A stretch of DNA of 64,000 nucleotides, taken from assembly GCA_038897215.1 (NCBI GenBank), contig JAWAWX010000001.1:928001-992000 (forward strand), given 5' to 3'. The notes under the pieces were generated by a model, which did no database searches, had not been told where the DNA came from, and saw only the letters and a list, made by a program, of their open reading frames with translations. Made by a program: the position numbers and the translations under genes. The number at the start of each line of letters is the position of its first letter. Within the stretch, counting starts at the first letter, position 1. This document shows positions 1 through 64,000 of this stretch, piece after piece. Source of the stretch: Acidilobaceae archaeon (GTDB lineage: Archaea > Thermoproteota > Thermoprotei_A > Sulfolobales > Acidilobaceae).

Positions 1-930
1 AGAGGCTTAGAGAAGCGAGTCGACGTGAGGAGAGCTGAGAGAATCCTGGTATGCGGGATGGGTGGAAGCGGTGCTGCAGGAGACTTAGCGCTACTAGTTG
101 CTCGAATATACGGTTCTAGAGTCTCGATCGATGTAGTTAAGGATTTCTCGGTAGGATTTGAGACCAGAGACTACGACCTAGCGCTAGCTGTGAGCTACTC
201 GGGCAACACTATAGAGACTATCTCTTGTCTCTCCGAAGCTCTAGCGGGGGGCGTTAAAGCCGCTGTTCTCTCAAGCGGGGGTTTGCTTAGAGAGATAGCT
301 GAGAGACGAGGGCTCCCATGGATTCCTCTGAGGAGCGGGTTGAAGCCTAGAGCAGCTCTGCCAGCAATGCTGGGCGCTATTCTAGGAGTCCTAGCGTCTA
401 CCGACTGCCTACGCTTAAGCGAGGAGGAGGTAGAATCGGCTACAGCGCGGCTAGAGAGAGTGAGCGTAGAGGAAGCCAGAGCGTACGCTGAAGCTATAGC
501 TGAGAGCAGCATTGTCACGATAGCCTCTACTAGAGACGTCTCGGCTCTAGCAGAGAGATGGAGGTCGGAGATAGCTGAGAACTCCAAGAAAGTAGCTAAG
601 GTTGAAGTGTACCCCGAGTCTGCTCACAACGACCTCAACTCATGGCTCTTCTTCAAAGCCCCCGCTTCCTTCATAGTGATAGAAGGCTGGAGCGAGTATA
701 GCAGAGAAGCTCTGAGAATAGCGTCGAGGGTCTTCAAGCAAGTCGGTAGAACACTACAAGTGAGTGTCGAGAAGAGTCTAGCGGGCGTCCTGGAGACCTC
801 TCTTCTAGCAGGTTACTCTACAGTTCTGGCAGCTCAAGCTCTAGGCCTAGACCCAGCCGCCACGCCAGCCATAGATGCTTACAGAGGAGAGCTCGAGAAG
901 CTCTGGAGAGCTAGAAGGTCGGGACTCTAA
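1..930 (+). CDS. Bifunctional phosphoglucose/phosphomannose isomerase (SIS fold), probably 5'-truncated by the window edge
   Basis: GMGGSG, SYSGNTIET and YPESAHN motifs; frame is open from base 1. Confidence 0.85.
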   Translation, partial: RGLEKRVDVRRAERILVCGMGGSGAAGDLALLVARIYGSRVSIDVVKDFSVGFETRDYDLALAVSYSGNTIETISCLSEALAGGVKAAVLSSGGLLREIAERRGLPWIPLRSGLKPRAALPAMLGAILGVLASTDCLRLSEEEVESATARLERVSVEEARAYAEAIAESSIVTIASTRDVSALAERWRSEIAENSKKVAKVEVYPESAHNDLNSWLFFKAPASFIVIEGWSEYSREALRIASRVFKQVGRTLQVSVEKSLAGVLETSLLAGYSTVLAAQALGLDPAATPAIDAYRGELEKLWRARRSGL

Positions 931-1000
931 GTCAACTAGGATACTCTAGAGCAACAATATAACCTCCTAGGCTAGCTGATAGCGTGGTGGTGCTCGGTCC

Positions 1001-1855
1001 TTGAGGGTGAGGCTGCCGGCTCACGCTGGCACATTCTACCCGAGTAGGAGAGAGAGCTTGCTGAAAGCGATCAAAGACTCGTTCCTGCACAGACTAGGCC
1101 CAGGAGTCCTCCCCCCGAGAGGCGAGCCTCAGGGAAGAAGTAGCCTAGGCTTTCTAGTGCCTCACGCGGGTTACGTGTACAGCGGGCCTATAGCTGCTCA
1201 CGCGTACCTAAGGCTGGCTATCGAAGGCTGCCCTGATACCGTCGTCCTAGTAGGCCCGAATCATACAGGGATGGGGCTCCCCGTCTCAGTGTATAGCGAG
1301 GGCTACTGGAGGACTCCTCTCGGGGATGTAGAGGTTGATTCTGAGATAGCGAGAAGTATCGCGGCTTTCAGCGAGATAGCTGCTTTCGATCACAGAGCAC
1401 ATCTGGAAGAGCACTCTCTCGAGGTTCAGCTACCATTTCTCCAATACGTTTGCGGCGAGAAGCTCAAGATAGTGCCGGTAACAGTCCTCATCCAGACAGC
1501 AGAGGTGGCGAAGAAGCTGGGAGACGCTATCCTAAGGGTTAGGAGAGAGCTGGGAGCAGACCTAGTCGTCGTAGCGACCTCAGACTTGAATCACTACGAG
1601 CCGCACGACGTCTCAGTGAAGAAGGATGAAGCAGTGCTAGAGGAGTTCCTAGAGCCAGACCCCGAGGGGGTCTTTAGAGTAATCGACGCTCTAGACGTCT
1701 CAGTCTGCGGCCCCGTCTCGCTAGCAATGCTAGCATACATGGCTAAAACCATGGGAGTGAAGCCGGAACTCCTAGCTCACGCGACCTCTGGAGACGTGAC
1801 TGGAGAGAGAGACTTCGTCGTAGGCTATGCTAGCGCCAGAGTCCCTCTAGCTTGA
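1001..1855 (+). CDS. MEMO1 family protein
   Basis: PAHAGTFYP, PHAGYVYSG, GPNHTG, EHSLEVQLPFLQ, TSDLNHY, VVGYAS. Confidence 0.93.
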   Translation: MRVRLPAHAGTFYPSRRESLLKAIKDSFLHRLGPGVLPPRGEPQGRSSLGFLVPHAGYVYSGPIAAHAYLRLAIEGCPDTVVLVGPNHTGMGLPVSVYSEGYWRTPLGDVEVDSEIARSIAAFSEIAAFDHRAHLEEHSLEVQLPFLQYVCGEKLKIVPVTVLIQTAEVAKKLGDAILRVRRELGADLVVVATSDLNHYEPHDVSVKKDEAVLEEFLEPDPEGVFRVIDALDVSVCGPVSLAMLAYMAKTMGVKPELLAHATSGDVTGERDFVVGYASARVPLA

Positions 1856-1871
1856 CGAGGTAGAGACTTCA

Positions 1872-2684
1872 TTGTTTAGAGCGAGATACCTGGTGAGAGT
1901 ACCAGCTATACTCGCTGGAGTACCCATACCTGGGAGTAGAAACCCCTTTATAGCCGCTCCTCTAACGAGCCTCAGGCTCGACGTGGAGCTAAGAGAGTGC
2001 GATGCTCCTAGAGTGGAGGCTAGAGGAGTCTCTAGCTTAGAGGATAGGATTAATTCTCTCTGGAGTAATCTCCTGGAGAACATGGGGCTCCGTTTCTGCT
2101 CTAGAGTAGAGCTAGCTGAAGAGGGGAGGGTTGAAGAGACTCCTCTAGGAGGGCTTTACGCCTCAGTCTCCTCAGCGCTCTACTATGCTTTGGGAGAGGC
2201 TCACGGAGAGAAGCTCTCTCCACGAGACATAGTCGAGAGCCTGAGTCTAGCTGAGCCAATGAGTCTAGATGAGAGCGAGAGGACTCTAGTAGACTCTCTG
2301 AGGTACTCTGCATCCTCGGGTAGTGTTGTGGCTTACAGAGATGTTGATGAAGTCTACGAGTTCAAGACTGTCAAGTTGAGGTCAAGCATTAGCGTTAAGG
2401 GTAGAGTCTATAGGCAGGCTTCTGCTCTCTCTCGAGACGCGCTCAGCATAGACCTCTACAGCTCTCTAGTACATCTAGCGGGGCTAGCTGTTCTCGAGAT
2501 AGCCGAGGAGGTGAGAGACGGGGTAGAACTCCTAGACGCTATAGCTAGACGCAAGCAACTCCTAGACGCTATAGCTATAGCCGTATGGGATCTCGAGAAG
2601 CCTCCTAGAGATTGCTTGTGGAGCCCCTCGCTACCCGGGCTCTTCGAGCTCCTGTGTGTAGAGGAGTGGAGGAGAGGTGTGTAG
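1872..2684 (+). CDS. Hypothetical protein, possibly a degenerate GHMP-kinase fold in the mevalonate kinase gene slot
   Basis: Coupled between MEMO1 and IPK; weak remnants of GHMP motifs (PAILAG...FIAAPL; PLGGLYASVSSAL). Confidence 0.55.
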   Translation: MFRARYLVRVPAILAGVPIPGSRNPFIAAPLTSLRLDVELRECDAPRVEARGVSSLEDRINSLWSNLLENMGLRFCSRVELAEEGRVEETPLGGLYASVSSALYYALGEAHGEKLSPRDIVESLSLAEPMSLDESERTLVDSLRYSASSGSVVAYRDVDEVYEFKTVKLRSSISVKGRVYRQASALSRDALSIDLYSSLVHLAGLAVLEIAEEVRDGVELLDAIARRKQLLDAIAIAVWDLEKPPRDCLWSPSLPGLFELLCVEEWRRGV

Positions 2685-3423
2685 GCTAGCCGTAGTCAAG
2701 CTCGGGGGGAGTGTTGTAACCAGGAAGAGCGAGCCTGAGACTATAGACTACGAGAATCTAGCCTCGTGCTCTCGAGCGGTGAGAGAGTACCTGGATAGAG
2801 GCGGCAGGCTGGTTCTAGTGCTGGGAGGGGGGAGCTTTGGTCACTACGCTGTCCGCAAGCTACTCGAGTCTAAGAGGGGTCTCGACGCTAGAGACTCTAG
2901 CGTAGTACAGCTCTCGATGATGAAGCTAGCCTTAAGCGTTCTACTCGAGCTCCATCGCTCAGGCGTGCCAGCTGTAGCACACCCTCCTCACTCTATCTGC
3001 GAGAACGCTGACGCAGAGTCCTGCGATACAGCGGTGATCCGGAGAGACCTATCTCTAGGGCTCGTGCCCGTAGTCTTCGGAGACGCCATCCCGTCTGGTA
3101 GAGGCGCGGAGATAATCAGCGGAGACGATATAGCAGCTGAGATAGCGTCATCGCTGAGAGCAGACTGCCTGATATTCGTGACGTCGGCTCCGGGAGTATT
3201 AGCTAGAAACGGTGAGGTTGTGAGGGTAGTGAGAAGCCTAGACGAAATCGAACTCTTCTCCACAGAAGGCTTTGACGTAACGGGAGGCATAGCTAGAAAG
3301 GTGGAGAGAGCTCTGCAAGCCTCGAGGATGGTTGAGAACGTTAGGATAGTTGGCGTTAAAGACCTAGGCAGAGCTCTCGCTGGAGACGATGTGGGGACTA
3401 GGGTGGTAGCTAGTGGGGAATAA
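2677..3423 (+). CDS. Isopentenyl phosphate kinase
   Basis: VKLGGSVVTRK, GGGSFGH, ISGDD, DVTGGI; adjacent to IDI-2. Confidence 0.9.
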   Translation: MCRLAVVKLGGSVVTRKSEPETIDYENLASCSRAVREYLDRGGRLVLVLGGGSFGHYAVRKLLESKRGLDARDSSVVQLSMMKLALSVLLELHRSGVPAVAHPPHSICENADAESCDTAVIRRDLSLGLVPVVFGDAIPSGRGAEIISGDDIAAEIASSLRADCLIFVTSAPGVLARNGEVVRVVRSLDEIELFSTEGFDVTGGIARKVERALQASRMVENVRIVGVKDLGRALAGDDVGTRVVASGE

Positions 3424-4522
3424 CACTCCTTCGAGAAAGCTAGAGCACGTCTTGATCTCGGTTAGGGAAGACGTAGAGTACAAGGCTTCAACTCTCCTCG
3501 AGTACCTCAGATTAGTCCACGACCCCCTACCAGACTCGGACCTCGAGGATGTAGACTTGAGCGTAGACTTCTGCAACTCAGGCAAGACTCTCAGCGCTCC
3601 TATAGTGATAGCGGGGATGACTGGAGGACACTTAGACGTGGCTTGGATAAACGAGGCTCTAGCTCGGCTAGCCGAGGAGCTAGGCTTAGCGATGGGCGTT
3701 GGTAGCCAGAGAGCAGCTCTAGAAGACCCCTCTCTAGAAGCCACGTTCAGGGTCGCTAGAGAAGCAGCTCCGAGAGCGTTCCTGATAGCTAATATCGGGG
3801 GAGCGCAGCTAGTGAGAGGGTATAGTGCTAGAGAGTTGAAGAAAGCAGTAGACATGATTAGAGCAGACGCTCTAGCAATACACCTAAACCCCGCTCAGGA
3901 AGCCTTCCAGCCAGAGGGAGAGCCGACCTATAGAGGGCTCGTCGAGAAGCTAGCCGAGATAGTAGACTCTCTCGACGTCCCAGTCATCGTGAAAGAAACC
4001 GGAGCCGGGCTCGGGAGAGAGGCTATCAGAGAGCTCTACAACATAGGCTTTAGATGCTTCGACGTCCAGGGGCGTGGTGGAACCAGCTGGATCAAGGTAG
4101 AGTATTATAGGAGAGGAGGGGGGAGCTCTGAGATAGCAGACGAGTGGGGCAACCCTACAGCCGTAGCCGTAGTAGAGGCTAGAGTAGCCGCTCCGAGAGC
4201 ATTCGTAATCGGTAGCGGAGGGGTCAGGAGTTCTCTCGATATAGCGAAGGTGATAGCTCTAGGAGCTGACTCTGCTGCTCTCGCTAGACCATTCTTGAAG
4301 ACTCTCTTCGAGGAAGGCTACGAGAAGCTGAGAGAGAAGACGAGGAGCCTCATAGGGGAGCTTAGAGCCCTAGTGTTCCTCAGTGGAGGGCGTAGAGTCA
4401 GAGACCTGTGGAAGACCCCCATAGCTGTCACGGGGAGGCTTAGAGAGGAGCTTGAAGCTAGAGGGGTCGATGTAGAGGAGTATATAAGAAGAGGGAGGCT
4501 ACTACCACTCCTCAGGATTTGA
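3413..4522 (+). CDS. fni: Type 2 isopentenyl-diphosphate delta-isomerase (FMN-dependent)
   Basis: RKLEH, GMTGG, GVGSQR, HLNPAQE, VKETG, GGTSW. Confidence 0.95.
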   Translation: MGNNTPSRKLEHVLISVREDVEYKASTLLEYLRLVHDPLPDSDLEDVDLSVDFCNSGKTLSAPIVIAGMTGGHLDVAWINEALARLAEELGLAMGVGSQRAALEDPSLEATFRVAREAAPRAFLIANIGGAQLVRGYSARELKKAVDMIRADALAIHLNPAQEAFQPEGEPTYRGLVEKLAEIVDSLDVPVIVKETGAGLGREAIRELYNIGFRCFDVQGRGGTSWIKVEYYRRGGGSSEIADEWGNPTAVAVVEARVAAPRAFVIGSGGVRSSLDIAKVIALGADSAALARPFLKTLFEEGYEKLREKTRSLIGELRALVFLSGGRRVRDLWKTPIAVTGRLREELEARGVDVEEYIRRGRLLPLLRI

Positions 4523-5547
4523 GGGGAGAGGAGATGGTGAGAAGCTTAGAGGAGGCTCTGCAGAAGTACTCGAGGCTAGTAGACCACTTTCTCTTCGAGA
4601 ACATCTCGGGGATGCCTGAGGAGCTCTACCGAGCGTCACTACATCTCATTAAAGCTGGCGGGAAGAGGCTCAGGCCAGCGCTCACACTACTCACTGCTAG
4701 AATGCTGGGAGGCGTTGAGGCTGAGAGTAGAGCTCTCCCTCTAGCCGCAGCTGTAGAGGTAGCTCACACTTTCACCTTGATCCACGATGATATAATCGAT
4801 ATGGATGACTATAGGAGAGGGGTTCCTACTGTGCATAAGCTATGGGGGGTAGACTGGGCTGTGCTAGCTGGAGACCTGCTTCACGCTTACGCGTACAAGT
4901 TCATAGTGAACAGCTACAGGTATGGGCTCACTAAAGCCGAGGCTCATGAAGCCATGGAGGTGTTGACGGAGGCTGGCATAAAGATCTCTAGGGGGCAAGC
5001 TTTCGACATGCTCTTCGAGAAGACGTGGGACGTAACTGTGACCGATTACCTAACCATGGTCTACCACAAGACTGGAGCCATGATGGAAGCTTCGGGAAAG
5101 TTTGGAGCAATAGCTGCGCGAGCCTCAGGAGACGTGGTGGAACTCATGGGGCAGTACGGAGCTTTCGTGGGAGTAGCTTTCCAGATAAGAGACGACTATC
5201 TGGGAGTCTTCGGAGACCCGGCTAAGACAGGCAAGCCTGTGTACAGCGACCTTAGGAGAGCTAAGAAGACATTCCTGGTTCTCTACGCTCTCTCAGTACT
5301 CGATGCAGACGAGAAGAAGCAGCTGATGGACATACTGACAAAAGGCTACAAGGCTACAGAGGAGGAGCTGAGGACAGCCGCTGAGCTGATCAAGAAAGCT
5401 GGAGCAGACGTGGAGGCGGATAGGCTAGCGAGAGTGTACGTGGGTAGAGCTAAGGAGATACTGATGGGTTTAAGCAATGTTGTCGACAAGCAAGCTAGAA
5501 AGAGTCTAGAAGAGCTGGCTGATTACGCGATCGAGAGGGAGAAGTGA
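4519..5547 (+). CDS. gds: Geranylgeranyl diphosphate synthase (polyprenyl synthase); start may be ATG 4534
   Basis: GGKRLRP, HDDIIDMDDYRRG, GQAFD, KTG, FQIRDD. Confidence 0.93.
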   Translation: MRGEEMVRSLEEALQKYSRLVDHFLFENISGMPEELYRASLHLIKAGGKRLRPALTLLTARMLGGVEAESRALPLAAAVEVAHTFTLIHDDIIDMDDYRRGVPTVHKLWGVDWAVLAGDLLHAYAYKFIVNSYRYGLTKAEAHEAMEVLTEAGIKISRGQAFDMLFEKTWDVTVTDYLTMVYHKTGAMMEASGKFGAIAARASGDVVELMGQYGAFVGVAFQIRDDYLGVFGDPAKTGKPVYSDLRRAKKTFLVLYALSVLDADEKKQLMDILTKGYKATEEELRTAAELIKKAGADVEADRLARVYVGRAKEILMGLSNVVDKQARKSLEELADYAIEREK

Positions 5548-5574
5548 GAGTCTAGAGGGAGCTGGTGCTATCTC

Positions 5575-7284
5575 GTGAGCTCAGAGCATCTAGAGAGACT
5601 CGTTAGGGGCTATGTGTGCAAAGATATCTACAAGCACGGAGGCAGAGCTAGAGTAGAGAGCGTAGTCTCAATGATACTCTCAGACTACCCTGAGCTGAGG
5701 AAGCAGGCTAGAGAGATAGCCGAGATCGCTAGAAGGCTAGCTCAAGAGCTCTCAGGACTAAGCGTGCCTGAAGCTGAGCGCATCTTGAGAGAAGAGTACC
5801 CAGAGCTTCTGGGAGAGAAGGAGAAGACCGTGGAGAAGAAGACACTACCACCGCTTCCAGGAGCTCTCGAGGGGAGAGTTAGGCTTAGATTCGCTCCCAA
5901 CCCCGATTTCCACATACACCTAGGCAACGCGAGACCAGCCATAGTTAGCGACGAGTACGCGAAGATGTACAGAGGAACGCTAATCCTGAGATTCGAGGAC
6001 ACAGACCCTAGGACTAAGACTCCTCTTCTCGAAGCCTACGATAGCATAAGAGAGGACCTGCGCTGGCTCGGAGTAGTGTGGCACGAGGAGTATATTCAGA
6101 GCTTGAGGCTAAACGTGTACTACGACGTGGCTCGAGAGATGCTGAAGAGAGGGCACGCATACGTGGATACCTGTAGAGAGAAGAGCAGAGAGCTGCTCAG
6201 AGCAGGGCTGTACTGCAGAGACAGAGATAGGGAAGCCGAGTGGCAGCTAGAGCAGTTCGATAGAATGCTCGAGGGAGCCTACGGAGAGGGAGAGGCTGTA
6301 GTCAGGGTCAAGACAGACCCCCAGCACCCTAACCCCAGTGTGAGAGACTGGGTGGCTCTCAGGATAATAGACACGGAGAAGTACCCACACCCCCTCACTG
6401 GCTCCAAGTATAGAGTATGGCCTACCTACAACTTCGCCGTAGCTATAGACGACTACTTGATGAATGTGACGCACGTGATTAGAGGCAAGGAGCACGAGGT
6501 GAATACCGAGAAGCAGCTCTACGTCTACAAGGCTATGGGGTGGAGCACGCCGCACTTCATCCACGTGGGGAGGCTCAAGCTAGAAGGCTTCATCTTGAGC
6601 AAAAGCAAGATAAGAGAGCTCCTCTCAAGAGAGAAGGGCAGATTCCTGGGCTACGATGACCCGAGATTCGGGACTATAGCCTCTCTCAGGAGGCGCGGCG
6701 TAACTCCAGAGGCGATCAGAGAGCTCATCCTAACAGTGGGAGTGAGAGAAGTGGATGCTAAGATAAGCTGGGAGAATCTAGCAGCGATCAACAGGAAGAT
6801 AGTGGATAGGAGAGCGGATAGAGTAATGTTCGTATGGAACCCTGTAGAGCTAGAGTACGATGGGCCCTGCTTCGATGCAGAAGTCCCCTACCACCCAGAC
6901 GACCCTAGCCGCAAGAAGACTATAGGAGTGTGTGGTGGCGACAGGATCTACATAAGCGGAGACGACGCCAGCTTGAAGGAGTTCAGGCTGATGGGTGGAG
7001 TGAACGTGAGAGTTGAGGATGGCAGAGCAGTCTTCGTCTCTAGAGAGCTCGACTACGCGAGGTCCCGGAGACTCCAGATAATCCAGTGGGTGCCTGATAG
7101 AGGCAAGGTGGACCTCACAGTACTCGAGCCCTCAGGCTTAGACCTGATAGCTTATAGAGGGTATGCTGAGCCAGCTCTCCGAGAGTACAAGACTGGAGCC
7201 CGGCTACAGCTAGTTAGGTTCGCTTTCGTCGTGATCGACTCGGTGAGCGGCGACTCCTACACAGCTATACTAACGCATAGATGA
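5575..7284 (+). CDS. gltX: Glutamyl-tRNA synthetase
   Basis: RFAPNP, HLGN (HIGH-like), LRFEDTDP, THVIRGKEH, LSKS. Confidence 0.96.
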   Translation: MSSEHLERLVRGYVCKDIYKHGGRARVESVVSMILSDYPELRKQAREIAEIARRLAQELSGLSVPEAERILREEYPELLGEKEKTVEKKTLPPLPGALEGRVRLRFAPNPDFHIHLGNARPAIVSDEYAKMYRGTLILRFEDTDPRTKTPLLEAYDSIREDLRWLGVVWHEEYIQSLRLNVYYDVAREMLKRGHAYVDTCREKSRELLRAGLYCRDRDREAEWQLEQFDRMLEGAYGEGEAVVRVKTDPQHPNPSVRDWVALRIIDTEKYPHPLTGSKYRVWPTYNFAVAIDDYLMNVTHVIRGKEHEVNTEKQLYVYKAMGWSTPHFIHVGRLKLEGFILSKSKIRELLSREKGRFLGYDDPRFGTIASLRRRGVTPEAIRELILTVGVREVDAKISWENLAAINRKIVDRRADRVMFVWNPVELEYDGPCFDAEVPYHPDDPSRKKTIGVCGGDRIYISGDDASLKEFRLMGGVNVRVEDGRAVFVSRELDYARSRRLQIIQWVPDRGKVDLTVLEPSGLDLIAYRGYAEPALREYKTGARLQLVRFAFVVIDSVSGDSYTAILTHR

Positions 7285-7299
7285 GAGAGCACTCGAGAC

Positions 7300-7425
7300 C
7301 TAGCAGCCTAGCGCGTAGTAGGACGCCTTGTAGAACTCTAGCTCCTCCTCGTCCTCGCTAACACTCACTCTACTCTTCCTCTCCGGCTCCTCGACCCCGG
7401 TTCTCGCGAGCCAGACTAAGCTCAC
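7300..7425 (-). CDS. Candidate 41-aa small protein (MSLVWLARTGVEEPERKSRVSVSEDEEELEFYKASYYALGC), not in the ORF track
   Basis: Hand translation; GTG start preceded by GGTGGAG; AT-rich box near 7460. Confidence 0.4.
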   Translation of the reverse strand: MSLVWLARTGVEEPERKSRVSVSEDEEELEFYKASYYALGC

Positions 7426-7590
7426 ACACTCCACCACTCAATAGGCTCTAGCCGAGCCCTTATTAGGAGGTGTCCAGAGCCTCTATCGACAGAAGACTAT
7501 GTGAGCAACGGTCCCCTAGGTGAACGCTCCTCACGCGCTCGGGCGACCGTCGTCCGGTCATCCCACTCTACTATACCCTGAGAGGGAGCC

Positions 7591-8757
7591 TTATATGGTG
7601 AGCTTTCTAGCTCGCCAGAGAACCGAGGATGCCCTCGTCCCCGCGAGGATAGCTTTGCTTATCTCCGAGAGGACCTTCTTATCGTGATAGGGGATCTCGA
7701 TCTTGTCTTTGTCGTAGATGTGGAGTAAGAGCTCTAGCTTGAATAAGAGGTATTCTCGCATAGCTCTCCTCGAGCTCCTCGTTAGAGGGTCCCAGGGGTA
7801 GCTTTTAGAGCCCAGTAATCCTAGAACGAATGCTTGCAGAGCTCTCTCTAAGCCCGCTCCGTAGCCTCCTTCGAGGACGGCGACGACTGCTCTCTTAGCG
7901 CGGCTAGCTATAATCCTGCCTAGAGAGTAGTAGAACTTAGTCCCTATATTCGATGGGACCATATCGTAGTCTCCTCTGTAAGAATCGAAGCCTGCTGATA
8001 CGACAACGTAATCAGGGCTCCAGGACTTGAGAGCTACGTCTACGAGCTTTAGCGAGTCTAGAGCTATATCGTCTCCCGCTAGCATCGGGAACACTATGTT
8101 GAGCTTTGTGCCCTCTCCGCCGCCAGCTCCTATCTCGCTAGGTCTCCCGGTAAACGGGAAGACAAACCTGGGGTCGAAGTGTAGGTCTATGTGGAGCACG
8201 TCACTCCTACTATAGAATATCTCTGCTGTGCCGTTACCGTGGTGAGCGTCGAAGTCCACGACTGCAACGCCGCCGTGATTAGCTAGAACGTTAGCAATCG
8301 CCGCTGTAGCGTTCACGAGGCAGAAGCCTTGAGACGGAGAGCCTCTAGCTCTGCCATCGAAGCCAGCGTGGTGACTCGGAGGTCTAGCAGCCACTAGAGA
8401 GCTCTTCCCGGAGAGAGCGTAGGATACTGCTTTCATCGAGGCTCCCGCTAGTCTCTCAAGAGCAGCCCTCGTGCCCGGAGAGATGTAGGTATCCGAGTCT
8501 ATGTACGTGGCGCCGCCTCGTCTCAGCATGTCTCTTAGACGCTCGAGGTACCTACTGGAGTGAACAATCCTGAAGAATGAAAGAGAAGCTCTCGGGCTCT
8601 TCGTGAAAACAACCCTCCTGCCTTTCGGTAAGAGCTCTGAGAGCTTCTCCAAGGACTCGAGAGCTCTAGCTAGTCTCTTGGGGCGCTCGGGGTTAGAGTC
8701 GGGAGGCTCGTGTAGCATGAAGTCTTCATGCGTTATGACGGCGAGCTCTCTAACCAC
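7591..8757 (-). CDS. Histone deacetylase/acetoin utilization (AcuC) family Zn deacetylase
   Basis: PERPKRL, RPPSHHA, GFC, DFDAHHGNGT, SAGFD, LEGGY; GTG 8757 preceded by AGGAG is preferred over 8820. Confidence 0.9.
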   Translation of the reverse strand: MVRELAVITHEDFMLHEPPDSNPERPKRLARALESLEKLSELLPKGRRVVFTKSPRASLSFFRIVHSSRYLERLRDMLRRGGATYIDSDTYISPGTRAALERLAGASMKAVSYALSGKSSLVAARPPSHHAGFDGRARGSPSQGFCLVNATAAIANVLANHGGVAVVDFDAHHGNGTAEIFYSRSDVLHIDLHFDPRFVFPFTGRPSEIGAGGGEGTKLNIVFPMLAGDDIALDSLKLVDVALKSWSPDYVVVSAGFDSYRGDYDMVPSNIGTKFYYSLGRIIASRAKRAVVAVLEGGYGAGLERALQAFVLGLLGSKSYPWDPLTRSSRRAMREYLLFKLELLLHIYDKDKIEIPYHDKKVLSEISKAILAGTRASSVLWRARKLTI

Positions 8758-8819
8758 TCTAAAGACTCCTAGAGCTTCTCTCCTAAAATAAGAGTATTTA
8801 ACGCTTAAAATTAACGCCA

Positions 8820-8918
8820 AGCCCGCGCCTCAGTCTCGCATAGCTACCCGGAGCTTTGCGAGCCAACCCGGGTAGAGACCCCGGCTCTATGGCGAGACGA
8901 GTCAGCTGAAACGCGGGC
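8820..8918 (-). ncRNA. Candidate ~100-nt structured non-coding RNA
   Basis: Nested inverted repeats GCCCGCG/CGCGGGC, TCAG/CTGA, GTCTCGC/GCGAGAC, CTACCCGG/CCGGGTAG in an intergenic gap. Confidence 0.45.
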
Positions 8919-9039
8919 TGTAGTATAGCTATAGTCTACAAGCAATCCTCGAGCCTAGCTGGATGTAGCTTCTAGCGCGTAGACTCTCTCCTATTAACGT
9001 CTAAGAGTCGAGAGCCGATCTCGAGAGGGCTCGAGTAGA

Positions 9040-9540
9040 GTGAAGTCTAGGCGAGTAGCGGACTTGTTCGATTTCGTTAACTTCGGGAGTATCTGCGCGA
9101 AGTGCAAGAACAACTGCTGCCATAGATTCTACGCTGTGCTACTCCCCGAGGAGGAAGAGTTGTTTGAAGAAGCCTCCACGGAGGTCTCTACCCCGCTGGG
9201 GCCAGTCAAGACCCTAGGCCGCCCTGGTAGAGTATGCCCCTTCCTAGACGAGAGAGGCTTCTGCAGAGTCTACAATAAGAGACCTATGGATTGCAGAGCG
9301 TGGCCTGTGATAATGTACTACGATTTCGAGACAGGCGAGAGAGTAATCTACCTAGACCTAGACTGCGAAGCTGTGAGAGAGAAGAGGGTCCCAGCTTCTC
9401 TAATCAACAAGATAATAGAAGTCCTAGCTAGAGCCCCTATAGACGACGAGTGGTTGAAGAGATACACTCTAGCTCCATGGCCTAATAATCTCGTCGAGAT
9501 AGCTAGGATTAAGCTTGAGAAGCTCGAGGTCTCTGGCTGA
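9040..9540 (+). CDS. YkgJ-family cysteine-cluster (Zn/Fe-chelating) protein
   Basis: CAKCKNNCC...CPFLD..G.C.VY..RP..CR.WP. Confidence 0.85.
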   Translation: MKSRRVADLFDFVNFGSICAKCKNNCCHRFYAVLLPEEEELFEEASTEVSTPLGPVKTLGRPGRVCPFLDERGFCRVYNKRPMDCRAWPVIMYYDFETGERVIYLDLDCEAVREKRVPASLINKIIEVLARAPIDDEWLKRYTLAPWPNNLVEIARIKLEKLEVSG

Positions 9541-10014
9541 CACTGTGACACTGATGGGAGAGGGGGAGAGCTTCACGGAGCCCGGATGCCTCCAAGCCAG
9601 AGCTCTGGGATACGAGCTGAGACCCTGGATCATCTTGAGCCCCAGGTCTTCCTCTCCACTAGCTAGGAGCGCCCACGCTTTGAGTATAGTGCTGTCCCCT
9701 AGTCTTCTCGAGAACCGGGCTCCTCGAGACTCCTCTATGCTTATTCCTGTATCCACGTAGAGTCTAGATATGGGAGTCGTGGGCCCGCACGTGTAGGATA
9801 GCACGAGACCCCCGTAGACCATAGCGTACGCTATCACTGCATCTCTCCAATCAAGAGTCTTCAGAGCCTCCACGTCTCCTAGAGTGAACGCTAGGATTGC
9901 TGCTTTGAGAGCCCTGGAGGGTATGGGGAGGAGTCTTTCCGCATCGAGATAGGCCGAGACTGCTAGACACTGCCCCTCAGCTATCAGGAGCGGTGTTTTC
10001 ACCTTCAGCTCCAA
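9469..10014 (-). CDS. Hypothetical protein
   Basis: 181-aa ORF starting immediately after the upstream minus-strand gene; no recognised motif. Confidence 0.55.
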   Translation of the reverse strand: MELKVKTPLLIAEGQCLAVSAYLDAERLLPIPSRALKAAILAFTLGDVEALKTLDWRDAVIAYAMVYGGLVLSYTCGPTTPISRLYVDTGISIEESRGARFSRRLGDSTILKAWALLASGEEDLGLKMIQGLSSYPRALAWRHPGSVKLSPSPISVTVSARDLELLKLNPSYLDEIIRPWS

Positions 10015-10015
10015 G

Positions 10016-10546
10016 CTACATCACCGTCATATCCTCCCTCCTCCTAGCTCCCAGCTCTACTCCCCTGATGGAGAGCTCTCTGTTGAGGATTGACACTATG
10101 AGAGCGAATGCGTTCGACATCTCTCTCACTGCTGTCGATAGCTTCTCTCTCGAGAGGTCGCTCGCGTAGAGGACCTTGGTGACGTTTATGAACTGGAGCT
10201 CCTCTAGGGAGGGTTGCAAGCCGACGCTACAATCTCTGCAGAACATGACTAGGTCGTGGAGGATCTGAGAGGCTATAGCTATCCTCTCGTTTCTAGGGAG
10301 GCTCGCGAATGCGTCTCTGTGGTCTGGGCCTAGAGCGACACCTATCCCTAGAGCTACTATATCGTCTCTAGCTTTAGGCTTCTGGATCGCTACGTGTATC
10401 CTCGGAATGCTCGGGACTTCTACTAGAAGTAGCCAGTCGAGAGGAGCGAATGGGGGGACGCTCTCGACCCTAACAGAGAACCCCTCGGCTGTAAGCCATC
10501 TCAAGACCTCCTCCTGAGAAACCAACCTGGAGCCCCTCCGAGACAC
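10016..10546 (-). CDS. Hypothetical protein (DUF2299-like)
   Basis: N-terminal WL.AEG pattern resembles this archaeal family. Confidence 0.55.
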   Translation of the reverse strand: MSRRGSRLVSQEEVLRWLTAEGFSVRVESVPPFAPLDWLLLVEVPSIPRIHVAIQKPKARDDIVALGIGVALGPDHRDAFASLPRNERIAIASQILHDLVMFCRDCSVGLQPSLEELQFINVTKVLYASDLSREKLSTAVREMSNAFALIVSILNRELSIRGVELGARRREDMTVM

Positions 10547-10645
10547 GTTGGAGAACGAAGCCTAGAATATCTAGCCTTGGGGAGAGCTCGCTGATAGACG
10601 TCCCGTATATTTAGGCGGGGCTCTGAATCATCCGCGGGACCGCTC

Positions 10646-11407
10646 GTGTACTGGAGCGCGAAGCTCTTGGAGCTGAGAGAGCTCTCTCCGGGCTACCATC
10701 TGCTCAGAGTCGAGCTACTAGGAGTGGTCCCACGAGAGCCGGAGCCTCTCCAGTTCGTCATGCTCTGGGTCCCTAGAGTAGACGAGATGCCCATGTCTGT
10801 AGCGGACTACGAGAACGGGGTGCTGACGATAGTGTTCAGGGTCAGAGGCGAGGGTACTAGAGCTCTGAGCAGAGGGCCTCCCTTCCTCGGAGTGAGGGGG
10901 TTCTACGGGAGAGGCCTAGTCCCGAGACGCGGGGAGAGAGTGCTGTTCGTAGCGGGAGGCATTGGGATAGCCCCCTTCCCGTACCTGGCTAGAGTCGCTG
11001 AGAGAGCCGGGGCTCGAGTGGGGCTAGCCTGGGGGGTCAGGAGGGGCTCGGAGCTATTCGATGTCTCTAGCGTGGCCCCCTTCTCGTCGGTAGACGAGGT
11101 GGAGGTAGCTACAGAAGACTGCAGTAGGGGCTTCTGCGGGAACGCTGTAGACCTGGCTCTCAGCATGTATAGTAGAGGAGGCTGGGATAGAGTTATCGCA
11201 GTAGGCCCTAACGCGATGCTGGCCGCTGTCTGCGAGAAGCTGGGCTCCAGGGCTCTGGTAGCTCCCGAGGTGATGACGAAGTGCGGAGTGGGGGTCTGCG
11301 GCTCCTGCACTCTAAAGCCTCACCCTCTGCTACTCTGCGTTCACGGAGCTCTACTCTCATGTGGTGACATTCGAGGCTTTCTGGTGGGGTCTGATGCTAG
11401 AGGTTAG
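10646..11407 (+). CDS. pyrK: Dihydroorotate dehydrogenase electron transfer subunit
   Basis: QFVMLWVP..DEMPMS, AGGIGIAP, KCGVGVCGSC...C [2Fe-2S] motif; upstream of pyrD. Confidence 0.9.
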   Translation: MYWSAKLLELRELSPGYHLLRVELLGVVPREPEPLQFVMLWVPRVDEMPMSVADYENGVLTIVFRVRGEGTRALSRGPPFLGVRGFYGRGLVPRRGERVLFVAGGIGIAPFPYLARVAERAGARVGLAWGVRRGSELFDVSSVAPFSSVDEVEVATEDCSRGFCGNAVDLALSMYSRGGWDRVIAVGPNAMLAAVCEKLGSRALVAPEVMTKCGVGVCGSCTLKPHPLLLCVHGALLSCGDIRGFLVGSDARG

Positions 11408-12296
11408 CGTAGCCGGGCTCAGGCTGAGGCACCCGGTTATGAACGCGAGCGGGATCTTGGGCTCGGAGCCCGAGCACGTGGAGATACTAGCTGGCTACGG
11501 CGTGTCTGCAGTAGTCACCAAGACGATAACCCCGGAGCCTAGAGAAGGGTACCCTCCCCCCATAGTGGTAGAGCTCGCAAACGGCGGCTTGCTCAACGCC
11601 GTCGGGCTGGCTAACCCCGGAGTCTCCGCTGTCAGAGGCATCGTCGAGAAGGCTAGGAGCCTAGGAGTCCCCATAGTAGTCAGCGCGGGAGGGAGGACGC
11701 TCGAGGACTTCATCGTAGTAGCCGCGGAAGCCGAGAAGTGGGGGGCTTCTGCTGTAGAGCTAAACCTCAGCTGCCCGCATACGAGAGGCTACGGTATAGA
11801 GATTGGAGCAGACCCGGCTAACGTCTACGAGGTTGTGAAGAATACAGCGTCCACAGTGAAGATCCCGGTTCTAGCGAAGCTAGGCCTAGCTGACAGAGTC
11901 GTGGAGGCCTCCGGGAAGGCTCTGGAGGCCGGGGCTCGAGGGCTCACTCTGATAAACACCGTGAAAGCCATAGCCATAGACGTCTACTCAGCTAAGCCAA
12001 TACTATCGAATATCCACGGGGGCCTCTCGGGCCCGCCGATCAAGCCCATAGCCGTCAGAGTAGTGTACGACGTGTACAGAGAGTACGAGGCAGACATAGT
12101 GGGCTGTGGAGGCATAACGAGCTGGGTTGACGCGGCTGAGTTCATACTAGCGGGGGCTAGAGCAGTCCAGGTCGGGACAGCGCTAGCGCTGAGACCGGGG
12201 GTCGTTAGAGAGATAATCGAGGGGCTCGAGCAGTGGGCCGCGAGACTGGGGGCTCGTAGCGTGAGCGACCTGGTGGGGGCAGCTCACAGAAGGTGA
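11394..12296 (+). CDS. pyrD: Dihydroorotate dehydrogenase catalytic subunit (family 1B)
   Basis: NASG, NAVGLANPG, ELNLSCPH, INT, GGLSG. Confidence 0.95.
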   Translation: MLEVSVAGLRLRHPVMNASGILGSEPEHVEILAGYGVSAVVTKTITPEPREGYPPPIVVELANGGLLNAVGLANPGVSAVRGIVEKARSLGVPIVVSAGGRTLEDFIVVAAEAEKWGASAVELNLSCPHTRGYGIEIGADPANVYEVVKNTASTVKIPVLAKLGLADRVVEASGKALEAGARGLTLINTVKAIAIDVYSAKPILSNIHGGLSGPPIKPIAVRVVYDVYREYEADIVGCGGITSWVDAAEFILAGARAVQVGTALALRPGVVREIIEGLEQWAARLGARSVSDLVGAAHRR

Positions 12297-12366
12297 GAGA
12301 GGAGCCGGGAGGCGTGCAGAGAAATGAGGGGTTGTGCGCGGAGAGCTCGCGAGCCGAGGGCTCAAG

Positions 12367-14493
12367 CTACGCTACTGCTCTCAGGACGTCTTTCACTGAG
12401 AGTACTCCAGCTAGTCTCCCTCCCTCTCTGAGTATCACCACGTGTCTTATGTTGTGTCTGACCATTAGCTCTGCAGCGTCTCTGACTGTGGCTGTGGTCG
12501 GCACGCTGATGACCTCTCTTCTCATCACCTGCTCCACTGGAGCCTCTGGGTCTAGGTCGTGGGCTAGCATCCTCACTATATCGCTCTCGGAGATTATGCC
12601 AAGCACTCTCCCATCAGCGTCCACTATGGGGACTAGCCCTACGTTGTTCCTCGCGATGGTCTTGATCACGTCTCCCAGCTTGGAGTCGAGAGTGACGTAG
12701 ATGGGCTCTCTGGGGGCTGCGTCGAGAGCCTTGACTCTGAGAGCCACCTTCTTCTCGAGGACCTTCCTCAGCGATAGCGCCTCATTTAGCAGCTCTCTCT
12801 CCTCGATGACCCCCACTACTTCATCGCCGTCGCTGCAGACTGGGACTGCTGGGACGCCGTAGCTCTGCATTATGACGAAGGCATCTACTACCCTAGCGTC
12901 TCTCCTCATGCACTCCACTCTAACCATGGCTCTCGAAGCCGGCTCCTCGGGCTTAACGCCTGCTGCTAGAGCTCTGACTATAGACCTGGTGTATATCAGG
13001 CCGGCGAGCTTGCTGGACGCTACGACAGCGACTCTGTTCCTGGCCCCGGCCATGGCTCTAGCGACCTGTCTTAGCGGCATGTCTGGAGAGACTATGAGCG
13101 GCTTCTTGGCGAACCTCTCTGCCGAGAGCTCAGCCCAGATCCTCACTCCCAGAGTCTCGGGGCCTCTCACGAGGAAGAGAAGAGCCATCACCGCGGGGAC
13201 TAGCCCGGCCCATATCAGGGTGGCTAGGTAGAGGTCTTTCGTGATGTAGCCGTAGATCGCTGTTATAGCCAGGGGGGTGAGGCCTCCGGTGACTCCGTAG
13301 CCTAGGTTGTACGCGAGAGCGACGCTACTTATCCTGATCCTGGCGGGGAAGATCTCTAGAAGCCACGCTGACATAGCTCCGCTGTAGCCTATGCCGTTGA
13401 ATATAGTCATGGAGAACATCGTGAGGAACGCCATTAACGCGTTGTTCTCGACAACGCTCCTCTCTAAGAACCTCAGAGCTACTATGAACCAAAGCGCGTT
13501 ACCGTATATGCCCAGGAGTAGGATCGGCTTCCTCCCCAGCCTGTCCGATATGTATCCGAAGAGCGGGTACATCCAGAGAGAGAGCAGAGCAGCCACCATG
13601 AGGTAGAAGGACGCGTCGAACGTCACCTGGGCCCCGACTTCTCTAGCGAATATCCTGACGTACTCTCTAGCGTAGAGCATGTTCGTATACCATATGGGTC
13701 CGTGAGCTCCCACTACTCCGATCCAGGCTAGTATGACCAGAGGCAGGTACTCTCTCGAGAACACCTCTCTTATCGGAGCCGATGTGACCCTCCTCACTGC
13801 TCTGAGCGCTGCGAAGATAGGCGTCTCCTTGTAGATGAACATTATTATCCCTGCTATGATCACGTCTGTGAAGGCAGCTAGGAAGAAGACCAGCCTCCAG
13901 CCCCAGTCGGTGAAAGCGTCGCCAGTCAGCCACTTAGTGAAGCTGTATAGACCCATCGTTATTCCCATGCCAGCGGGAGCCGTGGTGAAGAGGAAGCCTG
14001 TGAAGAACCCTCTCCTATGCTCTGGCACGAACTCTCCCAGGTAGACTATCGCTGACCCGAAGCCACCGCCTAAGCCCAGGCCCTGCAAGAACCTCAGGAA
14101 CGCTAGCGCTATCGGCGCCGCTATGCCTATCTCCGCGTACGTCGGCAGGAGCCCCATGGCTACTGTTGAAAGGAAGAGAGTCATTAGAGCCGCTACGAAC
14201 GCCACCCTCCTACCATACTGGTCTCCGATCTTCCCGAAGAGAAGGGCTCCGAGAGGCCTGCTCAGGAAGCCTATAGCTAGAATGCCGTAGGCTCCTATCA
14301 GCGCCGCTATGGGGTCCGCCTTGGGGAAGAACTTGGGGGCTATGATCGGCCCGGCTAGCACCACGTAGGAGTAGAAGTCTAGCCACTCTGTCAGAGCCCC
14401 GGCCCAGGAGACGACGCTGACAGAGGCTACGTCTCTAATCCCGGCCCCTGTTCTAGCTCCCGTAGCCTGCCCAGCCATCATCTCACCCACCAT
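12367..14493 (-). CDS. MFS transporter (metabolite:H+ symporter type) fused to C-terminal CBS domains
   Basis: EWLDF, RPLGALLFGKIGDQYGRR and SDRLGRK motifs in the ~450-aa N-terminal part; two CBS pairs in the last ~250 aa. Confidence 0.88.
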   Translation of the reverse strand: MVGEMMAGQATGARTGAGIRDVASVSVVSWAGALTEWLDFYSYVVLAGPIIAPKFFPKADPIAALIGAYGILAIGFLSRPLGALLFGKIGDQYGRRVAFVAALMTLFLSTVAMGLLPTYAEIGIAAPIALAFLRFLQGLGLGGGFGSAIVYLGEFVPEHRRGFFTGFLFTTAPAGMGITMGLYSFTKWLTGDAFTDWGWRLVFFLAAFTDVIIAGIIMFIYKETPIFAALRAVRRVTSAPIREVFSREYLPLVILAWIGVVGAHGPIWYTNMLYAREYVRIFAREVGAQVTFDASFYLMVAALLSLWMYPLFGYISDRLGRKPILLLGIYGNALWFIVALRFLERSVVENNALMAFLTMFSMTIFNGIGYSGAMSAWLLEIFPARIRISSVALAYNLGYGVTGGLTPLAITAIYGYITKDLYLATLIWAGLVPAVMALLFLVRGPETLGVRIWAELSAERFAKKPLIVSPDMPLRQVARAMAGARNRVAVVASSKLAGLIYTRSIVRALAAGVKPEEPASRAMVRVECMRRDARVVDAFVIMQSYGVPAVPVCSDGDEVVGVIEERELLNEALSLRKVLEKKVALRVKALDAAPREPIYVTLDSKLGDVIKTIARNNVGLVPIVDADGRVLGIISESDIVRMLAHDLDPEAPVEQVMRREVISVPTTATVRDAAELMVRHNIRHVVILREGGRLAGVLSVKDVLRAVA

Positions 14494-14764
14494 AGTAGAG
14501 TGTATCTATGGAGGGCTCTGTCGGGCTGGCTGCTGCTCGCTTTGTCTTGTTACAAGTCCCTATTGCAATCTCTACTAGATTTGTTTTAGACAGGCGCATA
14601 GAACCTCCACCTATTCTAGTCGAATTCTGCGGAGAGTCTGACGGTTAAATATCTTTCTCTCAACCTGCACTCTTGCGAGACGAGGCTGCTTGAAGCCGCT
14701 CTCAAGCCTAGCGAGTCACTCTTATAACCTAAAGCTGGCACTTAGACCTCTGGGGCGCTTATTG

Positions 14765-16093
14765 GTGCTAGACGGGGTTAGAGCAGCGCTACAGAGATTC
14801 CTCGGTAGCTCTAACTACGAGAAGGCGGTAGAGGAGTTCGCTAGAGACCTTCAAAGAGAGCTCTTGCGCTCCGACGTCAACGTCAAGCTGGTGATAGAGG
14901 TCACTCAGAGAATCAAGGAGAGAGCCTTCAAGGAGCCCCCGCCCTCGATGGTGAGCAGGAGAGACTGGTTCACGAAGATAGTCTACGAGGAGCTAGCCAG
15001 GCTCTTCGGGGGAGACTCGGAGCCCAGAGTAGACCCCCCTAGAACCCCCTGGGTCATGATGCTAGTCGGAGTGCAGGGCTCCGGGAAGACCACTACCGCC
15101 GGGAAGATCGCGTTCTTCTACTCGAAGAGAGGCTACAAGACGGGGCTCGTCTCGACCGACACCTACAGGCCCGGGGCTCTAGAGCAACTGAAGACTCTAG
15201 CCGAGAGGGTCGGAGCCTTCTTCTACGGAGAGAGCTCCGGAGACCCTGCTGATATAGCTGAGAGAGGGGTTAGAGAGCTCGTCTCGAGAGGAGCTCAGGT
15301 AATCGTCATAGATACGGCTGGTAGGCACGGCTACGGGAGCGAGGAGAAGCTACTAGAGGAGATGAGGAGACTAGCTGAGAGAATCAAGCCGGATGAGATA
15401 GTCCTCGTTATAGACGCTGCTATGGGTCAGAGAGCCTACGACTTAGCTAGGAGATTCCACTCAGTCACACCGATAGGGTCCATAGCTGTGACCAAGCTCG
15501 ACGGGACGGCTAGAGGAGGTGGGGCTCTATCGGCCGCGGCTGCTACCGGAGCTCAGATAAAGTTCGTGGGAGTGGGGGAGAAGCTGGAGGAGCTAGAGGT
15601 ATTCAGGCCCAGGAGGTTCGCTGCACGCATCCTAGGCCTCGGAGACCTCGATACTCTCCTCGAGAAGCTGAAGATGATAGAGGAGGCTAGAGAGCTAGAA
15701 GAGGCGGCTGAAAGCCTAGCCCGGGGGAGGCTGAGCCTCAGGCTGGTCTACAGGCAGCTTAAAGCGACTAGAAGCATGGGCTCTCTATCCAAGATCATCC
15801 AGTACCTCCCGGGCGCCGGGCTCCTCGTAGACGTGCCGAAGGACGTCTTGAAGCTAGGCGATGAGAGGATCAAGAAGTGGATGGCGATATTGGAGAGTAT
15901 GACCTACGAGGAGCTAGACAACCCAGACATCATAGACAAGAGCAGGATCAGGAGGATAGCTATCGGTAGCGGTGCTAGCCCCGATGAGGTTAGAGAGCTC
16001 CTCACATACTACAAGACCATGAAGAAGCTCGCAGCGAAGCTCAAGAGAGACAAGAGCTTGCTTAGAAGACTAGGGCTGGGCGATATCCAGTGA
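14765..16093 (+). CDS. srp54: Signal recognition particle protein SRP54
   Basis: GVQGSGKTTT, DTAGRH, TKLDG, SMT.EE, RRIAIGSG; start trimmed using TATA box near 14722. Confidence 0.95.
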   Translation: MLDGVRAALQRFLGSSNYEKAVEEFARDLQRELLRSDVNVKLVIEVTQRIKERAFKEPPPSMVSRRDWFTKIVYEELARLFGGDSEPRVDPPRTPWVMMLVGVQGSGKTTTAGKIAFFYSKRGYKTGLVSTDTYRPGALEQLKTLAERVGAFFYGESSGDPADIAERGVRELVSRGAQVIVIDTAGRHGYGSEEKLLEEMRRLAERIKPDEIVLVIDAAMGQRAYDLARRFHSVTPIGSIAVTKLDGTARGGGALSAAAATGAQIKFVGVGEKLEELEVFRPRRFAARILGLGDLDTLLEKLKMIEEARELEEAAESLARGRLSLRLVYRQLKATRSMGSLSKIIQYLPGAGLLVDVPKDVLKLGDERIKKWMAILESMTYEELDNPDIIDKSRIRRIAIGSGASPDEVRELLTYYKTMKKLAAKLKRDKSLLRRLGLGDIQ

Positions 16094-16575
16094 GCTCTCC
16101 AAGCGTGGCGCGAGCACACGTCTACACTACGCCGGCCAGCGCTCTAGACTCCGCTAGATTCATAGCTGCCTCGCTCCTCGTCTCCCACGGTCTGAGACCC
16201 TATGCTCTCGCTGCAGCGCGAGTTGGCGATAGGTGGGTGATCGCTAGAGGAGATAGGGTCAGGCATCTGAGGCCAGACGAGGATAGCCTCGAGGGCTGGA
16301 TTAGAGCCGTTCTGAGAGGTAGCCCTCTAGGAGCTCTAGTCGCGCCCGCTCTTCCCGAGTCTCCCAGACCCGTTGTCTGCATAGATGAAAGCGGGAGAGA
16401 CGCTATGCTAGCTCTTCTAGAGATAGGAGAGCCCGTCACTCTCACCTACGGAGCTTCTCTCGAGCTCTGCGACTACAGGCTTAGAGTAGGGTTAGAGCTC
16501 CCAGCGTTTCTACAAGCAGCTATAGCCAACGTGCTTCTAGACAACTGGAGAGCCTTGAGGAGAGCTAGGCTGTAG
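16090..16575 (+). CDS. TrmY/DUF358-like SPOUT methyltransferase homolog, shortened
   Basis: LVSHGLR and [11 protein letters not shown] motifs; lies directly after srp54. Confidence 0.55.
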
Positions 16576-17182
16576 CGCTCTCCACCTTAGCCGCCATGAA
16601 CTGCTCGTAGTCGAGGTCTAAGTCCTGGTCTCCTGCTAGAACGCCCCTATTCCTCAAGATCTCTCTAGTGAGTATCCAGTAGAGGAGAGCTAAGCTCCTC
16701 CTGCCCCTGTTGTTAGCCGGGATGGCTAAGTCCACCATCTCCACCTTGTTATCCGTGTCGACGAAGGCCACAACGGGGATCCTGGCTTTAGACGCTTCTA
16801 CGAGCGCCTGCTTGTCTGTCCTAGGGTCGCTTATCAAGACCACCTCTGGCTCTATGTAGTAGCTCAGCTTGGGGTTCGTGAAAGTGCCGGGAACAGTCCT
16901 CCCGGTTATAGCCTTGCAGCCGAGGTACTTGCACATCATCTCAGCCGGCTTCTGAGCGTATATCCTAGTGGCTACGACAGCTATCTTAGATGGCTCGAAG
17001 CGCGCTAGGAACCGGCTAGCTATCCTGAGCCTCTCGTCTACCTTGACTACGTCGAGTAAGTAGAAGCCCTCCGGTAGTATCTTGTAGGTGAACCTCCTCA
17101 TGTACTTAGTGCAGATCTGAGTGCCTATGATGACCCCGGCCTTCTTGTAGAGGTCTGCTGGCACTAGTAGCTCTACCATCAC
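16565..17182 (-). CDS. rps2: 30S ribosomal protein S2
   Basis: [17 protein letters not shown]. Confidence 0.96.
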
Positions 17183-17445
17183 AGCTCACCCCTCACTTGA
17201 GCTGAGAAGTGCTCTTTTATCACTCTATCTCTAAGCCTCGAGTAGACGTTGTACTTGGATATCTCCTCTATGTAAGTCACGGAGGTGAAGAGTGTTCTCC
17301 TACAACAGTACCTTCTAACACCCAAGCTGTCTAGAACTCTAGCCGGCTCTTCGCCCTCAGAGACTCTCTTCGAGAACTCTTCCCACAAGTGCCCCAGAGG
17401 GGCTCCGCACGTGAAGCACCTGACGGGGGGCAGCATGGCTGTCAC
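17179..17445 (-). CDS. rpoN: RNA polymerase subunit N (Rpo10)
   Basis: PVRCFTCG...RYCCRR. Confidence 0.96.
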
Positions 17446-17909
17446 CTATACGACCTCTGCTTCCTCCTCCTAGCGCTATACCTCATAGGCTTCTCCGACT
17501 CCGTTCTCCTAGGGTCTCCGACTAGCATGTGTCTATCGTACTCCTCGAAGACTCTCCTCAGCTTCTCCCCTACCTCTCTCAAGCTCTTGCACACCTCTGT
17601 CTCGTCCTCGCAACTGAAGAACTCGACGAGACCCCTAGCTATCGCTATCCTAGCTGCCTCAGCTTGGCCCATGAAGCCTCCTCCTTTAACATTGACATGG
17701 ATATCGACCAGGTTTCTGAGCCTGCCTGCTAGGAGGAGAGGCTCCTCGATCTTCATGCGAGCCATCTCTACAGGCAGTATCTCGAGTGGGACTCCGTTGA
17801 TGAATACTCTGCCCGACCCCCTCCTTATCACTGCTGTTGCTCGCGCAGTCTTCCTCTTCCCGCTAGCCACGACTATCCTATCGCCCACAGCCTCGAGAAT
17901 ACTGCTCAT
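17442..17909 (-). CDS. rps9: 30S ribosomal protein S9
   Basis: GKRKTA, GGGFMGQ, C-terminal QRSYR; ATGA overlap with the rpl13 stop. Confidence 0.95.
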
Positions 17910-18364
17910 CTCTCGCCACCCCTCCATCCAAGAGCTCTAGCTATAAGTGCTAGAGTAGCCTGAGGAGGGCTCGAGAGCCTCGAGGCGTCGGCTTCAGGGA
18001 AGCGGGTGAAGCTCTTGTCTTTCAAGCTGTCGGGAATCCCCGAGTAGGCTCTGAGCCTCTTGAGTGCTCTCACACCCCTCATATTCTTAGGCAGCATGCC
18101 CCACACTGTCTTCTTGAAGATCATCACGGGGCTTCTTGGCCTCTTAGGTCTCCACTTGTGAGAGTAGTGAGACCTCACTCCTAGCACTGTCCTCTTGTAT
18201 GAGTCTACCACCATGGCTCTCCGTCCGCTAACAACTATCTTGTCCACGTTGACAACGTAGACTCTATAGCCCTCTAGCAACCTCTTAGCGATAATGCTAG
18301 CAAGCCTGCCTAAGATCATCCCGGAGCCGTCGACGTATATCTCTCCTCTGACCTCTCCCCTCAT
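17906..18364 (-). CDS. rpl13: 50S ribosomal protein L13
   Basis: ILGRLAS, VWGMLP. Confidence 0.95.
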   Translation of the reverse strand: MRGEVRGEIYVDGSGMILGRLASIIAKRLLEGYRVYVVNVDKIVVSGRRAMVVDSYKRTVLGVRSHYSHKWRPKRPRSPVMIFKKTVWGMLPKNMRGVRALKRLRAYSGIPDSLKDKSFTRFPEADASRLSSPPQATLALIARALGWRGGER

Positions 18365-18374
18365 GGCACCTCGC

Positions 18375-18740
18375 CTAGACTATCAGCTTCACGTTTCTAG
18401 CCTCAGGGTTGACTCTAACAGCTTCCTCTAGGGTTAGGAACTGGCAGCCGGAGCTCTTGATCTTAGCTAGAGCGGTTGCTGAAGCGCTGAGCGCTGCTAT
18501 GGTTAGAGTCTTCCCAGCTATAGACCCTACTCCGAGCACCTTGCCCGGGACTACTACGAAGTCTCCGTTGCTAGCGTATCTGTTGATCTTGCTCAGGTTT
18601 ACCGCGACTCTCCTCCTCCTAGGCTTCTCTATCTCCTCGGCTACTCTCAGCCAGGCTGGCGCCTTGTTCTCTCTAGCAACCTTCCTCAGCATCCTGGCTA
18701 GCCTCCTGACCAGAGCGTTCGTGGGGCCTGTGGGCTTCAT
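18375..18740 (-). CDS. rpl18e: 50S ribosomal protein L18e
   Basis: VNLSKINRY, VVPGKVLG. Confidence 0.95.
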   Translation of the reverse strand: MKPTGPTNALVRRLARMLRKVARENKAPAWLRVAEEIEKPRRRRVAVNLSKINRYASNGDFVVVPGKVLGVGSIAGKTLTIAALSASATALAKIKSSGCQFLTLEEAVRVNPEARNVKLIV

Positions 18741-18744
18741 CTTC

Positions 18745-19584
18745 TCACCTCAGCTTCCTGAGCTCCTCTATTAGGGCTAAGGCTCTACTCTCTAATGCTC
18801 TTATAGCTTCATAGACTATCCTCTGAGGGCTCAGAGCTCCCGTGCTTTCCACGATGAGTTCTAGCGTGCTCCTATCGTATTTCAAGGTTACTGCTCCACT
18901 GCACTCGCTCTCAGCGCAGTACCTGAGCCCGCTCGTGTTCGCCACGTGGTGGAGCTCTAGAGACCCCTTCTTCAGCCTAGCTAGCTCCTCGTAGAGCTCC
19001 TCGCTACAGCTCTTGAGGCACTCGATGCATCTCTTCTCTGCTTTCTCCAAGTCGAAGGTTATGACGGGAGTGAATCTGAGAACAGAGACGCTAGCAGGGC
19101 TCCACTTAGCGTGCTCTCTCCCCCTCCCTAGCCTAGCGTAAGCTACGAGCTGGAGTCTCTGCCCTGGAGCCACGTAGGTTATAGGGGTCTCGGGGTAGGC
19201 TGGCTTAACGTCGGGGTCTGAGATCTTCAAGTCCGAGGCTTTCACGTAGGAGCCTGTGAGAGACCCCCTGTCTACAGCGTAGTCTAGGTATATCTCTACG
19301 AAGCACTTCTCGCTAGGGGGCTCTACGTCTCGGCACTCCTCGGGAGACCCGTACTTGCCCAGAGCTTCCTCAGACCTCAGTACCGTCAAGCCTAGTCTGT
19401 GAGCTATCATCTCATCGTAGACGTCCGTGGAGTTCTCGTAGAAGTAGACGACGTCTACAGCAATAGTGGGGACGTCTGAGAGAACCAGTCTCCTCAAGGC
19501 GTTAACGTACGCTACCTCGAATCCTCTAGCCACGAGCTTTATCCTTCGGTCGTCGAGACTGAGGATAGAGACAGATGTGGGCAA
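18745..19584 (-). CDS. rpoD: RNA polymerase subunit D (Rpo3)
   Basis: NALRR, DEMIAHRLGL, HAKWSP, VESTGAL. Confidence 0.95.
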   Translation of the reverse strand: MPTSVSILSLDDRRIKLVARGFEVAYVNALRRLVLSDVPTIAVDVVYFYENSTDVYDEMIAHRLGLTVLRSEEALGKYGSPEECRDVEPPSEKCFVEIYLDYAVDRGSLTGSYVKASDLKISDPDVKPAYPETPITYVAPGQRLQLVAYARLGRGREHAKWSPASVSVLRFTPVITFDLEKAEKRCIECLKSCSEELYEELARLKKGSLELHHVANTSGLRYCAESECSGAVTLKYDRSTLELIVESTGALSPQRIVYEAIRALESRALALIEELRKLR

Positions 19585-19590
19585 GAAGCT

Positions 19591-19992
19591 TCAGACCCTC
19601 CTCCCTCTCCTGCCACCAGGCTTCCTGATAGAGTCGTGAGGTATCGGAGTGACGTCCTCGATCCTGCCTATGATGAAGCCCGCTCTAGCTAGAGTCCTTA
19701 TAGCCGCCTGAGCCCCGGGCCCTGGCGTCTTAGGCCCGTAGCCTCCGGGAGCTCTTACCTTAACGTGGAGAGCTACCACGCCTTTCTCGAAGGCTTGCTG
19801 AGCGACTCTGTTAGCTGAGAGCATGGCGGCGTAGGGAGAGGGCTTCTCTCTATCAGCCTTCACGACCATGCCCCCGCTAGCTCTAGCTATAGTCTCTGCT
19901 CCAGTCAGGTCCGTTATGTGGATGTGCGTGTTGTTGAAGCTACTGTATATGTGCGCTACCCCCCACTTTATCTCTCTAGATGCTAGAGCCAT
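19591..19992 (-). CDS. rps11: 30S ribosomal protein S11
   Basis: [16 protein letters not shown]. Confidence 0.97.
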
Positions 19993-20004
19993 TCTCAGCT
20001 CACC

Positions 20005-20523
20005 CTACCCGGCTTCAGCTCGCTGAGCCTCAAGCCTCTCCCGGTAGGGGCTGCCGGGAGCGTAGTCTACTAGGTGCTCCTCGTCTACTGAGACCAGGTA
20101 GCCGGGAGAGGTCACTCTCCTCCCCCCGATCGCTATGTGGCCGTGAGCTATCAGCTGCCTCGCCTCGTATATCGTTCGAGCTAGTCTCTTAGCGTAGACG
20201 ATAGTCTGTAGCCTCCTCTGGAGGAAGTGCTCTCCTGTGAGGCTCAGCACGTCGTCTAATGTAGCGTTCTCGCTCAAGACTCCCAGCTTGGCTAGCTTGG
20301 AGGCGAGCTTTCTGAACTCTACTTCTCTAACGTCCTCTGGTAGAGCTAGGAGAGCTCTAGCTCTATGCCTGTACCTCCTAGCCATGGTCTCGGCTAGCCA
20401 GAGCTCTCTCTTGTTCCTCAAGCCGTATCTGCCCATCAGCTCTATCTCTTTCTGTAGTTTCTCCTTGATCCAGGGGTGCTTGGGGCCCATCCACTTCCTC
20501 CTAGACTTCTTGGGGTCACCCAC
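20005..20523 (-). CDS. rps4: 30S ribosomal protein S4
   Basis: [29 protein letters not shown]. Confidence 0.97.
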
Positions 20524-20542
20524 TAGGCTAGCACCTCGCGCT

Positions 20543-21001
20543 CTACTTCTTCTTCTTAGTCACTCCCACAGTCGCTCCTATCCTGCCAGTCGTCCTAGTC
20601 CTCTGCCCTCTAACCTTGTAGCCTAGCTTGTGCCTGACGCCTCTCCAAGTGTTCAGCCTGATCTCTCTCTCTATATCCCTCCTAGCGTACAAGAGGAGGT
20701 CTGAGCCCACGAGGTGCACGTCTCTACCGGTCTCGTAGTCTCTCCTCCTGTTATACATCCAGCTCGGGAGCCCCAAGCTAGTCAAGTCGGCTACAGCGCT
20801 CTCTACTCTCCTTACCTCCTCCTCAGTCAGAAACCCAGCCAGCATGCCGGGATTCAGTCCAAGCATTCTAATAATAGCCATAGCCGTACTATACCCGATA
20901 CCCTTAACCTCAGCTAGAGCCCAAGGTAGCTTCAAATCCCCCCTCACGTCAGTACCAGCTATCCTAACTATATGCGTGAACGACCTAACCTCCCCACTCA
21001 C
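20543..21001 (-). CDS. rps13: 30S ribosomal protein S13
   Basis: [22 protein letters not shown]. Confidence 0.97.
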
Positions 21002-21074
21002 GCCAACGAATCCCCTTGCATAAAACCCAAAACACGAGTAAAGCTTAAATCTATTCTAGAAGCAAACCCCCACA

Positions 21075-21340
21075 TCCCAAACCAGACAAGGGAGCCTTTT
21101 AAAGCGTTTAAAACACTCCCAGCGATGGAGCGGAGTAGAGCAAGCAAGGCGCTGTCATCGCTGATGGAGCGATGGCTGCGATGAAGCGGAATCCCGCGAG
21201 AGACTAGAGCGAGCCATCCCCAGCACCTAAAAACGTAACCAGAGTCCAAGAACGAAAGCAGGCCCCCGCCACGACAGCCAAGAAGCTTAAAACACCAACA
21301 CGACTAAAAATCAAGTGAGCGAAGAAACAGCCACGACACG
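21075..21340 (+). promoter_or_regulatory. CRISPR leader, copy 1
   Basis: Near-identical to 31697-31961; BRE/TATA-like AGAAGCTTAAAA about 50 bp before repeat 1. Confidence 0.8.
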
Positions 21341-21433
21341 GAATCCGACACATGGAGTTGAAAGGAGAATTCGAGCCAGTTCTCCCCGAGCCCGTTACAG
21401 AAAAATTAAGAATCCGGCACATGGAATTGAAAG
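21341..21433 (+). CRISPR. Orphan mini CRISPR array: 2 repeats, one 45-bp spacer
   Basis: GAATCCGACACATGGAGTTGAAAG (21341-21364) and GAATCCGGCACATGGAATTGAAAG (21410-21433); 24-bp crenarchaeal-type repeat ending in GAAAG. Confidence 0.85.
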
Positions 21434-21501
21434 GTTTACTCCCCGGTTATGTGTCGAGGGGAGAGAAGCTGGTAGGGGTTTGGTGCGTTTGTGTGTGGGG
21501 G

Positions 21502-22461
21502 TTAGAGGTTGTTTTTTGCCCATTCTAGGAAGTCTCTTACTGCTTCTTGTAGGCTTCTCCAGTTCTTCTTGAGTATTCTGCTTCTGTACTCGTAGTTTAG
21601 GCTTAGGAGCTCGAGGGTTAGTGCTTCGGGTCTGCCTCTGGGTATTAGGGGTTTTAGTGCTAGAGCAGTGCTTGCTAGGGGCTTGAGGGGTATTGTTATG
21701 CATCTGGCTCCGGTTTGTCTGCACCCCTCTATCACTAGGTCGCTTAGGTCTGGGTGGTGTGATACGGCGTTGAGCCAGAGGCCGTCGTATCTCCCTTCGC
21801 CGGCTTCTGCTAGTATTTCTGCCACGTCCTTGACGTGTACTAGCGGTATTCTTCTACCTAGCTTGGGGGCTATTCTCGCTGATAGCGCTCTCCTGTAAGC
21901 CGCCCACTCTGAGTGGTATGCCCAGGGGCCTAGTAGAAGCCCTGGTCTCACTATGCTCCACTTGCCTCTCAGCTCTCTAGAGCTTCTGAGTAGCCTCTCG
22001 CCCTCAGCCTTGGTGAGCCCGTGGTAGCTGTAGTGCTTGTGGACTTCGGGGTTTAAGTGGTCCTCCTCCTCGTAGACAACGCTCCCGGGCTTGAGGCCCC
22101 TCACTTCGCCCACAGCGCTTACAGCGCTCACGTAGACAACTCTAGCTCCCAGCTCTCCAGCCGCCTTAACGGTCTCTCCTAGGAGTTCTACGTGCGCTTC
22201 TCTAAACTCCTCCAGGCTCCCGGAGATCCTGCCGACCAGGTAGTAGTACACATCGCCCCCCAGGTCCCTCAAGCCCCCGGCTCTCAGAGACTCCGGGAGC
22301 TCTAGTTGCACTCCCATCGCTCTAAGCCTGGCCGCGATACGAGGCCTCCTAGCCTCCGAGCCCCTCCTGCCGACGACGATGACCCGAAAGCCCCTCCTCT
22401 CGAGTTCTTCAGCGAGATTAACCCCCAGGTATCCGAGACCCCCTACTATAACGTGCCTCAA
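21502..22461 (-). CDS. NAD-dependent epimerase/dehydratase (extended SDR)
   Basis: GGLGYLG, TKAEGE, IVRPG, VHVKDVA. Confidence 0.85.
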   Translation of the reverse strand: MRHVIVGGLGYLGVNLAEELERRGFRVIVVGRRGSEARRPRIAARLRAMGVQLELPESLRAGGLRDLGGDVYYYLVGRISGSLEEFREAHVELLGETVKAAGELGARVVYVSAVSAVGEVRGLKPGSVVYEEEDHLNPEVHKHYSYHGLTKAEGERLLRSSRELRGKWSIVRPGLLLGPWAYHSEWAAYRRALSARIAPKLGRRIPLVHVKDVAEILAEAGEGRYDGLWLNAVSHHPDLSDLVIEGCRQTGARCITIPLKPLASTALALKPLIPRGRPEALTLELLSLNYEYRSRILKKNWRSLQEAVRDFLEWAKNNL

Positions 22462-22499
22462 CCAGCCAACCCTCCAGCCTCCGCACCGAGCCCTATTCT

Positions 22500-22570
22500 A
22501 AGCCTCTCCCGGCTTCTCTCTCGTATTCCACGCGCTAGCTCCGGAGGAGAGAGGGGGAGAGGAGAGGCTT
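22500..22570. repeat. Intergenic inverted repeat/hairpin downstream of rpl7ae
   Basis: AAGCCTCTCC (22500-22509) and GGAGAGGCTT (22561-22570), with further inner complementarity. Confidence 0.5.
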
Positions 22571-22622
22571 GAGGAGCTGTGAGCGCGCTGAGCTAGAGAG
22601 TTGTGGCTGGCTCGCGCTGGCT

Positions 22623-23006
22623 TTATACGCCTGCTCTTGCTTTTAGCTCTTTCACTTTCTCCGTGATCTCTCTGAGTAGTGTCTCCGCTTCTCCGGGCTC
22701 TATGATCGCTACGCTGGAGGCTTGTACTTCGATGCCTGCTGCTTCTCCTAGCCTCTTCTTGCTGGGCACGTATGCGTAGGGTATCTTCTTCTCGTCGCAG
22801 AGATAGGGTAGGTGCATGACTATTTCTGGTGGGTCTACGTCTTCAGCTATGACGACTAGCTTAGCGAGGCCTCTCTCGACAGCCTTCGTTGTCTCGTTCA
22901 CGCCCTTCTTTATCTTCCCGGTCTTCCTGGCTCTAGCTACAGCCTCGTATATCTTCTCGGCTAGCTCGGGGGGCACGTTGAATCTGACGTAGATAGGCTT
23001 AGACAT
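22623..23006 (-). CDS. rpl7ae: 50S ribosomal protein L7Ae
   Basis: [24 protein letters not shown]; ATG follows GGAGGAGG. Confidence 0.96.
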
Positions 23007-23091
23007 AGTCATCCTCCTCCCCGCAGGTCGTCCGCATCTCGACCCTCTCTTAGCTTCAACCTTATAAGTCTTAGGGAAGCCGGGTGACGCG

Positions 23092-23634
23092 GTGACCCGC
23101 TTGACCTGCTTGGAGAGACTAGGTCCTGGGAAGAGTGCTCCCGAACTCGTTAACGTCGTGGTCGAGATCCCCATGAATAGCAGCGTTAAGTACGAGTTCG
23201 ACAAGGAAGCCTGCGTAGTCAAAGTAGATAGGTTTCTCTACACCAGCATGGTGTACCCCTTTAACTACGGCTTCATCCCGGGCACTCTCGAGGAAGACGG
23301 AGACCCCGTAGACGTGCTGGTAATCAGCAGAGAGCCCGTCCAAGCCGGGGCAGTCATCGAGGTCAAGCCGATAGGCTTGCTAGAGATGGAGGACGAGGAG
23401 GGTCCAGACGCTAAAGTCATAGCCGTCCCTAAGGCGAAGCTAGACCCCTACTACGCTGACTGGAACGATATAACCGATATCCCGGACGCGTTGAAGGAGA
23501 GGATCAAGCACTTCTTCGAGCACTACAAGGAGCTAGAGCCCGGCAAGTGGGTCAAGGTGAAATCCTGGAGGGGAGCAGCGGAGGCTAGAGAGAAGATTAG
23601 GAGAGCTCTAGAGAGAGCTAGAGGTAGCTCCTAG
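23092..23634 (+). CDS. ppa: Inorganic pyrophosphatase (family I)
   Basis: [27 protein letters not shown]. Confidence 0.96.
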
Positions 23635-23732
23635 CAACTAGTAGCGCGCTCCCTCCCCCGGGGGAGGCTACTCGGAGATAAGAGTGCTGAGAGCTCGCTC
23701 TACCGGGGCTCTGCTCTCTAGAGGGGTATCTC

Positions 23733-24716
23733 TTGCTGAAAGTCAAGGCGTCAGTGACGAGGAGTGGCGCGATACTGCTAGGCGAGTGCTTCAGCGTAGA
23801 CGGTCACAGCTTGAGGCCCGCTAGAGTTGTTACTCACGCTCACAGAGACCACTTAGTGAACATTGAGGCAAGCTTGAGAGAAACTCCCTACATAGTGGCC
23901 ACTCCCTACACCTTCGAGCTACTCGAAGCCCTCGGGTACACTGTGAGCGAGAGTAGAGCAGTCCGGCTAGACTACGGGAGCTCTTTCAGGCTACGGGATG
24001 AGATAGTGACTCTCCTACAAGCTCGGCACATAGTGGGTAGTGCGCAAGTGCTAGTCGAGGGTAGAGACTTCAGAGTAGGGTATACTGGAGACTTCAAGAT
24101 GCCGGGAACTCCGCCCATGACCGACCTAGACGTGCTGGTACTAGACGCGACCTACGGGTCTCCCCATCTGGAGAGGAAGTGGAAGGAGTGGGATGCTGTA
24201 GGGGCTCTCGTAGACATTCTATCCAAGAAGCTTAGAGAAGGCTGTGTGGTCGTAAGAGGCTACAATGGGAAGCTGCAGGAGGTGATGGTTGAGCTGAGGC
24301 TGAGAGGAGTCAGAGACCTCTTTCTCGCCGACGAGGTCACCTACAAGATAGCGAGGATTGCTGAGAGATTCTACAAGACGAGCTTGGAGCCCTTGAGAGT
24401 CTTGAGCGAAGACGTTGTCTGCGGAGACCCGGTAGTCGTATTCAAGCACATAAACTCAGGCTCGCTCAACGAGCACAGCTGCTGCACGCAGGTAATAGTG
24501 ACAGGCTGGGAGCTTAGAGCTCCCGCTGTAGAGATGAAGAAGAGATACGTGAGAGTAGGGCTGAGCGACCACGCTTCATTCAGCGAGATACTAGAGTACG
24601 TGAGCGAAGCTAGGCCGCGCTTAGTGATAGTAGACGGGTATAGAGGTAGAGACGCGGGGGTTACAGCTAAGTACTTGAGTAGAGTGATGGGGATAGACGC
24701 TATAGTGATGCCCTGA
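23733..24716 (+). CDS. Metallo-beta-lactamase fold (beta-CASP-like) nuclease
   Basis: THAHRDH, HIVGS, YTGDF, DATYG, LSDHA. Confidence 0.85.
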   Translation: MLKVKASVTRSGAILLGECFSVDGHSLRPARVVTHAHRDHLVNIEASLRETPYIVATPYTFELLEALGYTVSESRAVRLDYGSSFRLRDEIVTLLQARHIVGSAQVLVEGRDFRVGYTGDFKMPGTPPMTDLDVLVLDATYGSPHLERKWKEWDAVGALVDILSKKLREGCVVVRGYNGKLQEVMVELRLRGVRDLFLADEVTYKIARIAERFYKTSLEPLRVLSEDVVCGDPVVVFKHINSGSLNEHSCCTQVIVTGWELRAPAVEMKKRYVRVGLSDHASFSEILEYVSEARPRLVIVDGYRGRDAGVTAKYLSRVMGIDAIVMP

Positions 24717-24724
24717 GAGCTCAG

Positions 24725-26938
24725 CTATGGGCCTAGAAGGTCTTCTAGAGACGGTGGGCTTGGCGGCAAGCCCTTCCTCTTCCTGATAGCCGAGACCAGC
24801 TGGTCTAGTAGAGAGTCGGGTACTGGAGCCCACCTGCTGAACTCCACGCCCCAGAAAGCCTTGCCTGCTGTAGCTCCTCTCAGCTCGCTAGCTAGGTCGA
24901 AGCTCTCCGCTACCGGGACTTCCGCTATGACTCTAGCAGCGTTGCCGGTAGTGATCACGTTCAGCATCCTCCCCCTCTTGCGCGCCAAGACTGCAGCGAT
25001 ATTGCTTATGTAGTCCATCGGCACTCTTATATCGAGCTTCTGTATAGGCTCTAGGAGCGTTGGCTTAGCTGTGAGAATCCCAGCCCATATAGCGTTCCTC
25101 GTGGCTGGATAGAGCTGACCGGGGCCTCTATGCGCTGGGTCTTCGTGGATGATTGCATCGTGTAGCACCACCTTGAGCCCTCTCACAGGCTCTGCTGCTA
25201 GAGGCCCTTCTCTAACCGCTAGCCTAAACCCGGCTATGATAGTGTCCTTGACTTCTCTGAGGTACTGGACGCCAGCTGTTTTGTCTACGAATACGTTGAA
25301 CCCCTCGTCTATAGCCCAGATCCTCTTAGCCTCATCGTAGTCCCATCCAGCCTTGTCTCTCAGGATAGCTGCTCTATCCTTCGGGTCCATGCTCTCTCTA
25401 ACCTCTCCTCTAGCGATCAACTCTATTGTCTCATCGTTGAGAGGCTCTACGCTTATGTAGAGCTTGTTATGCTTGTTGGGGCTCTTGCCCTCGAACACCT
25501 TGCTCGCAACTCTAGCAGCCTCCCTATACACTACGATTGGCTGAGCAGTCTTGACCTCGACTCCGAACTTCTCTTTGAGTAATGTTAGAGCTACCTCGAG
25601 GTGGAGGGGGCCCATTCCCGACAGCAGGTACTCTCCAGTCTCCTCGTTTATCTTGAGGACTAGGTTGGGGTCTTCGATAGTGAGCTTTCTGAGAGCATCT
25701 ATCACCTTAGGCAAGTCCTGGACTTTCAGAGGCTCTACCGCAATAGTGACCACGGGCTCGCTCACGTATCTAAGAGGCTCGAAGGGAGCGCATGAAGCAG
25801 AGTACCTCATGTCGACTATGGTCTCGCCAGACCTTATGTCCTCGATCCCCATGATCGCTCCGATATTGCCCGCTGTTATCTTGTGCGTGAGCTCCCTGAA
25901 AGGCCCCATGTAGAGGCTGACCTGGAGAATCCTGCCTGTTCTCCCCCCGGATACCAGATACACCTCTCTACCGGGCTCAAGCGTCCCCGAGAAGAGCCTC
26001 CCCGTAGCGACAAGCCCTGCCTTCTCTACTCTAACGTCGTTCACGTAGAAGACCAGAGGCCCGTTGGGGTCGGCTTCTATCATCGCTCTGCCTAGCTCTG
26101 AGTCGAGCTCCCCTCTCCATATCCTGGGGATCCTGTACTTCTGCGCTTCTCTAGGGTTCGGCACGAACTTGACGACAATGTCTAGTAGAGCTTCGTGAAG
26201 CGGGACTTGCTTAGATAGCTGAGCCACGAGCTCCTTATCGTCTCTGCTGTAAGCGTTGATCACGTCGGAGAGAGAAACGCCCTTCTTCTTGACCAGGGGG
26301 ACTGTGAGCGCCCACTTGTCTCTCGCGCTCCCGAAAGCCACCTGGCCCTCGGCTGGGTTCACTTTCCACCTCTTGGCGAACTCTGGCTCTCCGTAGTTGT
26401 CGATTAGGCTATTGAACTCCTTGATTATCTCCACGAATCTCTCCTGTATGCGCTCAGGGGTCATCTTGAGCTCTCTGATCAGCCTATCCACCTTGTTTAT
26501 GAATAGGATTGGTCGAACTCTCTCCTCCAAAGCCTGCCTTACTACTGTCTCCGTCTGAGTCATGACCCCCTCTACGGCATCCACCACTACTATGGCTCCA
26601 TCGAGAACTCTAAGGCTTCTAGTGACTTTGCCCGTGAAGTCTACGTGGCCCGGAGTGTCTATTAGGTTGATCACGTAGGGCTTGCCTTGATACTCGTGGT
26701 AGAGGCTTACGTTTGCAGCCTTAACCGTGATCCCTCTCTGCTTCTCCACAGAGAGGTAGTCTAGGACGAGTGCTTCGCCGGCAAGCCTCTCAGATATAAG
26801 CCCGGCTGCGGCTAGGAGAGAGTCGCTCGTCGTCGTCTTCCCGTGGTCTACGTGAGCTATTATCCCTATATTCCTCACTTGCTCTATGTTACCCATTATC
26901 TTCTCTATCTCAGATACCATCTTGACCCTGATACCCAT
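24725..26938 (-). CDS. fusA: Elongation factor 2
   Basis: [25 protein letters not shown], diphthamide loop [11 protein letters not shown]. Confidence 0.98.
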
Positions 26939-27021
26939 ACCGATACACCTAGCCGAAATCCACAACCCCTATAGCCCTAGAACCTTTAAAGGCTTATGAC
27001 TGACCGCTTCTCGAGCCCCGG

Positions 27022-27564
27022 CTAGTCTTGCTTGAAGAGAGCCGAGAGCCTCAGCTCTGGGCCTACCTGCCTCCCTCCATAGAAGAACCTAACGAGGCAG
27101 AGGTCGCTACCATGAGCTGAGACCGAAGCTATGATAGAGTCTCGCGGAGCCTCGTCTACGAGGAGCTTTGCGTGAAACGCTTTAATCAACTCCTCTGCAA
27201 CCCTATCCGATGCCTCCGACCCATCGCTAGCAACGTAGAGAGCTCTAGGTCTAGACGGGGCTCTAGAGCCTACTTCTCGAGCTAGCTTGACGCCGCGGAG
27301 GCTGAAGACGCTCAAGAGCTCTAGAGAGAGAGGCTCGGCTCGCGGCACGTATACTCTGATGAAGCCCGGGTTCCCTTTCCTTTCTGAGACAACGACGACT
27401 CTAGAAGCGCTGAGAGCTAGCGCTAGCCGAGCTAGGTCCTCCATGGATGCGTGCCCTCTCGTGAATCTAGTGGCGGATGGTAGCACTGAGACCAGGTCTT
27501 TGACTAGGCTTCTCGAGCGACGGCTAGGTCTCCTGCTAGTAGTCACGACTATCTTCCCGGTCAA
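27022..27564 (-). CDS. Brix-domain ribosome biogenesis protein
   Basis: TTSRRPSRRSRS, RG, ERKGNPG. Confidence 0.88.
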   Translation of the reverse strand: MTGKIVVTTSRRPSRRSRSLVKDLVSVLPSATRFTRGHASMEDLARLALALSASRVVVVSERKGNPGFIRVYVPRAEPLSLELLSVFSLRGVKLAREVGSRAPSRPRALYVASDGSEASDRVAEELIKAFHAKLLVDEAPRDSIIASVSAHGSDLCLVRFFYGGRQVGPELRLSALFKQD

Positions 27565-27747
27565 GCTAGCACCCCCTCTAGCCTGCAGCGCTCTCGGATA
27601 AAGTAGCTGTTCTTGGAGCCTAGCCGAGAGGCTGGGCTGACGCGGCTTACCCGCATAAAAGCTTAAAAGGAGCCTGCTGAGAAGTGGGGAGATTAAGGTG
27701 GATCAGTTGGACTCGAAATACTCAAAGCAAGGCTTCGAGCACGCTTC

Positions 27748-28593
27748 CTGGATAGAGGTAGGTGTCTAGAATGCTTTATCCACTCTAGAGCTAGGAAGAT
27801 GAAGGCTAGCACTGCTCTACTCGGTGTTCTCGAGAAGAGCGCGACGAGAACCGAGGTCTTCACTGAATCCTTTAAGCTAATGTATCCGCTAGTCAGAGAG
27901 GAGATAGAGAAGCTGAAGAGAGCTCTTAACGAGAAGTTCCTCGATATCCTCTACGAGGTGAGGGGAGAGAGCTGGAGGAGCCTCTTGACTCTATCAGCTC
28001 TAGCGAATGCTGTAGACTACGAGATGAAGTGGTCTAGCGTGAGCACAGAGCTAGTGTGCGCTAACAGCGGGGAGTGCGGGATTGTAGATAGCGATGCGCT
28101 AGACCTCTTAGAGGACTCCGAGGAGGTAGCCATCCTCCTAGATAACGCTGGAGAAGCAGTAGTCGACCTAGCTCTAGCTTTGAAGCTAGCTGCTTCGGGG
28201 AAGAGGGTTCTAGTGATAGCTAGAGGTGAGCCTTACGAGGTAGACGTGACGGCTGGCGAGGCTAGAGAGCTGGCAGTGAGGGTAGCTGAGCGTATCGGAG
28301 AGAAGGAGGCTCTCAGGAAGATAGTAGTGTTGAGTACTGAGAGCTCCTACCCGGCTTTCGCCGCCACGAGTAACAGCGTGCTCTCAGCTAGCTTGAGTAG
28401 AGTCGACGCTATAGTATCGAAGGGTATAGCTAACTTCGAGGCAGCTGTTGACTACGAGTTCCCGGAGAGCGGTAAAGTCATCGTAGCTCTTAGAGCTAAG
28501 TGCCCGCCAATAGCTGAGCTCCTAGGAGCTCCTCTCGGAGCCCCTGTCATCAGGATACTTAGCAGGATCAGAGCCGAGAGGTGGTCTGTGTGA
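27748..28593 (+). CDS. DUF89/ARMT1-like metal-dependent phosphatase (first ATG 27799; in-frame CxxC lies upstream)
   Basis: LANAVD, LLDNAGEAVVD, SKGIANFE, AKCPPIA. Confidence 0.82.
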   Translation: MDRGRCLECFIHSRARKMKASTALLGVLEKSATRTEVFTESFKLMYPLVREEIEKLKRALNEKFLDILYEVRGESWRSLLTLSALANAVDYEMKWSSVSTELVCANSGECGIVDSDALDLLEDSEEVAILLDNAGEAVVDLALALKLAASGKRVLVIARGEPYEVDVTAGEARELAVRVAERIGEKEALRKIVVLSTESSYPAFAATSNSVLSASLSRVDAIVSKGIANFEAAVDYEFPESGKVIVALRAKCPPIAELLGAPLGAPVIRILSRIRAERWSV

Positions 28594-29528
28594 GGGTCCT
28601 CGTGACCGAGACTGTTAGCGAGAAGCTACTGAAGATTCTTGCAGACGCAGGTCTTCATGTAGACTACAGACCCGGTATTAGCAGAGACGAGTTGATTAGA
28701 GTAGTCGGGGAGTACGACGTGATAGTTGTTAGAGGGAGGACTCGAGTAGACTCCGAGGTGCTCGAGGCTGGAGCGGGGAGGCTGAAGATAGTAGCGAGAG
28801 CTGGGATAGGCTTAGACAACATCGACGTAGAGAAAGCGGAGAAGCTGGGAGTAGTCGTGGTGAACGCTGGAGACGCTTCTATCGAGAGCGTAGCCGAGCT
28901 GACTATAGCGCTGACTCTGATAGCTCTCCGCAGGCTAGACTACGCCATGGGCTTGGTTAAGAGCGGTAAGTGGGAGAGACCGCTTGGGAGAGAGCTCTCA
29001 GGCAAGAGGCTCCTTGTAATCGGCTTCGGGAGGATAGGGAGGAGGGTAGCGGAGCTAGCGAAAAGCTTTGGAGCACTAGTCACAGCCTACGACGTCGTAG
29101 ACGTTAGGAGCGAGGCTGAGAAGAGGGGAGTCGAGGTAGCACCAGACCTCTGTAGTGCTCTCAGAGAAGCCGATATAGTCTCTCTCCACGTGCCTCTCTC
29201 AGAGTCCACGCGCAAGCTTGTGAACAAAGACCTGCTAGAGAGGTGCTTCAAGAGAGGGTCTATACTGGTGAACACCAGCAGAGGAGCCGTAGTAGATGCT
29301 GAGGCAGTGTTGTGGGCTCTAGACCACGGCATTCTCTCAGCCTACGCGGCCGACGTGCTGGAGGAGGAGCCTCCCGTGAGCGAGCTCCAGAAGAGGCTGG
29401 TCACGCACCCTAGAGTGATAGTGACTCCCCACGTGGGAGCTCAGACACTCGAAGCTCAAGAGAGAATAGCTGAGGTTATTGGAGAGGCTATAGTGAGGCT
29501 CGTTAGGAGGCTCGAGAGGAATGCCTAA
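28581..29528 (+). CDS. serA: D-3-phosphoglycerate dehydrogenase-like 2-hydroxyacid dehydrogenase (no ACT domain)
   Basis: RAGIGLDNID, GFGRIG, NTSRG, TPHVGAQT.EAQ. Confidence 0.8.
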   Translation: MVCVRVLVTETVSEKLLKILADAGLHVDYRPGISRDELIRVVGEYDVIVVRGRTRVDSEVLEAGAGRLKIVARAGIGLDNIDVEKAEKLGVVVVNAGDASIESVAELTIALTLIALRRLDYAMGLVKSGKWERPLGRELSGKRLLVIGFGRIGRRVAELAKSFGALVTAYDVVDVRSEAEKRGVEVAPDLCSALREADIVSLHVPLSESTRKLVNKDLLERCFKRGSILVNTSRGAVVDAEAVLWALDHGILSAYAADVLEEEPPVSELQKRLVTHPRVIVTPHVGAQTLEAQERIAEVIGEAIVRLVRRLERNA

Positions 29529-30612
29529 GCTACTAACCCCGGGCCCCGTAGAGGTCCCGAGACCAGTGCTAGAGGCTATGCTGAGAGCTCCTAAGTACCA
29601 TAGAGATAGAGAGTTCAGAGAGTTCTTCTCGAGGCTGAGAGAGAAGCTACTGAAGCTCTCGAGAGGAGCGGCTGAGGTCGCTGTTCTAGCTGGGAGCGGG
29701 ACTACCGCTGTCGATGCTAGCGTATGGTCTCTGATCGAGCGAGGAGAGCGAGTCCTGGCTCTAGTCTGGGGGGAGTTCGGGGAGAGAATGCTGGACTCGG
29801 CTATCAGGCGGGGGGCAATCGTCGACGTGATGAGAGCTCCTGCAGGAAGCGTTGTCGACGAGTCCTCGGTCTTGGAGAAGCTGGAGAGCGGGCTCTACAG
29901 CTCCCTGATCCTCGTGCACAACGAGAGCAGCACGGGCGTTGTCTACTCGCAGCTAGAGACTCTAGCCAGGAGGTCTAGAGACCTCGGAGTCAAGGTGATC
30001 GTAGACTCTGTCTCCGGCTTCGCTGGAGCCCGCATAGAGAACTCTTGGGGGATAACTGCTATAGCGACTAGTAGCCAGAAGGCTCTCGCAGCTCCCCCGG
30101 GCGTCGGCCTCGTCTTCCTCTCCGAAGAGGGGGTCGGGGAGGTCGAGAAGAAGGGGCGCTCAGCACCACCCATGCTCGACTTGAGTATGTACGTAGAGTA
30201 CAGTAGGAGAGTCAGCGAGACCCCCTTCACTCCAGCTCTCCCGATACTCTCCGCTCTAGACGCTGCAGTCGACCTCGTGCTATCAGCAGGTTTGGAGAGA
30301 TACATAGAGGAGCACTATAGGAGAGCTGGCTTCCTCTACGAGAGGCTAGCTGAGGCAGGCTTGGAGCCCCTGCCGGAGAGCCCCTCGATCAGGAGTCCTA
30401 CGATAACAGCCTTCAAGACCCCTATTGACTCGAAGATAGTGGTTGAGAGTGTCCTCAAGCGAGGCTACAAGATAGCTCAGGGGATGAGAGAGTTCAAAGA
30501 CAAGATTGTGAGGATAGGAGTCATGGGGGACGTCACACTCTCAGACCTCGAGGTCGTGGCTTCAACGATAGCCGAAGTCGTGGCAGGCCGTGGGCTCCGC
30601 GGTAGCGAGTGA
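29521..30612 (+). CDS. Class V PLP-dependent aminotransferase
   Basis: LTPGPV, GSGT, HNESSTG, VDSVS, SQKAL, TPFTP, RIGVMG. Confidence 0.9.
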   Translation: MPKLLTPGPVEVPRPVLEAMLRAPKYHRDREFREFFSRLREKLLKLSRGAAEVAVLAGSGTTAVDASVWSLIERGERVLALVWGEFGERMLDSAIRRGAIVDVMRAPAGSVVDESSVLEKLESGLYSSLILVHNESSTGVVYSQLETLARRSRDLGVKVIVDSVSGFAGARIENSWGITAIATSSQKALAAPPGVGLVFLSEEGVGEVEKKGRSAPPMLDLSMYVEYSRRVSETPFTPALPILSALDAAVDLVLSAGLERYIEEHYRRAGFLYERLAEAGLEPLPESPSIRSPTITAFKTPIDSKIVVESVLKRGYKIAQGMREFKDKIVRIGVMGDVTLSDLEVVASTIAEVVAGRGLRGSE

Positions 30613-30621
30613 GTAGCGCTA

Positions 30622-31647
30622 CTACGCGATCACGTTGTCGAGAGGCTCTCTCCCAGACTCGAGCTCCGGAGCTGTGAGAGCTAGGAGGCGCTCGAACTCT
30701 CCCCGCTTCAGACTACACAAATGGTGGGCTACGGCTAGAGGGTGCGGGTAGCCGTCGTTCACAGAGAGCACGGCCAAGTCTCCAGCGATCTTCTCGGCTT
30801 CTTCGAGCGTAATCTGTCCGGGGACTGTTAGCTTGTAGGCTTTACCCCACGGGCTTAGAAGCGCGTAGAAGACCGTGTAGACGCTCGGCAACCCGCTAGC
30901 CGAGCTAGCGGCTTCGCTCTCGCTCACTGCCACGTACGGCCTAGCGGGCCACAGTATGCCTGGAGCTTTCGCGCTCTCTTCTCTGAGAACTCTCCACACT
31001 ATCAGGAAGTCGGGGACCTCCGCGTCTTCTCCCGCTATCTTCACTCTAACCCCGCAGTCTCTCACAAGCACTGGCTTGCTGACGTTCTTCGACACGAACA
31101 CTGCTCTAGTAGACTCTACGATCCTGCCGAGTTGCTCGAGTCTCTCTCTCCACCCTCTACTCAGGCTCTCTCCGAGAGGCTGCCTGGGAGAGACGAGTAT
31201 GGCTTCGACGAAGCTCTCATACGAGCCGTCGAAGAGAGCGTAGCCGGGCTTGAAGCCCCTCCTCATAGCTCTCTCCACAGTCCTGACCTCCATGTTCTTA
31301 GCCGAGTTGTCTAGAACCGCCTCCACGAGCCTCCTAAGCCTCCTCTCGCTCCTGCCAACAAGCTCGATAGCGCCAGCATCGGCATCAGTCTCGCTCCACA
31401 AGACGCCCCTGCTAGCGTGATAGACTACCGCAACCCCCTGAACAGCGTAGACAACCACACCCCTGAAGTTCTTATGGCGCCTACTACTATCACTCGCCAC
31501 GACGAGAAGGTCGCCGCCCCCACCCCCACTCAAAGGAACCCACTCCAGGCCCTCAACCCTCATCTCGCTAATCCTAGCCACAATCTCCTCAACACGACCC
31601 CTAACAAGCCGCATCCTATCGACAAGCTCCTCGAACACAGGCACCAA
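30622..31647 (-). CDS. NurA-domain nuclease
   Basis: VASDSS, LFDGS, VSK and GYPHPLAVAH motifs. Confidence 0.78.
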   Translation of the reverse strand: MVPVFEELVDRMRLVRGRVEEIVARISEMRVEGLEWVPLSGGGGGDLLVVASDSSRRHKNFRGVVVYAVQGVAVVYHASRGVLWSETDADAGAIELVGRSERRLRRLVEAVLDNSAKNMEVRTVERAMRRGFKPGYALFDGSYESFVEAILVSPRQPLGESLSRGWRERLEQLGRIVESTRAVFVSKNVSKPVLVRDCGVRVKIAGEDAEVPDFLIVWRVLREESAKAPGILWPARPYVAVSESEAASSASGLPSVYTVFYALLSPWGKAYKLTVPGQITLEEAEKIAGDLAVLSVNDGYPHPLAVAHHLCSLKRGEFERLLALTAPELESGREPLDNVIA

Positions 31648-31696
31648 GCAAGACCCGCAACAAACAGCACGAAGCCCAAGCTAATAAAGCAAGCAC

Positions 31697-31961
31697 TCCC
31701 AAACCAGACAAGGGAGCCTTTTGAAGCGTTTAAAAAACACCCTCAGCGATGATGCTGAGCAGAGCCAGCAAGGCGCTGTCATCGCTGATGGAGCGATGGC
31801 TGCGATGAAGCAGAATCCCACGAGAGACTAGGGCGAGCCATCCCCCAGCACCAAAACATAACCAGAGTCCAAGAACGAAAGCAGGCCCCCGCCACGACAG
31901 CCAAAAGCTTAAAACACCGACACGACTAAAAATCAAGTGAGCGAAGAAACAGCCCGACACG
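31697..31961 (+). promoter_or_regulatory. CRISPR leader, copy 2
   Basis: Near-identical to 21075-21340. Confidence 0.8.
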
Positions 31962-32577
31962 GAATCCGACACATGGAGTTGAAAGAGACCTGTCAGCGAC
32001 TCAGTGGCGTCAAAGAACAGGGAGAATCCGGCACATGAAGATGAAAGGGATATCTACTAATCACTGCCGGTCTTTAACCTCTGGCCGCACACCATGTATA
32101 GTGGAGGTGTTACTGTGTTTGGCTGAGAAGTGTCCTCCCGAGAAGACCATCCTCGACCAAATGTACGGCATCAGGGTGTGCGCCGAGACCGGGGAGGTCG
32201 TCGAGGAGTCGGTGGTGTCGGATGACGCGGAGTGGAGAGCGTACACGGCTGAGGAGAAGGCCAGAAGGGCTAGGACCGGCGGTGTTGTCTCTATCACCGA
32301 GCCGAATATGGGCATAGGGGCTGTCATCGGGCCGGTGAGGCCGCCCGGGGGCAGGAGAGTTAGGGGGATCTCGAGGTCTCCGGACGCGGCTAGAGTGCGG
32401 AGAGCTTTCAAGAGAATCCGATACGTGGGATAGAAAGCTTGAGGTGCAGGTGCCTCACTGCCTCAGTGGTCTGTGAGAGGAATCCGACACATTGAGTTGA
32501 AAGGCTTATCGGATAATGGGAGATCTCTCGATTCTCGGCGGCCTTAGTGACAGGAATCCTGTGCATGGGATTGGAAG
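31962..32577 (+). CRISPR. Orphan degenerate CRISPR array: 5 repeats, spacers of 38, 366, 42 and 50 bp
   Basis: Repeats at 31962-31985, 32024-32047, 32414-32437, 32480-32503 and 32554-32577, with 0, 3, 5, 1 and 7 mismatches to GAATCCGACACATGGAGTTGAAAG. Confidence 0.88.
32119..32433 (+). CDS. Truncated transcription factor B (Zn-ribbon, B-reader and B-linker only; 104 aa) encoded inside the CRISPR array
   Basis: CPPEK...CAETGEVVEE...EWRAYTAEEKARRARTG; RBS GGAGGTG 32103-32109; TTG start; TAG stop inside repeat 3. Confidence 0.8.
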   Translation: MAEKCPPEKTILDQMYGIRVCAETGEVVEESVVSDDAEWRAYTAEEKARRARTGGVVSITEPNMGIGAVIGPVRPPGGRRVRGISRSPDAARVRRAFKRIRYVG

Positions 32578-32696
32578 AGAAGTGGGGAGTACTGAGGGCT
32601 CCGGTTTTCCAAGCGGGTTTGGTGCGTTGAGTTGAGGGGTTTGGGCGGAAGGTGTATTAGCGTTTTCTGCTTTCTGGGTGTCTTCTTGCGGGGGGC

Positions 32697-33062
32697 TTGG
32701 GGGTGATGTGTGTGGAGGGTTCTGGTGTGGGTTCTGAGGTTTCTATTGAGGAGTTTCGGAGGCTTGACTTGAGGGTTGGGAGGGTTGTTGTTGCTGAGAG
32801 TGTTCCTGGTAGTAGTAAGTTGTTGAGGCTTGTGGTCGATATTGGGGGTGAGCAGAGGCAGGTTTTGGCTGGGATCGCTAGATGGTATAAGCCGGAGGAG
32901 CTTGTGGGGAAGCTTGTCGTTGTTGTCGTTAACTTGAAGCCGAAGGTTATGGCTGGCTTGGTGAGTCAAGGCATGATTCTAGCCGCTGGCTGCGGGCCCG
33001 GGGATAGGCCTGTCTTGGTTACCGTAGAAGAGCCTGTGCCTCCCGGCTCGAGGGTTTGCTGA
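32697..33062 (+). CDS. Stand-alone OB-fold tRNA-binding protein (Trbp111 / MetRS C-terminal domain)
   Basis: DLRVGRV, KLLRL.VDIG, NLKPK, SQGMILA. Confidence 0.92.
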   Translation: MGVMCVEGSGVGSEVSIEEFRRLDLRVGRVVVAESVPGSSKLLRLVVDIGGEQRQVLAGIARWYKPEELVGKLVVVVVNLKPKVMAGLVSQGMILAAGCGPGDRPVLVTVEEPVPPGSRVC

Positions 33063-33669
33063 GCTCATAGTATACTCTTCTCTCCGCTATGTTGACTACC
33101 GCTACTCCGTCTAGGCGCGCTAGCCTAGCCGCCTCCTCTAGGGGTGCTGGTGTAGTCTTGTCTCTGAGCGAGTGGTACAGTCTGATCTTCTCCTGGAGCT
33201 CTCTCAACTCCTGCTCTGAGCGCTCTTGGGGTTGCTTGAGGAGCGAGGACGGCACTGGGATTCTCACGTGGGAGGGCGTTGCTAGGACTACTAGAGCGTC
33301 TAGGCTAGATAGCTTGAACGCCTTCCAGACCACTCTAGACTCGAGGTACTCCTCGAGCCTCGAGATCCACCTAGATGGAACGTAGCCGGACTCTATCTCG
33401 ACCACGACTCGAGTATCTCCTAGCGTAGCGTAGATATCAACGAAGCCCCCGTTGAGAGCAACCTCAGGCTCTACTCTGAAGCCTCGCGAGCAGAGGTCAG
33501 CTGCTACAATCATCTGCGTTATAGCGTGAAGAGAGCTGAGAGCTCCTAGAGCACGCATCTTCAACACTCTCTTCAAAGCGCTAGCGCACGAGGAGCTCTC
33601 AGCAGACCCAGCGACATCCCCGTAGACCTGTAGAGTTGCCAGGAAGCCTCTCGACACCCCTCTATCCAA
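33019..33669 (-). CDS. Hypothetical protein with PD-(D/E)XK-like motifs
   Basis: H...GFRVEPE...VDIYA...VEIESGY. Confidence 0.6.
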   Translation of the reverse strand: MDRGVSRGFLATLQVYGDVAGSAESSSCASALKRVLKMRALGALSSLHAITQMIVAADLCSRGFRVEPEVALNGGFVDIYATLGDTRVVVEIESGYVPSRWISRLEEYLESRVVWKAFKLSSLDALVVLATPSHVRIPVPSSLLKQPQERSEQELRELQEKIRLYHSLRDKTTPAPLEEAARLARLDGVAVVNIAERRVYYELSKPSSREAQALLR

Positions 33670-33833
33670 TAACTTCTGCCCAGCTCCATCTAGGAAGACT
33701 GCTCTCTAAAAGCTCCACTACTGGGAGGTAGCGATGCTAGCTCGAGAGTAGAGCCTTGGAGAGGATTACTCTTTAGCCTTTAGGAGTAGCAGGAGCTAGA
33801 GCTGGTAGCGTGGCGCGCTACCCTTCCCTAAGG

Positions 33834-34295
33834 CTAGGAGGCTGCTCTGGATGCTAGCACTACTTCTCCTCCAGCGCTCTCCACTTTCTTCACTGCGCTC
33901 TCGCTAGCCTCCGCTACTATGACTTTGACTGGGAGCTTTATCTCGCCTTCTCCGAGCAGCTTGTGTACCCCCATCTCGCTGAGGTTCACTACGTAGAGCC
34001 CGTTCTCTACTACCGCCTCGCCTCTAGCTATCATCGCTTCTACCATGTCTTGAACGTCTCCGACGTTGACTACTCTCTTCTCGAATCCAGCGAGCATCCT
34101 CCTCCTCACGAAGCCCCTCTTGCCGAACCAGTCTGGAGCATACTTTATCGTCCATGTCCACTCATGCTTGCCCAGCCCTGCTGCTCCAGTACCGCCTCTA
34201 GACCCGGATTTTCTATGCTGGCCTATGCTACCCCAGCCCATGGTTCTAGTCCTTCCGCGAAGCTTCCTAACCTTCTTCCTGCGCCTGACTACCAC
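33834..34295 (-). CDS. rpl15: 50S ribosomal protein L15
   Basis: RKLRG, FGKRGF, KLLGEG. Confidence 0.96.
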   Translation of the reverse strand: MVVRRRKKVRKLRGRTRTMGWGSIGQHRKSGSRGGTGAAGLGKHEWTWTIKYAPDWFGKRGFVRRRMLAGFEKRVVNVGDVQDMVEAMIARGEAVVENGLYVVNLSEMGVHKLLGEGEIKLPVKVIVAEASESAVKKVESAGGEVVLASRAAS

Positions 34296-34308
34296 TACGC
34301 CTCCCCCC

Positions 34309-34791
34309 CTAGATCATCCTCTTGAGTAGCTCGTTTATCGCTGCTCCTCTGTATCCTAGCTCTCCTCCCTGCTGATACATCTTCTTTATGCTTCTATCGA
34401 ACCCGCCTCTGGGTGGGTGTAGTCTGAAGAAGGGCTTCACTCCTAGAGCTTTGAGTTCGTGGTAGTGGATCTCGCCTGAGAGCATCTTGTCGGCTAGCTC
34501 CTCTATCCCGCCTCTCAGCCCGAGTTTAGATATTACGTAGTCTTCTGTGAGAGGCTTGTCGCCCACTACTCTGCCTCTTCTCCTCAAGAGCTCTACTAGC
34601 GTCTCTCTCGAGACCTCTCCCCAGGTTACCCAGGACTCTACGGTCTTGAGCATGCCCTCTAGCCCGGGTAGGCTACTGTGGTATAGCGATGCTGTGAATC
34701 TTCTCCGCAGTCTTAGCAGTGATAGAGTGTGCTCTACCTCGGGGCGCGTGTCTACCGTGCCTCTAAGCCTGATTATAGCGTAAAGCGGCAC
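34309..34791 (-). CDS. rpl30: 50S ribosomal protein L30
   Basis: IRLRG, TWGE, FRLHPPRGG, GELGYRG. Confidence 0.96.
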   Translation of the reverse strand: MPLYAIIRLRGTVDTRPEVEHTLSLLRLRRRFTASLYHSSLPGLEGMLKTVESWVTWGEVSRETLVELLRRRGRVVGDKPLTEDYVISKLGLRGGIEELADKMLSGEIHYHELKALGVKPFFRLHPPRGGFDRSIKKMYQQGGELGYRGAAINELLKRMI

Positions 34792-34798
34792 AGTGTAG

Positions 34799-35431
34799 TC
34801 ACCTCAGCCAGTCTAGAGGGGTCACGAAGTCGAAGGTTCTCTTCAAAGCCTCGTAGGTAGCTCTAGCGAAGTTGTAGGTCGTCCTGGTCTCGCCTCTGCT
34901 GAATGTCCAGACGTCGCTCAAGCCTGCTAGCTTCAACACAATCTTTGCTATGTCGCCGGCAACGAGCCCAGTCCCTAGTGGAGCGGGCTTGAGGACTACC
35001 TCGACGCTCCCGCTCTTGCCTCTAACAGTGAACGGGACTGTGTGCGGCCTCCCGCACGTGCACTCCCAGCTACCGCAGCCTCTCCTAACCGGGGTTATGT
35101 TGAGCTTAGCGTTCCTTATCGCTTTCTCTATGGCTATCCTGAACTGTCTAGCCTTCCCCTTGCCTACTCCCACGTACCCGTCTCTATTCCCCACGACTAC
35201 GACCACACGGTACCTAGATATCCTGCCGGAGTCCGTCATCTTCTGGACTAGAGCCGTGTCTATGATCTCGTGCTCTAGGTTGGGGAGCAGGTAGTCTACT
35301 ATCTCCGGCTCTAGGATAGGCAGGCTTGCTCTAAACAGCTGGTCTATGCTAGTTATCCTCCCCTCTTTAACGAGCCTGCCTACTCTGGTTCTAGGAACCC
35401 ACTCTCTCAGAGTCTCCGAAGCCATGCTCAC
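34799..35431 (-). CDS. rps5: 30S ribosomal protein S5
   Basis: [17 protein letters not shown]. Confidence 0.96.
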
Positions 35432-36081
35432 TCCCCGGGCGCTCCTCTCGCTGATACGCTAGCTCCTCCAGCTATCTCTGCTACTCTCTGACTGTACTCT
35501 GCTCTTATTCTAGCCAGCACTTCGTTGAAGTGTCTAGGCAAATCCTCCGGCTTAAGGCCTCTCTCTAGGTACTTGGAGAACTGCCTCTTGTAGACCTCGG
35601 GGCTAGATGAAGCCAGCTCGCTAGCCCACATGGCTATATGCCTACACTCTATCCTCTCTCCTGGTGGAAGAATCTCGGGTGAGTGGGGGACCATCAAGCC
35701 AGCGTCTAGCGCGCCCTTGAGAGCAGCGAAGACTCTAGAGCCTGGAGAGGGTCTATGCAAGCCTATATCTAGAACAGCCTCTCTCACTCCCTTCGAGAGA
35801 GCTCTATAACCAGCTAGGAGTCCTGTGAGGTACGCTGCGCAAGTGTTGTTAGTGTCTCCCAGCCATCCGTAGAGCTTGACGAGCTCTCTGCTATGAGCTG
35901 CTGCTATCGTCCTATCTCCTGGGATCGTTGCTTCCACCACTTGGACTATTATGTACTTGTTAGTCTTCCTGACAACTAGCCTAGGCTTTCTGGAAGCGAT
36001 GAGCTTGACTCTCTTGTAGTAGTTAGTCTTACCCTCCCTCCTTCTCCTCAAGGGGACTCTATACGTGGGCCCTCGAGCCAT
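35428..36081 (-). CDS. rpl18: 50S ribosomal protein L18
   Basis: [15 protein letters not shown]. Confidence 0.96.
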
Positions 36082-36088
36082 AGGCGAT

Positions 36089-36547
36089 TCACCTTACAGC
36101 TACCCCTAGAGTCTTGAGGTGATTCTTCAGGTCGGAGAGGCTCCTGAAAGCGCCGCCTTTAGCCTTCATGTAGAGGCTTCTGTAGAGCTTCCTATCTATA
36201 ACCCCGTTGTCTCGAAGCCATCTGAGATACCTTCTGATCTTCCTGATCCTAGCGACCCACTGCTTCTCAGGGTCGCTTCGAGCCCCAGCCTCGCCCTTTC
36301 TCTTACCGTGACCTCTCCTCCTCCCCTTAGCTCTCTGCTTCCTCCTCTTCAGCCACCTGCTTCTCGAGTTCCCCTTCTCGGGCCTGACTTTGATCAGTCC
36401 TCTGGCTATGAGTCTAGCTACATCGTCTCGAGTCAAGGCTTGAGCTATCTCTTCTGCTTTCTCAGGGTCTGGGTCTATCCAGATCCTGCTCTCCCCGACT
36501 CCGAGAATCTCTGCTGCTAGCCTCCTCTGGAGACTGTAGTCTGTCAT
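36089..36547 (-). CDS. rpl19e: 50S ribosomal protein L19e
   Basis: QRRLAA, RIWIDP, YMKAKGG. Confidence 0.96.
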
Positions 36548-36966
36548 CTGTTAGCCACCCTGAACCCTCTCTCCTCAGCTACCGCGACTAGCTCTGCTCT
36601 CTTCCTGAGACCGACTGCTGAAGCTATGTAGATGATGTGCCTGGATGGGTCGAGCTTCTCTAAGTCTTTAACGCTAGACACCACGACTGGCTCTAAGCCG
36701 CTGGGGTGCAGTCCTCTGATATCCTCGGGAGTCCCGTAGCCCGACTTCACTTTAGGAGGGTAGCCTTTGATCTCGAGCCTCACCTTGTTATCCTTACCCT
36801 TAGGCTTCCTCCAGGAATCGCGTCTCTCGAACTTCCAGTATCTGTAGTGGTGGTAGTGGACGAAGTCCGGCTTCTCCTTCTTCTTGATCTCCTCCTGTCT
36901 TCTACGCAACTCTCTGAGAGCTTCTAGCCTGCTCCTACCCTCTGGACTACCGCTCTCTCCCATCAA
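36544..36966 (-). CDS. rpl32e: 50S ribosomal protein L32e
   Basis: WRKPKG.DNK, RGLHPSG. Confidence 0.95.
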   Translation of the reverse strand: MMGESGSPEGRSRLEALRELRRRQEEIKKKEKPDFVHYHHYRYWKFERRDSWRKPKGKDNKVRLEIKGYPPKVKSGYGTPEDIRGLHPSGLEPVVVSSVKDLEKLDPSRHIIYIASAVGLRKRAELVAVAEERGFRVANR

Positions 36967-37529
36967 GCCGCCACCTCTCTAGCGTATATGTAGATTCCAT
37001 CCATGAACTTCCTCCTATCCTTGCCCCGAGGTCTGGCTACTCTCTCGATCATGCCTGCTGTCATCCCGACTTTCTCCAGGTCTATGCCCTCTAGGATGAT
37101 ATCCTGACCTGAAACCTTGACTGAAACCCCCGGCGGCACCTCTACCACTCTGGGGGTCTTCTCGCCCAGGAAGTTGCTTATGATTATCTTGCCGTCACGG
37201 TAGGTCACGCTGATAGGGAAGTGCACGTAGATGACTTTAAGCTTGTATCTGAAGCCTTTGGTGACTCCTATAATCATGTTCTTTATGTGAGCCGCGATAG
37301 TCCCCACGAGAGCAGTCTCTCTAGCGTTGGGGAAGTACTTGTATACGATGACCTCTCTCGTAGGCTCAGAGTATTCTATCACTACTCCCTTAGCGTAAGA
37401 GAAGTCTCTCTCGAGCACTCCCTTAGGGCCTCTGACTACGACTCTACTCCCCTCTACCTTCACCTCGACCTCTTCGGGCACAGCTATCCTCCGCTCTTCC
37501 ACCACTCTCCTAGCCATAGGCTCCCCCAT
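36963..37529 (-). CDS. rpl6: 50S ribosomal protein L6
   Basis: GPKG, HFPI, NFLGEK, DRRKFMDGIYI. Confidence 0.96.
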   Translation of the reverse strand: MGEPMARRVVEERRIAVPEEVEVKVEGSRVVVRGPKGVLERDFSYAKGVVIEYSEPTREVIVYKYFPNARETALVGTIAAHIKNMIIGVTKGFRYKLKVIYVHFPISVTYRDGKIIISNFLGEKTPRVVEVPPGVSVKVSGQDIILEGIDLEKVGMTAGMIERVARPRGKDRRKFMDGIYIYAREVAA

Positions 37530-37670
37530 TTAGCCCAAAGCACTCCTTGGGGGATCTCACGCTTATATAGGTTGCAGAGACTGCCCCCGGTAGGCGGAGC
37601 GTGTCTTCTGAGAGCTCTTTCTAAACTCAAGCTAAAAAGTCTCGAGAGTGAGTCTCGAGTGGTGCTCGCT

Positions 37671-38774
37671 TTGAGAGACCTCGATAAATTTGCTAGGCTC
37701 ATCGTCGAGTATTCGGCAGAAGTCTCTAAGGGAGACGAGGTCGTTATCCGCTTTGGAGTCGAGGCTCTCCCATTTGTGAGGACTTTAGTCAAGGCGATTG
37801 TAGAGAGGGGAGGCTATCCTAGACTAGAGCTGATAGACGAGGAGACCGCCGAGATATTCTTCAAGTACGCTACGAGAGAGGTTCTCGAGTACCTGTCGCC
37901 TATAGACAAGATGATAGCTGAGAAGATAAACGTCATGATTAGCGTGATCTCCTTCTCTCACACGAAGTACCTGGTCGGAGTAGACCCTGAGAGGATAAAG
38001 GTTAGGAGTGCTGCCACGAGAGAGCTCTCTGAGATATTCATGAGGAGAGATGGAGAGGGTAGCTTGAAGTGGACCGTGACGATATACCCTACCCGAGCTC
38101 TAGCTCAGGAGGCGGGCATGAGCATACTCGACTACGAGGAGTTCATCTACAGAGCTCTCAAGCTCTACGCGGAAGACCCTGTAGCCCACTGGAGAGAGAT
38201 AGCCGCCAAGCAGGAGAAGCTAGCTGAGAGGCTATCTAGGATCTCGGAGATCAGGGTAGTAGACTCAGACACAGACCTCACTCTCTCAGTAGCCGGGAGA
38301 AGGTGGGTCAACGATGACGGCAAGAAGAACATGCCGGGAGGAGAGGTCTTCACAGGACCCGTGGAGGAAAGCGTGGAGGGCTACATAGCTTTCACCTACC
38401 CCTCTATCTGGAGAGGGTACGAGGTAGAGGGCGTCAAGCTAGTATTCAGGAGAGGAGAGGTAGTGGAGGCTACTGCCGTCAAGGGGGAGGAGTTCTTGAA
38501 GAAGATGCTCGAGACCGATGAGGGGGCTAGGAGAGTGGGAGAGTTCGCTTTCGGTCTGAACTACGACATTAGGAGATTCACCAAGCAGATACTCCTAGAT
38601 GAGAAGATAGGAGGAACCATACACCTAGCTCTAGGCTCCGGGTACCATACAACAGGGTCTAAGAACAGGTCGGCGATACACTGGGACATGATAAAAGACA
38701 CGTCTAAAGCCAAGATATACGGAGACGGAGACCTCATATACGAGAACGGCAGGTTCCTGTGGGAAGTGCTGTAG
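37671..38774 (+). CDS. M29 family aminopeptidase (AmpS/AmpT)
   Basis: NMPGGEVFTGP, GEFAFG, DEKIGGTIHLALG, SAIHWD; the 37221 start overlaps rpl6 and is rejected. Confidence 0.92.
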   Translation: MRDLDKFARLIVEYSAEVSKGDEVVIRFGVEALPFVRTLVKAIVERGGYPRLELIDEETAEIFFKYATREVLEYLSPIDKMIAEKINVMISVISFSHTKYLVGVDPERIKVRSAATRELSEIFMRRDGEGSLKWTVTIYPTRALAQEAGMSILDYEEFIYRALKLYAEDPVAHWREIAAKQEKLAERLSRISEIRVVDSDTDLTLSVAGRRWVNDDGKKNMPGGEVFTGPVEESVEGYIAFTYPSIWRGYEVEGVKLVFRRGEVVEATAVKGEEFLKKMLETDEGARRVGEFAFGLNYDIRRFTKQILLDEKIGGTIHLALGSGYHTTGSKNRSAIHWDMIKDTSKAKIYGDGDLIYENGRFLWEVL

Positions 38775-38944
38775 CGCCATCTCTAAGCACTCACTGTACT
38801 CCAGCCCATCTAGCCGCTCGACTCAGCTCTAACCCTCGAGGGCTCTGCTTTATCTAATCGCTTAAGGCTTATAGAACTCCGCTCGAGTAGTCTCTCTCGG
38901 TGGAGAGTAGAACCCGGTCTGCTGAGAGGCTTCGATGAAGAGTC

Positions 38945-40342
38945 CTAGTCCATCTGACTTCTCATCCGCCTCCTCTTCCTGAATACAGTGATAGCCACTG
39001 CCGCCACGAGGATTGCTAGAGCTATGAGCGATGTGGCTATGAGAGCTGGAGCTATGAACTCCGTGAGCTTCAGCTCTTCGACTTCTCTCAAGAGAGCTAG
39101 ATAGGCTGACTTATCGTTAGCTATAGCTCCAGCTACTGCTATCGTAGAGTCCAACCTCGCTAGCGCTAGAGCTATCACTTCTCTATTAGCTACTTGGGTT
39201 AGATTAGCTACTTTCTCGAGCCTGAAGCCAGCTTCTAGCGAGAAGCTGTATCTAGCGATCAGCACTCCCTGCTCGGTTACTGCTGTAGCGTAGACTCTAC
39301 CAGAGTCCGCTACGAGAGCCGAGAATGCTCCGCGAGTATCTCCTATCGAGTGCCCGGCTTTCACGGGCTCTTCTGTGGTCATGTAGATGAGTATTGGGTG
39401 GTAGGATTCTCCAACGACTATACTCCCGGCTACGAGTAGAGCTAGGTCGAGGCAGCTGCAATCGTAGGGAATTATGGGAGTCGAGGTGTTGTAGTTCAGG
39501 ATCCTCAAGAGAGAGCCCGCTGGTGAGACTAGAGCTACGCTGAGCCCGTGGCTAGCCGAAAACGCTACGACTGCCACCCCGTCTCTTCGGAGAGCTATGC
39601 AGGCTGAGGGCTTGAAGAGCGTTGCATCTGGTAGCTGTATAGTCCACTCTACCTCGCGGGGTGAGATCTTAGAGGCTACTAGAGCGTCTCCGCTAACAGC
39701 AACTACTAGAGATGAGCCTCCCCAGATAGAGCCATAGACTATCGTGATACCTCGAGGCAGGCTGATCGTGGAGTCTACGGAGACCCGGGGAGCGGCTAGA
39801 GAGACTGTTATGAAGTAGAGAACCGCAGAGCCACCCTCATCTACCGCTGCTAGCACGCGTATAGCGTCTGCTTCTAGAACCGAGTCTAGTATGTAGAGAC
39901 TTCTCCCAGCTACTCTCTCGAAGACAAGTCTCTCGATAACATCAGGGCTCGCTCTATCTATCTTAGAGACCACGAGATAGCCTCCGCGAGAGCCGATTAC
40001 GTAGTAGATTCTACCGTATGCCATCACGTGAGTATAGCTATCTACCTGGTCGTCAACGCTCTGCCATAGCAACTCGAGGAAGACAGTGCTTGCTGAAGAC
40101 AGCCCCGTTGTCGACAACGCTAGGAGAGTGAGAGCGAGAGCAGACATCACCCTAAGCCAATACAAGACTCTGACCCTAGAGTCTACTAAAGCGAGTGGAT
40201 ATATCCCTTGTAGAGACTCCCGGCTAGCTGGAGGTCGGGTCTCCTCCTGCTTAGAGCTCGCGGACTCGCTCGCTTCCAGGATACCTGCTCTTCTCCTCGT
40301 ATCCGAGAGCTCCCGCCTCGCCAGCACCGACTCTGGTGCCAT
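38945..40342 (-). CDS. Putative secreted, C-terminally membrane-anchored beta-rich surface protein (start uncertain, likely near 40150)
   Basis: Signal-like hydrophobic stretch ending in SSA; C-terminal TM helix followed by RKRRR. Confidence 0.65.
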   Translation of the reverse strand: MAPESVLARRELSDTRRRAGILEASESASSKQEETRPPASRESLQGIYPLALVDSRVRVLYWLRVMSALALTLLALSTTGLSSASTVFLELLWQSVDDQVDSYTHVMAYGRIYYVIGSRGGYLVVSKIDRASPDVIERLVFERVAGRSLYILDSVLEADAIRVLAAVDEGGSAVLYFITVSLAAPRVSVDSTISLPRGITIVYGSIWGGSSLVVAVSGDALVASKISPREVEWTIQLPDATLFKPSACIALRRDGVAVVAFSASHGLSVALVSPAGSLLRILNYNTSTPIIPYDCSCLDLALLVAGSIVVGESYHPILIYMTTEEPVKAGHSIGDTRGAFSALVADSGRVYATAVTEQGVLIARYSFSLEAGFRLEKVANLTQVANREVIALALARLDSTIAVAGAIANDKSAYLALLREVEELKLTEFIAPALIATSLIALAILVAAVAITVFRKRRRMRSQMD

Positions 40343-40503
40343 GCTGGCTCACGAGTCGTCATAGGCCGGGTGACGGTGCTCTAAGCGCTACTTCCATAGC
40401 GTTCACTGCTTCGTAGAGCATGCTGAGCCTGTAGCGCTCCGCGAGGAGAGAGAAGACATCTCCTTTAAGCCTGACCTCTAGAGAGAGGCTTGAGGAGGTC
40501 TAG

Positions 40504-41520
40504 GTGAGCGCTCGGAGACATAGCGGTGTAAGCACGAGACCTGCTAGAGGCTGTGAGCTCTGCGCTATGGGAGCCAAGTCTGTGATCTTCATCACAGGCC
40601 TATGTCCTGAAGACTGTTTCTACTGCCCTATCAGTCCTGAGAAGTGGAGAGCTGATGTGATGTACGTGAACGAAGAGAGAGTCTATAGCGTAGACGAGCT
40701 GGTGATAGAGGTGTCTAGAGCTTCCTCTCTGGGAGCCGGCATAACGGGAGGAGAGCCACTCGTAGTCTTGGATAGAGTGCTGGATGCGATCACAGCTCTC
40801 AAGGAGCACTTCGGAGAGAGCTTCCACATACATCTATACACGAGCGGCTCTCAGGGGCTCACGAGGCACGTGCTAAGCCTCTGGAGCGCTGGCCTTGATG
40901 AGATAAGATTCCACCCAGTAACCCCCAGAGCTTTCGAGCTAGCTGAGTACGCTGTTAGAGAGACCGGGATGGATGTGGGCTTCGAGATACCGATAGCTCC
41001 AGGGCTCGAGAAGTGGGCTATGGGAGTAGTGGAGGAGGCGTCGAGGATAGGGGCTAAGTTCGTGAACCTCAACGAGATGGAGTTTAGCGAGAGAAACTCG
41101 AGAAGACTACTCCTCCGGGGGCTCAAGCCGAGCAGAGTGAGACCATACGCTGTAGAGGGGGCTCTCGAGGCGGCGAGAAGAGTGCTAGAGTGGGCTAGAG
41201 AGCACTCGAGCGTCTACGTTCACTTCTGCCCAGTCAGCTTCAAGGACTCGGTTCAGCTAAAGAACAGGATGAGGAGACTAGCTGAAGCCGATGCCAGATG
41301 GTTTGAGAAAGTAACGGAGGAGGGAACAGTAGTATGGGGAGAGCTCGAGTGCAGAGAAGAGCCAGTAGAGGAGAGCGAGAAGTGTAGAGAGGGGAGAGTC
41401 TGCCTGCCCCCCGACGAGAGCAAGCTTAGGAGAATAGCGAGAGAGAAAGACTGCCGAGTATTCCTCGTAGAAGCATACCCGACGAGGAATAGGATGGTGC
41501 TACACGAGGAAGAGCTCTAA
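40504..41520 (+). CDS. Radical SAM protein (archaeal conserved family)
   Basis: GCELC, CPEDCFYC, ITGGEP, HLYT, DEIRFHP. Confidence 0.88.
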   Translation: MSARRHSGVSTRPARGCELCAMGAKSVIFITGLCPEDCFYCPISPEKWRADVMYVNEERVYSVDELVIEVSRASSLGAGITGGEPLVVLDRVLDAITALKEHFGESFHIHLYTSGSQGLTRHVLSLWSAGLDEIRFHPVTPRAFELAEYAVRETGMDVGFEIPIAPGLEKWAMGVVEEASRIGAKFVNLNEMEFSERNSRRLLLRGLKPSRVRPYAVEGALEAARRVLEWAREHSSVYVHFCPVSFKDSVQLKNRMRRLAEADARWFEKVTEEGTVVWGELECREEPVEESEKCREGRVCLPPDESKLRRIAREKDCRVFLVEAYPTRNRMVLHEEEL

Positions 41521-41639
41521 GCTAGACCTCTTCACAGCCTCAGTAGCGACCTCGCTGAAAGCGCGCGAGGCTAGCATCGAGAGTTGGTCGAGTTCTCCGA
41601 GAAGACTATGCCTTGTGGCGAGGCGGGTCTGATGGAATT

Positions 41640-42962
41640 CTACTCTGCTCTCTTCTCCCCAGCTAGAAGCGCCTTGACGACTCTGGGGAGCTCTTCTAGA
41701 CTCGCTACTTCTCTCCTCCCGCTTGGAGCATGGTACACAGTCGCTACTCCTTTCTCAGCCTCTATCTGCCCTATGAAGACCAGCACTGGGACCCCTAGCC
41801 TTCTAGCTCTTCTTCTCTGAGCGTCCTCGCTCGAGCGCATCAAATCTATTCTAGTGTTGACCCCGGCTTCTCTGAGGATTCTAGCTACTCTCCACGCGTA
41901 CTTGCTCAGAGCCCAGTCGAGGACCACTACTTGAGCTTCTGTGAGTGTCTGCTTCGAGGTCGAGACCAGGCCTAGCTCTATGCTAGCGTCTATTATCCTC
42001 TCTAAGCCTAAGCTGACGCCGGTAGCGGGGATGTCTCTTCCAGCGAAGAGCTTTATCAGGTTATCGTACCTACCTCCTCCAGCCACGCTCCCAATCCTAG
42101 GCGTTGATAGCTTAGCCTCGAAGATCGGTCCAGTGTAGTAGTCTAGACCTCGCACTAGGCTCAGGTCGAAGACTATGCGGTCAGCGTTATGCACCAAGTC
42201 TAAAGCCTTGAAGAGATGCTCGCAACCCTCTCGGATCCTGGTGTTCGACGAGTACCTAGAGCAGAGCGAGTCGAGGCTAGCAAAGGGGTCTCCTCTAATC
42301 TCGATGAGCTTCATCACTGTCTCGACGAACTCTCTCGAGTACCCCTTGTCTAAGAGCTCTCTCCTAACCCCCTCGACTCCTATCTTATCCAGCTTGTCTA
42401 TAGCTCTGTAGAGGGGGAGTGGGTCGGATAGCTCTAGCTCGCTCTCGAATATCCCGGCCAGTATCCTCCTATCATTGACTAGTATCTTGAAGTCCGAGAA
42501 GCCCACTTCTTTCAGAACGTCTGCTGTCAAGTCTAGTATCTCGGCATCAGCCTCGGGATAGGGGCTCCCCACTATGTCTGCATCGCATTGATAGAACTCT
42601 CTATACCTCCCCCTCTGGGGCTCCTCGTGTCTCCAGACTGGAGCTATGTGGTACCTTTTGAACGGAAGCGGGATGTCTGGTCTTGATGCCACAAACCTGG
42701 CTAGAGGAACCGTCAGGTCGTATCTTAGAGCGTACTCTCTACCACTCCAGGGGTCCGTGAATCGCCATATGAGCCTAGACTCAGCCTCCTCTCCGTACTT
42801 CCCAGCGAGAGTCTCCCAGTACTCTATAGCGGGTGTGTCGAGAGGGTCGAACCCGTAGCGCTCGAAGACCGTGACGATTTTACCTATTACCTCTCTCCTG
42901 GCAATCATAACTTCTGGAGGGAAGTCTCTAAAGCCTCTGGGAGGTCTAGCCTCTCTACTCAA
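41640..42962 (-). CDS. hisS: Histidyl-tRNA synthetase
   Basis: PRGFRD, LRYDLTVP, GRYREFYQCDAD, LVRGLDYY, GGGRYD. Confidence 0.96.
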   Translation of the reverse strand: MSREARPPRGFRDFPPEVMIARREVIGKIVTVFERYGFDPLDTPAIEYWETLAGKYGEEAESRLIWRFTDPWSGREYALRYDLTVPLARFVASRPDIPLPFKRYHIAPVWRHEEPQRGRYREFYQCDADIVGSPYPEADAEILDLTADVLKEVGFSDFKILVNDRRILAGIFESELELSDPLPLYRAIDKLDKIGVEGVRRELLDKGYSREFVETVMKLIEIRGDPFASLDSLCSRYSSNTRIREGCEHLFKALDLVHNADRIVFDLSLVRGLDYYTGPIFEAKLSTPRIGSVAGGGRYDNLIKLFAGRDIPATGVSLGLERIIDASIELGLVSTSKQTLTEAQVVVLDWALSKYAWRVARILREAGVNTRIDLMRSSEDAQRRRARRLGVPVLVFIGQIEAEKGVATVYHAPSGRREVASLEELPRVVKALLAGEKRAE

Positions 42963-42963
42963 C

Positions 42964-43455
42964 TCAATCCTCCTGAGGAGTTCTCTGAACCGAGCGGGAA
43001 TTATAAGACTTGGCTTCCAATAGCTTGCCGCACTCTTCAAGAGCCTCTCTCTCTTCTTCTGCTCTAGCGAACGCCACCACAACAGCCCCGAGTTCTGCTA
43101 GCAGGCCCCCGAGTTCCTCTTCTACCTTGAAGAGGTGGCTGGGAGAGCGTCTATCATCGCTCGAGCCGAAGCCAGGGATGTGCTTAAGCCTGGTGGCGAG
43201 GAGGAGCGCTACGTCTGGCTCCCGGGCTTCTATCAGGTAGAATCCTAGCTTGCTGCACTCGACACTCAGGTAGTCTATATGCCAGAACATCTTCTTAGCT
43301 CGAGAGTAGTGCCTTTGGACTCTCTTACAGCAATTGCTTCCACAGGAGCCCACGTAAGCGTAGACACCAGCTGGGATCTCGAAGACTCTAGACCTCGTCT
43401 TCAAGACTAGACTAGGGCATTCTAGAAGAAGCACGTAGGATTTGAATAACGCCAT
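42964..43455 (-). CDS. DUF123 / GIY-YIG (Uri) family nuclease
   Basis: GVYAYVGS, RH, WHIDYL, GFGSSD, SHLF. Confidence 0.85.
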   Translation of the reverse strand: MALFKSYVLLLECPSLVLKTRSRVFEIPAGVYAYVGSCGSNCCKRVQRHYSRAKKMFWHIDYLSVECSKLGFYLIEAREPDVALLLATRLKHIPGFGSSDDRRSPSHLFKVEEELGGLLAELGAVVVAFARAEEEREALEECGKLLEAKSYNSRSVQRTPQED

Positions 43456-43636
43456 CAGCGGCTTTCACCGCAACTCTAAGACCAGCTACTGCATCTCGGA
43501 CCTTATATCACTACAGCACGTTCTCAGCTCTCGCGAAGACGAGTCGGTGGCTCGACTAGGCTCTCTCGGTTGAGCATCAAGAATTCTTAGTAACGCTTAA
43601 AGGTTATTCCTACTATGGTGCACTATGGTGTAGCTA

Positions 43637-46075
43637 GTGGGTTCTCTGATCCTCTGGCTCGAGGAGCTAGACCCGAGAGAGCTAGCTCTAATTGGGGGTA
43701 AGGCTAGCGGGCTGGCTAAGCTGATAAAAGCCGGGCTTCCTGTTCCTCCAGGCTTCGTGGTCACGTCTGAAGCGTACAAGCTCTTCGTGGAGGAAACGGG
43801 ACTCAAGGACTATATCGAGAAGGTTTTGAGAGAAGTAATCAAGACGGGAGACCCTAGAGAGTACGAGGAGGCAAGCAAGCTGATAAGAGCTAAGTTCGAC
43901 GAGACCCCGATGCCTAGCGAGCTAGCTGAGAGCATCAAGAAAGCCTACGTGGAGCTCTGCGAGAAGCTTGGAGTGAGAGAAGCGAGAGTAGCAGTTAGGA
44001 GTAGCGCTACAGCCGAAGACCTGCCTGAAGCAAGCTTTGCTGGACAGCAGGAGACTTATCTGAACATAGTGGGCGCCGAGAGAGTAGTCGAGATGGTCAA
44101 GAAGGCTTGGAGTAGTCTCTGGACTCCTAGAGCTATAATGTATAGAGACAGCATGAAGGTAGAGCACAGTAGAGCCTACATGGCTGTCGTCGTCCAGAAG
44201 ATGGTTAACAGTAGGAGTAGCGGCGTTTTGTTCACTATACACCCCGTGACGGGCGATGAAGACAAGATCGTTGTTGAAGCTGTCTGGGGGCTAGGAGAGC
44301 TCATAGTATCAGGTAAGGCTACACCAGATAGGTACGTTGTGAACAAGGCTACGCTAGAGATAATTGAGAAGAAGATCGCGAGAAAGCCTAGAGCTCTCCT
44401 CTACGACCCCGACTCGCGTAGAAACATAGAGGTAGAGGTCCCCGAGAGCGATAGAGAGCTAGCTAAGCTCTATGCTGAGAAGCCTAGCATAGCCGACCTC
44501 CTAGAGAAGCATGGGATTAGGCCAGACTCTCCGGCTCTCAGCGAGGAGGAGGTCAAGCATTTAGCCAAGCTGGCGATCAAGGCTGAGTCCTACTTCGGCG
44601 TGCCTCTAGACATCGAGTGGGCTGTAGACGCTGACCTAGAGTTCCCTCAGAGCATCTACATAGTCCAAGCTAGGCCCGAGACTGTCTGGAGCACTAAGAA
44701 GAAGACGGAGAAGACTAGAGCTGAAGCCGTGGAGGCTACCTCAGCCAAGATCTTGGTGAGAGGGATCCCAGCTAGCCCCGGTCTAGCCTATGGGAGAGCT
44801 AAAGTAGCGCTGAGCGTGGAGGAAGCAGCTCGAAAGATGGAGAAAGGAGACGTGCTAGTCACCAAGATGACAGACCCAGACTGGGTCCCCTACATGAAGC
44901 TAGCTTCAGCAATAGTCACAGACGAGGGGGGGATAACTGCTCACGCAGCGATAGTAGCTAGAGAGCTGGGAATACCCGCCGTAGTGGGTGCCGGTAACGC
45001 CACGAAGGTGCTAGAAGACGGGCTAGAAGTCACGGTAGACGGCTCCAGGGGAGTAGTCTACGAGGGCGTGGTGAAAGTCGAGGAGGAGAAGCCGGCTGCT
45101 CCCGCTGAAGTCGTGGTCTCAGCCTATCCGGCTACAGCTACCAAGATATACATGAATCTAGGCCAGCCAGCTGAGATAGACAGATACAAGAACCTGCCTT
45201 TCGACGGAATCGGGTTGATGAGGATAGAGTTCATCATAGCGAGCTGGATAGAGTACCACCCACTCTACCTCATCGAGCAGGGCCGCGGAGACTTCTTCGT
45301 AGACAAGCTGGCAGAAGGGATAGCCAAGGTGGCTAGTGCTATCTACCCGAGACCCGTCGTGGTGAGATTCAGCGACTTCAGGACAAACGAGTACGCTAGG
45401 CTGAAGGGAGCGGAGAAGTACGAGACTCTGGATGAGCGCAACCCGATGATTGGCTGGAGAGGGGTAGCTAGATACATCAGCCCCCAGTACGAGCCCGCCT
45501 TCAGGCTAGAGCTTAGAGCGATAAAGAAAGTCAGGGAGGAGTGGGGGCTGAAGAACGTTTGGGTCATGTTCCCATTCGTTAGAACAACCTGGGAGCTCGA
45601 GAAGGCGCTCAAGCTGATGGAGAGCGAGGGCCTAGGCAGGTCTAAAGACTTCAAGGTCTGGATAATGGTCGAGGTCCCGAGCACGGTATTCCTGGCAGAG
45701 GAATTCGCCAAGATGGTAGACGGTTTCAGCATAGGGAGCAATGACTTGACGCAACTGGTTCTAGGAGCTGATAGAGATAGCGGGATACTGGCTAGAATGG
45801 GCTACTTCGACGAGAGAGACCCGGCTGTCTTGAAGGCGATAAGGAGAGTGATCAGAGCAGCTAAGAAGCACGGAATAACGAGCAGCATATGCGGCCAGGC
45901 TCCGAGCGTGTACCCGGAGATAGTAGAGTTCCTCGTGAGAGAAGGCATAGACTCTATCAGCGTCAACCCCGACGCGGTAGTCTCCACGAGGATGCTCGTA
46001 GCCAGCATTGAGAGAAAGCTGATGCTAGAGAGGCTGAGCAGTATCGAGAAGAAGCTCAAGAAGCTGAAGCGCTAG
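43637..46075 (+). CDS. ppsA: Phosphoenolpyruvate synthase
   Basis: GGK, AVRSSATAED, QARPET, HAAIVARE, FSIGSNDLTQ. Confidence 0.96.
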   Translation: MGSLILWLEELDPRELALIGGKASGLAKLIKAGLPVPPGFVVTSEAYKLFVEETGLKDYIEKVLREVIKTGDPREYEEASKLIRAKFDETPMPSELAESIKKAYVELCEKLGVREARVAVRSSATAEDLPEASFAGQQETYLNIVGAERVVEMVKKAWSSLWTPRAIMYRDSMKVEHSRAYMAVVVQKMVNSRSSGVLFTIHPVTGDEDKIVVEAVWGLGELIVSGKATPDRYVVNKATLEIIEKKIARKPRALLYDPDSRRNIEVEVPESDRELAKLYAEKPSIADLLEKHGIRPDSPALSEEEVKHLAKLAIKAESYFGVPLDIEWAVDADLEFPQSIYIVQARPETVWSTKKKTEKTRAEAVEATSAKILVRGIPASPGLAYGRAKVALSVEEAARKMEKGDVLVTKMTDPDWVPYMKLASAIVTDEGGITAHAAIVARELGIPAVVGAGNATKVLEDGLEVTVDGSRGVVYEGVVKVEEEKPAAPAEVVVSAYPATATKIYMNLGQPAEIDRYKNLPFDGIGLMRIEFIIASWIEYHPLYLIEQGRGDFFVDKLAEGIAKVASAIYPRPVVVRFSDFRTNEYARLKGAEKYETLDERNPMIGWRGVARYISPQYEPAFRLELRAIKKVREEWGLKNVWVMFPFVRTTWELEKALKLMESEGLGRSKDFKVWIMVEVPSTVFLAEEFAKMVDGFSIGSNDLTQLVLGADRDSGILARMGYFDERDPAVLKAIRRVIRAAKKHGITSSICGQAPSVYPEIVEFLVREGIDSISVNPDAVVSTRMLVASIERKLMLERLSSIEKKLKKLKR

Positions 46076-46228
46076 CTCTCCCCTTGCGCTCTATAGTCTT
46101 CTCAACCACGAGTTTCTCCCGAGCTCTCCACCCTCAGCCCCCTACCTGCTACTTACCGCTATTGCCTCGAGAGGCGTGCAAGGTAGTGCATAAAGCCTTA
46201 CTGCTCTGTGTAGAGAGAGGGGAGCACT

Positions 46229-47398
46229 ATCTTCAGGTATCTCTCTAGCGATATAGTTGAGAGGATAAGACCCGATGCGGTGAGAGTGCTGAAGAGCAAG
46301 CCTCTAGTCGAGAGGCTAAGCTGGTACTTTAGAGTCCTCTTTGGCGAGATGCCCGCCAAGTACCGGATAGCTAAGAGAGTCGAGGCTCCCGAGAACCCCT
46401 ACCAGGAGGGGATGGGGCTGGAGGAGCTGTGGAGTCTTCACGACAAGCTGGCGGTAGAGCACGCTAGGCTCCTACGCTCTATCGAGGAGAGTGGAGAGAA
46501 GCTCTCTTCTAGTGTTCCACGATACTCCTATCTCGACGTCAAGATAGCTATATCCAAGAGGATCCTCGAGAGCTGCCATCTCTGCGAGTGGAGATGCAGG
46601 ACTAACAGAGCTTCGGGTAAGCGGGGAGTGTGCAAAGTCTCGGCTGACTGCGTGGTGTACAGCTACTTCCACCACATGGGCGAAGAGGCTCCGCTAGTCC
46701 CGAGCGGGACTATATTCTACGGCGGGTGCCCCTTCAAGTGCGTCTTCTGCCAGAACTGGGAGATAAGCCAGATGCTCGACGAGAACTACTCTATAGTGAC
46801 GCCTAGGGAGCTCGCTGAAATCCAGGAGGAGCTCGCTATAACCGGGGCTAGAAACATCAACCACGTCGGCGGAGACCCGATACCCCACATACCTTTCATA
46901 CTCGAGAGCCTCAAGTATCTAGACGTCAACAAGCCTCAGCTGTGGAATAGCAACATGTATCTCAGCAATGAGGGGATGAAGCTGATAGCTGACATCATAG
47001 ACATATGGCTACCTGACTTCAAGTACGGTAACGACTCCTGCGCGCTCAGACTATCTAAGTGCAGAAACTACCTGGAGGTAGTGACTAGGAATCTGCTAGC
47101 CGCCTACGAGGGAGGCAGAGGGAACATCATAGTCAGGCACTTAGTCCTACCTGGTCACATAGAGTGCTGCACGAGAAGAGTGCTAGAGTGGATGTCTAAA
47201 AACATACCCGGAGCAGTCTTAAACCTGATGGATCAATACCATCCAGACTACCTCCTCCTCATAGACCCCAGAGCTAGAGAAGAATACAAGGAAGTGTCTA
47301 GAAGACTCTCTAGAAGCGAGTACGAGGAGGCTCTGAAGATAGCTAAAGAGTACGGCTACACTCTCGAAGTCGAAGAGCTCCTCCTGATACCTAGCTAG
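46229..47398 (+). CDS. PflX-like radical SAM protein (ATC start at 46229 proposed; first GTG at 46280)
   Basis: CHLCEWRC, HMGEE, CPFKCVFCQNWEIS, DFKYGN, RHLVLPGH. Confidence 0.85.
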   Translation: MFRYLSSDIVERIRPDAVRVLKSKPLVERLSWYFRVLFGEMPAKYRIAKRVEAPENPYQEGMGLEELWSLHDKLAVEHARLLRSIEESGEKLSSSVPRYSYLDVKIAISKRILESCHLCEWRCRTNRASGKRGVCKVSADCVVYSYFHHMGEEAPLVPSGTIFYGGCPFKCVFCQNWEISQMLDENYSIVTPRELAEIQEELAITGARNINHVGGDPIPHIPFILESLKYLDVNKPQLWNSNMYLSNEGMKLIADIIDIWLPDFKYGNDSCALRLSKCRNYLEVVTRNLLAAYEGGRGNIIVRHLVLPGHIECCTRRVLEWMSKNIPGAVLNLMDQYHPDYLLLIDPRAREEYKEVSRRLSRSEYEEALKIAKEYGYTLEVEELLLIPS

Positions 47399-47961
47399 CC
47401 GCGAGCCTCCTGCTCTGACCTCTGCTCTCTGAGTCGAGATCTCCAAGCGATCCTGCCATCGACGTACACTACGCCTCCCCCTCTCCTCTTGAGTCTTTCC
47501 AGGATCTTCTTCGAGTAGCTCCTGAAACCTCCTAGGTACGCTTCTCTCCTACTCGACGCAGGAGACCCTACTATGTCTCCTGTCACGGCAACAACAGTGA
47601 TGGATGCTCCCGTCTTCTCGACTTCTCTAGCTATCTCGACTAGGTCTGCCTCCAGCTCTCTAGCCTCGACTCCTGGGATCTCGATGACGGCCTCCTCAGT
47701 ACCTCTCTCCCAGTCGAGACCGTAGACTACTACTCCGCACCACTTCCTAGCGAGTCTCTCAACGAGGTCTGATAAGAGGCCAGTGACCTCGTTTGGTGTA
47801 TACTCATCGTAGCCTCTCTGTCTCGTAATCTCCTCGAATCTGTCTAGGTCGAGGACTACTACCGCTCCACGGCTTACAGCTGAAGAAGAGCCTCTCTCAA
47901 TGGTTTCTGGTCTGCGTGATGCTGAGCCGGTCACCTGGTCCCAGACTGCCCGCTTCTTCAT
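47395..47961 (-). CDS. Hypothetical protein resembling a GGDEF/cyclase-like palm domain
   Basis: VVLDLDRF...RGTEEAVI...KRRGG pattern. Confidence 0.55.
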   Translation of the reverse strand: MKKRAVWDQVTGSASRRPETIERGSSSAVSRGAVVVLDLDRFEEITRQRGYDEYTPNEVTGLLSDLVERLARKWCGVVVYGLDWERGTEEAVIEIPGVEARELEADLVEIAREVEKTGASITVVAVTGDIVGSPASSRREAYLGGFRSYSKKILERLKRRGGGVVYVDGRIAWRSRLREQRSEQEARG

Positions 47962-48061
47962 CCCAACTACTCAACGAGAGCTAGAGGAGATAAGCAGTAA
48001 TGCGAGTGATACTTTTTAAACCCCCAGGGCTCGATTCTAACTCCCAGAGGAGACAGGCGCT

Positions 48062-48658
48062 ATGGCCTATCCTAGGGGTGAAGCTGAGAGAGCTCTCGAC
48101 GAGCCTAAGCCTCGTAGCCAGATAGAGAACATAGTGGCTACAGTCATACTAGAGCACCCTCTAGACCTATCCCTCATAGAGTCGAGGCTACCCGAGTCAG
48201 AGTACAACCCCGACCAGTTCCCGGGGCTCATATACAGGCTAGACCAGCCTAAGGTAACAGCTCTCATATTCAAGTCCGGCAAGATGGTAGTGACTGGTGC
48301 TAAGAGCGTGAACACTCTAGTCTTCGCCGTCAAGAAGATAATAAAGACTCTGATGAATAAAGGGATACCTATCCACGGAAAGGTCCAGATACAGATACAG
48401 AACATAGTGGCGTCAGCCGACTTAGGCACATTCATAGACTTAGAGAGAGCTGCTCTAGCTCTCCCCGGGAGCATGTACGAGCCTGAGCAGTTCCCCGGGC
48501 TCATATACAGGATGGATAAGCCCTCCGTAGTGCTCCTGATATTTAGTAGCGGCAAGATGGTGATAACTGGAGCTAAGCGCGAAGAGGAGGTATCGAAGGC
48601 TGTAGACGCTATCTTCAATATCCTGAAGAAACACGAGTGCCTCATAACGCAGTTCTAA
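48062..48658 (+). CDS. tbp: TATA-box-binding protein
   Basis: Two repeats of NIVA...[10 protein letters not shown]...LIF.SGKMV.TGAK. Confidence 0.98.
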
Positions 48659-48688
48659 AACCCCAGCTCGCTTCTCGACTCTAGAGTC

Positions 48689-49459
48689 TTACGCTTGAAC
48701 CCTCTCTCCTAGGAGGAAGCCTAGTTTAGGTAGAGCTATCGTGCCCAAGTCTCTATCAGCTATTATCGGAACCGCCTCCTCTATTAGAGCCTCTTCTCGA
48801 ACCCATGGGGAGAGGTATCTGGTCTTATCTAGCGTAACGACATTGCCTGACTGATACTCTCCCATGGCTGGGAGCACTATGAAGTATCCGCTCGAGGCTC
48901 TGGGAGCTACTAGGAAGACTGGAAGCCTTTCTCTAAAGCCTCCTACTGATATCTCTAGAGCTGGGTGCTCGTGACCTATTATCACTAAATCTGCGTTAAC
49001 TTCGTGAACCTCGTGGCCGTGAGTGATCACCACGCTCTTCTCTAGCTCTAGATAGCCCTCTATCCAGATAGCTCCTAGCTTCTTGAGGAGGCCGGAGACG
49101 TAGTTATCGTGATTGCCTCTAACAACGAGAACCTCCTTGAATCCTAGCTCGTAGGCTCTCTCTACGAACCTCGTAACTTCTTCGCGCTCCTGTCTGGTGA
49201 GCTTCTCGAAGACATGTTTTAAGTCTCCTCCCACGATGAGCTTGCTCGCTCCAGTAGTAGCTCTAATCCTGGATAGGCTTTCGAGAGCTCTCCTAAGTTG
49301 CCTTCTGGGAGGGAATACGCCTAAGTCCGCCATAGCTGACTCGAAGCCTAGATGGATATCTGAGACTACTACTGCGTTCTCGCTACTAACGTAGAGAGCT
49401 GCCTCTCCTCCAACGAAAGCCACTCTGTACTCTTCCAGTAGAGCCTTGACTTCCTCCAA
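48689..49459 (-). CDS. Calcineurin-like metallophosphoesterase
   Basis: SDIHLG, GDLKH, RGNHD, HGH, GHEHP. Confidence 0.9.
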   Translation of the reverse strand: MEEVKALLEEYRVAFVGGEAALYVSSENAVVVSDIHLGFESAMADLGVFPPRRQLRRALESLSRIRATTGASKLIVGGDLKHVFEKLTRQEREEVTRFVERAYELGFKEVLVVRGNHDNYVSGLLKKLGAIWIEGYLELEKSVVITHGHEVHEVNADLVIIGHEHPALEISVGGFRERLPVFLVAPRASSGYFIVLPAMGEYQSGNVVTLDKTRYLSPWVREEALIEEAVPIIADRDLGTIALPKLGFLLGERVQA

Positions 49460-49544
49460 GAGGGATTCCTCCAGAAGTATTACCTAGCAGGCTGAAAGCT
49501 AAAGAGGCGAGTCATGAAGTGCAGAGAGGAGCCCGCTTTACTCA

Positions 49545-49625
<81 letters not shown>

Positions 49626-49675
49626 TCTCCTTCAGCTCGAGTCTCGGCTCTAGCTTTAAATATGCTCGATTCTCG

Positions 49676-50143
49676 CTACCGCTTCTCTTCCTCTACTCTC
49701 TCTCCTAGCATGTTTTTCAGATAGTATTCTAGAACGCTGTCTTTCCTGACTCCCTCGAGCTTCTCTATCGTCACGCCATTAGAGTCTACTCTAGCTATGA
49801 GGATAGTGGGGCTTGCTTTGACCTCGTACTTTCTGAAGGTCTCTGCTGCGGCTTGAGAAGAGCACGTGGAGGCAAACCAGTCGCAGAGAACTATTACGAA
49901 AACGATCTTAGCGTTGCCTCCATACTTAAGCAAGATCTTCAAGACGTGCTGGTCTTGAGCTCTACAAGCTGGGCATAGAGTGTTATCGAAGTATACGAAG
50001 TAGACTCCCTCTCCTAGCTCGCCTAGACTGAAAGGCTCTCCCTGAGACCTGAGGAGAACCCACTTCTTCGACTCGTTTTGAAACACGTAGATTCCGTTGG
50101 GTGTGCCTACAGTAGGCATCTCTATGGTCAATGTTAGCCTCAC
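49676..50143 (-). CDS. Thioredoxin-fold protein
   Basis: CPAC, SPT cis-Pro loop, additional Cys pair. Confidence 0.75.
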   Translation of the reverse strand: MRLTLTIEMPTVGTPNGIYVFQNESKKWVLLRSQGEPFSLGELGEGVYFVYFDNTLCPACRAQDQHVLKILLKYGGNAKIVFVIVLCDWFASTCSSQAAAETFRKYEVKASPTILIARVDSNGVTIEKLEGVRKDSVLEYYLKNMLGERVEEEKR

Positions 50144-51861
50144 CCCTCACCAGATATCGCTCTCGGTCTCTTCTTCTCAGCTCTGGCTCTCGCTTCCTCG
50201 ATTAGCGAGCCGATGTTCTTCAAGAAGTCTGGAGGCAGTTTTGTAAAGAGGCGCTCCACATCTCTAGCCTCAATTCTCTGCGGTCTCCGAGGTAGCTCCT
50301 CGTCTAGAGTCTTAGACCATATGTTATCAGTGAAGCCCAGCATCTTCCAGAGCTTTTCTGCAGTACTGGGCATGAAGGGCGCTATGAGTAGAGCTAGATT
50401 CTTGGCTACGAATGCTGAAGCGTAGATCGCTGAAAGCGCCTCCTCTCTCCTCGAGGAGAGAAGGCTCCAGGGTGCTCGCTCGTTGAGGAACCTGTTACCA
50501 GCTCGGGCTAGCTCTAGGATCTTGTCTGTAGCAGCCTTGTACTTGATTTCGTCGAGGAGCTCTACGGCTTCTAGAGCTAGCCTTAGAGAGTTCTCTACGA
50601 ACTCCTCATCAGGCTCTTCTAACCTCTCGGGTTTCTCGACAGCACCCCCTACTCTCTCTATTAGAGCTAAGACTCTGTTGACGAAGTTCCCTATGTCGTC
50701 GTTAAGCTCGCTATTCACTATCCTGTAGAACTCAGCCCACGTGAAGTTCTGGTCTCTAGCCTCAGGTCTGAGGCGTGCTAGAACCCATCTCCAGTACTCG
50801 CCGGGAGCTATCTCTAGAGCCTCATCTACCCAGACCCCGACTCTCCTGCTCTTACTGAAGTGCTGCCCCTCGTAGAGCAGGTACTCTGTAGCGCTAATCC
50901 TCCAGGGGAGATTGTAGGGCTCTCCGCTAGCGAGGAAGAGTGCTGGGAGTATTATCGAGTGGAAGGGTATGTTGTCCTTGCCTATGAAGTAGACTGTTCT
51001 CGCTCCTCCCCCCATCCACCACTTCTTCCACTCGTCTGGAGAAGCTCCCGGCTGTCTCTCAAAGTACTCTATGGTGGCGCTGACGTAGCCGAGGAGAGCG
51101 TCGAACCAGACGTATATCGTCTTTCCTTGAGCTCCAGGGAAGGGAGCCTCTATGCCCCAAGCTAGGTCTCTCGTCACGCTTCTAGGCTTGAGGCCGAGCG
51201 AAACCCAGTTTAGGCTGTACTCGCGGACATTGTCTTGAAGCTCTCTATTCGACTCAAGCCATTCGAGAAGCTGGTCTCTGACCTTAGCCAGGTCTAGGAA
51301 CCAGTGCTTAGACGCCCTATAGACTGGCTTCGAGCCGCAGACGCTACAGCGGGGGTTTATCAGGAGAGTTGGGTGGAGTAGCTTGCCGCACTCATCGCAC
51401 TGGTCTCCTCTAGCTCTAGGGTTGCCGCAGTAAGGGCAGGTCCCCTCGACGAATCTATCTGGGAGAAACATCTCGTCTCTCTCACAGTATGGGAGGACTT
51501 CCTCCTGCTCTACGATGTAGCCTCTCTCGTAGAGCTTGCTGAAGAACTCTCTAACGAATCTCTTGTGGGTATCACTCTCCGTCCTCGAGTAGTTGCTGAA
51601 CTCTATCCCCAGCTTCTTGAAGAGCTCTAGGTCGTACTCGTGAACAGCGTCTGTAAGCTCTTTAGGAGCAATACCCCTCCTCCTAGCCTCTAGCTCTATC
51701 GGAGTGCCGTGCTCGTCGCTCCCAGTTACGTAGATCACCTGGTGCCCTCTGAGTCTGAGGTATCTAGCGTAGATGTCAGCACTGATCAAGTGTATCACTG
51801 TGCCTAGGTGCGGAACGTAGTTCACGTAGGGCCAAGCAGCTGTAACTACATACCTCCCCAT
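50140..51861 (-). CDS. metG: Methionyl-tRNA synthetase (lacks C-terminal tRNA-binding domain)
   Basis: PYVN..PHLG, GSDEHG, Zn knuckles, YVWFDA, IGKDN, FSKS. Confidence 0.96.
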   Translation of the reverse strand: MGRYVVTAAWPYVNYVPHLGTVIHLISADIYARYLRLRGHQVIYVTGSDEHGTPIELEARRRGIAPKELTDAVHEYDLELFKKLGIEFSNYSRTESDTHKRFVREFFSKLYERGYIVEQEEVLPYCERDEMFLPDRFVEGTCPYCGNPRARGDQCDECGKLLHPTLLINPRCSVCGSKPVYRASKHWFLDLAKVRDQLLEWLESNRELQDNVREYSLNWVSLGLKPRSVTRDLAWGIEAPFPGAQGKTIYVWFDALLGYVSATIEYFERQPGASPDEWKKWWMGGGARTVYFIGKDNIPFHSIILPALFLASGEPYNLPWRISATEYLLYEGQHFSKSRRVGVWVDEALEIAPGEYWRWVLARLRPEARDQNFTWAEFYRIVNSELNDDIGNFVNRVLALIERVGGAVEKPERLEEPDEEFVENSLRLALEAVELLDEIKYKAATDKILELARAGNRFLNERAPWSLLSSRREEALSAIYASAFVAKNLALLIAPFMPSTAEKLWKMLGFTDNIWSKTLDEELPRRPQRIEARDVERLFTKLPPDFLKNIGSLIEEARARAEKKRPRAISGEG

Positions 51862-51921
51862 AGCTCGAACCCCCCTAGCCGAGGTCTCCCCGGTCGAGGG
51901 CTATAAGACCTAGCTTGATTC

Positions 51922-52236
51922 CTAGGAGGGAGCTTTCTGAGAAGAGTCTTGCTTCTCCTCCTCGCTATAGATCCCTGTGATCCAGGCTTCTACCCCCTCG
52001 CCGCAGGGGCCTACTAGCTTGCCTACGTAGTCTCCAGGCTGGAACTCTCTGACTTGTCTCGTGCCTCCGCAATCTATCACAGTGTAGTATCTCTTCTTGG
52101 TCTGAGCTAGCGCGGATTTGATCATGGATTGCTGTCTGCTCATGAAGAACGCTAGAGCTGCCAGGATGACGAGTGTGAGCAGTAAGATCATGGCTGTGGT
52201 TTGAGCTACATTGTCTGTCTGCATCGCTATCACCAT
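51922..52236 (-). CDS. Small membrane-anchored hypothetical protein
   Basis: N-terminal TM segment, REF.PGDYV; coupled to the upstream DUF1512-like gene. Confidence 0.65.
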   Translation of the reverse strand: MVIAMQTDNVAQTTAMILLLTLVILAALAFFMSRQQSMIKSALAQTKKRYYTVIDCGGTRQVREFQPGDYVGKLVGPCGEGVEAWITGIYSEEEKQDSSQKAPS

Positions 52237-52238
52237 TC

Positions 52239-53354
52239 TCAGATCACGCCCCCCGTGTTCCCTATTCCAGCCACGATCACTACATCGCCGGGACTGCTTT
52301 CAGACCTGATGATCTCCTTGACTCTCTCGACAGCCTTCTCTACTCCCTCGTATACCTTCTTGTTAATCGCTTGAATAGCTTCTTCTAGAGACATCTTAAC
52401 GATTACTGCTCTAAGCGGGATCCCGTGCTCGGCCGCGATGCGCTCAAACTTGATCTTCTCGGGGCCTGGGTCTCCTATAGCTGCTCCCACGCCGTCAGCA
52501 ACCAAGCCTGACTCCTCTCCCTCCAGCTTGAGAGCAGCGTCTACTGTGATCAAGAGCTTGGGTTTTACTCCCTTCTCAACGAGAGACTTCACGATCTTCT
52601 CTACAGCCGAGCCCGGTCTCCCGACCTCGGGAGCGGGGCCTCTAGCTTTGACTATGATCAGCTTCCTATCCTCGAAATCTAACTGTGTGTAGACTGTATC
52701 CACGTCTACCTCAACCCAGCTAGCGTTAGGCCCGGCTAGCTTCACTGCTACCATAGGCCCAGCCGCGTCGCCTACCGGGCGCCCCTCTATGAAGTCGTCT
52801 AGAGCTCTCCTCAGCGTAGACGCGATTTGGAGGATCTGAGAGAGCTGTAATTGTAACTGCATTATCAGAATCCAGTTGTTGGTCTTCTCTCCAAGAAGGA
52901 GGTAGTGTCTAACCAGCTTGTATATGAGGTTGAGAGCTGCAGTTATCTCAGCCGCGACCTCAGCTCTGCCTCTCACGAGAGAGTCCGCTTCAGGCATAGC
53001 CTTCTCGAACTCTTCTTTAAACCTTCTAACCCTAAGGTTTATCAAGTGCTCGAGCCTCTTGATTATATCAGTAGGCTCTATGGATACAGGCTCTATGATG
53101 AAGAACTCCTGGACTCTGTTGAGTAGAGTCTCGGGGTTTCTAGCATTGCTCTTAACCATGTAGTCTAGAGTCTTGTTTCTAGCTTCGAGAGCTAGCGAGT
53201 TCAGAATATTCATCCTACTCCTTATGTCTCTAACCCAGAGATACACTTGTAGCCGTTGATTAAAGCCCAGGATCAGCATCAGTATGAATATGATCCACAT
53301 TAGCTGGAGAAGCACCTGAACCCATGCCGCTAGAGTCTCAGACCCATTTACCAC
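52239..53354 (-). CDS. DUF1512-like protein
   Basis: PVGDAAGP, VDAALKLEGE, GIGNT. Confidence 0.75.
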   Translation of the reverse strand: MVNGSETLAAWVQVLLQLMWIIFILMLILGFNQRLQVYLWVRDIRSRMNILNSLALEARNKTLDYMVKSNARNPETLLNRVQEFFIIEPVSIEPTDIIKRLEHLINLRVRRFKEEFEKAMPEADSLVRGRAEVAAEITAALNLIYKLVRHYLLLGEKTNNWILIMQLQLQLSQILQIASTLRRALDDFIEGRPVGDAAGPMVAVKLAGPNASWVEVDVDTVYTQLDFEDRKLIIVKARGPAPEVGRPGSAVEKIVKSLVEKGVKPKLLITVDAALKLEGEESGLVADGVGAAIGDPGPEKIKFERIAAEHGIPLRAVIVKMSLEEAIQAINKKVYEGVEKAVERVKEIIRSESSPGDVVIVAGIGNTGGVI

Positions 53355-53647
53355 TAGCTACCCCGAAGATGAGAGACGAGGATAGCTCATTAATAAAGTT
53401 TTCCCCTAACCCGGCCGAAGTAGCTAGTGTCATGATGAACACCGAGAGACTCGTCGAGCAGACGGTTGCGAGCATTCTGCGGATAGCGGGAGAATTCAGA
53501 CACTCCCTAGCGACAAACCGCTACCGCCAAGACGAGTTGACTTAGAGCCCGCGAAGGTCGAGCCTTCAATGAAACTCAGTCACACAGTGGTCGATACAGG
53601 TAGCTGATTGCTAGGAGAATAGCGGGTTTCAGACGAGGAGCATATTG

Positions 53648-53726
53648 TGGTGCGGCGGCCGGGATTTGAACCCGGGACCTCCGGCTTGGCAGGCCGGCGT
53701 CCTAGTCCAGGCTAGACGACCGCCGC
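53648..53726 (-). tRNA. tRNA-Gly(GCC), CCA encoded, no intron
   Basis: GCGGCGGTCGTCTAG...CTGCCAA...GTTCAAATCCC...ACCA cloverleaf. Confidence 0.97.
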
Positions 53727-53775
53727 TCCGGCTCCGTCTCTCCTTGAGAGAGTCTTTAAGTGTTTCCCGTGCCGG

Positions 53776-55137
53776 CTAGCTTCGCGCCTGGTAGTGTCTC
53801 CTGAGGGTCTCTAGAGCTTCTGCGAGCACCTCGACTAGTCTCTCTGCCTGGCTCGGGGTGTGCGCCATTGAGGGGAGGAGGTGTGGCATCTTCTCGGTCA
53901 TGTAGAGGACTCCTTTGAGTCTCGCGTATAGGTGGAGTGCTGTGTATAGCTTCGAGTGTCTTCTCGTAGCGTAGGCTTCTCTCACGTTTCTAGGCTTCTT
54001 GGTGGTGAAGTGTATCCCGATCATGCTAGCCACGTTGGTGACCCAGCAGATCCTGTCTGCTTCCTCGCATATAGAGTCTATCTTCCTAGCTGTAGACTCC
54101 CAGAGGCTGTTGAAGCTCTCGTAGAGGTGCTTGTTGGATGCTAGATACCTGACAGTGGCCAGCCCGGCGGCGCAGGTGACGGGGTTGCCCGTGAATGTCC
54201 CCCCGTGGAAGCTCCTCCTCCTAGGGTTCGGTTCTCTGAGATGGTCTAGGAGTCTCATAACCTCCTCTCTACCACCGAAAGCCCCCGCTCCCGGCATCCC
54301 TCCCCCTATTATCTTGCCTAGAGTCACTATGTCTGCTTTGACGCCGAAGTACTCCTGAGCTCCACCCAGAGACAGCCTGAACCCCGTGATCACCTCATCG
54401 AATATCAGCAAGGCTCCGTGCTCTTCAGTTAGCCTCCTCAGTTCCTCGAGATAGCCTTTCTCAGGCTCGAGCGCTCCCCCGGCTCCGGGGACTGGCTCGA
54501 CTATCACTGCTGCTACGTCGAACTCTCTAAGCTTAGCTTCAAGAGCCTCGACGTCGTTGAAGGGGACTGTTAGAGTGTACTTGATGAAATCCTCCAGTAG
54601 CCCGAGAGACTCGGGGCCCTCGAATGGGGGCGTGACTCCAGTATGGAGAGCGTCTAAGCCCCCGTGCCAGCCTCCCTCTATCTTCACCACGTACTTGCGT
54701 CCTGTGAATGCTCTAGCTAAGCGGAGAGCGTACATGTTCGCCTCCGTGCCGCTATTAGTGAATCTCACCATCTCCAGTCCCGGCACTATCTTCGTTAATA
54801 GCTCAGCATACTCGAGAGCATAGGGGTTCTCGAAACCCAGATGAGAGCCATCCCTGAGAGCTTCCGCGACAGCCTCCACTACTAGCTCCGGAGAGTGGCC
54901 TAGTATAAGCGACCCGTGCCCCATCCAGTAGTCATCGTAGACATTGCCGTCCACATCCCAAACCCGAGAACCCTTACCTCTACTGACGAAGAGAGGATAT
55001 GGGGGAAACCATCTTATATGGTATGTGGTGCCGCCAGGAAGCACTCTTAGAGCTCTCTCATACATAACTCTACTACCTCTAGTCCTCTCGCTCACTAACG
55101 ACTCGAGCTGAGCCGTGAGGTCATCTAGCGAAGCCAT
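53776..55137 (-). CDS. Glutamate-1-semialdehyde aminomutase-like class III aminotransferase
   Basis: NSGTEA, FDEVITGFR, LGKIIGGG, GTFTGNP; true substrate uncertain. Confidence 0.85.
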   Translation of the reverse strand: MASLDDLTAQLESLVSERTRGSRVMYERALRVLPGGTTYHIRWFPPYPLFVSRGKGSRVWDVDGNVYDDYWMGHGSLILGHSPELVVEAVAEALRDGSHLGFENPYALEYAELLTKIVPGLEMVRFTNSGTEANMYALRLARAFTGRKYVVKIEGGWHGGLDALHTGVTPPFEGPESLGLLEDFIKYTLTVPFNDVEALEAKLREFDVAAVIVEPVPGAGGALEPEKGYLEELRRLTEEHGALLIFDEVITGFRLSLGGAQEYFGVKADIVTLGKIIGGGMPGAGAFGGREEVMRLLDHLREPNPRRRSFHGGTFTGNPVTCAAGLATVRYLASNKHLYESFNSLWESTARKIDSICEEADRICWVTNVASMIGIHFTTKKPRNVREAYATRRHSKLYTALHLYARLKGVLYMTEKMPHLLPSMAHTPSQAERLVEVLAEALETLRRHYQARS

Positions 55138-55346
55138 AGACCAGCCCTCTCCAGGAGCCGTCTATGATGCCTGCTAGTATTCCTAAATAGCGATATGCTG
55201 GATCGCAATGAGTAGAGAGAGCTCCAAGCACTCGACTCGCGGAGAGCAAACGTGTTCTCGAAGCTCAGAAAGAGAGTCCTAAAACTCGTAAATACCTCTA
55301 GCTTGAAGTGCAGCCTCGCTTTCAGTCTCTTCCGCTACCTCTATCC

Positions 55347-55652
55347 CTAGTATATGACTAGTATGTTTTCTTCGGGGAAGCCTAGCTCTACCAGTATCTT
55401 CTTCACTCTCTGCCTCTGATCTCCTTGAAGCTCTATCCTCCCATCTTTCGCCGTGCCGCCAACAGCTAGTCTCGATTTAAGCATTGAAGCTAGCTCTTTC
55501 AGCTTCGTTTCTCTCTCATCTATCCCCTCGATTATCGTTACCTCTTTACCAAATCTTCTCTTCTCGAGCCTAACCTTTATGATCTGCTGTTCTAGAGCTA
55601 GCTGCTCGCATATCTCGGGGGGGAGGTTACCACATACATCTAGTCCTGCCAT
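55347..55652 (-). CDS. Translation initiation factor aIF-1 (SUI1)
   Basis: [22 protein letters not shown]. Confidence 0.95.
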
Positions 55653-55743
55653 CTTCTATGTTCTCCCCTCGAAACGCTCGATTCTACCTATCTCGCCTAG
55701 TAGGGATATAAGCCTTACTGAGCGTCAGGACGTGGGGAGCTAG

Positions 55744-55974
55744 ATGGCGGCTAGGCGGAGAGATGAGGATTTTCTCGAGAGAGCAGAGAGCCTCTACTAC
55801 GGGATAAAAGACGTCCCAGTATACTATAGGTGTGTACAGTGCGGCTACGAGGCTGAGATACGGGAGATAACCAGGCTACCTAGCCTCATGTGCCCCAAGT
55901 GCGGGTACAGAGTATTCGTTAAGGTTAGAGCTCCTCCTCAAAGCGGACACATCAAGAAAGTTAAAGCTATCTAG
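55744..55974 (+). CDS. rpoP: RNA polymerase subunit P (Rpo12)
   Basis: YRCVQCG...CPKCGYRVFVKVR...VKAI. Confidence 0.85.
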   Translation: MAARRRDEDFLERAESLYYGIKDVPVYYRCVQCGYEAEIREITRLPSLMCPKCGYRVFVKVRAPPQSGHIKKVKAI

Positions 55975-56899
55975 GCCTTCCAGAGCTCTGGATTGACGCT
56001 ATGATAGCTTCTTGTAGAGCCTTAGCGGCTAGTATGCTCGTAACTCCCCCTACATCGAAGGGAGGAGTCACTTCCACTACATCGATTGCTATCACTCGCT
56101 CGTCAGCTATGCTAGCTATTAGTGGTAGAGCCTCTCTCGGAGTAAGCCCCGCTGGCTCCGGATTACCGACACCGGGAGCGTACGATGGGTCGAAGACATC
56201 CATATCTATGGTTATGTATATGTGCTCGCAGCCTGACAAGTGCCTCCTCACGCTAGCAACGATGTTAGCTAAACCCATAGCCTCCACGGACCTAGCGTGA
56301 GTAATGTGTATCGAGGGCTTCCCTCTAGCGAAGCTTATCTCCTCCTCGGAATAAGCTCTCACACCTACGTAAGCCACGCGGGTCTCTCCTAGTGCTTCAA
56401 GGATCCTCATGATTACACACGCGTGGCTGTATCTAACGCCCAGATAGTCGCTCCTCAAGTCTAGGTGTGAGTCGAAGACGACTAGGCAGGGCTTGTAGCC
56501 TGCTCTCTTAAGCCCTCTAGCTACACCAAAGGATACGATGTGCTCTCCGCCTATGACAGCAAGCTTCTTCCCCTCTCCGGCTAGCTCCTCGACCACGTCG
56601 GATAGCCTCTCGAGAGACTCCGAGATGTCTCCATGAGCTACCACCAAATCGCCCTCATCGTATATGAATGTAGGCTCGAGGAAGCCCTCGAAGGAGTAAG
56701 CGTTAGGCTCGATGTTGATCGAGGCTTCTCTAATAGAGAGAGGAGCGAACCTCTGGCCAGACCTATAGCTAGCCGTCGTGTCAAGCGGTACTCCGAGAAT
56801 CAGGAATACCGCTTTATCCCTATCGCTATCCACGCCTGTGAACACATAGGGTCTCTTGACTACATACAGCTCTCTGGCCGTCAAGCCGGAGCCCACCAA
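55967..56899 (-). CDS. speB: Agmatinase (ureohydrolase)
   Basis: GGEH, DSHLD, SHAC, DMDVFDP. Confidence 0.9.
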   Translation of the reverse strand: MVGSGLTARELYVVKRPYVFTGVDSDRDKAVFLILGVPLDTTASYRSGQRFAPLSIREASINIEPNAYSFEGFLEPTFIYDEGDLVVAHGDISESLERLSDVVEELAGEGKKLAVIGGEHIVSFGVARGLKRAGYKPCLVVFDSHLDLRSDYLGVRYSHACVIMRILEALGETRVAYVGVRAYSEEEISFARGKPSIHITHARSVEAMGLANIVASVRRHLSGCEHIYITIDMDVFDPSYAPGVGNPEPAGLTPREALPLIASIADERVIAIDVVEVTPPFDVGGVTSILAAKALQEAIIASIQSSGRPR

Positions 56900-56974
56900 C
56901 TAGCCCTAAGAAGAGAATGAAAAAGCTTATTATCCAAAAGCTCTTGAAGCCCTTAGGTTAAGGGAGGGAGCGTT

Positions 56975-58741
56975 TTGAGTGAGCGTGACCTATTCGAGAT
57001 AATATCGGATCTAGCTAAGAGAAGAGGGTTCTTCTGGCAATCCTTCGAGATATACGGTGGCATCTCAGGCTTCTACGACCTGGGCCCCTATGGAGTGCTA
57101 TTGAAGAATAGAATCCTAGAGAAGTGGAGAGAGTTCTTCGTCAAAAAACATCAAGACTACGTTGTTGAGATCGAGTCGCCCATAGTAGCTCCCGGTATCG
57201 TGTTCGAGGCTAGCGGGCACGTGAAGCACTTCACAGACCCGATAGTATCCTGCCTGAAGTGCGGTAGGAGGTATAGAGCAGACCACTTGATCGAAGAGGC
57301 TCTAGGAGTGAGCGTTGAGGGTCTTAGCTTAGAGGAGCTCACGAAACTCATCCGAGAGAACAACATTCGATGCCCTGTAGACGGGGGAGATCTTAGCGAA
57401 GCCAGAAGCTTCAATCTACTCTTCAAAACCACCATAGGACCCTATGAGGATAACGTGGGCTACTTGAGACCAGAGCTTGCTCAAGGCATGTTCGTAGCGT
57501 TTAAGAGAGTCTATGAGAGTATGCGTGGAAGACTTCCACTAGGGATAGCGCAGATAGGTAGAGTTATGCGGAATGAGATAAGCCCGAGGCAGGCTATGAT
57601 AAGACTGAGAGAGTTCACGATAGCTGAGATGGAGTACTTCTTCGACCCTCGGAACGAAGAAGAGAGCTGTCCCTTCTTCGAGAAGGTTAAAAGCGAGAAG
57701 CTCAAGATACTCACATACGAAGCGAAGACTCGAGGCGAGAGCCCCGCCTGGATCACCTTAGAGGATGCCGTCGAGTCTAGAGTTATAGTCAACAAGTGTC
57801 TAGCGTACTGGATGTATGTTGGGAGGATCTTCGCTGAAAGCCTAGGAATCCCCTCAGACAGCATAGTATTCGTTGAGAAGGGGCCGCATGAGAGAGCTCA
57901 CTACTCTCGACAGACATTCGATGAGATGGTGAAGGTTTCTCGCTGGGGGTGGGTCGAGATAGCCGGGCACGCCTACAGAGGCGACTACGACCTCTCAATG
58001 CATATAGCTTACAGCAAAGCCGACTTGACAGTATTCAGACCATACTCTGAGCCAAAGGTAGTGAAGACGAAGAGACTCGTCTTAGACAAGAGGATACTAG
58101 GCTCTATGTATAGAGAGAGGTTGGCGAGCGTCCTGGAGACCGCTAAGTCTCTCACTATAGAGGAGGTAGAGGAGAAGGTAAGGAGAGGAGAGGATATCGT
58201 AGTCGGAGACTTCTTGATCCCAGCGTCAGCTATACGCGTTGAGGAGGTAGAGGAGAAGATATATGGAGAAAAGCTAGTCCCCCATGTGGTAGAGCCATCC
58301 TTCGGGGTAGAGAGACTGCTATACGTGACGATGGAGTATGCTCTAAGAGAGAAGAACGGGAGGATAATACTGGCTTTCCCTAGAGACATAGCTCCAGTCC
58401 AGGCAGCAGTCTTCCCTCTACTCGAGAACGAGCCGGAGCTCTTGAGGAAAGCGAGAGAACTCTACGACATGCTCGTAGAATCCGGCTTCACTGTAATCTA
58501 TGACGACTCGGGGAGCATAGGTAGAAGGTATGCTCGAGCAGACGAGATCGGAGTGCCTGCAGCTTTCACTATAGACTTCCAGACACTAGAAGACGGCACC
58601 GTCACTATGAGAGATAGAGACACGTGGAGACAGATAAGAGTACACATGAGGAACGCGCCCGAGACTCTAGCTAGATTCCTCAAAGGAGCTAGAATCGAGG
58701 ACCTCGGCCCCCTCTACGAGAGAGAGTATAGAGAGCAGTAG
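56975..58741 (+). CDS. glyS: Glycyl-tRNA synthetase (alpha2 type)
   Basis: YLRPELAQG, RNEISPR, AHYS, EPSFG, SIGRRYARADEIG. Confidence 0.96.
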   Translation: MSERDLFEIISDLAKRRGFFWQSFEIYGGISGFYDLGPYGVLLKNRILEKWREFFVKKHQDYVVEIESPIVAPGIVFEASGHVKHFTDPIVSCLKCGRRYRADHLIEEALGVSVEGLSLEELTKLIRENNIRCPVDGGDLSEARSFNLLFKTTIGPYEDNVGYLRPELAQGMFVAFKRVYESMRGRLPLGIAQIGRVMRNEISPRQAMIRLREFTIAEMEYFFDPRNEEESCPFFEKVKSEKLKILTYEAKTRGESPAWITLEDAVESRVIVNKCLAYWMYVGRIFAESLGIPSDSIVFVEKGPHERAHYSRQTFDEMVKVSRWGWVEIAGHAYRGDYDLSMHIAYSKADLTVFRPYSEPKVVKTKRLVLDKRILGSMYRERLASVLETAKSLTIEEVEEKVRRGEDIVVGDFLIPASAIRVEEVEEKIYGEKLVPHVVEPSFGVERLLYVTMEYALREKNGRIILAFPRDIAPVQAAVFPLLENEPELLRKARELYDMLVESGFTVIYDDSGSIGRRYARADEIGVPAAFTIDFQTLEDGTVTMRDRDTWRQIRVHMRNAPETLARFLKGARIEDLGPLYEREYREQ

Positions 58742-58805
58742 CTTAGCCTATAGCCCGTTAAAACCTTAAGCTTCACTCAACCGCTATCTTGTATGAGGAT
58801 GGCTC

Positions 58806-59180
58806 GTGGTGACTGAAGGAAGAGTGGAGAAGACTGAGCCCGATAAGAGTAGGATCCGGCACATCTTGTCTCGAATACCTCCACCCTCAGCTCTCAGAGA
58901 GAGCCAGGAGAGAGCGGTGAGAGAGAGAAGGCTGAGGATAGTGTATGATAGTAGCGTCAAGCCTGGCTACGCTAAAGTCCACACTTCGCTGGCTAAATCT
59001 CTAGGAGTGGAGAGCTACCTAGAGGTCGTAGCGGCGGGAAAAGACCCTCTCGTGCTCAAAGCTATCCTAGAAGATTCGGTAGAAGAAGCTAGAGTGCACG
59101 TGAACCCCGAGGAGATGAAGACTCACGGGATAGCGGATAACAGCATTGTGACAGTGAGAGCAGCTAGAAAAGCAGGCTAG
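58806..59180 (+). CDS. Hypothetical protein, possible double-psi beta-barrel (CDC48_N-like)
   Basis: Two similar halves (AKVH..LAKSLG / VHVN..EMK..G...VTVR). Confidence 0.55.
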   Translation: MVTEGRVEKTEPDKSRIRHILSRIPPPSALRESQERAVRERRLRIVYDSSVKPGYAKVHTSLAKSLGVESYLEVVAAGKDPLVLKAILEDSVEEARVHVNPEEMKTHGIADNSIVTVRAARKAG

Positions 59181-59190
59181 GTCTTAGCCT

Positions 59191-59598
59191 ATGGGGTCTC
59201 AGATAGTTGAGAGGATAGCATTCATCCTCCTAGAGTACATAAGCGCTATAGATGACGCTAAGCTCGTACTAGCTCTAGCGCAGAGCAGTGACGAGAGAGA
59301 GGTAGAGCGTATTGAGAGCAAGATCTTGAGATTGAGAGAGCTAAGGCGGGGTCTCGGCGAAAGCATAGACTCCTTGATCGTCATGATTGGAGGAGAAGCA
59401 GAGCTAGATGAGGAGGTAGCGAGCGACCTCAGCTCTTTGCTGAACTATTATCTGATAGTGGCTTATAACGATGAGCGAGAGATTTTGGAGTATGCTTCAA
59501 GCTTCATTGATGTCAGCAGAGACCTCGAAGAACTGAGAGGGTTCAAGAACAAGATAGAGAGAGTGCTCGAGAAAGTCTCGGAGGCTCCTCGCGTTTAG
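59191..59598 (+). CDS. Hypothetical helical protein
   Basis: 135-aa ORF following 58806-59180. Confidence 0.6.
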   Translation: MGSQIVERIAFILLEYISAIDDAKLVLALAQSSDEREVERIESKILRLRELRRGLGESIDSLIVMIGGEAELDEEVASDLSSLLNYYLIVAYNDEREILEYASSFIDVSRDLEELRGFKNKIERVLEKVSEAPRV

Positions 59599-59611
59599 CG
59601 TGTGCCGCGTC

Positions 59612-60568
59612 TTACTCGACAACAGGACCTATGACTGTCTCTCCAACCATCTTGTTTATTCTCTCGACCTCTGCATCTACAAATCTCTGGATCTCCTCTA
59701 TGTCCTCTTGTGTTAGGCCTCTGAACCTCCCCTGGAGTGAGAGATAGTGGCGTACGTGTTTTCTCCGAGGAACTCGGACAGTGACTCTGAAGACCTCGTT
59801 GTTTACGAGCTCCCAATTGATCCACATAGCTGTCTCTACAGCGAGCCTAGCTATCTTGATGCCATATCTGGGGTCGAATCTCCAGCCTGCTGTGCATGGT
59901 TGTAGGACTTGGATAAACGATGGGCCATCTACTTCGAGACCTTTGCGGAACTTCTCCACCATGTCTAGAGGATAGGCTGGGTTAGCTGTAGCCACGTATG
60001 GTACTTTGTGAGCTGCAACTATTTCAGCCATAGGCTTCTTCCGCTGAGTCTTCCCGTGGATCACTCTGCCTATGGGGGTCGTCGTTGTCCAAGCGTGGAG
60101 AGGCGTGGAGCCGCTTCTCTGTATCCCTGTATTCATGTAAGCCTCGTTATCATACATAACGTACATTACTCTATGTCCTCTTTCAAGCATACCGCTTAGT
60201 GCTTGAAAGCCTATGTCTGCCGTGCCGCCATCGCCAGCCACTACGACCACGTTGATCCTCTTCGATGGGTCTATCAGCCCCTTCCTAGAGAGAGCTTTCA
60301 GAGCCGCCTCTACACCGCTCGCTACTGCTCCCGCGTTCTCGAAAGCGACGTGAATCCAGGGGACTCTCCACGAGGAGTACGGGTAGACAGCCGTAGAGAC
60401 TTCTAGGCAGCCTGTTGGAGTGACCACTATAGTGTTCCTACCCGTGACCTTTAGGAGGAGCCTGACTATAGTCCCAGCTGTGCACCCAGCGCAGAGCCCG
60501 TGACCTGGAGCTAGGAGCTCTTCTCGAGGCAGGTCTCTGAGAGTTCTGAATACCGTCGTTGAAGTCAT
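59612..60568 (-). CDS. porB: Pyruvate/2-oxoacid:ferredoxin oxidoreductase beta subunit
   Basis: GHGLCAGC, GDGGTADIG, DNEAYMNTGIQRS. Confidence 0.92.
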   Translation of the reverse strand: MTSTTVFRTLRDLPREELLAPGHGLCAGCTAGTIVRLLLKVTGRNTIVVTPTGCLEVSTAVYPYSSWRVPWIHVAFENAGAVASGVEAALKALSRKGLIDPSKRINVVVVAGDGGTADIGFQALSGMLERGHRVMYVMYDNEAYMNTGIQRSGSTPLHAWTTTTPIGRVIHGKTQRKKPMAEIVAAHKVPYVATANPAYPLDMVEKFRKGLEVDGPSFIQVLQPCTAGWRFDPRYGIKIARLAVETAMWINWELVNNEVFRVTVRVPRRKHVRHYLSLQGRFRGLTQEDIEEIQRFVDAEVERINKMVGETVIGPVVE

Positions 60569-61779
60569 ATGTCTCCACCCCAGACAATAGTCCCGACTAC
60601 CTTGCGCTCTCTAGAGAGCTTGAGTGAGAGCTTTGTGATCGCCTCGAAGTCTCTCTCGGTAACCGGCATGCCCCCTATTCCTACAGCGAAGCTCGCTAGC
60701 CTGATGTCTGTATAGCCTTCAGCGTAGATCGCTGCGAGGATCTCGAGCGCTAGCGGCGAGTCTAGAGCTGCTCCATAGCTTAGAGCTCTGTCAGCCACGA
60801 CTACCAGTGAGGCTTTCGAGAGAGCTCGAGCTACGAGTTCTCCCTGAAATGGCCTCCAGAGTCTTATGCGAAGCGCTCCAACCCTAATCCCCTCCTTTCT
60901 CATAGCGTCTACCGCCGACTTGAGCGTCCCGTAGAACCCACCGTAGGTGACTACTACTATCTCAGCGTCTTCGAGCATGTAGGATTCTAGAGGAGCATAG
61001 ACTCTACCAAAGGCTTTAGCTATCCTGGAGTCGGCTTCCCTTATGACCTCTATTGACTCCAGCATTGCTCTACGCTGGATAGCCTTCACCTTAGCGTAGT
61101 AATCGGGGCCTCCTACGGAGCCGAAGGTGAGAGGTCTATCGGGGTCTAGCCTCACCTCGCGGAGCCTCTTAGGCAATAGCTTGCGCACGAACTCTCTATT
61201 AGCTGGGATGTAGAGAGGCTCGTATGTGTGGCTCATCCAGAACCCGTCGTATGCAACAGCTACAGGTAGCAGGACTCTCGGGTCCTCGCTTATCATGTAC
61301 GCCTCTATGATCGAATCGTAGACTTCTTGTGCTGACGAGGCTATGATGGTTATCCACGAGGTGTCTCTAGCGTTCATGAGGTCGCTGTAGTCATTCCATA
61401 TATTGATTGGAGCCGAGAGAGCTCTCGTAGCCACAGCCATGACTATGGGGAGCCTCATGCCTGACGCTATGTGGAGGATCTCGTGCATGTACTCGAGCCC
61501 CTGAGAAGATGTCGAGGTGAAGGTTCTAGCTCCCGTGGCTGCTGCTCCTACTAGAGCACTGAGAGCTGAGTGCTCGCTCTCCACGTGTATTAGCTCAGCA
61601 TCCATCTCCCCGTTAGCGATGAACTCGGAGAGCTTCTCTGCTACGGCTGTCTGAGGCGTGATGGGGTATACTGCTATGACGTCGACATCGGCGTCTCTCA
61701 CAGCATAGGCTGTAGCGTAGTTCGAGTTTAGAATGACTCTTTTCTGCTCGACCTCACCGATCACCTCTACTTTCTGCAC
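60565..61779 (-). CDS. porA: Pyruvate/2-oxoacid:ferredoxin oxidoreductase alpha subunit
   Basis: YPITPQT, ESEHSA, TSSQG. Confidence 0.92.
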   Translation of the reverse strand: MQKVEVIGEVEQKRVILNSNYATAYAVRDADVDVIAVYPITPQTAVAEKLSEFIANGEMDAELIHVESEHSALSALVGAAATGARTFTSTSSQGLEYMHEILHIASGMRLPIVMAVATRALSAPINIWNDYSDLMNARDTSWITIIASSAQEVYDSIIEAYMISEDPRVLLPVAVAYDGFWMSHTYEPLYIPANREFVRKLLPKRLREVRLDPDRPLTFGSVGGPDYYAKVKAIQRRAMLESIEVIREADSRIAKAFGRVYAPLESYMLEDAEIVVVTYGGFYGTLKSAVDAMRKEGIRVGALRIRLWRPFQGELVARALSKASLVVVADRALSYGAALDSPLALEILAAIYAEGYTDIRLASFAVGIGGMPVTERDFEAITKLSLKLSRERKVVGTIVWGGDI

Positions 61780-61780
61780 G

Positions 61781-62089
61781 CTACCTCACCTCCTCTAGAA
61801 GCGTGATCGCCTTAACTGGGCACTCTTCAGCGCAGATACCGCAACCCTTGCAGGCATCATAGTCTATCTTGAAGGTCACATTGAACGTCCTGCCCTGACT
61901 CGTCGTGTAAGGCTCGTCGGCTATGATTATAGCCGAGTCGGGGCAGTAGACCCAGCATATGTAGCACCTCACGCACTTCTCCTGGTCTATCTCGGGTCTG
62001 AAAGTCCTCCAGTCAGCCATTTTTCTACGAGCCGAGGTCCCTCCCTCAACTACTGCCCCCAGCTCGAAGAGCACGTCTCTAGACTTCAC
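61781..62089 (-). CDS. porD: Pyruvate/2-oxoacid:ferredoxin oxidoreductase delta subunit
   Basis: WR..RP, two CxxCxxCxxxCP motifs. Confidence 0.92.
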   Translation of the reverse strand: MKSRDVLFELGAVVEGGTSARRKMADWRTFRPEIDQEKCVRCYICWVYCPDSAIIIADEPYTTSQGRTFNVTFKIDYDACKGCGICAEECPVKAITLLEEVR

Positions 62090-62706
62090 TCTGAAACCAC
62101 CTCCGTCTTCTCGTAAGCTTCTCTCAGAGCTTCAATATTCGCTTTAACTCTAGGATCTCCTCGGGGAGACTTCAGATAGCTCTCCACGTCTTCGACCTCG
62201 GTTTCGAAGACGACTCTGGCTATCGCTCTAGCTAGAGAGTCTAAGCTCACGAATCCGAGAATCTTGGCTAGAGCTCCGAGCATTGGAGTGTTAGCTATAG
62301 GAGCCTTCATATGCTTGAGCGCAATGCCGGTAGCATCGACTACAGCCACTCTACTGACTCCGAGACTCTCAGCTAGGTCCTTGGCTCTTCGCTTAGTGTT
62401 AACGACTACCCACCCTTGAGGCTTAAGACCCGAGAGATATATGGAGGGGCTTAAGCTCGAGTCTAGCACAGCGACTATGTGGGGCTCGAGGACTACAGCT
62501 CGAGTGACTATAGGATTCCTGGATATCCTATTATAGGCTCTTACTGGAGCTCCTCTACGCTCGGCTCCAAATTCGGGAAATGCCTGAGCGTAGAACCCCT
62601 CATCTACAGCCGCGACAGCTAGCACTATTGCTCCAGTTACCGCTCCCTGCCCTCCTCTCCCATGCCACCTGATCCCGAGCTCTTCAGAGAGGAGCTGGAG
62701 AGACAA
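62086..62706 (-). CDS. porG: Pyruvate/2-oxoacid:ferredoxin oxidoreductase gamma subunit
   Basis: HGRGGQGAVT, FGAERRGAPV. Confidence 0.92.
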   Translation of the reverse strand: MSLQLLSEELGIRWHGRGGQGAVTGAIVLAVAAVDEGFYAQAFPEFGAERRGAPVRAYNRISRNPIVTRAVVLEPHIVAVLDSSLSPSIYLSGLKPQGWVVVNTKRRAKDLAESLGVSRVAVVDATGIALKHMKAPIANTPMLGALAKILGFVSLDSLARAIARVVFETEVEDVESYLKSPRGDPRVKANIEALREAYEKTEVVSE

Positions 62707-62892
62707 TTCGACTCCCCGAGAGTCTGCAAGAGAAGTGTTTATTGTGGGAGGCTTAATATACATCCATACGATACTCAGCGCTTATAAGGTCGGTTTTCTC
62801 GATGTATAGATGAGATAACTACTCACGTAGAGAGCTAATCTCGCAGAGTCTCGGAGAACAGCTTCGAGATTTAGATATTGAAACGAGTGTAG

Positions 62893-64000
62893 TCAAGTCT
62901 CACCGAGTCTACCACGCATATACTCTCGCCCGGCTCCTATCGGCTTCGTTGCATCAATCCAAAGCTTGGAGGTTAAGCCGTCTTGAGAACTGGGGTCTAG
63001 CGTTGAGCCCCTCACATTCTTCAAGACTACTAGGCTTTTATCTGCTTGAAATCTCATAGCTATAGCCCACTCGACATCGTGGGGGTCGTCGGGGTCTATG
63101 TCCTCATCGACTACGACGACGTGCTTCAGGCTGGGATGAGCTGTGAACGCTGCCATAGCCACGTTAGCTGCCTCCCCCTCCTGTCGCTTCTTGATGGATA
63201 TAACGGCGTGGAGCCAATGACCTCCGCCTCTCGTGAGCCTCACTTTGACTACTTTAGCTACTCTCGAGACAGCCTCCCAGATAGCGGCTTCTCTCGGGAA
63301 CCCCATTATTAACTGCGACTCGAGCCCTCCCGAGACTATTACGTGATTGATCTCCTCCTCGTTGATGAAGACTTTCTTCACCCTCAAGACTGGCTGCTTT
63401 CTGACTCTATCGTAGTTCCCCACTATATCCACGAAGGGGCCCTCGTCTTCGAGCTCTCCAGTCACCTCAGCCTCTATGATTGCTGGAGCTCCGAGAGGCA
63501 CAGGGTTTCCGTGGAGAGGGCTGCTAAACACCTCTAGCCCTCCTACAAGCCTCGAGGCTGTCTCTAACTCGAAGACTCCGAGAGGGGGGCTCGAGGAGAC
63601 TGCTAGCTCTACTGCTGGGTGAGCTCCGAGGATGATTGTTACCGGGAGATTCTCTCCTCTTTCTCTCGCTCTACCTATGAGCTCGTAGAGATGGCGGGGG
63701 ACTATTCTAGCAACTGCTCTCTTCTCGTTGAGAACCATTACTCTATGGAAGCTCGCGTTACAAATACCCTCGTAGCAGGCGATGAATATCGATGAGGTTA
63801 GATAGTATCCGCCTTCATCTAGATAGAACTTGATCGCTGGGAGGTCTAGCAGACCTCTCTCGGCCTCCTTTAGATCAGGGGGGTTCTTCTCGATCAGCTT
63901 AGCCGGGCTCCTCATCGACTCCAAGAGCTTAACGTAAGCCTCGAAATCGCTAGAGGCTTCTATAGCTCTGTAGAGCTTCTCTCTGCTATCTACTAGATTG
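62893..64000 (-). CDS. UbiD-family decarboxylase, 5'-truncated by the window edge
   Basis: EGPF, VVVVDEDID, VEWAIAMR, GSTLDPS, IDATKP; frame open to base 64000. Confidence 0.9.
   Translation of the reverse strand, partial: NLVDSREKLYRAIEASSDFEAYVKLLESMRSPAKLIEKNPPDLKEAERGLLDLPAIKFYLDEGGYYLTSSIFIACYEGICNASFHRVMVLNEKRAVARIVPRHLYELIGRARERGENLPVTIILGAHPAVELAVSSSPPLGVFELETASRLVGGLEVFSSPLHGNPVPLGAPAIIEAEVTGELEDEGPFVDIVGNYDRVRKQPVLRVKKVFINEEEINHVIVSGGLESQLIMGFPREAAIWEAVSRVAKVVKVRLTRGGGHWLHAVISIKKRQEGEAANVAMAAFTAHPSLKHVVVVDEDIDPDDPHDVEWAIAMRFQADKSLVVLKNVRGSTLDPSSQDGLTSKLWIDATKPIGAGREYMRGRLGET

Follow-up and report, generated by a model that had tools for sequence, protein, structure and literature searches.

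Why does the strand composition of ordinary archaeal genes switch abruptly beside a CRISPR array? The question arises from two loci in a 64,000-nt stretch of DNA (the window) belonging to a hot-spring archaeon of the Thermoproteota, whose 1.16-Mb genome carries four CRISPR loci. An earlier note, made from the letters of the window, described a flip from A/C-rich to G/T-rich sequence centred on each array and proposed that the strand leading away from the array is chronically single-stranded and deaminated.

Strand composition flips at CRISPR arrays

The compositional flip beside CRISPR arrays is real. The hand counts in the earlier note are exact, with A+C at 41/60 positions in 21001-21060 and 46/60 in 31621-31680, and G+T at 45/60 in 21481-21540 and 46/60 in 32761-32820. 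Over 300 bp, the keto skew passes from -0.34 to +0.37 at locus 1 and from -0.43 to +0.54 at locus 2 (genome SD, 0.071), values equaled by about 0.1% of genome windows, and all four CRISPR loci hold ranks 1 to 4 among 1,181 gene borders in two-sided synonymous skew. At fourfold sites of the outward strand (the strand running 5' to 3' away from the array), G+T falls through successive 200-bp bins from 0.97 to 0.86, 0.72, 0.63, and 0.54, regaining baseline by 0.8 to 1 kb, a pattern that holds at 8/8 array edges, in both gene orientations and either array orientation. The bias had been said to cover roughly 300 to 400 bp of the flanking genes; it does so, but its reach was understated, the A>G excess persisting for about 1 kb beyond the edge of the array, such that each side of an array affects some 0.5 to 1 kb of ordinary genes. 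Near the arrays the words CTAG, TCGA, and AGCT are depleted, as had been remarked (from 12.3, 7.0, and 12.7 to 6.8, 3.5, and 5.0 per kb), a drop that composition explains in part.

Flip 1 is centred on a plus-strand mini array at 21341-21433, consisting of two 24-bp repeats (21341-21364 and 21410-21433) and one spacer. Its leader (21075-21340, plus strand) is 93% identical to that of locus 2 and is A/C-rich apart from an unskewed core at about 21100-21200. In the left flank (20700-21074; z = 5.0), the plus strand is A/C-rich and the outward minus strand G/T-rich, and the 5' third of rps13 (20543-21001, minus strand) is recoded: G or T fills 41/50 third positions in codons 1 to 50 and 27/50 in codons 51 to 100, against 25/50 in the ortholog of G001, a genome of the same genus. 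The G/T-rich plus strand of the right flank (21434-21900; z = 6.9) is the template strand of an NAD-dependent epimerase gene (21502-22461, minus strand), which is recoded at its 3' end and for which a search of G001 found no homolog. A weaker secondary flip of like polarity spans the epimerase start to the rpl7ae 3' end (22460-22620; z = 4.0 on the rpl7ae side).

At locus 2, the counterpart leader (31697-31961, plus strand) precedes a degenerate plus-strand array (31962-32577) with repeats at 31962, 32024, 32414, 32480, and 32554. Its second spacer is a giant of 366 bp and encloses an open reading frame (32119-32433, plus strand) that has 68% DNA identity to C1:814528-814773 and no Pfam hit, and that reads as a putative TFB-like N-terminal fragment. 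The left flank (31200-31696) enters a NurA-domain gene (30622-31644, minus strand) recoded at its 5' end (z = 6.4), and the right flank, G/T-rich on the plus strand (32578-33050; z = 5.3), recodes the 5' part of a gene for a Trbp-type tRNA-binding protein (32697-33062, plus strand). The skew ignores gene orientation, as the earlier note had it: the right-hand gene lies on the minus strand at locus 1 (epimerase, PF01370) and on the plus strand at locus 2 (tRNA-binding protein, PF01588). Both loci display 24- to 25-bp direct repeats ending in GAAAG, unique 38- to 50-bp spacers, and a common leader, and the genome encodes type I-A-like cas genes, cas1 among them; both arrays are tiny or degenerate and distant from those genes. 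An Rfam scan of the window returned two tRNAs and nothing else.

The genome is apparently metagenome-derived, as an artefact of assembly or sample damage would suppose, but this reading is effectively refuted. Logan contigs assembled from two runs, which belong to two separate studies, match the array flanks with 0 differences, the skew is concentrated at synonymous sites, and it is also present in finished genomes of one contig. The contigs of X2 and X5 carry zero variants and so yield no polymorphism spectrum. Two metatranscriptome runs gave 0 reads over 20000-33800 and are no test of transcription there.

Spectrum of the substitutions

The flip is very probably a mutational footprint and not a signal. 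Its A>G and C>T changes on the outward strand peak at synonymous sites, do not depend on orientation, are polarised in the frozen terminal repeats, and are found at 4/4 arrays. They occur at 10 to 50 times background odds and decay over about 0.5 kb for A>G (about 470 bp) and 0.2 kb for C>T (about 200 bp). Taken by sequence context, the odds are raised 5- to 15-fold for A>G and 2- to 6-fold for C>T in all contexts, with no motif. The same two changes had been said to account for many repeat mutations, and they make up 14/19 deviations in the window (12 A>G and 2 C>T), as scored against an inferred consensus and with some deviations common to several copies and hence not independent. Where the consensus is beyond doubt, in the trailer-end repeats of the 70-repeat array, the figure is 8/9.

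Selection on the outward strand to keep a G/T-rich signal, whether for loading, binding, or termination, would agree with the consistency across all arrays, and U-rich tracts are among archaeal terminators. Such selection is nonetheless improbable given the smooth decay on two unlike length scales, the involvement of every sequence context, the spill into codon positions 1 and 2 (z = 4.1 and 6.4), the damage to terminal repeats, and a conserved leader core that withstands the trend.

A>G matches C>T in strength and extends farther, which fits uncorrected G/T polymerase mispairs in the nascent strand at least as well as deamination of single-stranded DNA. Clustered deamination of the APOBEC type, confined to C in a fixed dinucleotide context, is rejected by the rise of both changes in all contexts, and a diversity-generating retroelement, adenine-only and template-copied, by the concurrent depletion of C and by flanks with no template copy. 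Resection from 5' to 3' by HerA, NurA, and Mre11-type enzymes followed by deamination would give the opposite polarity. The position of nurA beside locus 2 is probably coincidental, because nurA of G001 adjoins rpl15, with no array there. EndoV is found in both skewed and unskewed genomes.

Other centres of skew

The arrays are the strongest centres of the flip but not the only ones. No non-CRISPR border equals them on both sides (best minimum z of 3.5, versus 5.0 to 7.5 at arrays), while some are as steep on one side (TIM, z = 6.0; MiaB-like, z = 6.8). The polarity seen at arrays recurs at tRNA flanks (z of 2 to 4.6, upstream exceeding downstream), at the flanks of SRP-like RNA and rRNA, and at intergenic gaps of at least 40 bp (mean z, +0.35 to +0.72). 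Because of these one-sided borders and tRNA flanks, the process is not exclusive to CRISPR, and from the polarity at RNA genes and gaps it follows that Cas proteins are not needed. The flip at the rRNA operon, which is presumably transcribed more than any other locus, is weaker than that at a two-repeat array. Relic repeats were sought at the non-CRISPR hot borders, and the best matches had 8 to 12 mismatches, as did the null, leaving "ghost arrays" at these sites unproven.

The main competitor to the reading that we prefer, and a less probable one, places the origin of the skew in Cas- or repeat-driven repair tracts, in which the outward strand is nascent and error-prone, or exposed. Cas1 integration could leave a 3'-OH on each strand and start outward gap filling with strand displacement, a leaky type I-A Cas3 (3' to 5') could remove the inward strand, or repeats could recombine and start GRINS-like conversion synthesis (see below). 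This geometry would predict both the polarity and the dominance of the leader side. It gains from the presence of the cas genes, from flips at arrays far above those at rRNA and tRNA loci, and from A>G and C>T in roughly equal measure, as in uncorrected polymerase errors (35:38 in an endoMS deletion of S. islandicus; PMC7736090). Steep one-sided skew also marks both borders of the cas island, whose insertion site is tRNA-Arg, and recombination or integration fits this as well. Against repair tracts, flips of like polarity at tRNAs and plain intergenic gaps require a Cas-independent process, trailer flanks are as skewed at 70-spacer arrays as at 2-repeat arrays while the old spacers stay neutral, Sulfolobaceae with long arrays have no skew, and in two relatives (G014 and G036) the flip is centred on an AT-rich element that precedes the first repeat by about 360 bp, displaced from the integration site.

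Replication origins show a switch in keto (M/K) skew of the same polarity, and origin-like synthesis had been one suggested cause of the flips. In the Orc1/ORB sense this is not supported: ORB boxes occur solely at C1:1085259-1085605, where the flip is only about ±0.1; cdc6 lies at C1:262.7k and 470.4k; and the window has no ORB and no cdc6 adjacent to the arrays, whose skew is at baseline within about 1 kb. It is therefore unlikely that arrays are bona fide origins, or barriers that position Okazaki fragments and thereby leave error-prone DNA on one side. Skew on the scale of replichores is about ±0.04, with no sharp switch at arrays. Moreover, sidedness tracks the leader and not the chromosome strand, the leader (promoter) side being dominant in relatives on either array strand (in G037, for three arrays on the +, -, and + strands within 50 kb), which rules out the fork-direction model of an Okazaki barrier.

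NucS and RNase HI in relatives

The rps13, Trbp, and nurA orthologs of G001 lie apart from arrays, that of Trbp at another location, and are unskewed, as expected if the arrays were responsible. This control is weakened because G001 lacks nucS, the gene for the mismatch-repair nuclease NucS (EndoMS), and has no local skew anywhere; synteny shows a clean deletion, and its side-z SD is 1.07 with none above 4. The G+C content of G001 is 44%. Among 32 relatives, the median array-flank skew is 0.215 in 23 NucS-positive genomes and 0.003 in 9 NucS-less genomes (Mann-Whitney, P = 6e-4, for genomes that are related and so not independent), and nucS was lost on several distinct branches. Among carriers of RNase HI (PF13456), 14/15 are unskewed or weakly skewed, NucS-positive Sulfolobaceae included. 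Both associations are post hoc and drawn from related genomes, the informative RNase HI class (NucS-positive) comprising three clades. The exceptions are Pyrobaculum WP30, skewed despite RNase HI; two NucS-positive Thermococcaceae metagenome-assembled genomes (MAGs), unskewed despite lacking RNase HI; and a skewed MAG (L202/G111) in which NucS was not found.

Leader skew correlates with IVYWREL, a proxy for growth temperature (rho = 0.48, P = 0.013; noisy on short loci). Temperature is insufficient as the sole cause, since tRNA G+C is equal in G000 and G001 (0.72).

A proposed transcription-linked source of transitions

Our best reading, which we hold at slightly below an even chance, is that the flips record strand-specific transitions linked to R-loops and transcription that EndoMS cannot correct. 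From arrays and leaders, abundant untranslated RNA would be made in each direction, through pre-crRNA read-through and divergent or antisense transcripts; Sulfolobus arrays contain internal starts, both sense and antisense (PMC10883916). Lacking type-1 RNase H, a cell may retain array RNAs as persistent RNA:DNA hybrids. Such a hybrid could leave the outward strand unpaired at about 90°C and hence subject to deamination, or it could prime short stretches of outward DNA synthesis, in which G/T mispairs evade the replisome-coupled repair of EndoMS/NucS; either route would enrich the outward strand in G and T. EndoMS clears G/T mispairs, and its loss sharply increases transitions (PMC7736090, PMC6159521). 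The footprint would then be visible only where NucS holds the symmetric genome-wide transition rate low, and after loss of nucS it would be swamped by background errors. In favor of this reading are the polarity common to arrays, RNA genes, and gaps, the dominance of the leader side, the displaced centres in G014 and G036, and the two gene associations; counting against it are the weak flip at the rRNA operon, the unbiased r-protein genes, the exceptions among relatives, and the steep borders of the cas island.

This swamping is a simpler account of the NucS association than one in which NucS itself writes the skew, by cutting bubbles, flaps, or deaminated bases and so causing strand-biased resection and resynthesis. 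That NucS is the writer is improbable, though skew tracks its presence and the archaeal enzyme acts on branched and hypoxanthine-containing DNA (PMC8438529): NucS-positive Sulfolobaceae and Thermococcaceae without skew stand against it.

Relation to known systems

Our search, which covered few subscription journals, found no description of skewed CRISPR flanks. The results point to a local mutation process that is undescribed so far and to a new link with NucS and RNase HI. It bears a close likeness to GRINS, which have strong correlated GC and TA skews, protein recoding, and flips within 1 kb, and for which error-prone synthesis with G/T mispairs has been proposed, the mechanism being unsettled (PMC8256042). 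GRINS lie on the identical G+T/A+C axis, a further point in favor of repair tracts, and they are richest in Streptomyces, which likewise uses NucS (PMC11109965). All 4/4 flanks have skews of the GRINS kind (|GC| of 0.18 to 0.44, |TA| of 0.16 to 0.43, and r of 0.49 to 0.75). GRINS, however, are duplicated regions inside genes (>500 bp, >80% identity), whereas the array flanks are single-copy, with only the 266-bp leader duplicated, mirror-symmetric about a noncoding centre, fixed in polarity, and subject to decay with distance.

Transcription-associated mutagenesis is described at tRNA genes (Thornlow et al. 2018, PMC6130373), and a mutation hotspot is reported at human transcription start sites (PMC12658150). 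Its mutation excess around highly transcribed noncoding genes, greater 5' than 3', is seen here too, weakly, at the tRNAs. At tRNA genes it covers tens of bases and involves C>T on the nontemplate strand, whereas the array flanks extend 0.5 to 1 kb with A>G at least equal, and the strand that is affected changes from one side of the locus to the other. Mutagenesis of this kind would call for outward transcripts on either side; going by annotation, the affected strand serves as template for the epimerase, cas6, and ABC-permease genes in their flanks. Flanks of tRNA, SRP-like RNA, and rRNA genes are skewed below arrays, and r-protein genes, presumably highly expressed, have no keto bias.

A deamination gradient is also described for the mitochondrial heavy strand (PMC9561281). 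The array flanks resemble such gradients and origins in polarity and in one-strand A>G and C>T with unlike distance dependence, but they are local (<1 kb) and near saturation instead of weak and replichore-wide, and the true ORB origin has no such flip.

Implications

We tentatively suggest, as a possibility short of our main reading, that in hyperthermophilic Thermoproteota the leaders and arrays of CRISPR loci repeatedly launch 0.2 to 1 kb of bidirectional DNA synthesis, primed by R-loops or Cas1 integration nicks and outside EndoMS surveillance, and so serve as local mutators of the core genes beside them; a like NucS logic may explain the GRINS of Streptomyces. The footprint would offer a record, readable from sequence, of extra-replisome DNA unwinding or resynthesis in archaea mostly without genetic tools, and one-sided scars could flag places where arrays have been lost or where integration once occurred. 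The NucS and RNase HI associations make extreme G+T/A+C skews, those of GRINS included, genetically testable in Sulfolobus, in which the genes for RNase HI, Cbp1, Cas1, Cas3, and EndoMS are each deletable. If the reading is true, a CRISPR array carries a hidden cost, with silent sites of adjacent essential genes (rps13 and nurA) driven near fixation and amino acids changed in its neighbours.

CRISPR arrays in the window mark a switch in strand composition

The window (C1:928001-992000) belongs to a genome assembled as a single contig (C1) of 1,159,524 bp. The 68% GC content of its 16S gene and its gene content (including SSU and LSU ribosomal protein blocks, two Cdc6 genes and type I-A-like cas genes) identify a hyperthermophilic Thermoproteota archaeon of hot springs. 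The window holds two small arrays sharing one repeat type, with two repeats in array 1 (window 21341-21433) and five degenerate repeats in array 2 (window 31962-32577). Each is preceded by a copy of a 266-bp leader, and the two copies are 93% identical.

The plus strand is A/C-rich to the left of each array and G/T-rich to the right. Keto skews (excess of G+T over A+C, 300 bp) are -0.34 and +0.37 at locus 1 and -0.43 and +0.54 at locus 2, relative to a genome SD of 0.071, and the four hand counts in the earlier note were exact on recounting. The flanks show no differences from independent contigs of two other runs in two studies, so the flip is not an artefact. As had also been claimed, it is indifferent to gene orientation: over the eight edges of the genome's four arrays, the outward strand, which runs 5' to 3' away from the array, is the template in four cases and the coding strand in the others.

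The leader core (window 21100-21200 and 31720-31830) is compositionally neutral despite its skewed surroundings and contains a TTTAAA-GCG-TTTAAA element, which is probably a conserved functional leader motif. A 366-bp spacer (window 32048-32413) holds an intact 104-codon, TFB-like N-terminal fragment with 68% DNA identity to C1:814528-814773. The array cassettes with their passenger genes (window 21075-22461, epimerase; window 31697-33669, Trbp and an unknown ORF) interrupt otherwise syntenic blocks of core genes.

The skew has two spatial scales

At synonymous sites, outward G/(A+G) is 207 of 213 within 400 bp of an array and remains elevated out to roughly 1 kb, with a fitted decay of 466 bp, such that the bias reaches beyond the 300 to 400 bp first ascribed to it; outward T/(C+T) is elevated to only about 600 bp (fitted decay, 197 bp). 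Every sequence context is affected, and codon positions 1 and 2 are also shifted (z of 4.1 and 6.4). Because the gradient is smooth, motif-free and two-scaled and damages both repeats and proteins, it points to mutation, and selection for skewed composition is very improbable.

Two further arrays, which are long and have a different repeat (C1:10410-12790, minus strand; C1:23936-28820, plus strand), display the same flip. Using our own gene calls, fourfold-site G+T on the outward strand falls from 0.97 through 0.86, 0.72 and 0.63 to 0.54 in successive 200-bp bins over all eight array edges, approaching a baseline of about 0.5. In a ranking of 1,181 gene borders by two-sided skew, using a statistic corrected for codon family, the four arrays occupy places 1 to 4 (minimum z, 5.0 to 7.5; next border, 3.5). 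Spacers within the long arrays are neutral in composition, consistent with fast spacer turnover. Frozen terminal repeats have been altered by A>G and C>T on the outward strand, which account for 8 of the 9 deviations at the trailer end of the array with 70 repeats.

Other centers of skew

The arrays are the top-ranked two-sided centers but not the only ones. Flanks of tRNA genes are skewed with the same polarity (z of 3.8 to 4.6 upstream and 2.1 to 3.2 downstream), as are those of the rRNA operon and an SRP-like RNA and, on average, all pooled intergenic gaps of at least 40 bp. A few one-sided borders (TIM, MiaB-like) match array edges in steepness, with no repeat relics at either. Cas1 gap filling, Cas3 3'-to-5' tracts or repeat recombination would yield the same polarity and account for arrays being the strongest centers, but leave the tRNA effect unexplained; we consider this source unlikely. 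Array activity as replication origins is less credible by far, since the ORB (origin box) cluster itself (C1:1085.3-1085.6k) is skewed by only about ±0.1. The earlier note's interpretation is partly supported: the gradient supports mutation, and an origin-like process in the Orc1/ORB sense lacks support.

Several additional features were observed in this genome (G000). Strong non-CRISPR skews without repeat relics lie at C1:1064056-1064600 (start of the MiaB-like gene), 639500-640400, 441900-442300 and 148000-148600, and the enolase/pilin-like gap is among the strong skews. A weak flip of array polarity (window 53500-54000) surrounds tRNA-Gly(GCC) (window 53648-53726). The three ORB-like boxes (C1:1085259-1085605) share one orientation and are distant from both cdc6 genes. 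A 33-kb cas/CRISPR island (C1:2700-36230), with one-sided outward skew at both outer borders, separates TIM from tRNA-Arg(GCG), which are adjacent, without the island, in the same-genus genome G001. A long degenerate inverted repeat (C1:918500-918890; arms roughly 190 bp by eye) sits beside tRNA-Leu(CAG), in the interval from a ligase gene to rps8, and shows a flip of moderate size; because it lies near a weak long-range skew switch, it is a candidate for a second origin or for the relic of a mobile element.

Distribution among relatives

Whole-base skew was measured at the array flanks of about 60 genomes. Many Desulfurococcales-type genomes are strongly skewed, as are Pyrobaculum WP30, one Thermofilaceae MAG and others; skew is absent from the four Sulfolobaceae genomes in which arrays and genes were both measured, from Thermococcaceae and Caldarchaeum, and from the eight bacteria sampled. 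The leader side is the most consistently skewed. In G037, three arrays lie within 50 kb in alternating orientation, and each has its strongest skew on the leader side, so the side is not set by fork direction.

Among 32 genomes of the order, median flank skew is 0.215 in those with the mismatch-repair nuclease NucS (EndoMS; n = 23) versus 0.003 in those without (n = 9; P = 6e-4, with kin not independent and some MAGs incomplete), and nucS losses sit on several separate branches. Within the order, the NucS-positive but unskewed genomes carry type-1 RNase H (RNase HI), and skew is absent or weak in 14 of 15 RNase HI carriers; both associations were identified post hoc. Exceptions to the rule formed by these two genes are Pyrobaculum WP30 (RNase HI-positive yet skewed), two Thermococcaceae (predicted to be skewed yet flat) and one skewed MAG in which nucS was not found. 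The nucS matches of G020, G021, G050, G109, G110 and G114 each contain one internal stop, at which the protein may end early or the gene may be broken; flanks are nevertheless skewed in G021, G050, G109, G110 and G114.

EndoMS corrects G/T mispairs; without it, A:T>G:C and G:C>A:T changes rise to a similar extent (35:38) (PMC7736090), and in Corynebacterium transitions increase over 50-fold (PMC6159521). The simplest account of the NucS link is that NucS would hold the symmetric background low, letting a strand-specific local process reach saturation; that NucS itself writes the skew is highly doubtful.

G001 (82% complete) lacks arrays at both window loci, with rpl7ae next to rps13, rpl15 next to nurA, and Trbp elsewhere. 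Its rps13, nurA, Trbp and cas6 gene ends are unskewed (z of -1.8 to +0.4), as expected of array-less orthologs, but G001 is free of local skew throughout (side-z SD, 1.07; flat tRNA flanks), and a clean deletion within a syntenic region has removed its nucS (G001:C1:206012-206068 versus G000:C1:477620-478453). The control therefore shows that the proteins do not require the bias, and does not demonstrate that an array alone suffices. The GC content of G001 is 10 points below that of G000. Upstream of its cas4 lies an array remnant (G001:C2:5900-6316) that consists of one repeat and a leader-like stretch and is still mildly A/C-rich on its leader side (-0.24 to -0.28).

A possible trigger, and relation to known asymmetries

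Either of two chemistries could produce the outward polarity: an exposed outward strand would be deaminated, or a nascent one would carry G/T mispairs. As the trigger we tentatively favor, at somewhat less than even odds, untranslated RNA and R-loops that would originate in the leader and array. In its favor, the pattern recurs at tRNAs and ordinary gaps, is strongest on the upstream side and is mostly missing from RNase HI carriers; the skew in G014 and G036 is centered on an AT-rich element that precedes the first repeat by about 360 bp; and Sulfolobus arrays are known to contain sense and antisense transcription starts (PMC10883916). Counting against this trigger, rRNA flanks are less skewed than those of a two-repeat array.

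Our literature search found no published description of skewed CRISPR flanks. The nearest phenomenon is GRINS (PMC8256042), whose skew the array flanks share but whose duplication they lack; transcription-associated mutagenesis at tRNAs (PMC6130373) is similarly located but much shorter in range. New here are the top ranking of all four arrays across both orientations, the pair of decay lengths, the background skew at the level of tRNA flanks and the association with NucS and RNase HI. Array-flank skew is a variant of local mutational strand asymmetry whose mechanism is directly testable.

Follow-up and report, generated by a model that had tools for sequence, protein, structure and literature searches.

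A CRISPR array in the genome of a hot-spring Acidilobaceae archaeon holds, in one of its spacer slots, a stretch of DNA the size of a gene, which encodes the N-terminal part of a TFB. How did this DNA come to lie between two CRISPR repeats, and does it work there as a gene? The evidence discussed below supports a captured, expressible TFB N-terminal module; domestication and a regulatory role are unproven. TFB paralogues that lack a part are already known, as are arrays with an oversized insert, and the locus is a variation on both. The genome is a single contig of 1.16 Mb, with a GC content of 54%. Positions refer to the window, i.e. the whole 64,000-nt stretch of DNA that was analysed (positions 928,001 to 992,000 of contig JAWAWX010000001.1), unless stated otherwise.

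Organization of the array

The array, hereafter array B, is made of five 25-nt direct repeats, located on the + strand between 31961 and 32577, which are 72–100% alike. A smaller array, A, lies upstream. The features of the two loci are the following.

21075..21434, + strand: mini-array A, made of the same leader, R1, one 45-nt spacer and R2; paralogous locus without the insert
31697..31960, + strand: leader of the CRISPR mini-array B; identity of ~93% with the array A leader at 21075-21340
31909-31916 and 31929-31936, + strand: A/T boxes in the leader, CTTAAAAC and CTAAAAAT respectively, a short way 5' of R1
31961..31985, + strand: repeat 1 (R1), taken as reference; its end reads GTTGAAAG; same sequence as R1 of array A
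31986..32022, + strand: spacer 1, 37 nt; no second match in the host genome
32023..32047, + strand: repeat 2 (R2), 84% to R1; G at repeat position 9 common to R2 of array A
32048..32412, + strand: gene-sized insert in one spacer slot, with full-length repeats on both sides; identical in an independent assembly
32413..32437, + strand: repeat 3 (R3), 76% to R1; a change of TTG to TAG supplies the stop of the ORF
32438..32478, + strand: spacer 3, 41 nt
32479..32503, + strand: repeat 4 (R4), 96% to R1
32504..32552, + strand: spacer 4, 49 nt
32553..32577, + strand: repeat 5 (R5), terminal, 72% to R1
32578..32660, + strand: trailer of array B; the motif GGTTTGGTGCGTT and then a G-rich run, both common to the trailer of array A

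Repeats start 62, 390, 66 and 74 nt apart, and spacers therefore measure 37, 365/366, 41 and 49 nt. The initial annotation had singled out one spacer of 366 bp, and this measure is confirmed against the 37–49 nt of the other slots. R2 and R3 are both complete, so the insert occupies exactly one spacer slot. All spacers are unique in the genome. The leader measures about 265 nt, and its second copy sits 10.6 kb upstream of array B; the A/T boxes located next to R1 may represent a promoter. The repeat family is known from other arrays, as a relative with three mismatches builds arrays in the genome of a microorganism of the same order but of another family (G028). The repeats of array B are degenerate. 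They match no CRISPR-DR family in an Rfam search and feature no significant hairpin. No self-targets of the spacers were found in the host genome, and spacer 1 did not match the 5' flank of the insert (blastn-short, E<=50).

Repeats can be sorted into variants. R3 and R5 share a T at position 10 and a G at position 17, while R1, R2 and R4 share a G at position 18. R2 and R3, the repeats bordering the insert, differ at 8 of 25 positions, and are separate variants rather than products of a fresh repeat duplication; array B looks like a recombinational mosaic, to judge from the distribution of these bases. The difference between R2 and R3 was also considered as a clock for the insertion. This use was dropped, because R3 shares derived bases with R5, and the two repeats were not identical copies originally. 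The marks of acquisition by Cas1-Cas2, ruler length and a freshly duplicated repeat, are both missing: the insert measures 366 bp versus 37–49 bp for the spacers, and R2 is not the same as R3.

Events might have occurred in the reverse order, a remnant of a tfb paralogue being there first, and two repeat clusters (leader-R1-S1-R2 and R3-R5) arising, or being seeded, around it. This would agree with the finding that a leader-R1-spacer-R2 cassette stands alone at array A, and that the R3/R5 variant differs from R1/R2. The trailer found after R5, however, resembles the trailer found after R2 of array A. Since GGTTTGGTGCGTT and the G-rich run follow the last repeat in both arrays, the entire loci, from leader to trailer, are paralogous, and the duplicated locus had the insert inside. 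Moreover, both junctions fall at the ends of complete repeats, R4 belongs with R1 by type, and no remnant of a cyclin core was found downstream of the ORF or elsewhere in the genome. Repeats arising around a resident gene piece are, in our opinion, a very improbable origin of the locus.

The cas genes of the host are about 930 kb away from array B, at genome positions 2.8–23.7 kb. The set includes two type I-A modules, Cas1, Cas4, two Csa3 and a Cas6-like ORF, which scores 43.8 bits, under the family cut-off of 58.65 bits. These genes adjoin two arrays, of ~35 and ~70 repeats, in which the repeat is unlike that of array B, the common part being only the 3' TTGAAAG. Given this distance, and the different repeat of the arrays which accompany the cas genes, array B is an orphan; neither adjoining cas genes nor a matching Cas6 were found for it. 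The second leader, the related repeat in the other family and the trailer motif common to both mini-arrays all support that the array is real, but it is small and partly decayed.

Assembly of the locus

The genome is derived from a metagenome, and short-read contigs break at the duplicated leader, here counted as 290 bp. A tfb fragment wrongly joined to CRISPR repeats was considered. The data speak against such a join. A 17.6-kb Logan contig, obtained by independent assembly of a public run, is identical from R1 through the insert and R3-R5 up to the ribosomal-protein genes, and ends only at the duplicated leader. Nine public contigs carry the identical ORF. In five DNA runs, from two studies, 92–99% of the sampled words of an 801-nt query (31900-32700) are present. 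The junctions, whose verification had been suggested in the initial annotation, are real, as independent public assemblies are identical across all of them. Misassembly is excluded for practical purposes, and an artefact, to which we give next to no weight, is effectively refuted.

The insert carries the 5' module of a tfb1-type gene

The following features were identified in the insert.

32048..32118, + strand: remnant of a tfb 5' flank, recognised by comparison with the DNA preceding tfb1 in the host, the sister species and the sister genus
32101, + strand: alternative in-frame GTG start of the same ORF
32119..32433, + strand: mini-TFB ORF starting with TTG, 104 aa; includes a 2-Cys Zn ribbon, the EWRAYTAEEK motif of the B-reader, and a B-linker

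The ~70 nt (71 nt) found between R2 and the start codon are tfb-derived. The box TTTAACCTCT (32073-32082) is common to the upstream regions of both TFB1 genes of the genus, and is followed by ATGTA, as there. The sequence GTGGAGGTGTT, which contains the Shine-Dalgarno, is common to tfb genes of the sister genus. The Shine-Dalgarno GGAGGTG (32103-32109) stands 9 nt before the TTG. The signals read earlier in this DNA, i.e. CTTTAA at 32072-32077, GGAGGTG, the TTG at 32119 and an ORF of 104 codons, are all in place. The view that they make an expressible gene holds for the Shine-Dalgarno and the start, which are present, but less well for the promoter: the TATATAA box, common to the TFB1 genes of four genera, reads CACACCA in the insert, and is thus lost, which makes an own promoter doubtful. 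On these alignments, the insert copies the 5' module of a tfb1-type gene, and its main promoter is damaged.

The insert also spans about 98 codons for the N-terminus of a TFB1-type protein, covering Zn ribbon, B-reader and B-linker; the cyclin core is absent. The last 6 codons and the TAG stop (32431-32433) reside inside R3, where R1 has TTG, and an in-frame TGA follows the TAG at 32440-32442; the assignment of the stop codon to the third repeat in the initial annotation is correct. The ORF exhibits 56% identity to the genome's own TFB1 (E=3e-38), and 58–60% identity to the TFB1 of the sister species. The ORF/TFB1 alignment is gap-free from the CPP motif, which is preceded by 4 residues only in the mini-TFB, to residue ~98-101, and homology ends a few residues before the conserved S-x-E-K-N-I which opens the cyclin core. 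Matches were found also to Pfam Zn_Ribbon_TF (PF08271; E=0.0055, 16.7 bits, under the 29-bit cut-off) and to the TFB Zn ribbon deposited as PDB 1PFT (E=9e-4). In the AlphaFold2 model residues 10-30 form a three-stranded ribbon (pLDDT 81-89), followed by a short B-reader helix (44-49) and a C-terminal helix (88-103). Alignment and model thus agree with the earlier reading of the ORF as a TFB N-terminal module, cut just before the cyclin core.

Residues of the B-reader (EWRAY...R.R.G) and B-linker which are invariant across 20 orthologues are kept. Instead of four cysteines, the ribbon features only C5 and C21, and the same 2-Cys pattern is found in host and sister-species TFB1. Ribbons of this type are the non-canonical crenarchaeal ones (PMC6101594). 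The ORF lacks the two cyclin folds and the C-terminal HTH which serve full-length TFBs for TBP/BRE, and therefore the mini-TFB cannot bind TBP or BRE. All considered, the mini-TFB resembles archaeal 2-Cys TFB1 throughout the ribbon, B-reader and B-linker, in the Shine-Dalgarno and in part of the 5' flank, but differs in lacking cyclin folds, in having a ~20x longer branch (see below), and in its seat in a CRISPR array.

Truncated TFBs occur in 16 crenarchaeal genera, and have been sorted into three classes (Feng et al. 2018, PMC6101594). Among them, the DNA-damage activator TFB3 of Sulfolobales offers a comparison (Feng et al. 2018, PMC6101594; Schult et al. 2018, PMC6101591), being likewise a short TFB-derived protein in which the ribbon is kept and the DNA-binding core is absent. 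The function of TFB3 depends on its canonical 4-Cys ribbon and equally on a coiled coil at the C-terminus (PMC6101594). The mini-TFB, in contrast, combines a 2-Cys ribbon with a full B-reader and lacks a coiled-coil tail, and its identification as TFB3 was rejected. The analogy to TFB3 drawn in the initial annotation fails on the missing 4-Cys ribbon and coiled coil, and the genome holds a separate TFB3-like gene. The candidate TFB3 measures 175 aa, has the 4-Cys pattern, and is located at L009:1126-1653 on the - strand. The host also encodes TFB1 (335 aa) and a TFB2-like gene.

Relatives and base composition

The insert may be a captured passenger, or a domesticated mini-TFB that binds RNA polymerase, a working gene which has long resided in the array. 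The former is our tentative preference, held at somewhat less than even chances; the latter is a serious, though slightly less probable, alternative.

No other member of near length was found among 5.8 billion protein clusters, and in an exhaustive HMMER search of 1.84 billion representatives the ORF forms its own cluster. Short hits obtained in the HMMER search were rejected as members of a mini-TFB family, as they look like frameshifted or cut-off TFBs. Homologues with >51% identity were not found in IMG/VR and JGI metagenomes, nor homologues with >60% identity in GTDB genomes. None of 40 relatives searched, among them the sister species with its genome 82% complete, yielded a second copy. 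The search against TFBs proposed earlier returned, besides the ORF, no hits other than ordinary TFBs of full length. In the sister species, where NurA and the tRNA-binding gene reside on separate contigs, the DNA preceding the latter gene was found to contain neither a repeat nor a leader nor a piece of tfb.

The singleton status of the ORF in all the collections searched fits a passenger, and weighs on domestication, which the initial annotation had proposed: the ORF is known from a single species, and the search of the sister species, 82% complete, did not find it. The same searches count against a passenger in one respect, since the donor is absent from the data searched.

Base composition at third codon positions is foreign to the host, as expected of a passenger, and atypical for a host gene, which speaks against domestication. 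GC3 is 0.76 in the ORF versus a host mean of 0.60. By comparison with size-matched windows of host genes, G3 (0.47) corresponds to the 99.4th percentile, A3 (0.095) to the 1.3th. Codon usage typical of high expression was considered as the cause of the G3 excess and rejected, because G3 is 0.33 in ribosomal-protein genes.

Evolution of the reading frame

Phylogenetic analysis of the N-terminal region places the ORF inside the TFB1 clade of the host genus, with 94/95 support. Its terminal branch measures 0.87 changes per site, that of the host TFB1 0.044, a difference of ~20-fold. This nesting, and the long branch, are as expected after truncation, and acceleration following truncation would account for the branch without assuming an unseen paralogue.

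Amino-acid changes are unevenly distributed: they hit 1 of 19 family-invariant columns, meaning columns invariant in 18 other orthologues, versus 31 of 64 variable ones (Fisher p=4e-4). Where a conserved column did change, the replacement is in most cases a conservative one (I to V, E to D, L to I). As pairwise dS is saturated, an analysis of codons based on ancestral states was used in its place, in which 38 codons identical in host and sister were taken as the inferred ancestral state. On the mini branch pS is 0.62 and pN 0.23, which sets omega at ~0.21. The omega of TFB1 is ~0.03, a rough value because synonymous sites are saturated, compared to ~0.2 for the mini-TFB. The sequence thus shows purifying selection, a finding which goes beyond the initial annotation. 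No indels or stops were found over 94 codons (282 nt). The chance of remaining stop-free under neutrality, at the substitution size needed, is ~0.11. GC content at the three codon positions (0.56/0.54/0.76) follows a strong period-3 pattern. Because changes avoid invariant residues, omega is ~0.2 and indels are missing, the ORF must have evolved for long at the protein level, and the constraint on it was TFB-like, though relaxed.

Purifying selection, absence of indels and retention of GGAGGTG, which is conserved with tfb genes of the sister genus, argue for domestication, as does the AlphaFold2 model with its ribbon and two helices. An omega of ~0.2 on a long branch would be natural if a truncated protein had been relaxed in place, and this, together with the frame free of indels and stops, is a difficulty for a passenger. 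The selection signal, on the other hand, cannot be placed in time or location, and could all pre-date capture.

The mini-TFB separated from TFB1 long ago. Synonymous sites are saturated among all three sequences of the genus. Of 49 degenerate codons specifying the same residue in the three, 23 differ between mini-TFB and host, 25 between host and sister, and 30 between mini-TFB and sister, hence the split of the mini-TFB is about as old as the genus. Synonymous divergence from TFB1 (dS ~1.3) is of genus-level age as well. R1, R4 and the leader, the latter 93% alike in the two copies, are yet far better kept than neutral sequence of that age would be, which fits a divergence that preceded capture, and hence a passenger.

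Much the same data bear on whether the ORF is a piece of the host's own ancient tfb1 that decayed neutrally in the array, its frame being open by luck. The position of the ORF inside the TFB1 clade of the host genus and the loss of the TATA box are compatible with such a relic. So is the amount of change, since a ~40% amino-acid divergence corresponds to ~0.25 neutral changes per site, near the raw decay of R2, R3 and R5 (16–28%). About 7 of the 19 invariant residues would however be expected to have changed, and only one has (binomial p ~1e-3). Synonymous changes per site far exceed non-synonymous ones, no indels occurred in 282 nt, and the period-3 GC pattern is retained. Neutral decay in place, to which we assign a very low probability, is rejected on the pattern of these substitutions.

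Evidence of expression

One RNA library contains a 182-nt contig which matches 32169-32350 at 100%, with a depth of 3, and could be DNA carry-over. It is the only piece of the 1.5-kb region found in an RNA library, and falls inside the ORF. Its location favours a working gene, and counts against a mere passenger; as support of expression, the evidence is a single contig of depth 3. Two raw RNA runs, of each of which ~3% was read, yielded zero reads for the organism. The interval between leader and ORF contains no run of >=5 T's, and the ORF is therefore probably transcribed with the pre-crRNA: read-through transcription from the leader into the ORF is likely.

The domesticated gene would be transcribed from the CRISPR leader promoter, or as a leaderless message from the CTTTAA box, in which case translation would start at the GTG at 32101. 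The loss of the main tfb TATA box is a point against it. Processing by Cas6 might also be involved. Cas6 usually cuts 8 nt from the 3' end of the repeat. The corresponding position in R3 is 32429/32430, ahead of the stop codon. Release of the mRNA by cleavage at the flanking repeats, as envisaged in the initial annotation, finds no support in this position, because the cut in R3 would strip the message of its stop, which is a difficulty for domestication too. Cuts at R1 and R4 alone would leave a complete message. Should R2 and R3, being decayed, escape cleavage, an RNA of ~520 nt (S1-R2-ORF-R3-S3) would be released, containing Shine-Dalgarno, ORF and stop. The conservation of R1 (100%) and R4 (96%), which bracket the ORF, next to the decay of R2, R3 and R5, is in line with this possibility. 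The further proposal that the whole array has turned into an expression vehicle, in which the leader drives the ORF, R1 and R4 serve as Cas6 sites, R2 and R3 are decayed, and the ~520-nt mRNA encodes a regulator derived from the host, is in our opinion unlikely.

Discussion

The preferred explanation is that the insert is a captured passenger. A 366-bp piece, including flank, Shine-Dalgarno, start and ~98 codons of a TFB1-derived gene, would have been caught between two full-length repeats of an old array without cas genes. CRISPR arrays normally take up mobile-element DNA. Capture most likely occurred via recombination or integration at the repeat borders, and not by ruler-measured spacer acquisition. 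The donor might have been an unsampled, fast-evolving TFB1 derivative near this genus, either a paralogue or a copy carried by a virus or plasmid. Sitting in sense orientation behind the leader, the piece would be co-transcribed with the pre-crRNA and translated from GGAGGTG-N9-TTG. The 104-aa product, with its Zn ribbon, B-reader and B-linker, would be able to dock on RNA polymerase but unable to bind TBP or DNA. The intact frame and the protein-like substitutions would go back to the donor, and if the host is affected at all, for instance by a mild competition with TFB1, this would be unselected.

Location in an exact spacer slot with full-length flanking repeats, the different variants of R2 and R3 in a mosaic array, and the loss of the conserved tfb1 TATATAA box are all in favour of a passenger. 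The tidiness of the insert is not, as it forms an expressible module which begins ~70 nt before the start, keeps the Shine-Dalgarno, ends at a domain border and is oriented in sense to the leader.

Should the mini-TFB be a domesticated gene instead, ribbon and B-reader would bind the dock and cleft of the polymerase. To judge from what is established on the structure and function of TFIIB/TFB, a ribbon and B-reader without the core could occupy the polymerase without recruiting it. The product would therefore act as a TFB1 competitor damping initiation or, less likely, as an in-trans helper. The presence in the host of TFB1, TFB2-like and TFB3-like genes speaks against domestication.

Large DNA has been met at CRISPR repeats before. 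Spacer-mediated recombination with phages was reportedly described by Varble et al. in 2019. Integration of prophages into CRISPR loci is the subject of a preprint (bioRxiv 10.1101/2020.10.09.333658). The likeness resides in gene-sized DNA bounded by repeats in an otherwise ordinary array. Here, in contrast, the cargo derives from a housekeeping gene of the host lineage and is not recognisable phage DNA; it includes a complete 5' expression module, in sense to the leader, and bears a signature of selection at the protein level. A second comparison concerns the Cascade-repressed toxin-antitoxin RNA pairs CreTA, in which, as is said to have been found by Li et al. in 2021, the small toxic RNA CreT is repressed by the crRNA-like CreA through Cascade, inside cas operons. 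Both are non-spacer elements inside CRISPR-Cas loci, and the expression of both is possibly tied to CRISPR-Cas activity. The mini-TFB differs in that cas genes are missing around it, and in that its candidate product is a protein, encoded by an ORF, rather than an RNA. No likeness to CreTA emerged from the data analysed, and the comparison of spacer 1 with the 5' flank of the insert, the one lead in this direction, yielded no match.

If the insert is a passenger, repeat borders can capture gene-sized DNA along with a complete 5' expression module, and a fast-evolving TFB1 derivative exists in the hot-spring community, possibly on a mobile element. If the ORF works, it would be the first fragment of a general transcription factor expressed from a CRISPR array, a natural experiment on a free TFB ribbon/B-reader versus archaeal RNA polymerase, and a new route from arrays to genes. 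Were the array in fact an expression vehicle for it, the protein, binding RNA polymerase but not promoter DNA, would tie global initiation to the level of CRISPR transcription and to the activity of Cas6; initiation might for example be slowed down during infection.

Organization of the arrays

Two variants can be told apart among the five repeats of array B (window 31961-32577). R1, R2 and R4 have in common a G at position 18, R3 and R5 a T at position 10 and a G at position 17, by which an AAUCC/GGAUU mini-hairpin is restored. The two variants are interleaved along the array, and this alternation suggests that array B is a recombinational mosaic, and not the outcome of simple decay toward the trailer. 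A second array resides in the same window:

Window 21075-21434: mini-array A, lacking cas genes, made of a leader, R1, one 45-nt spacer and R2

The leader, which measures ~265 nt, is about 93% identical to that of array B. R1 is identical in the two arrays, a variant with G at position 9 is common to R2 of both, and their trailers are related to each other.

The main CRISPR-Cas region is found elsewhere in the genome:

Genome 2,787-28,742 (host stretches L117 and L118): two type I-A modules and two arrays

The two interference modules comprise Cas3'', Cas3', Cas5a, Cas7/Csa2 and Csa5. Cas1, Cas4, two Csa3 regulators and one divergent Cas6-like ORF are encoded in the same region. One array has about 35 repeats and the other about 70; they diverge from a common leader, pointing outward, and end in ...GGGAATTGAAAG.

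Strand composition changes sharply across array B. The + strand is 64–75% A+C on the left (31400-31700), 70–81% G+T on the right (32600-32900), and the flanking genes are thus G+T-rich in the coding strand at their 5' ends on both sides. Genome-wide, G+T is in only slight excess in the first 105 codons of genes (0.524, vs 0.506 in the next 105).

A metatranscriptome contig matching the mini-TFB ORF

Window 32169-32350, within the ORF, is matched at 100% by a 182-nt contig that another study assembled from a sediment metatranscriptome; nothing in the same run covers the array B leader, repeats or neighbouring genes.

TFB paralogues and the tfb1 neighbourhood

Three further ORFs lie in other stretches of the host genome (L007, L008, L009):

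L007:318-1301, + strand: GHMP-kinase ORF, 327 aa, directly upstream of tfb1
L008:1402-2391 (genome about 579,842-580,831), + strand: TFB2-like paralogue, 329 aa, 27% identical to TFB1
L009:1126-1653 (genome about 1,016,165-1,016,692), - strand: candidate TFB3-type truncated TFB, 175 aa

The GHMP-kinase ORF looks like a genuine mevalonate kinase, as judged from the GLGSSAS and GAGWGG motifs, both intact when read by eye. The TFB2-like paralogue features a degenerate ribbon, and a B-reader devoid of the EWRAY motif. In the 175-aa protein, a canonical 4-Cys Zn ribbon (CPYC...CSSC) is followed by a helical tail, and the protein is a candidate TFB3-type truncated TFB. The host genome encodes it as well as the 2-Cys TFB1, the same pairing of 4-Cys truncated TFB and 2-Cys TFB1 described as coexisting in Crenarchaeota (Feng et al. 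2018, PMC6101594).
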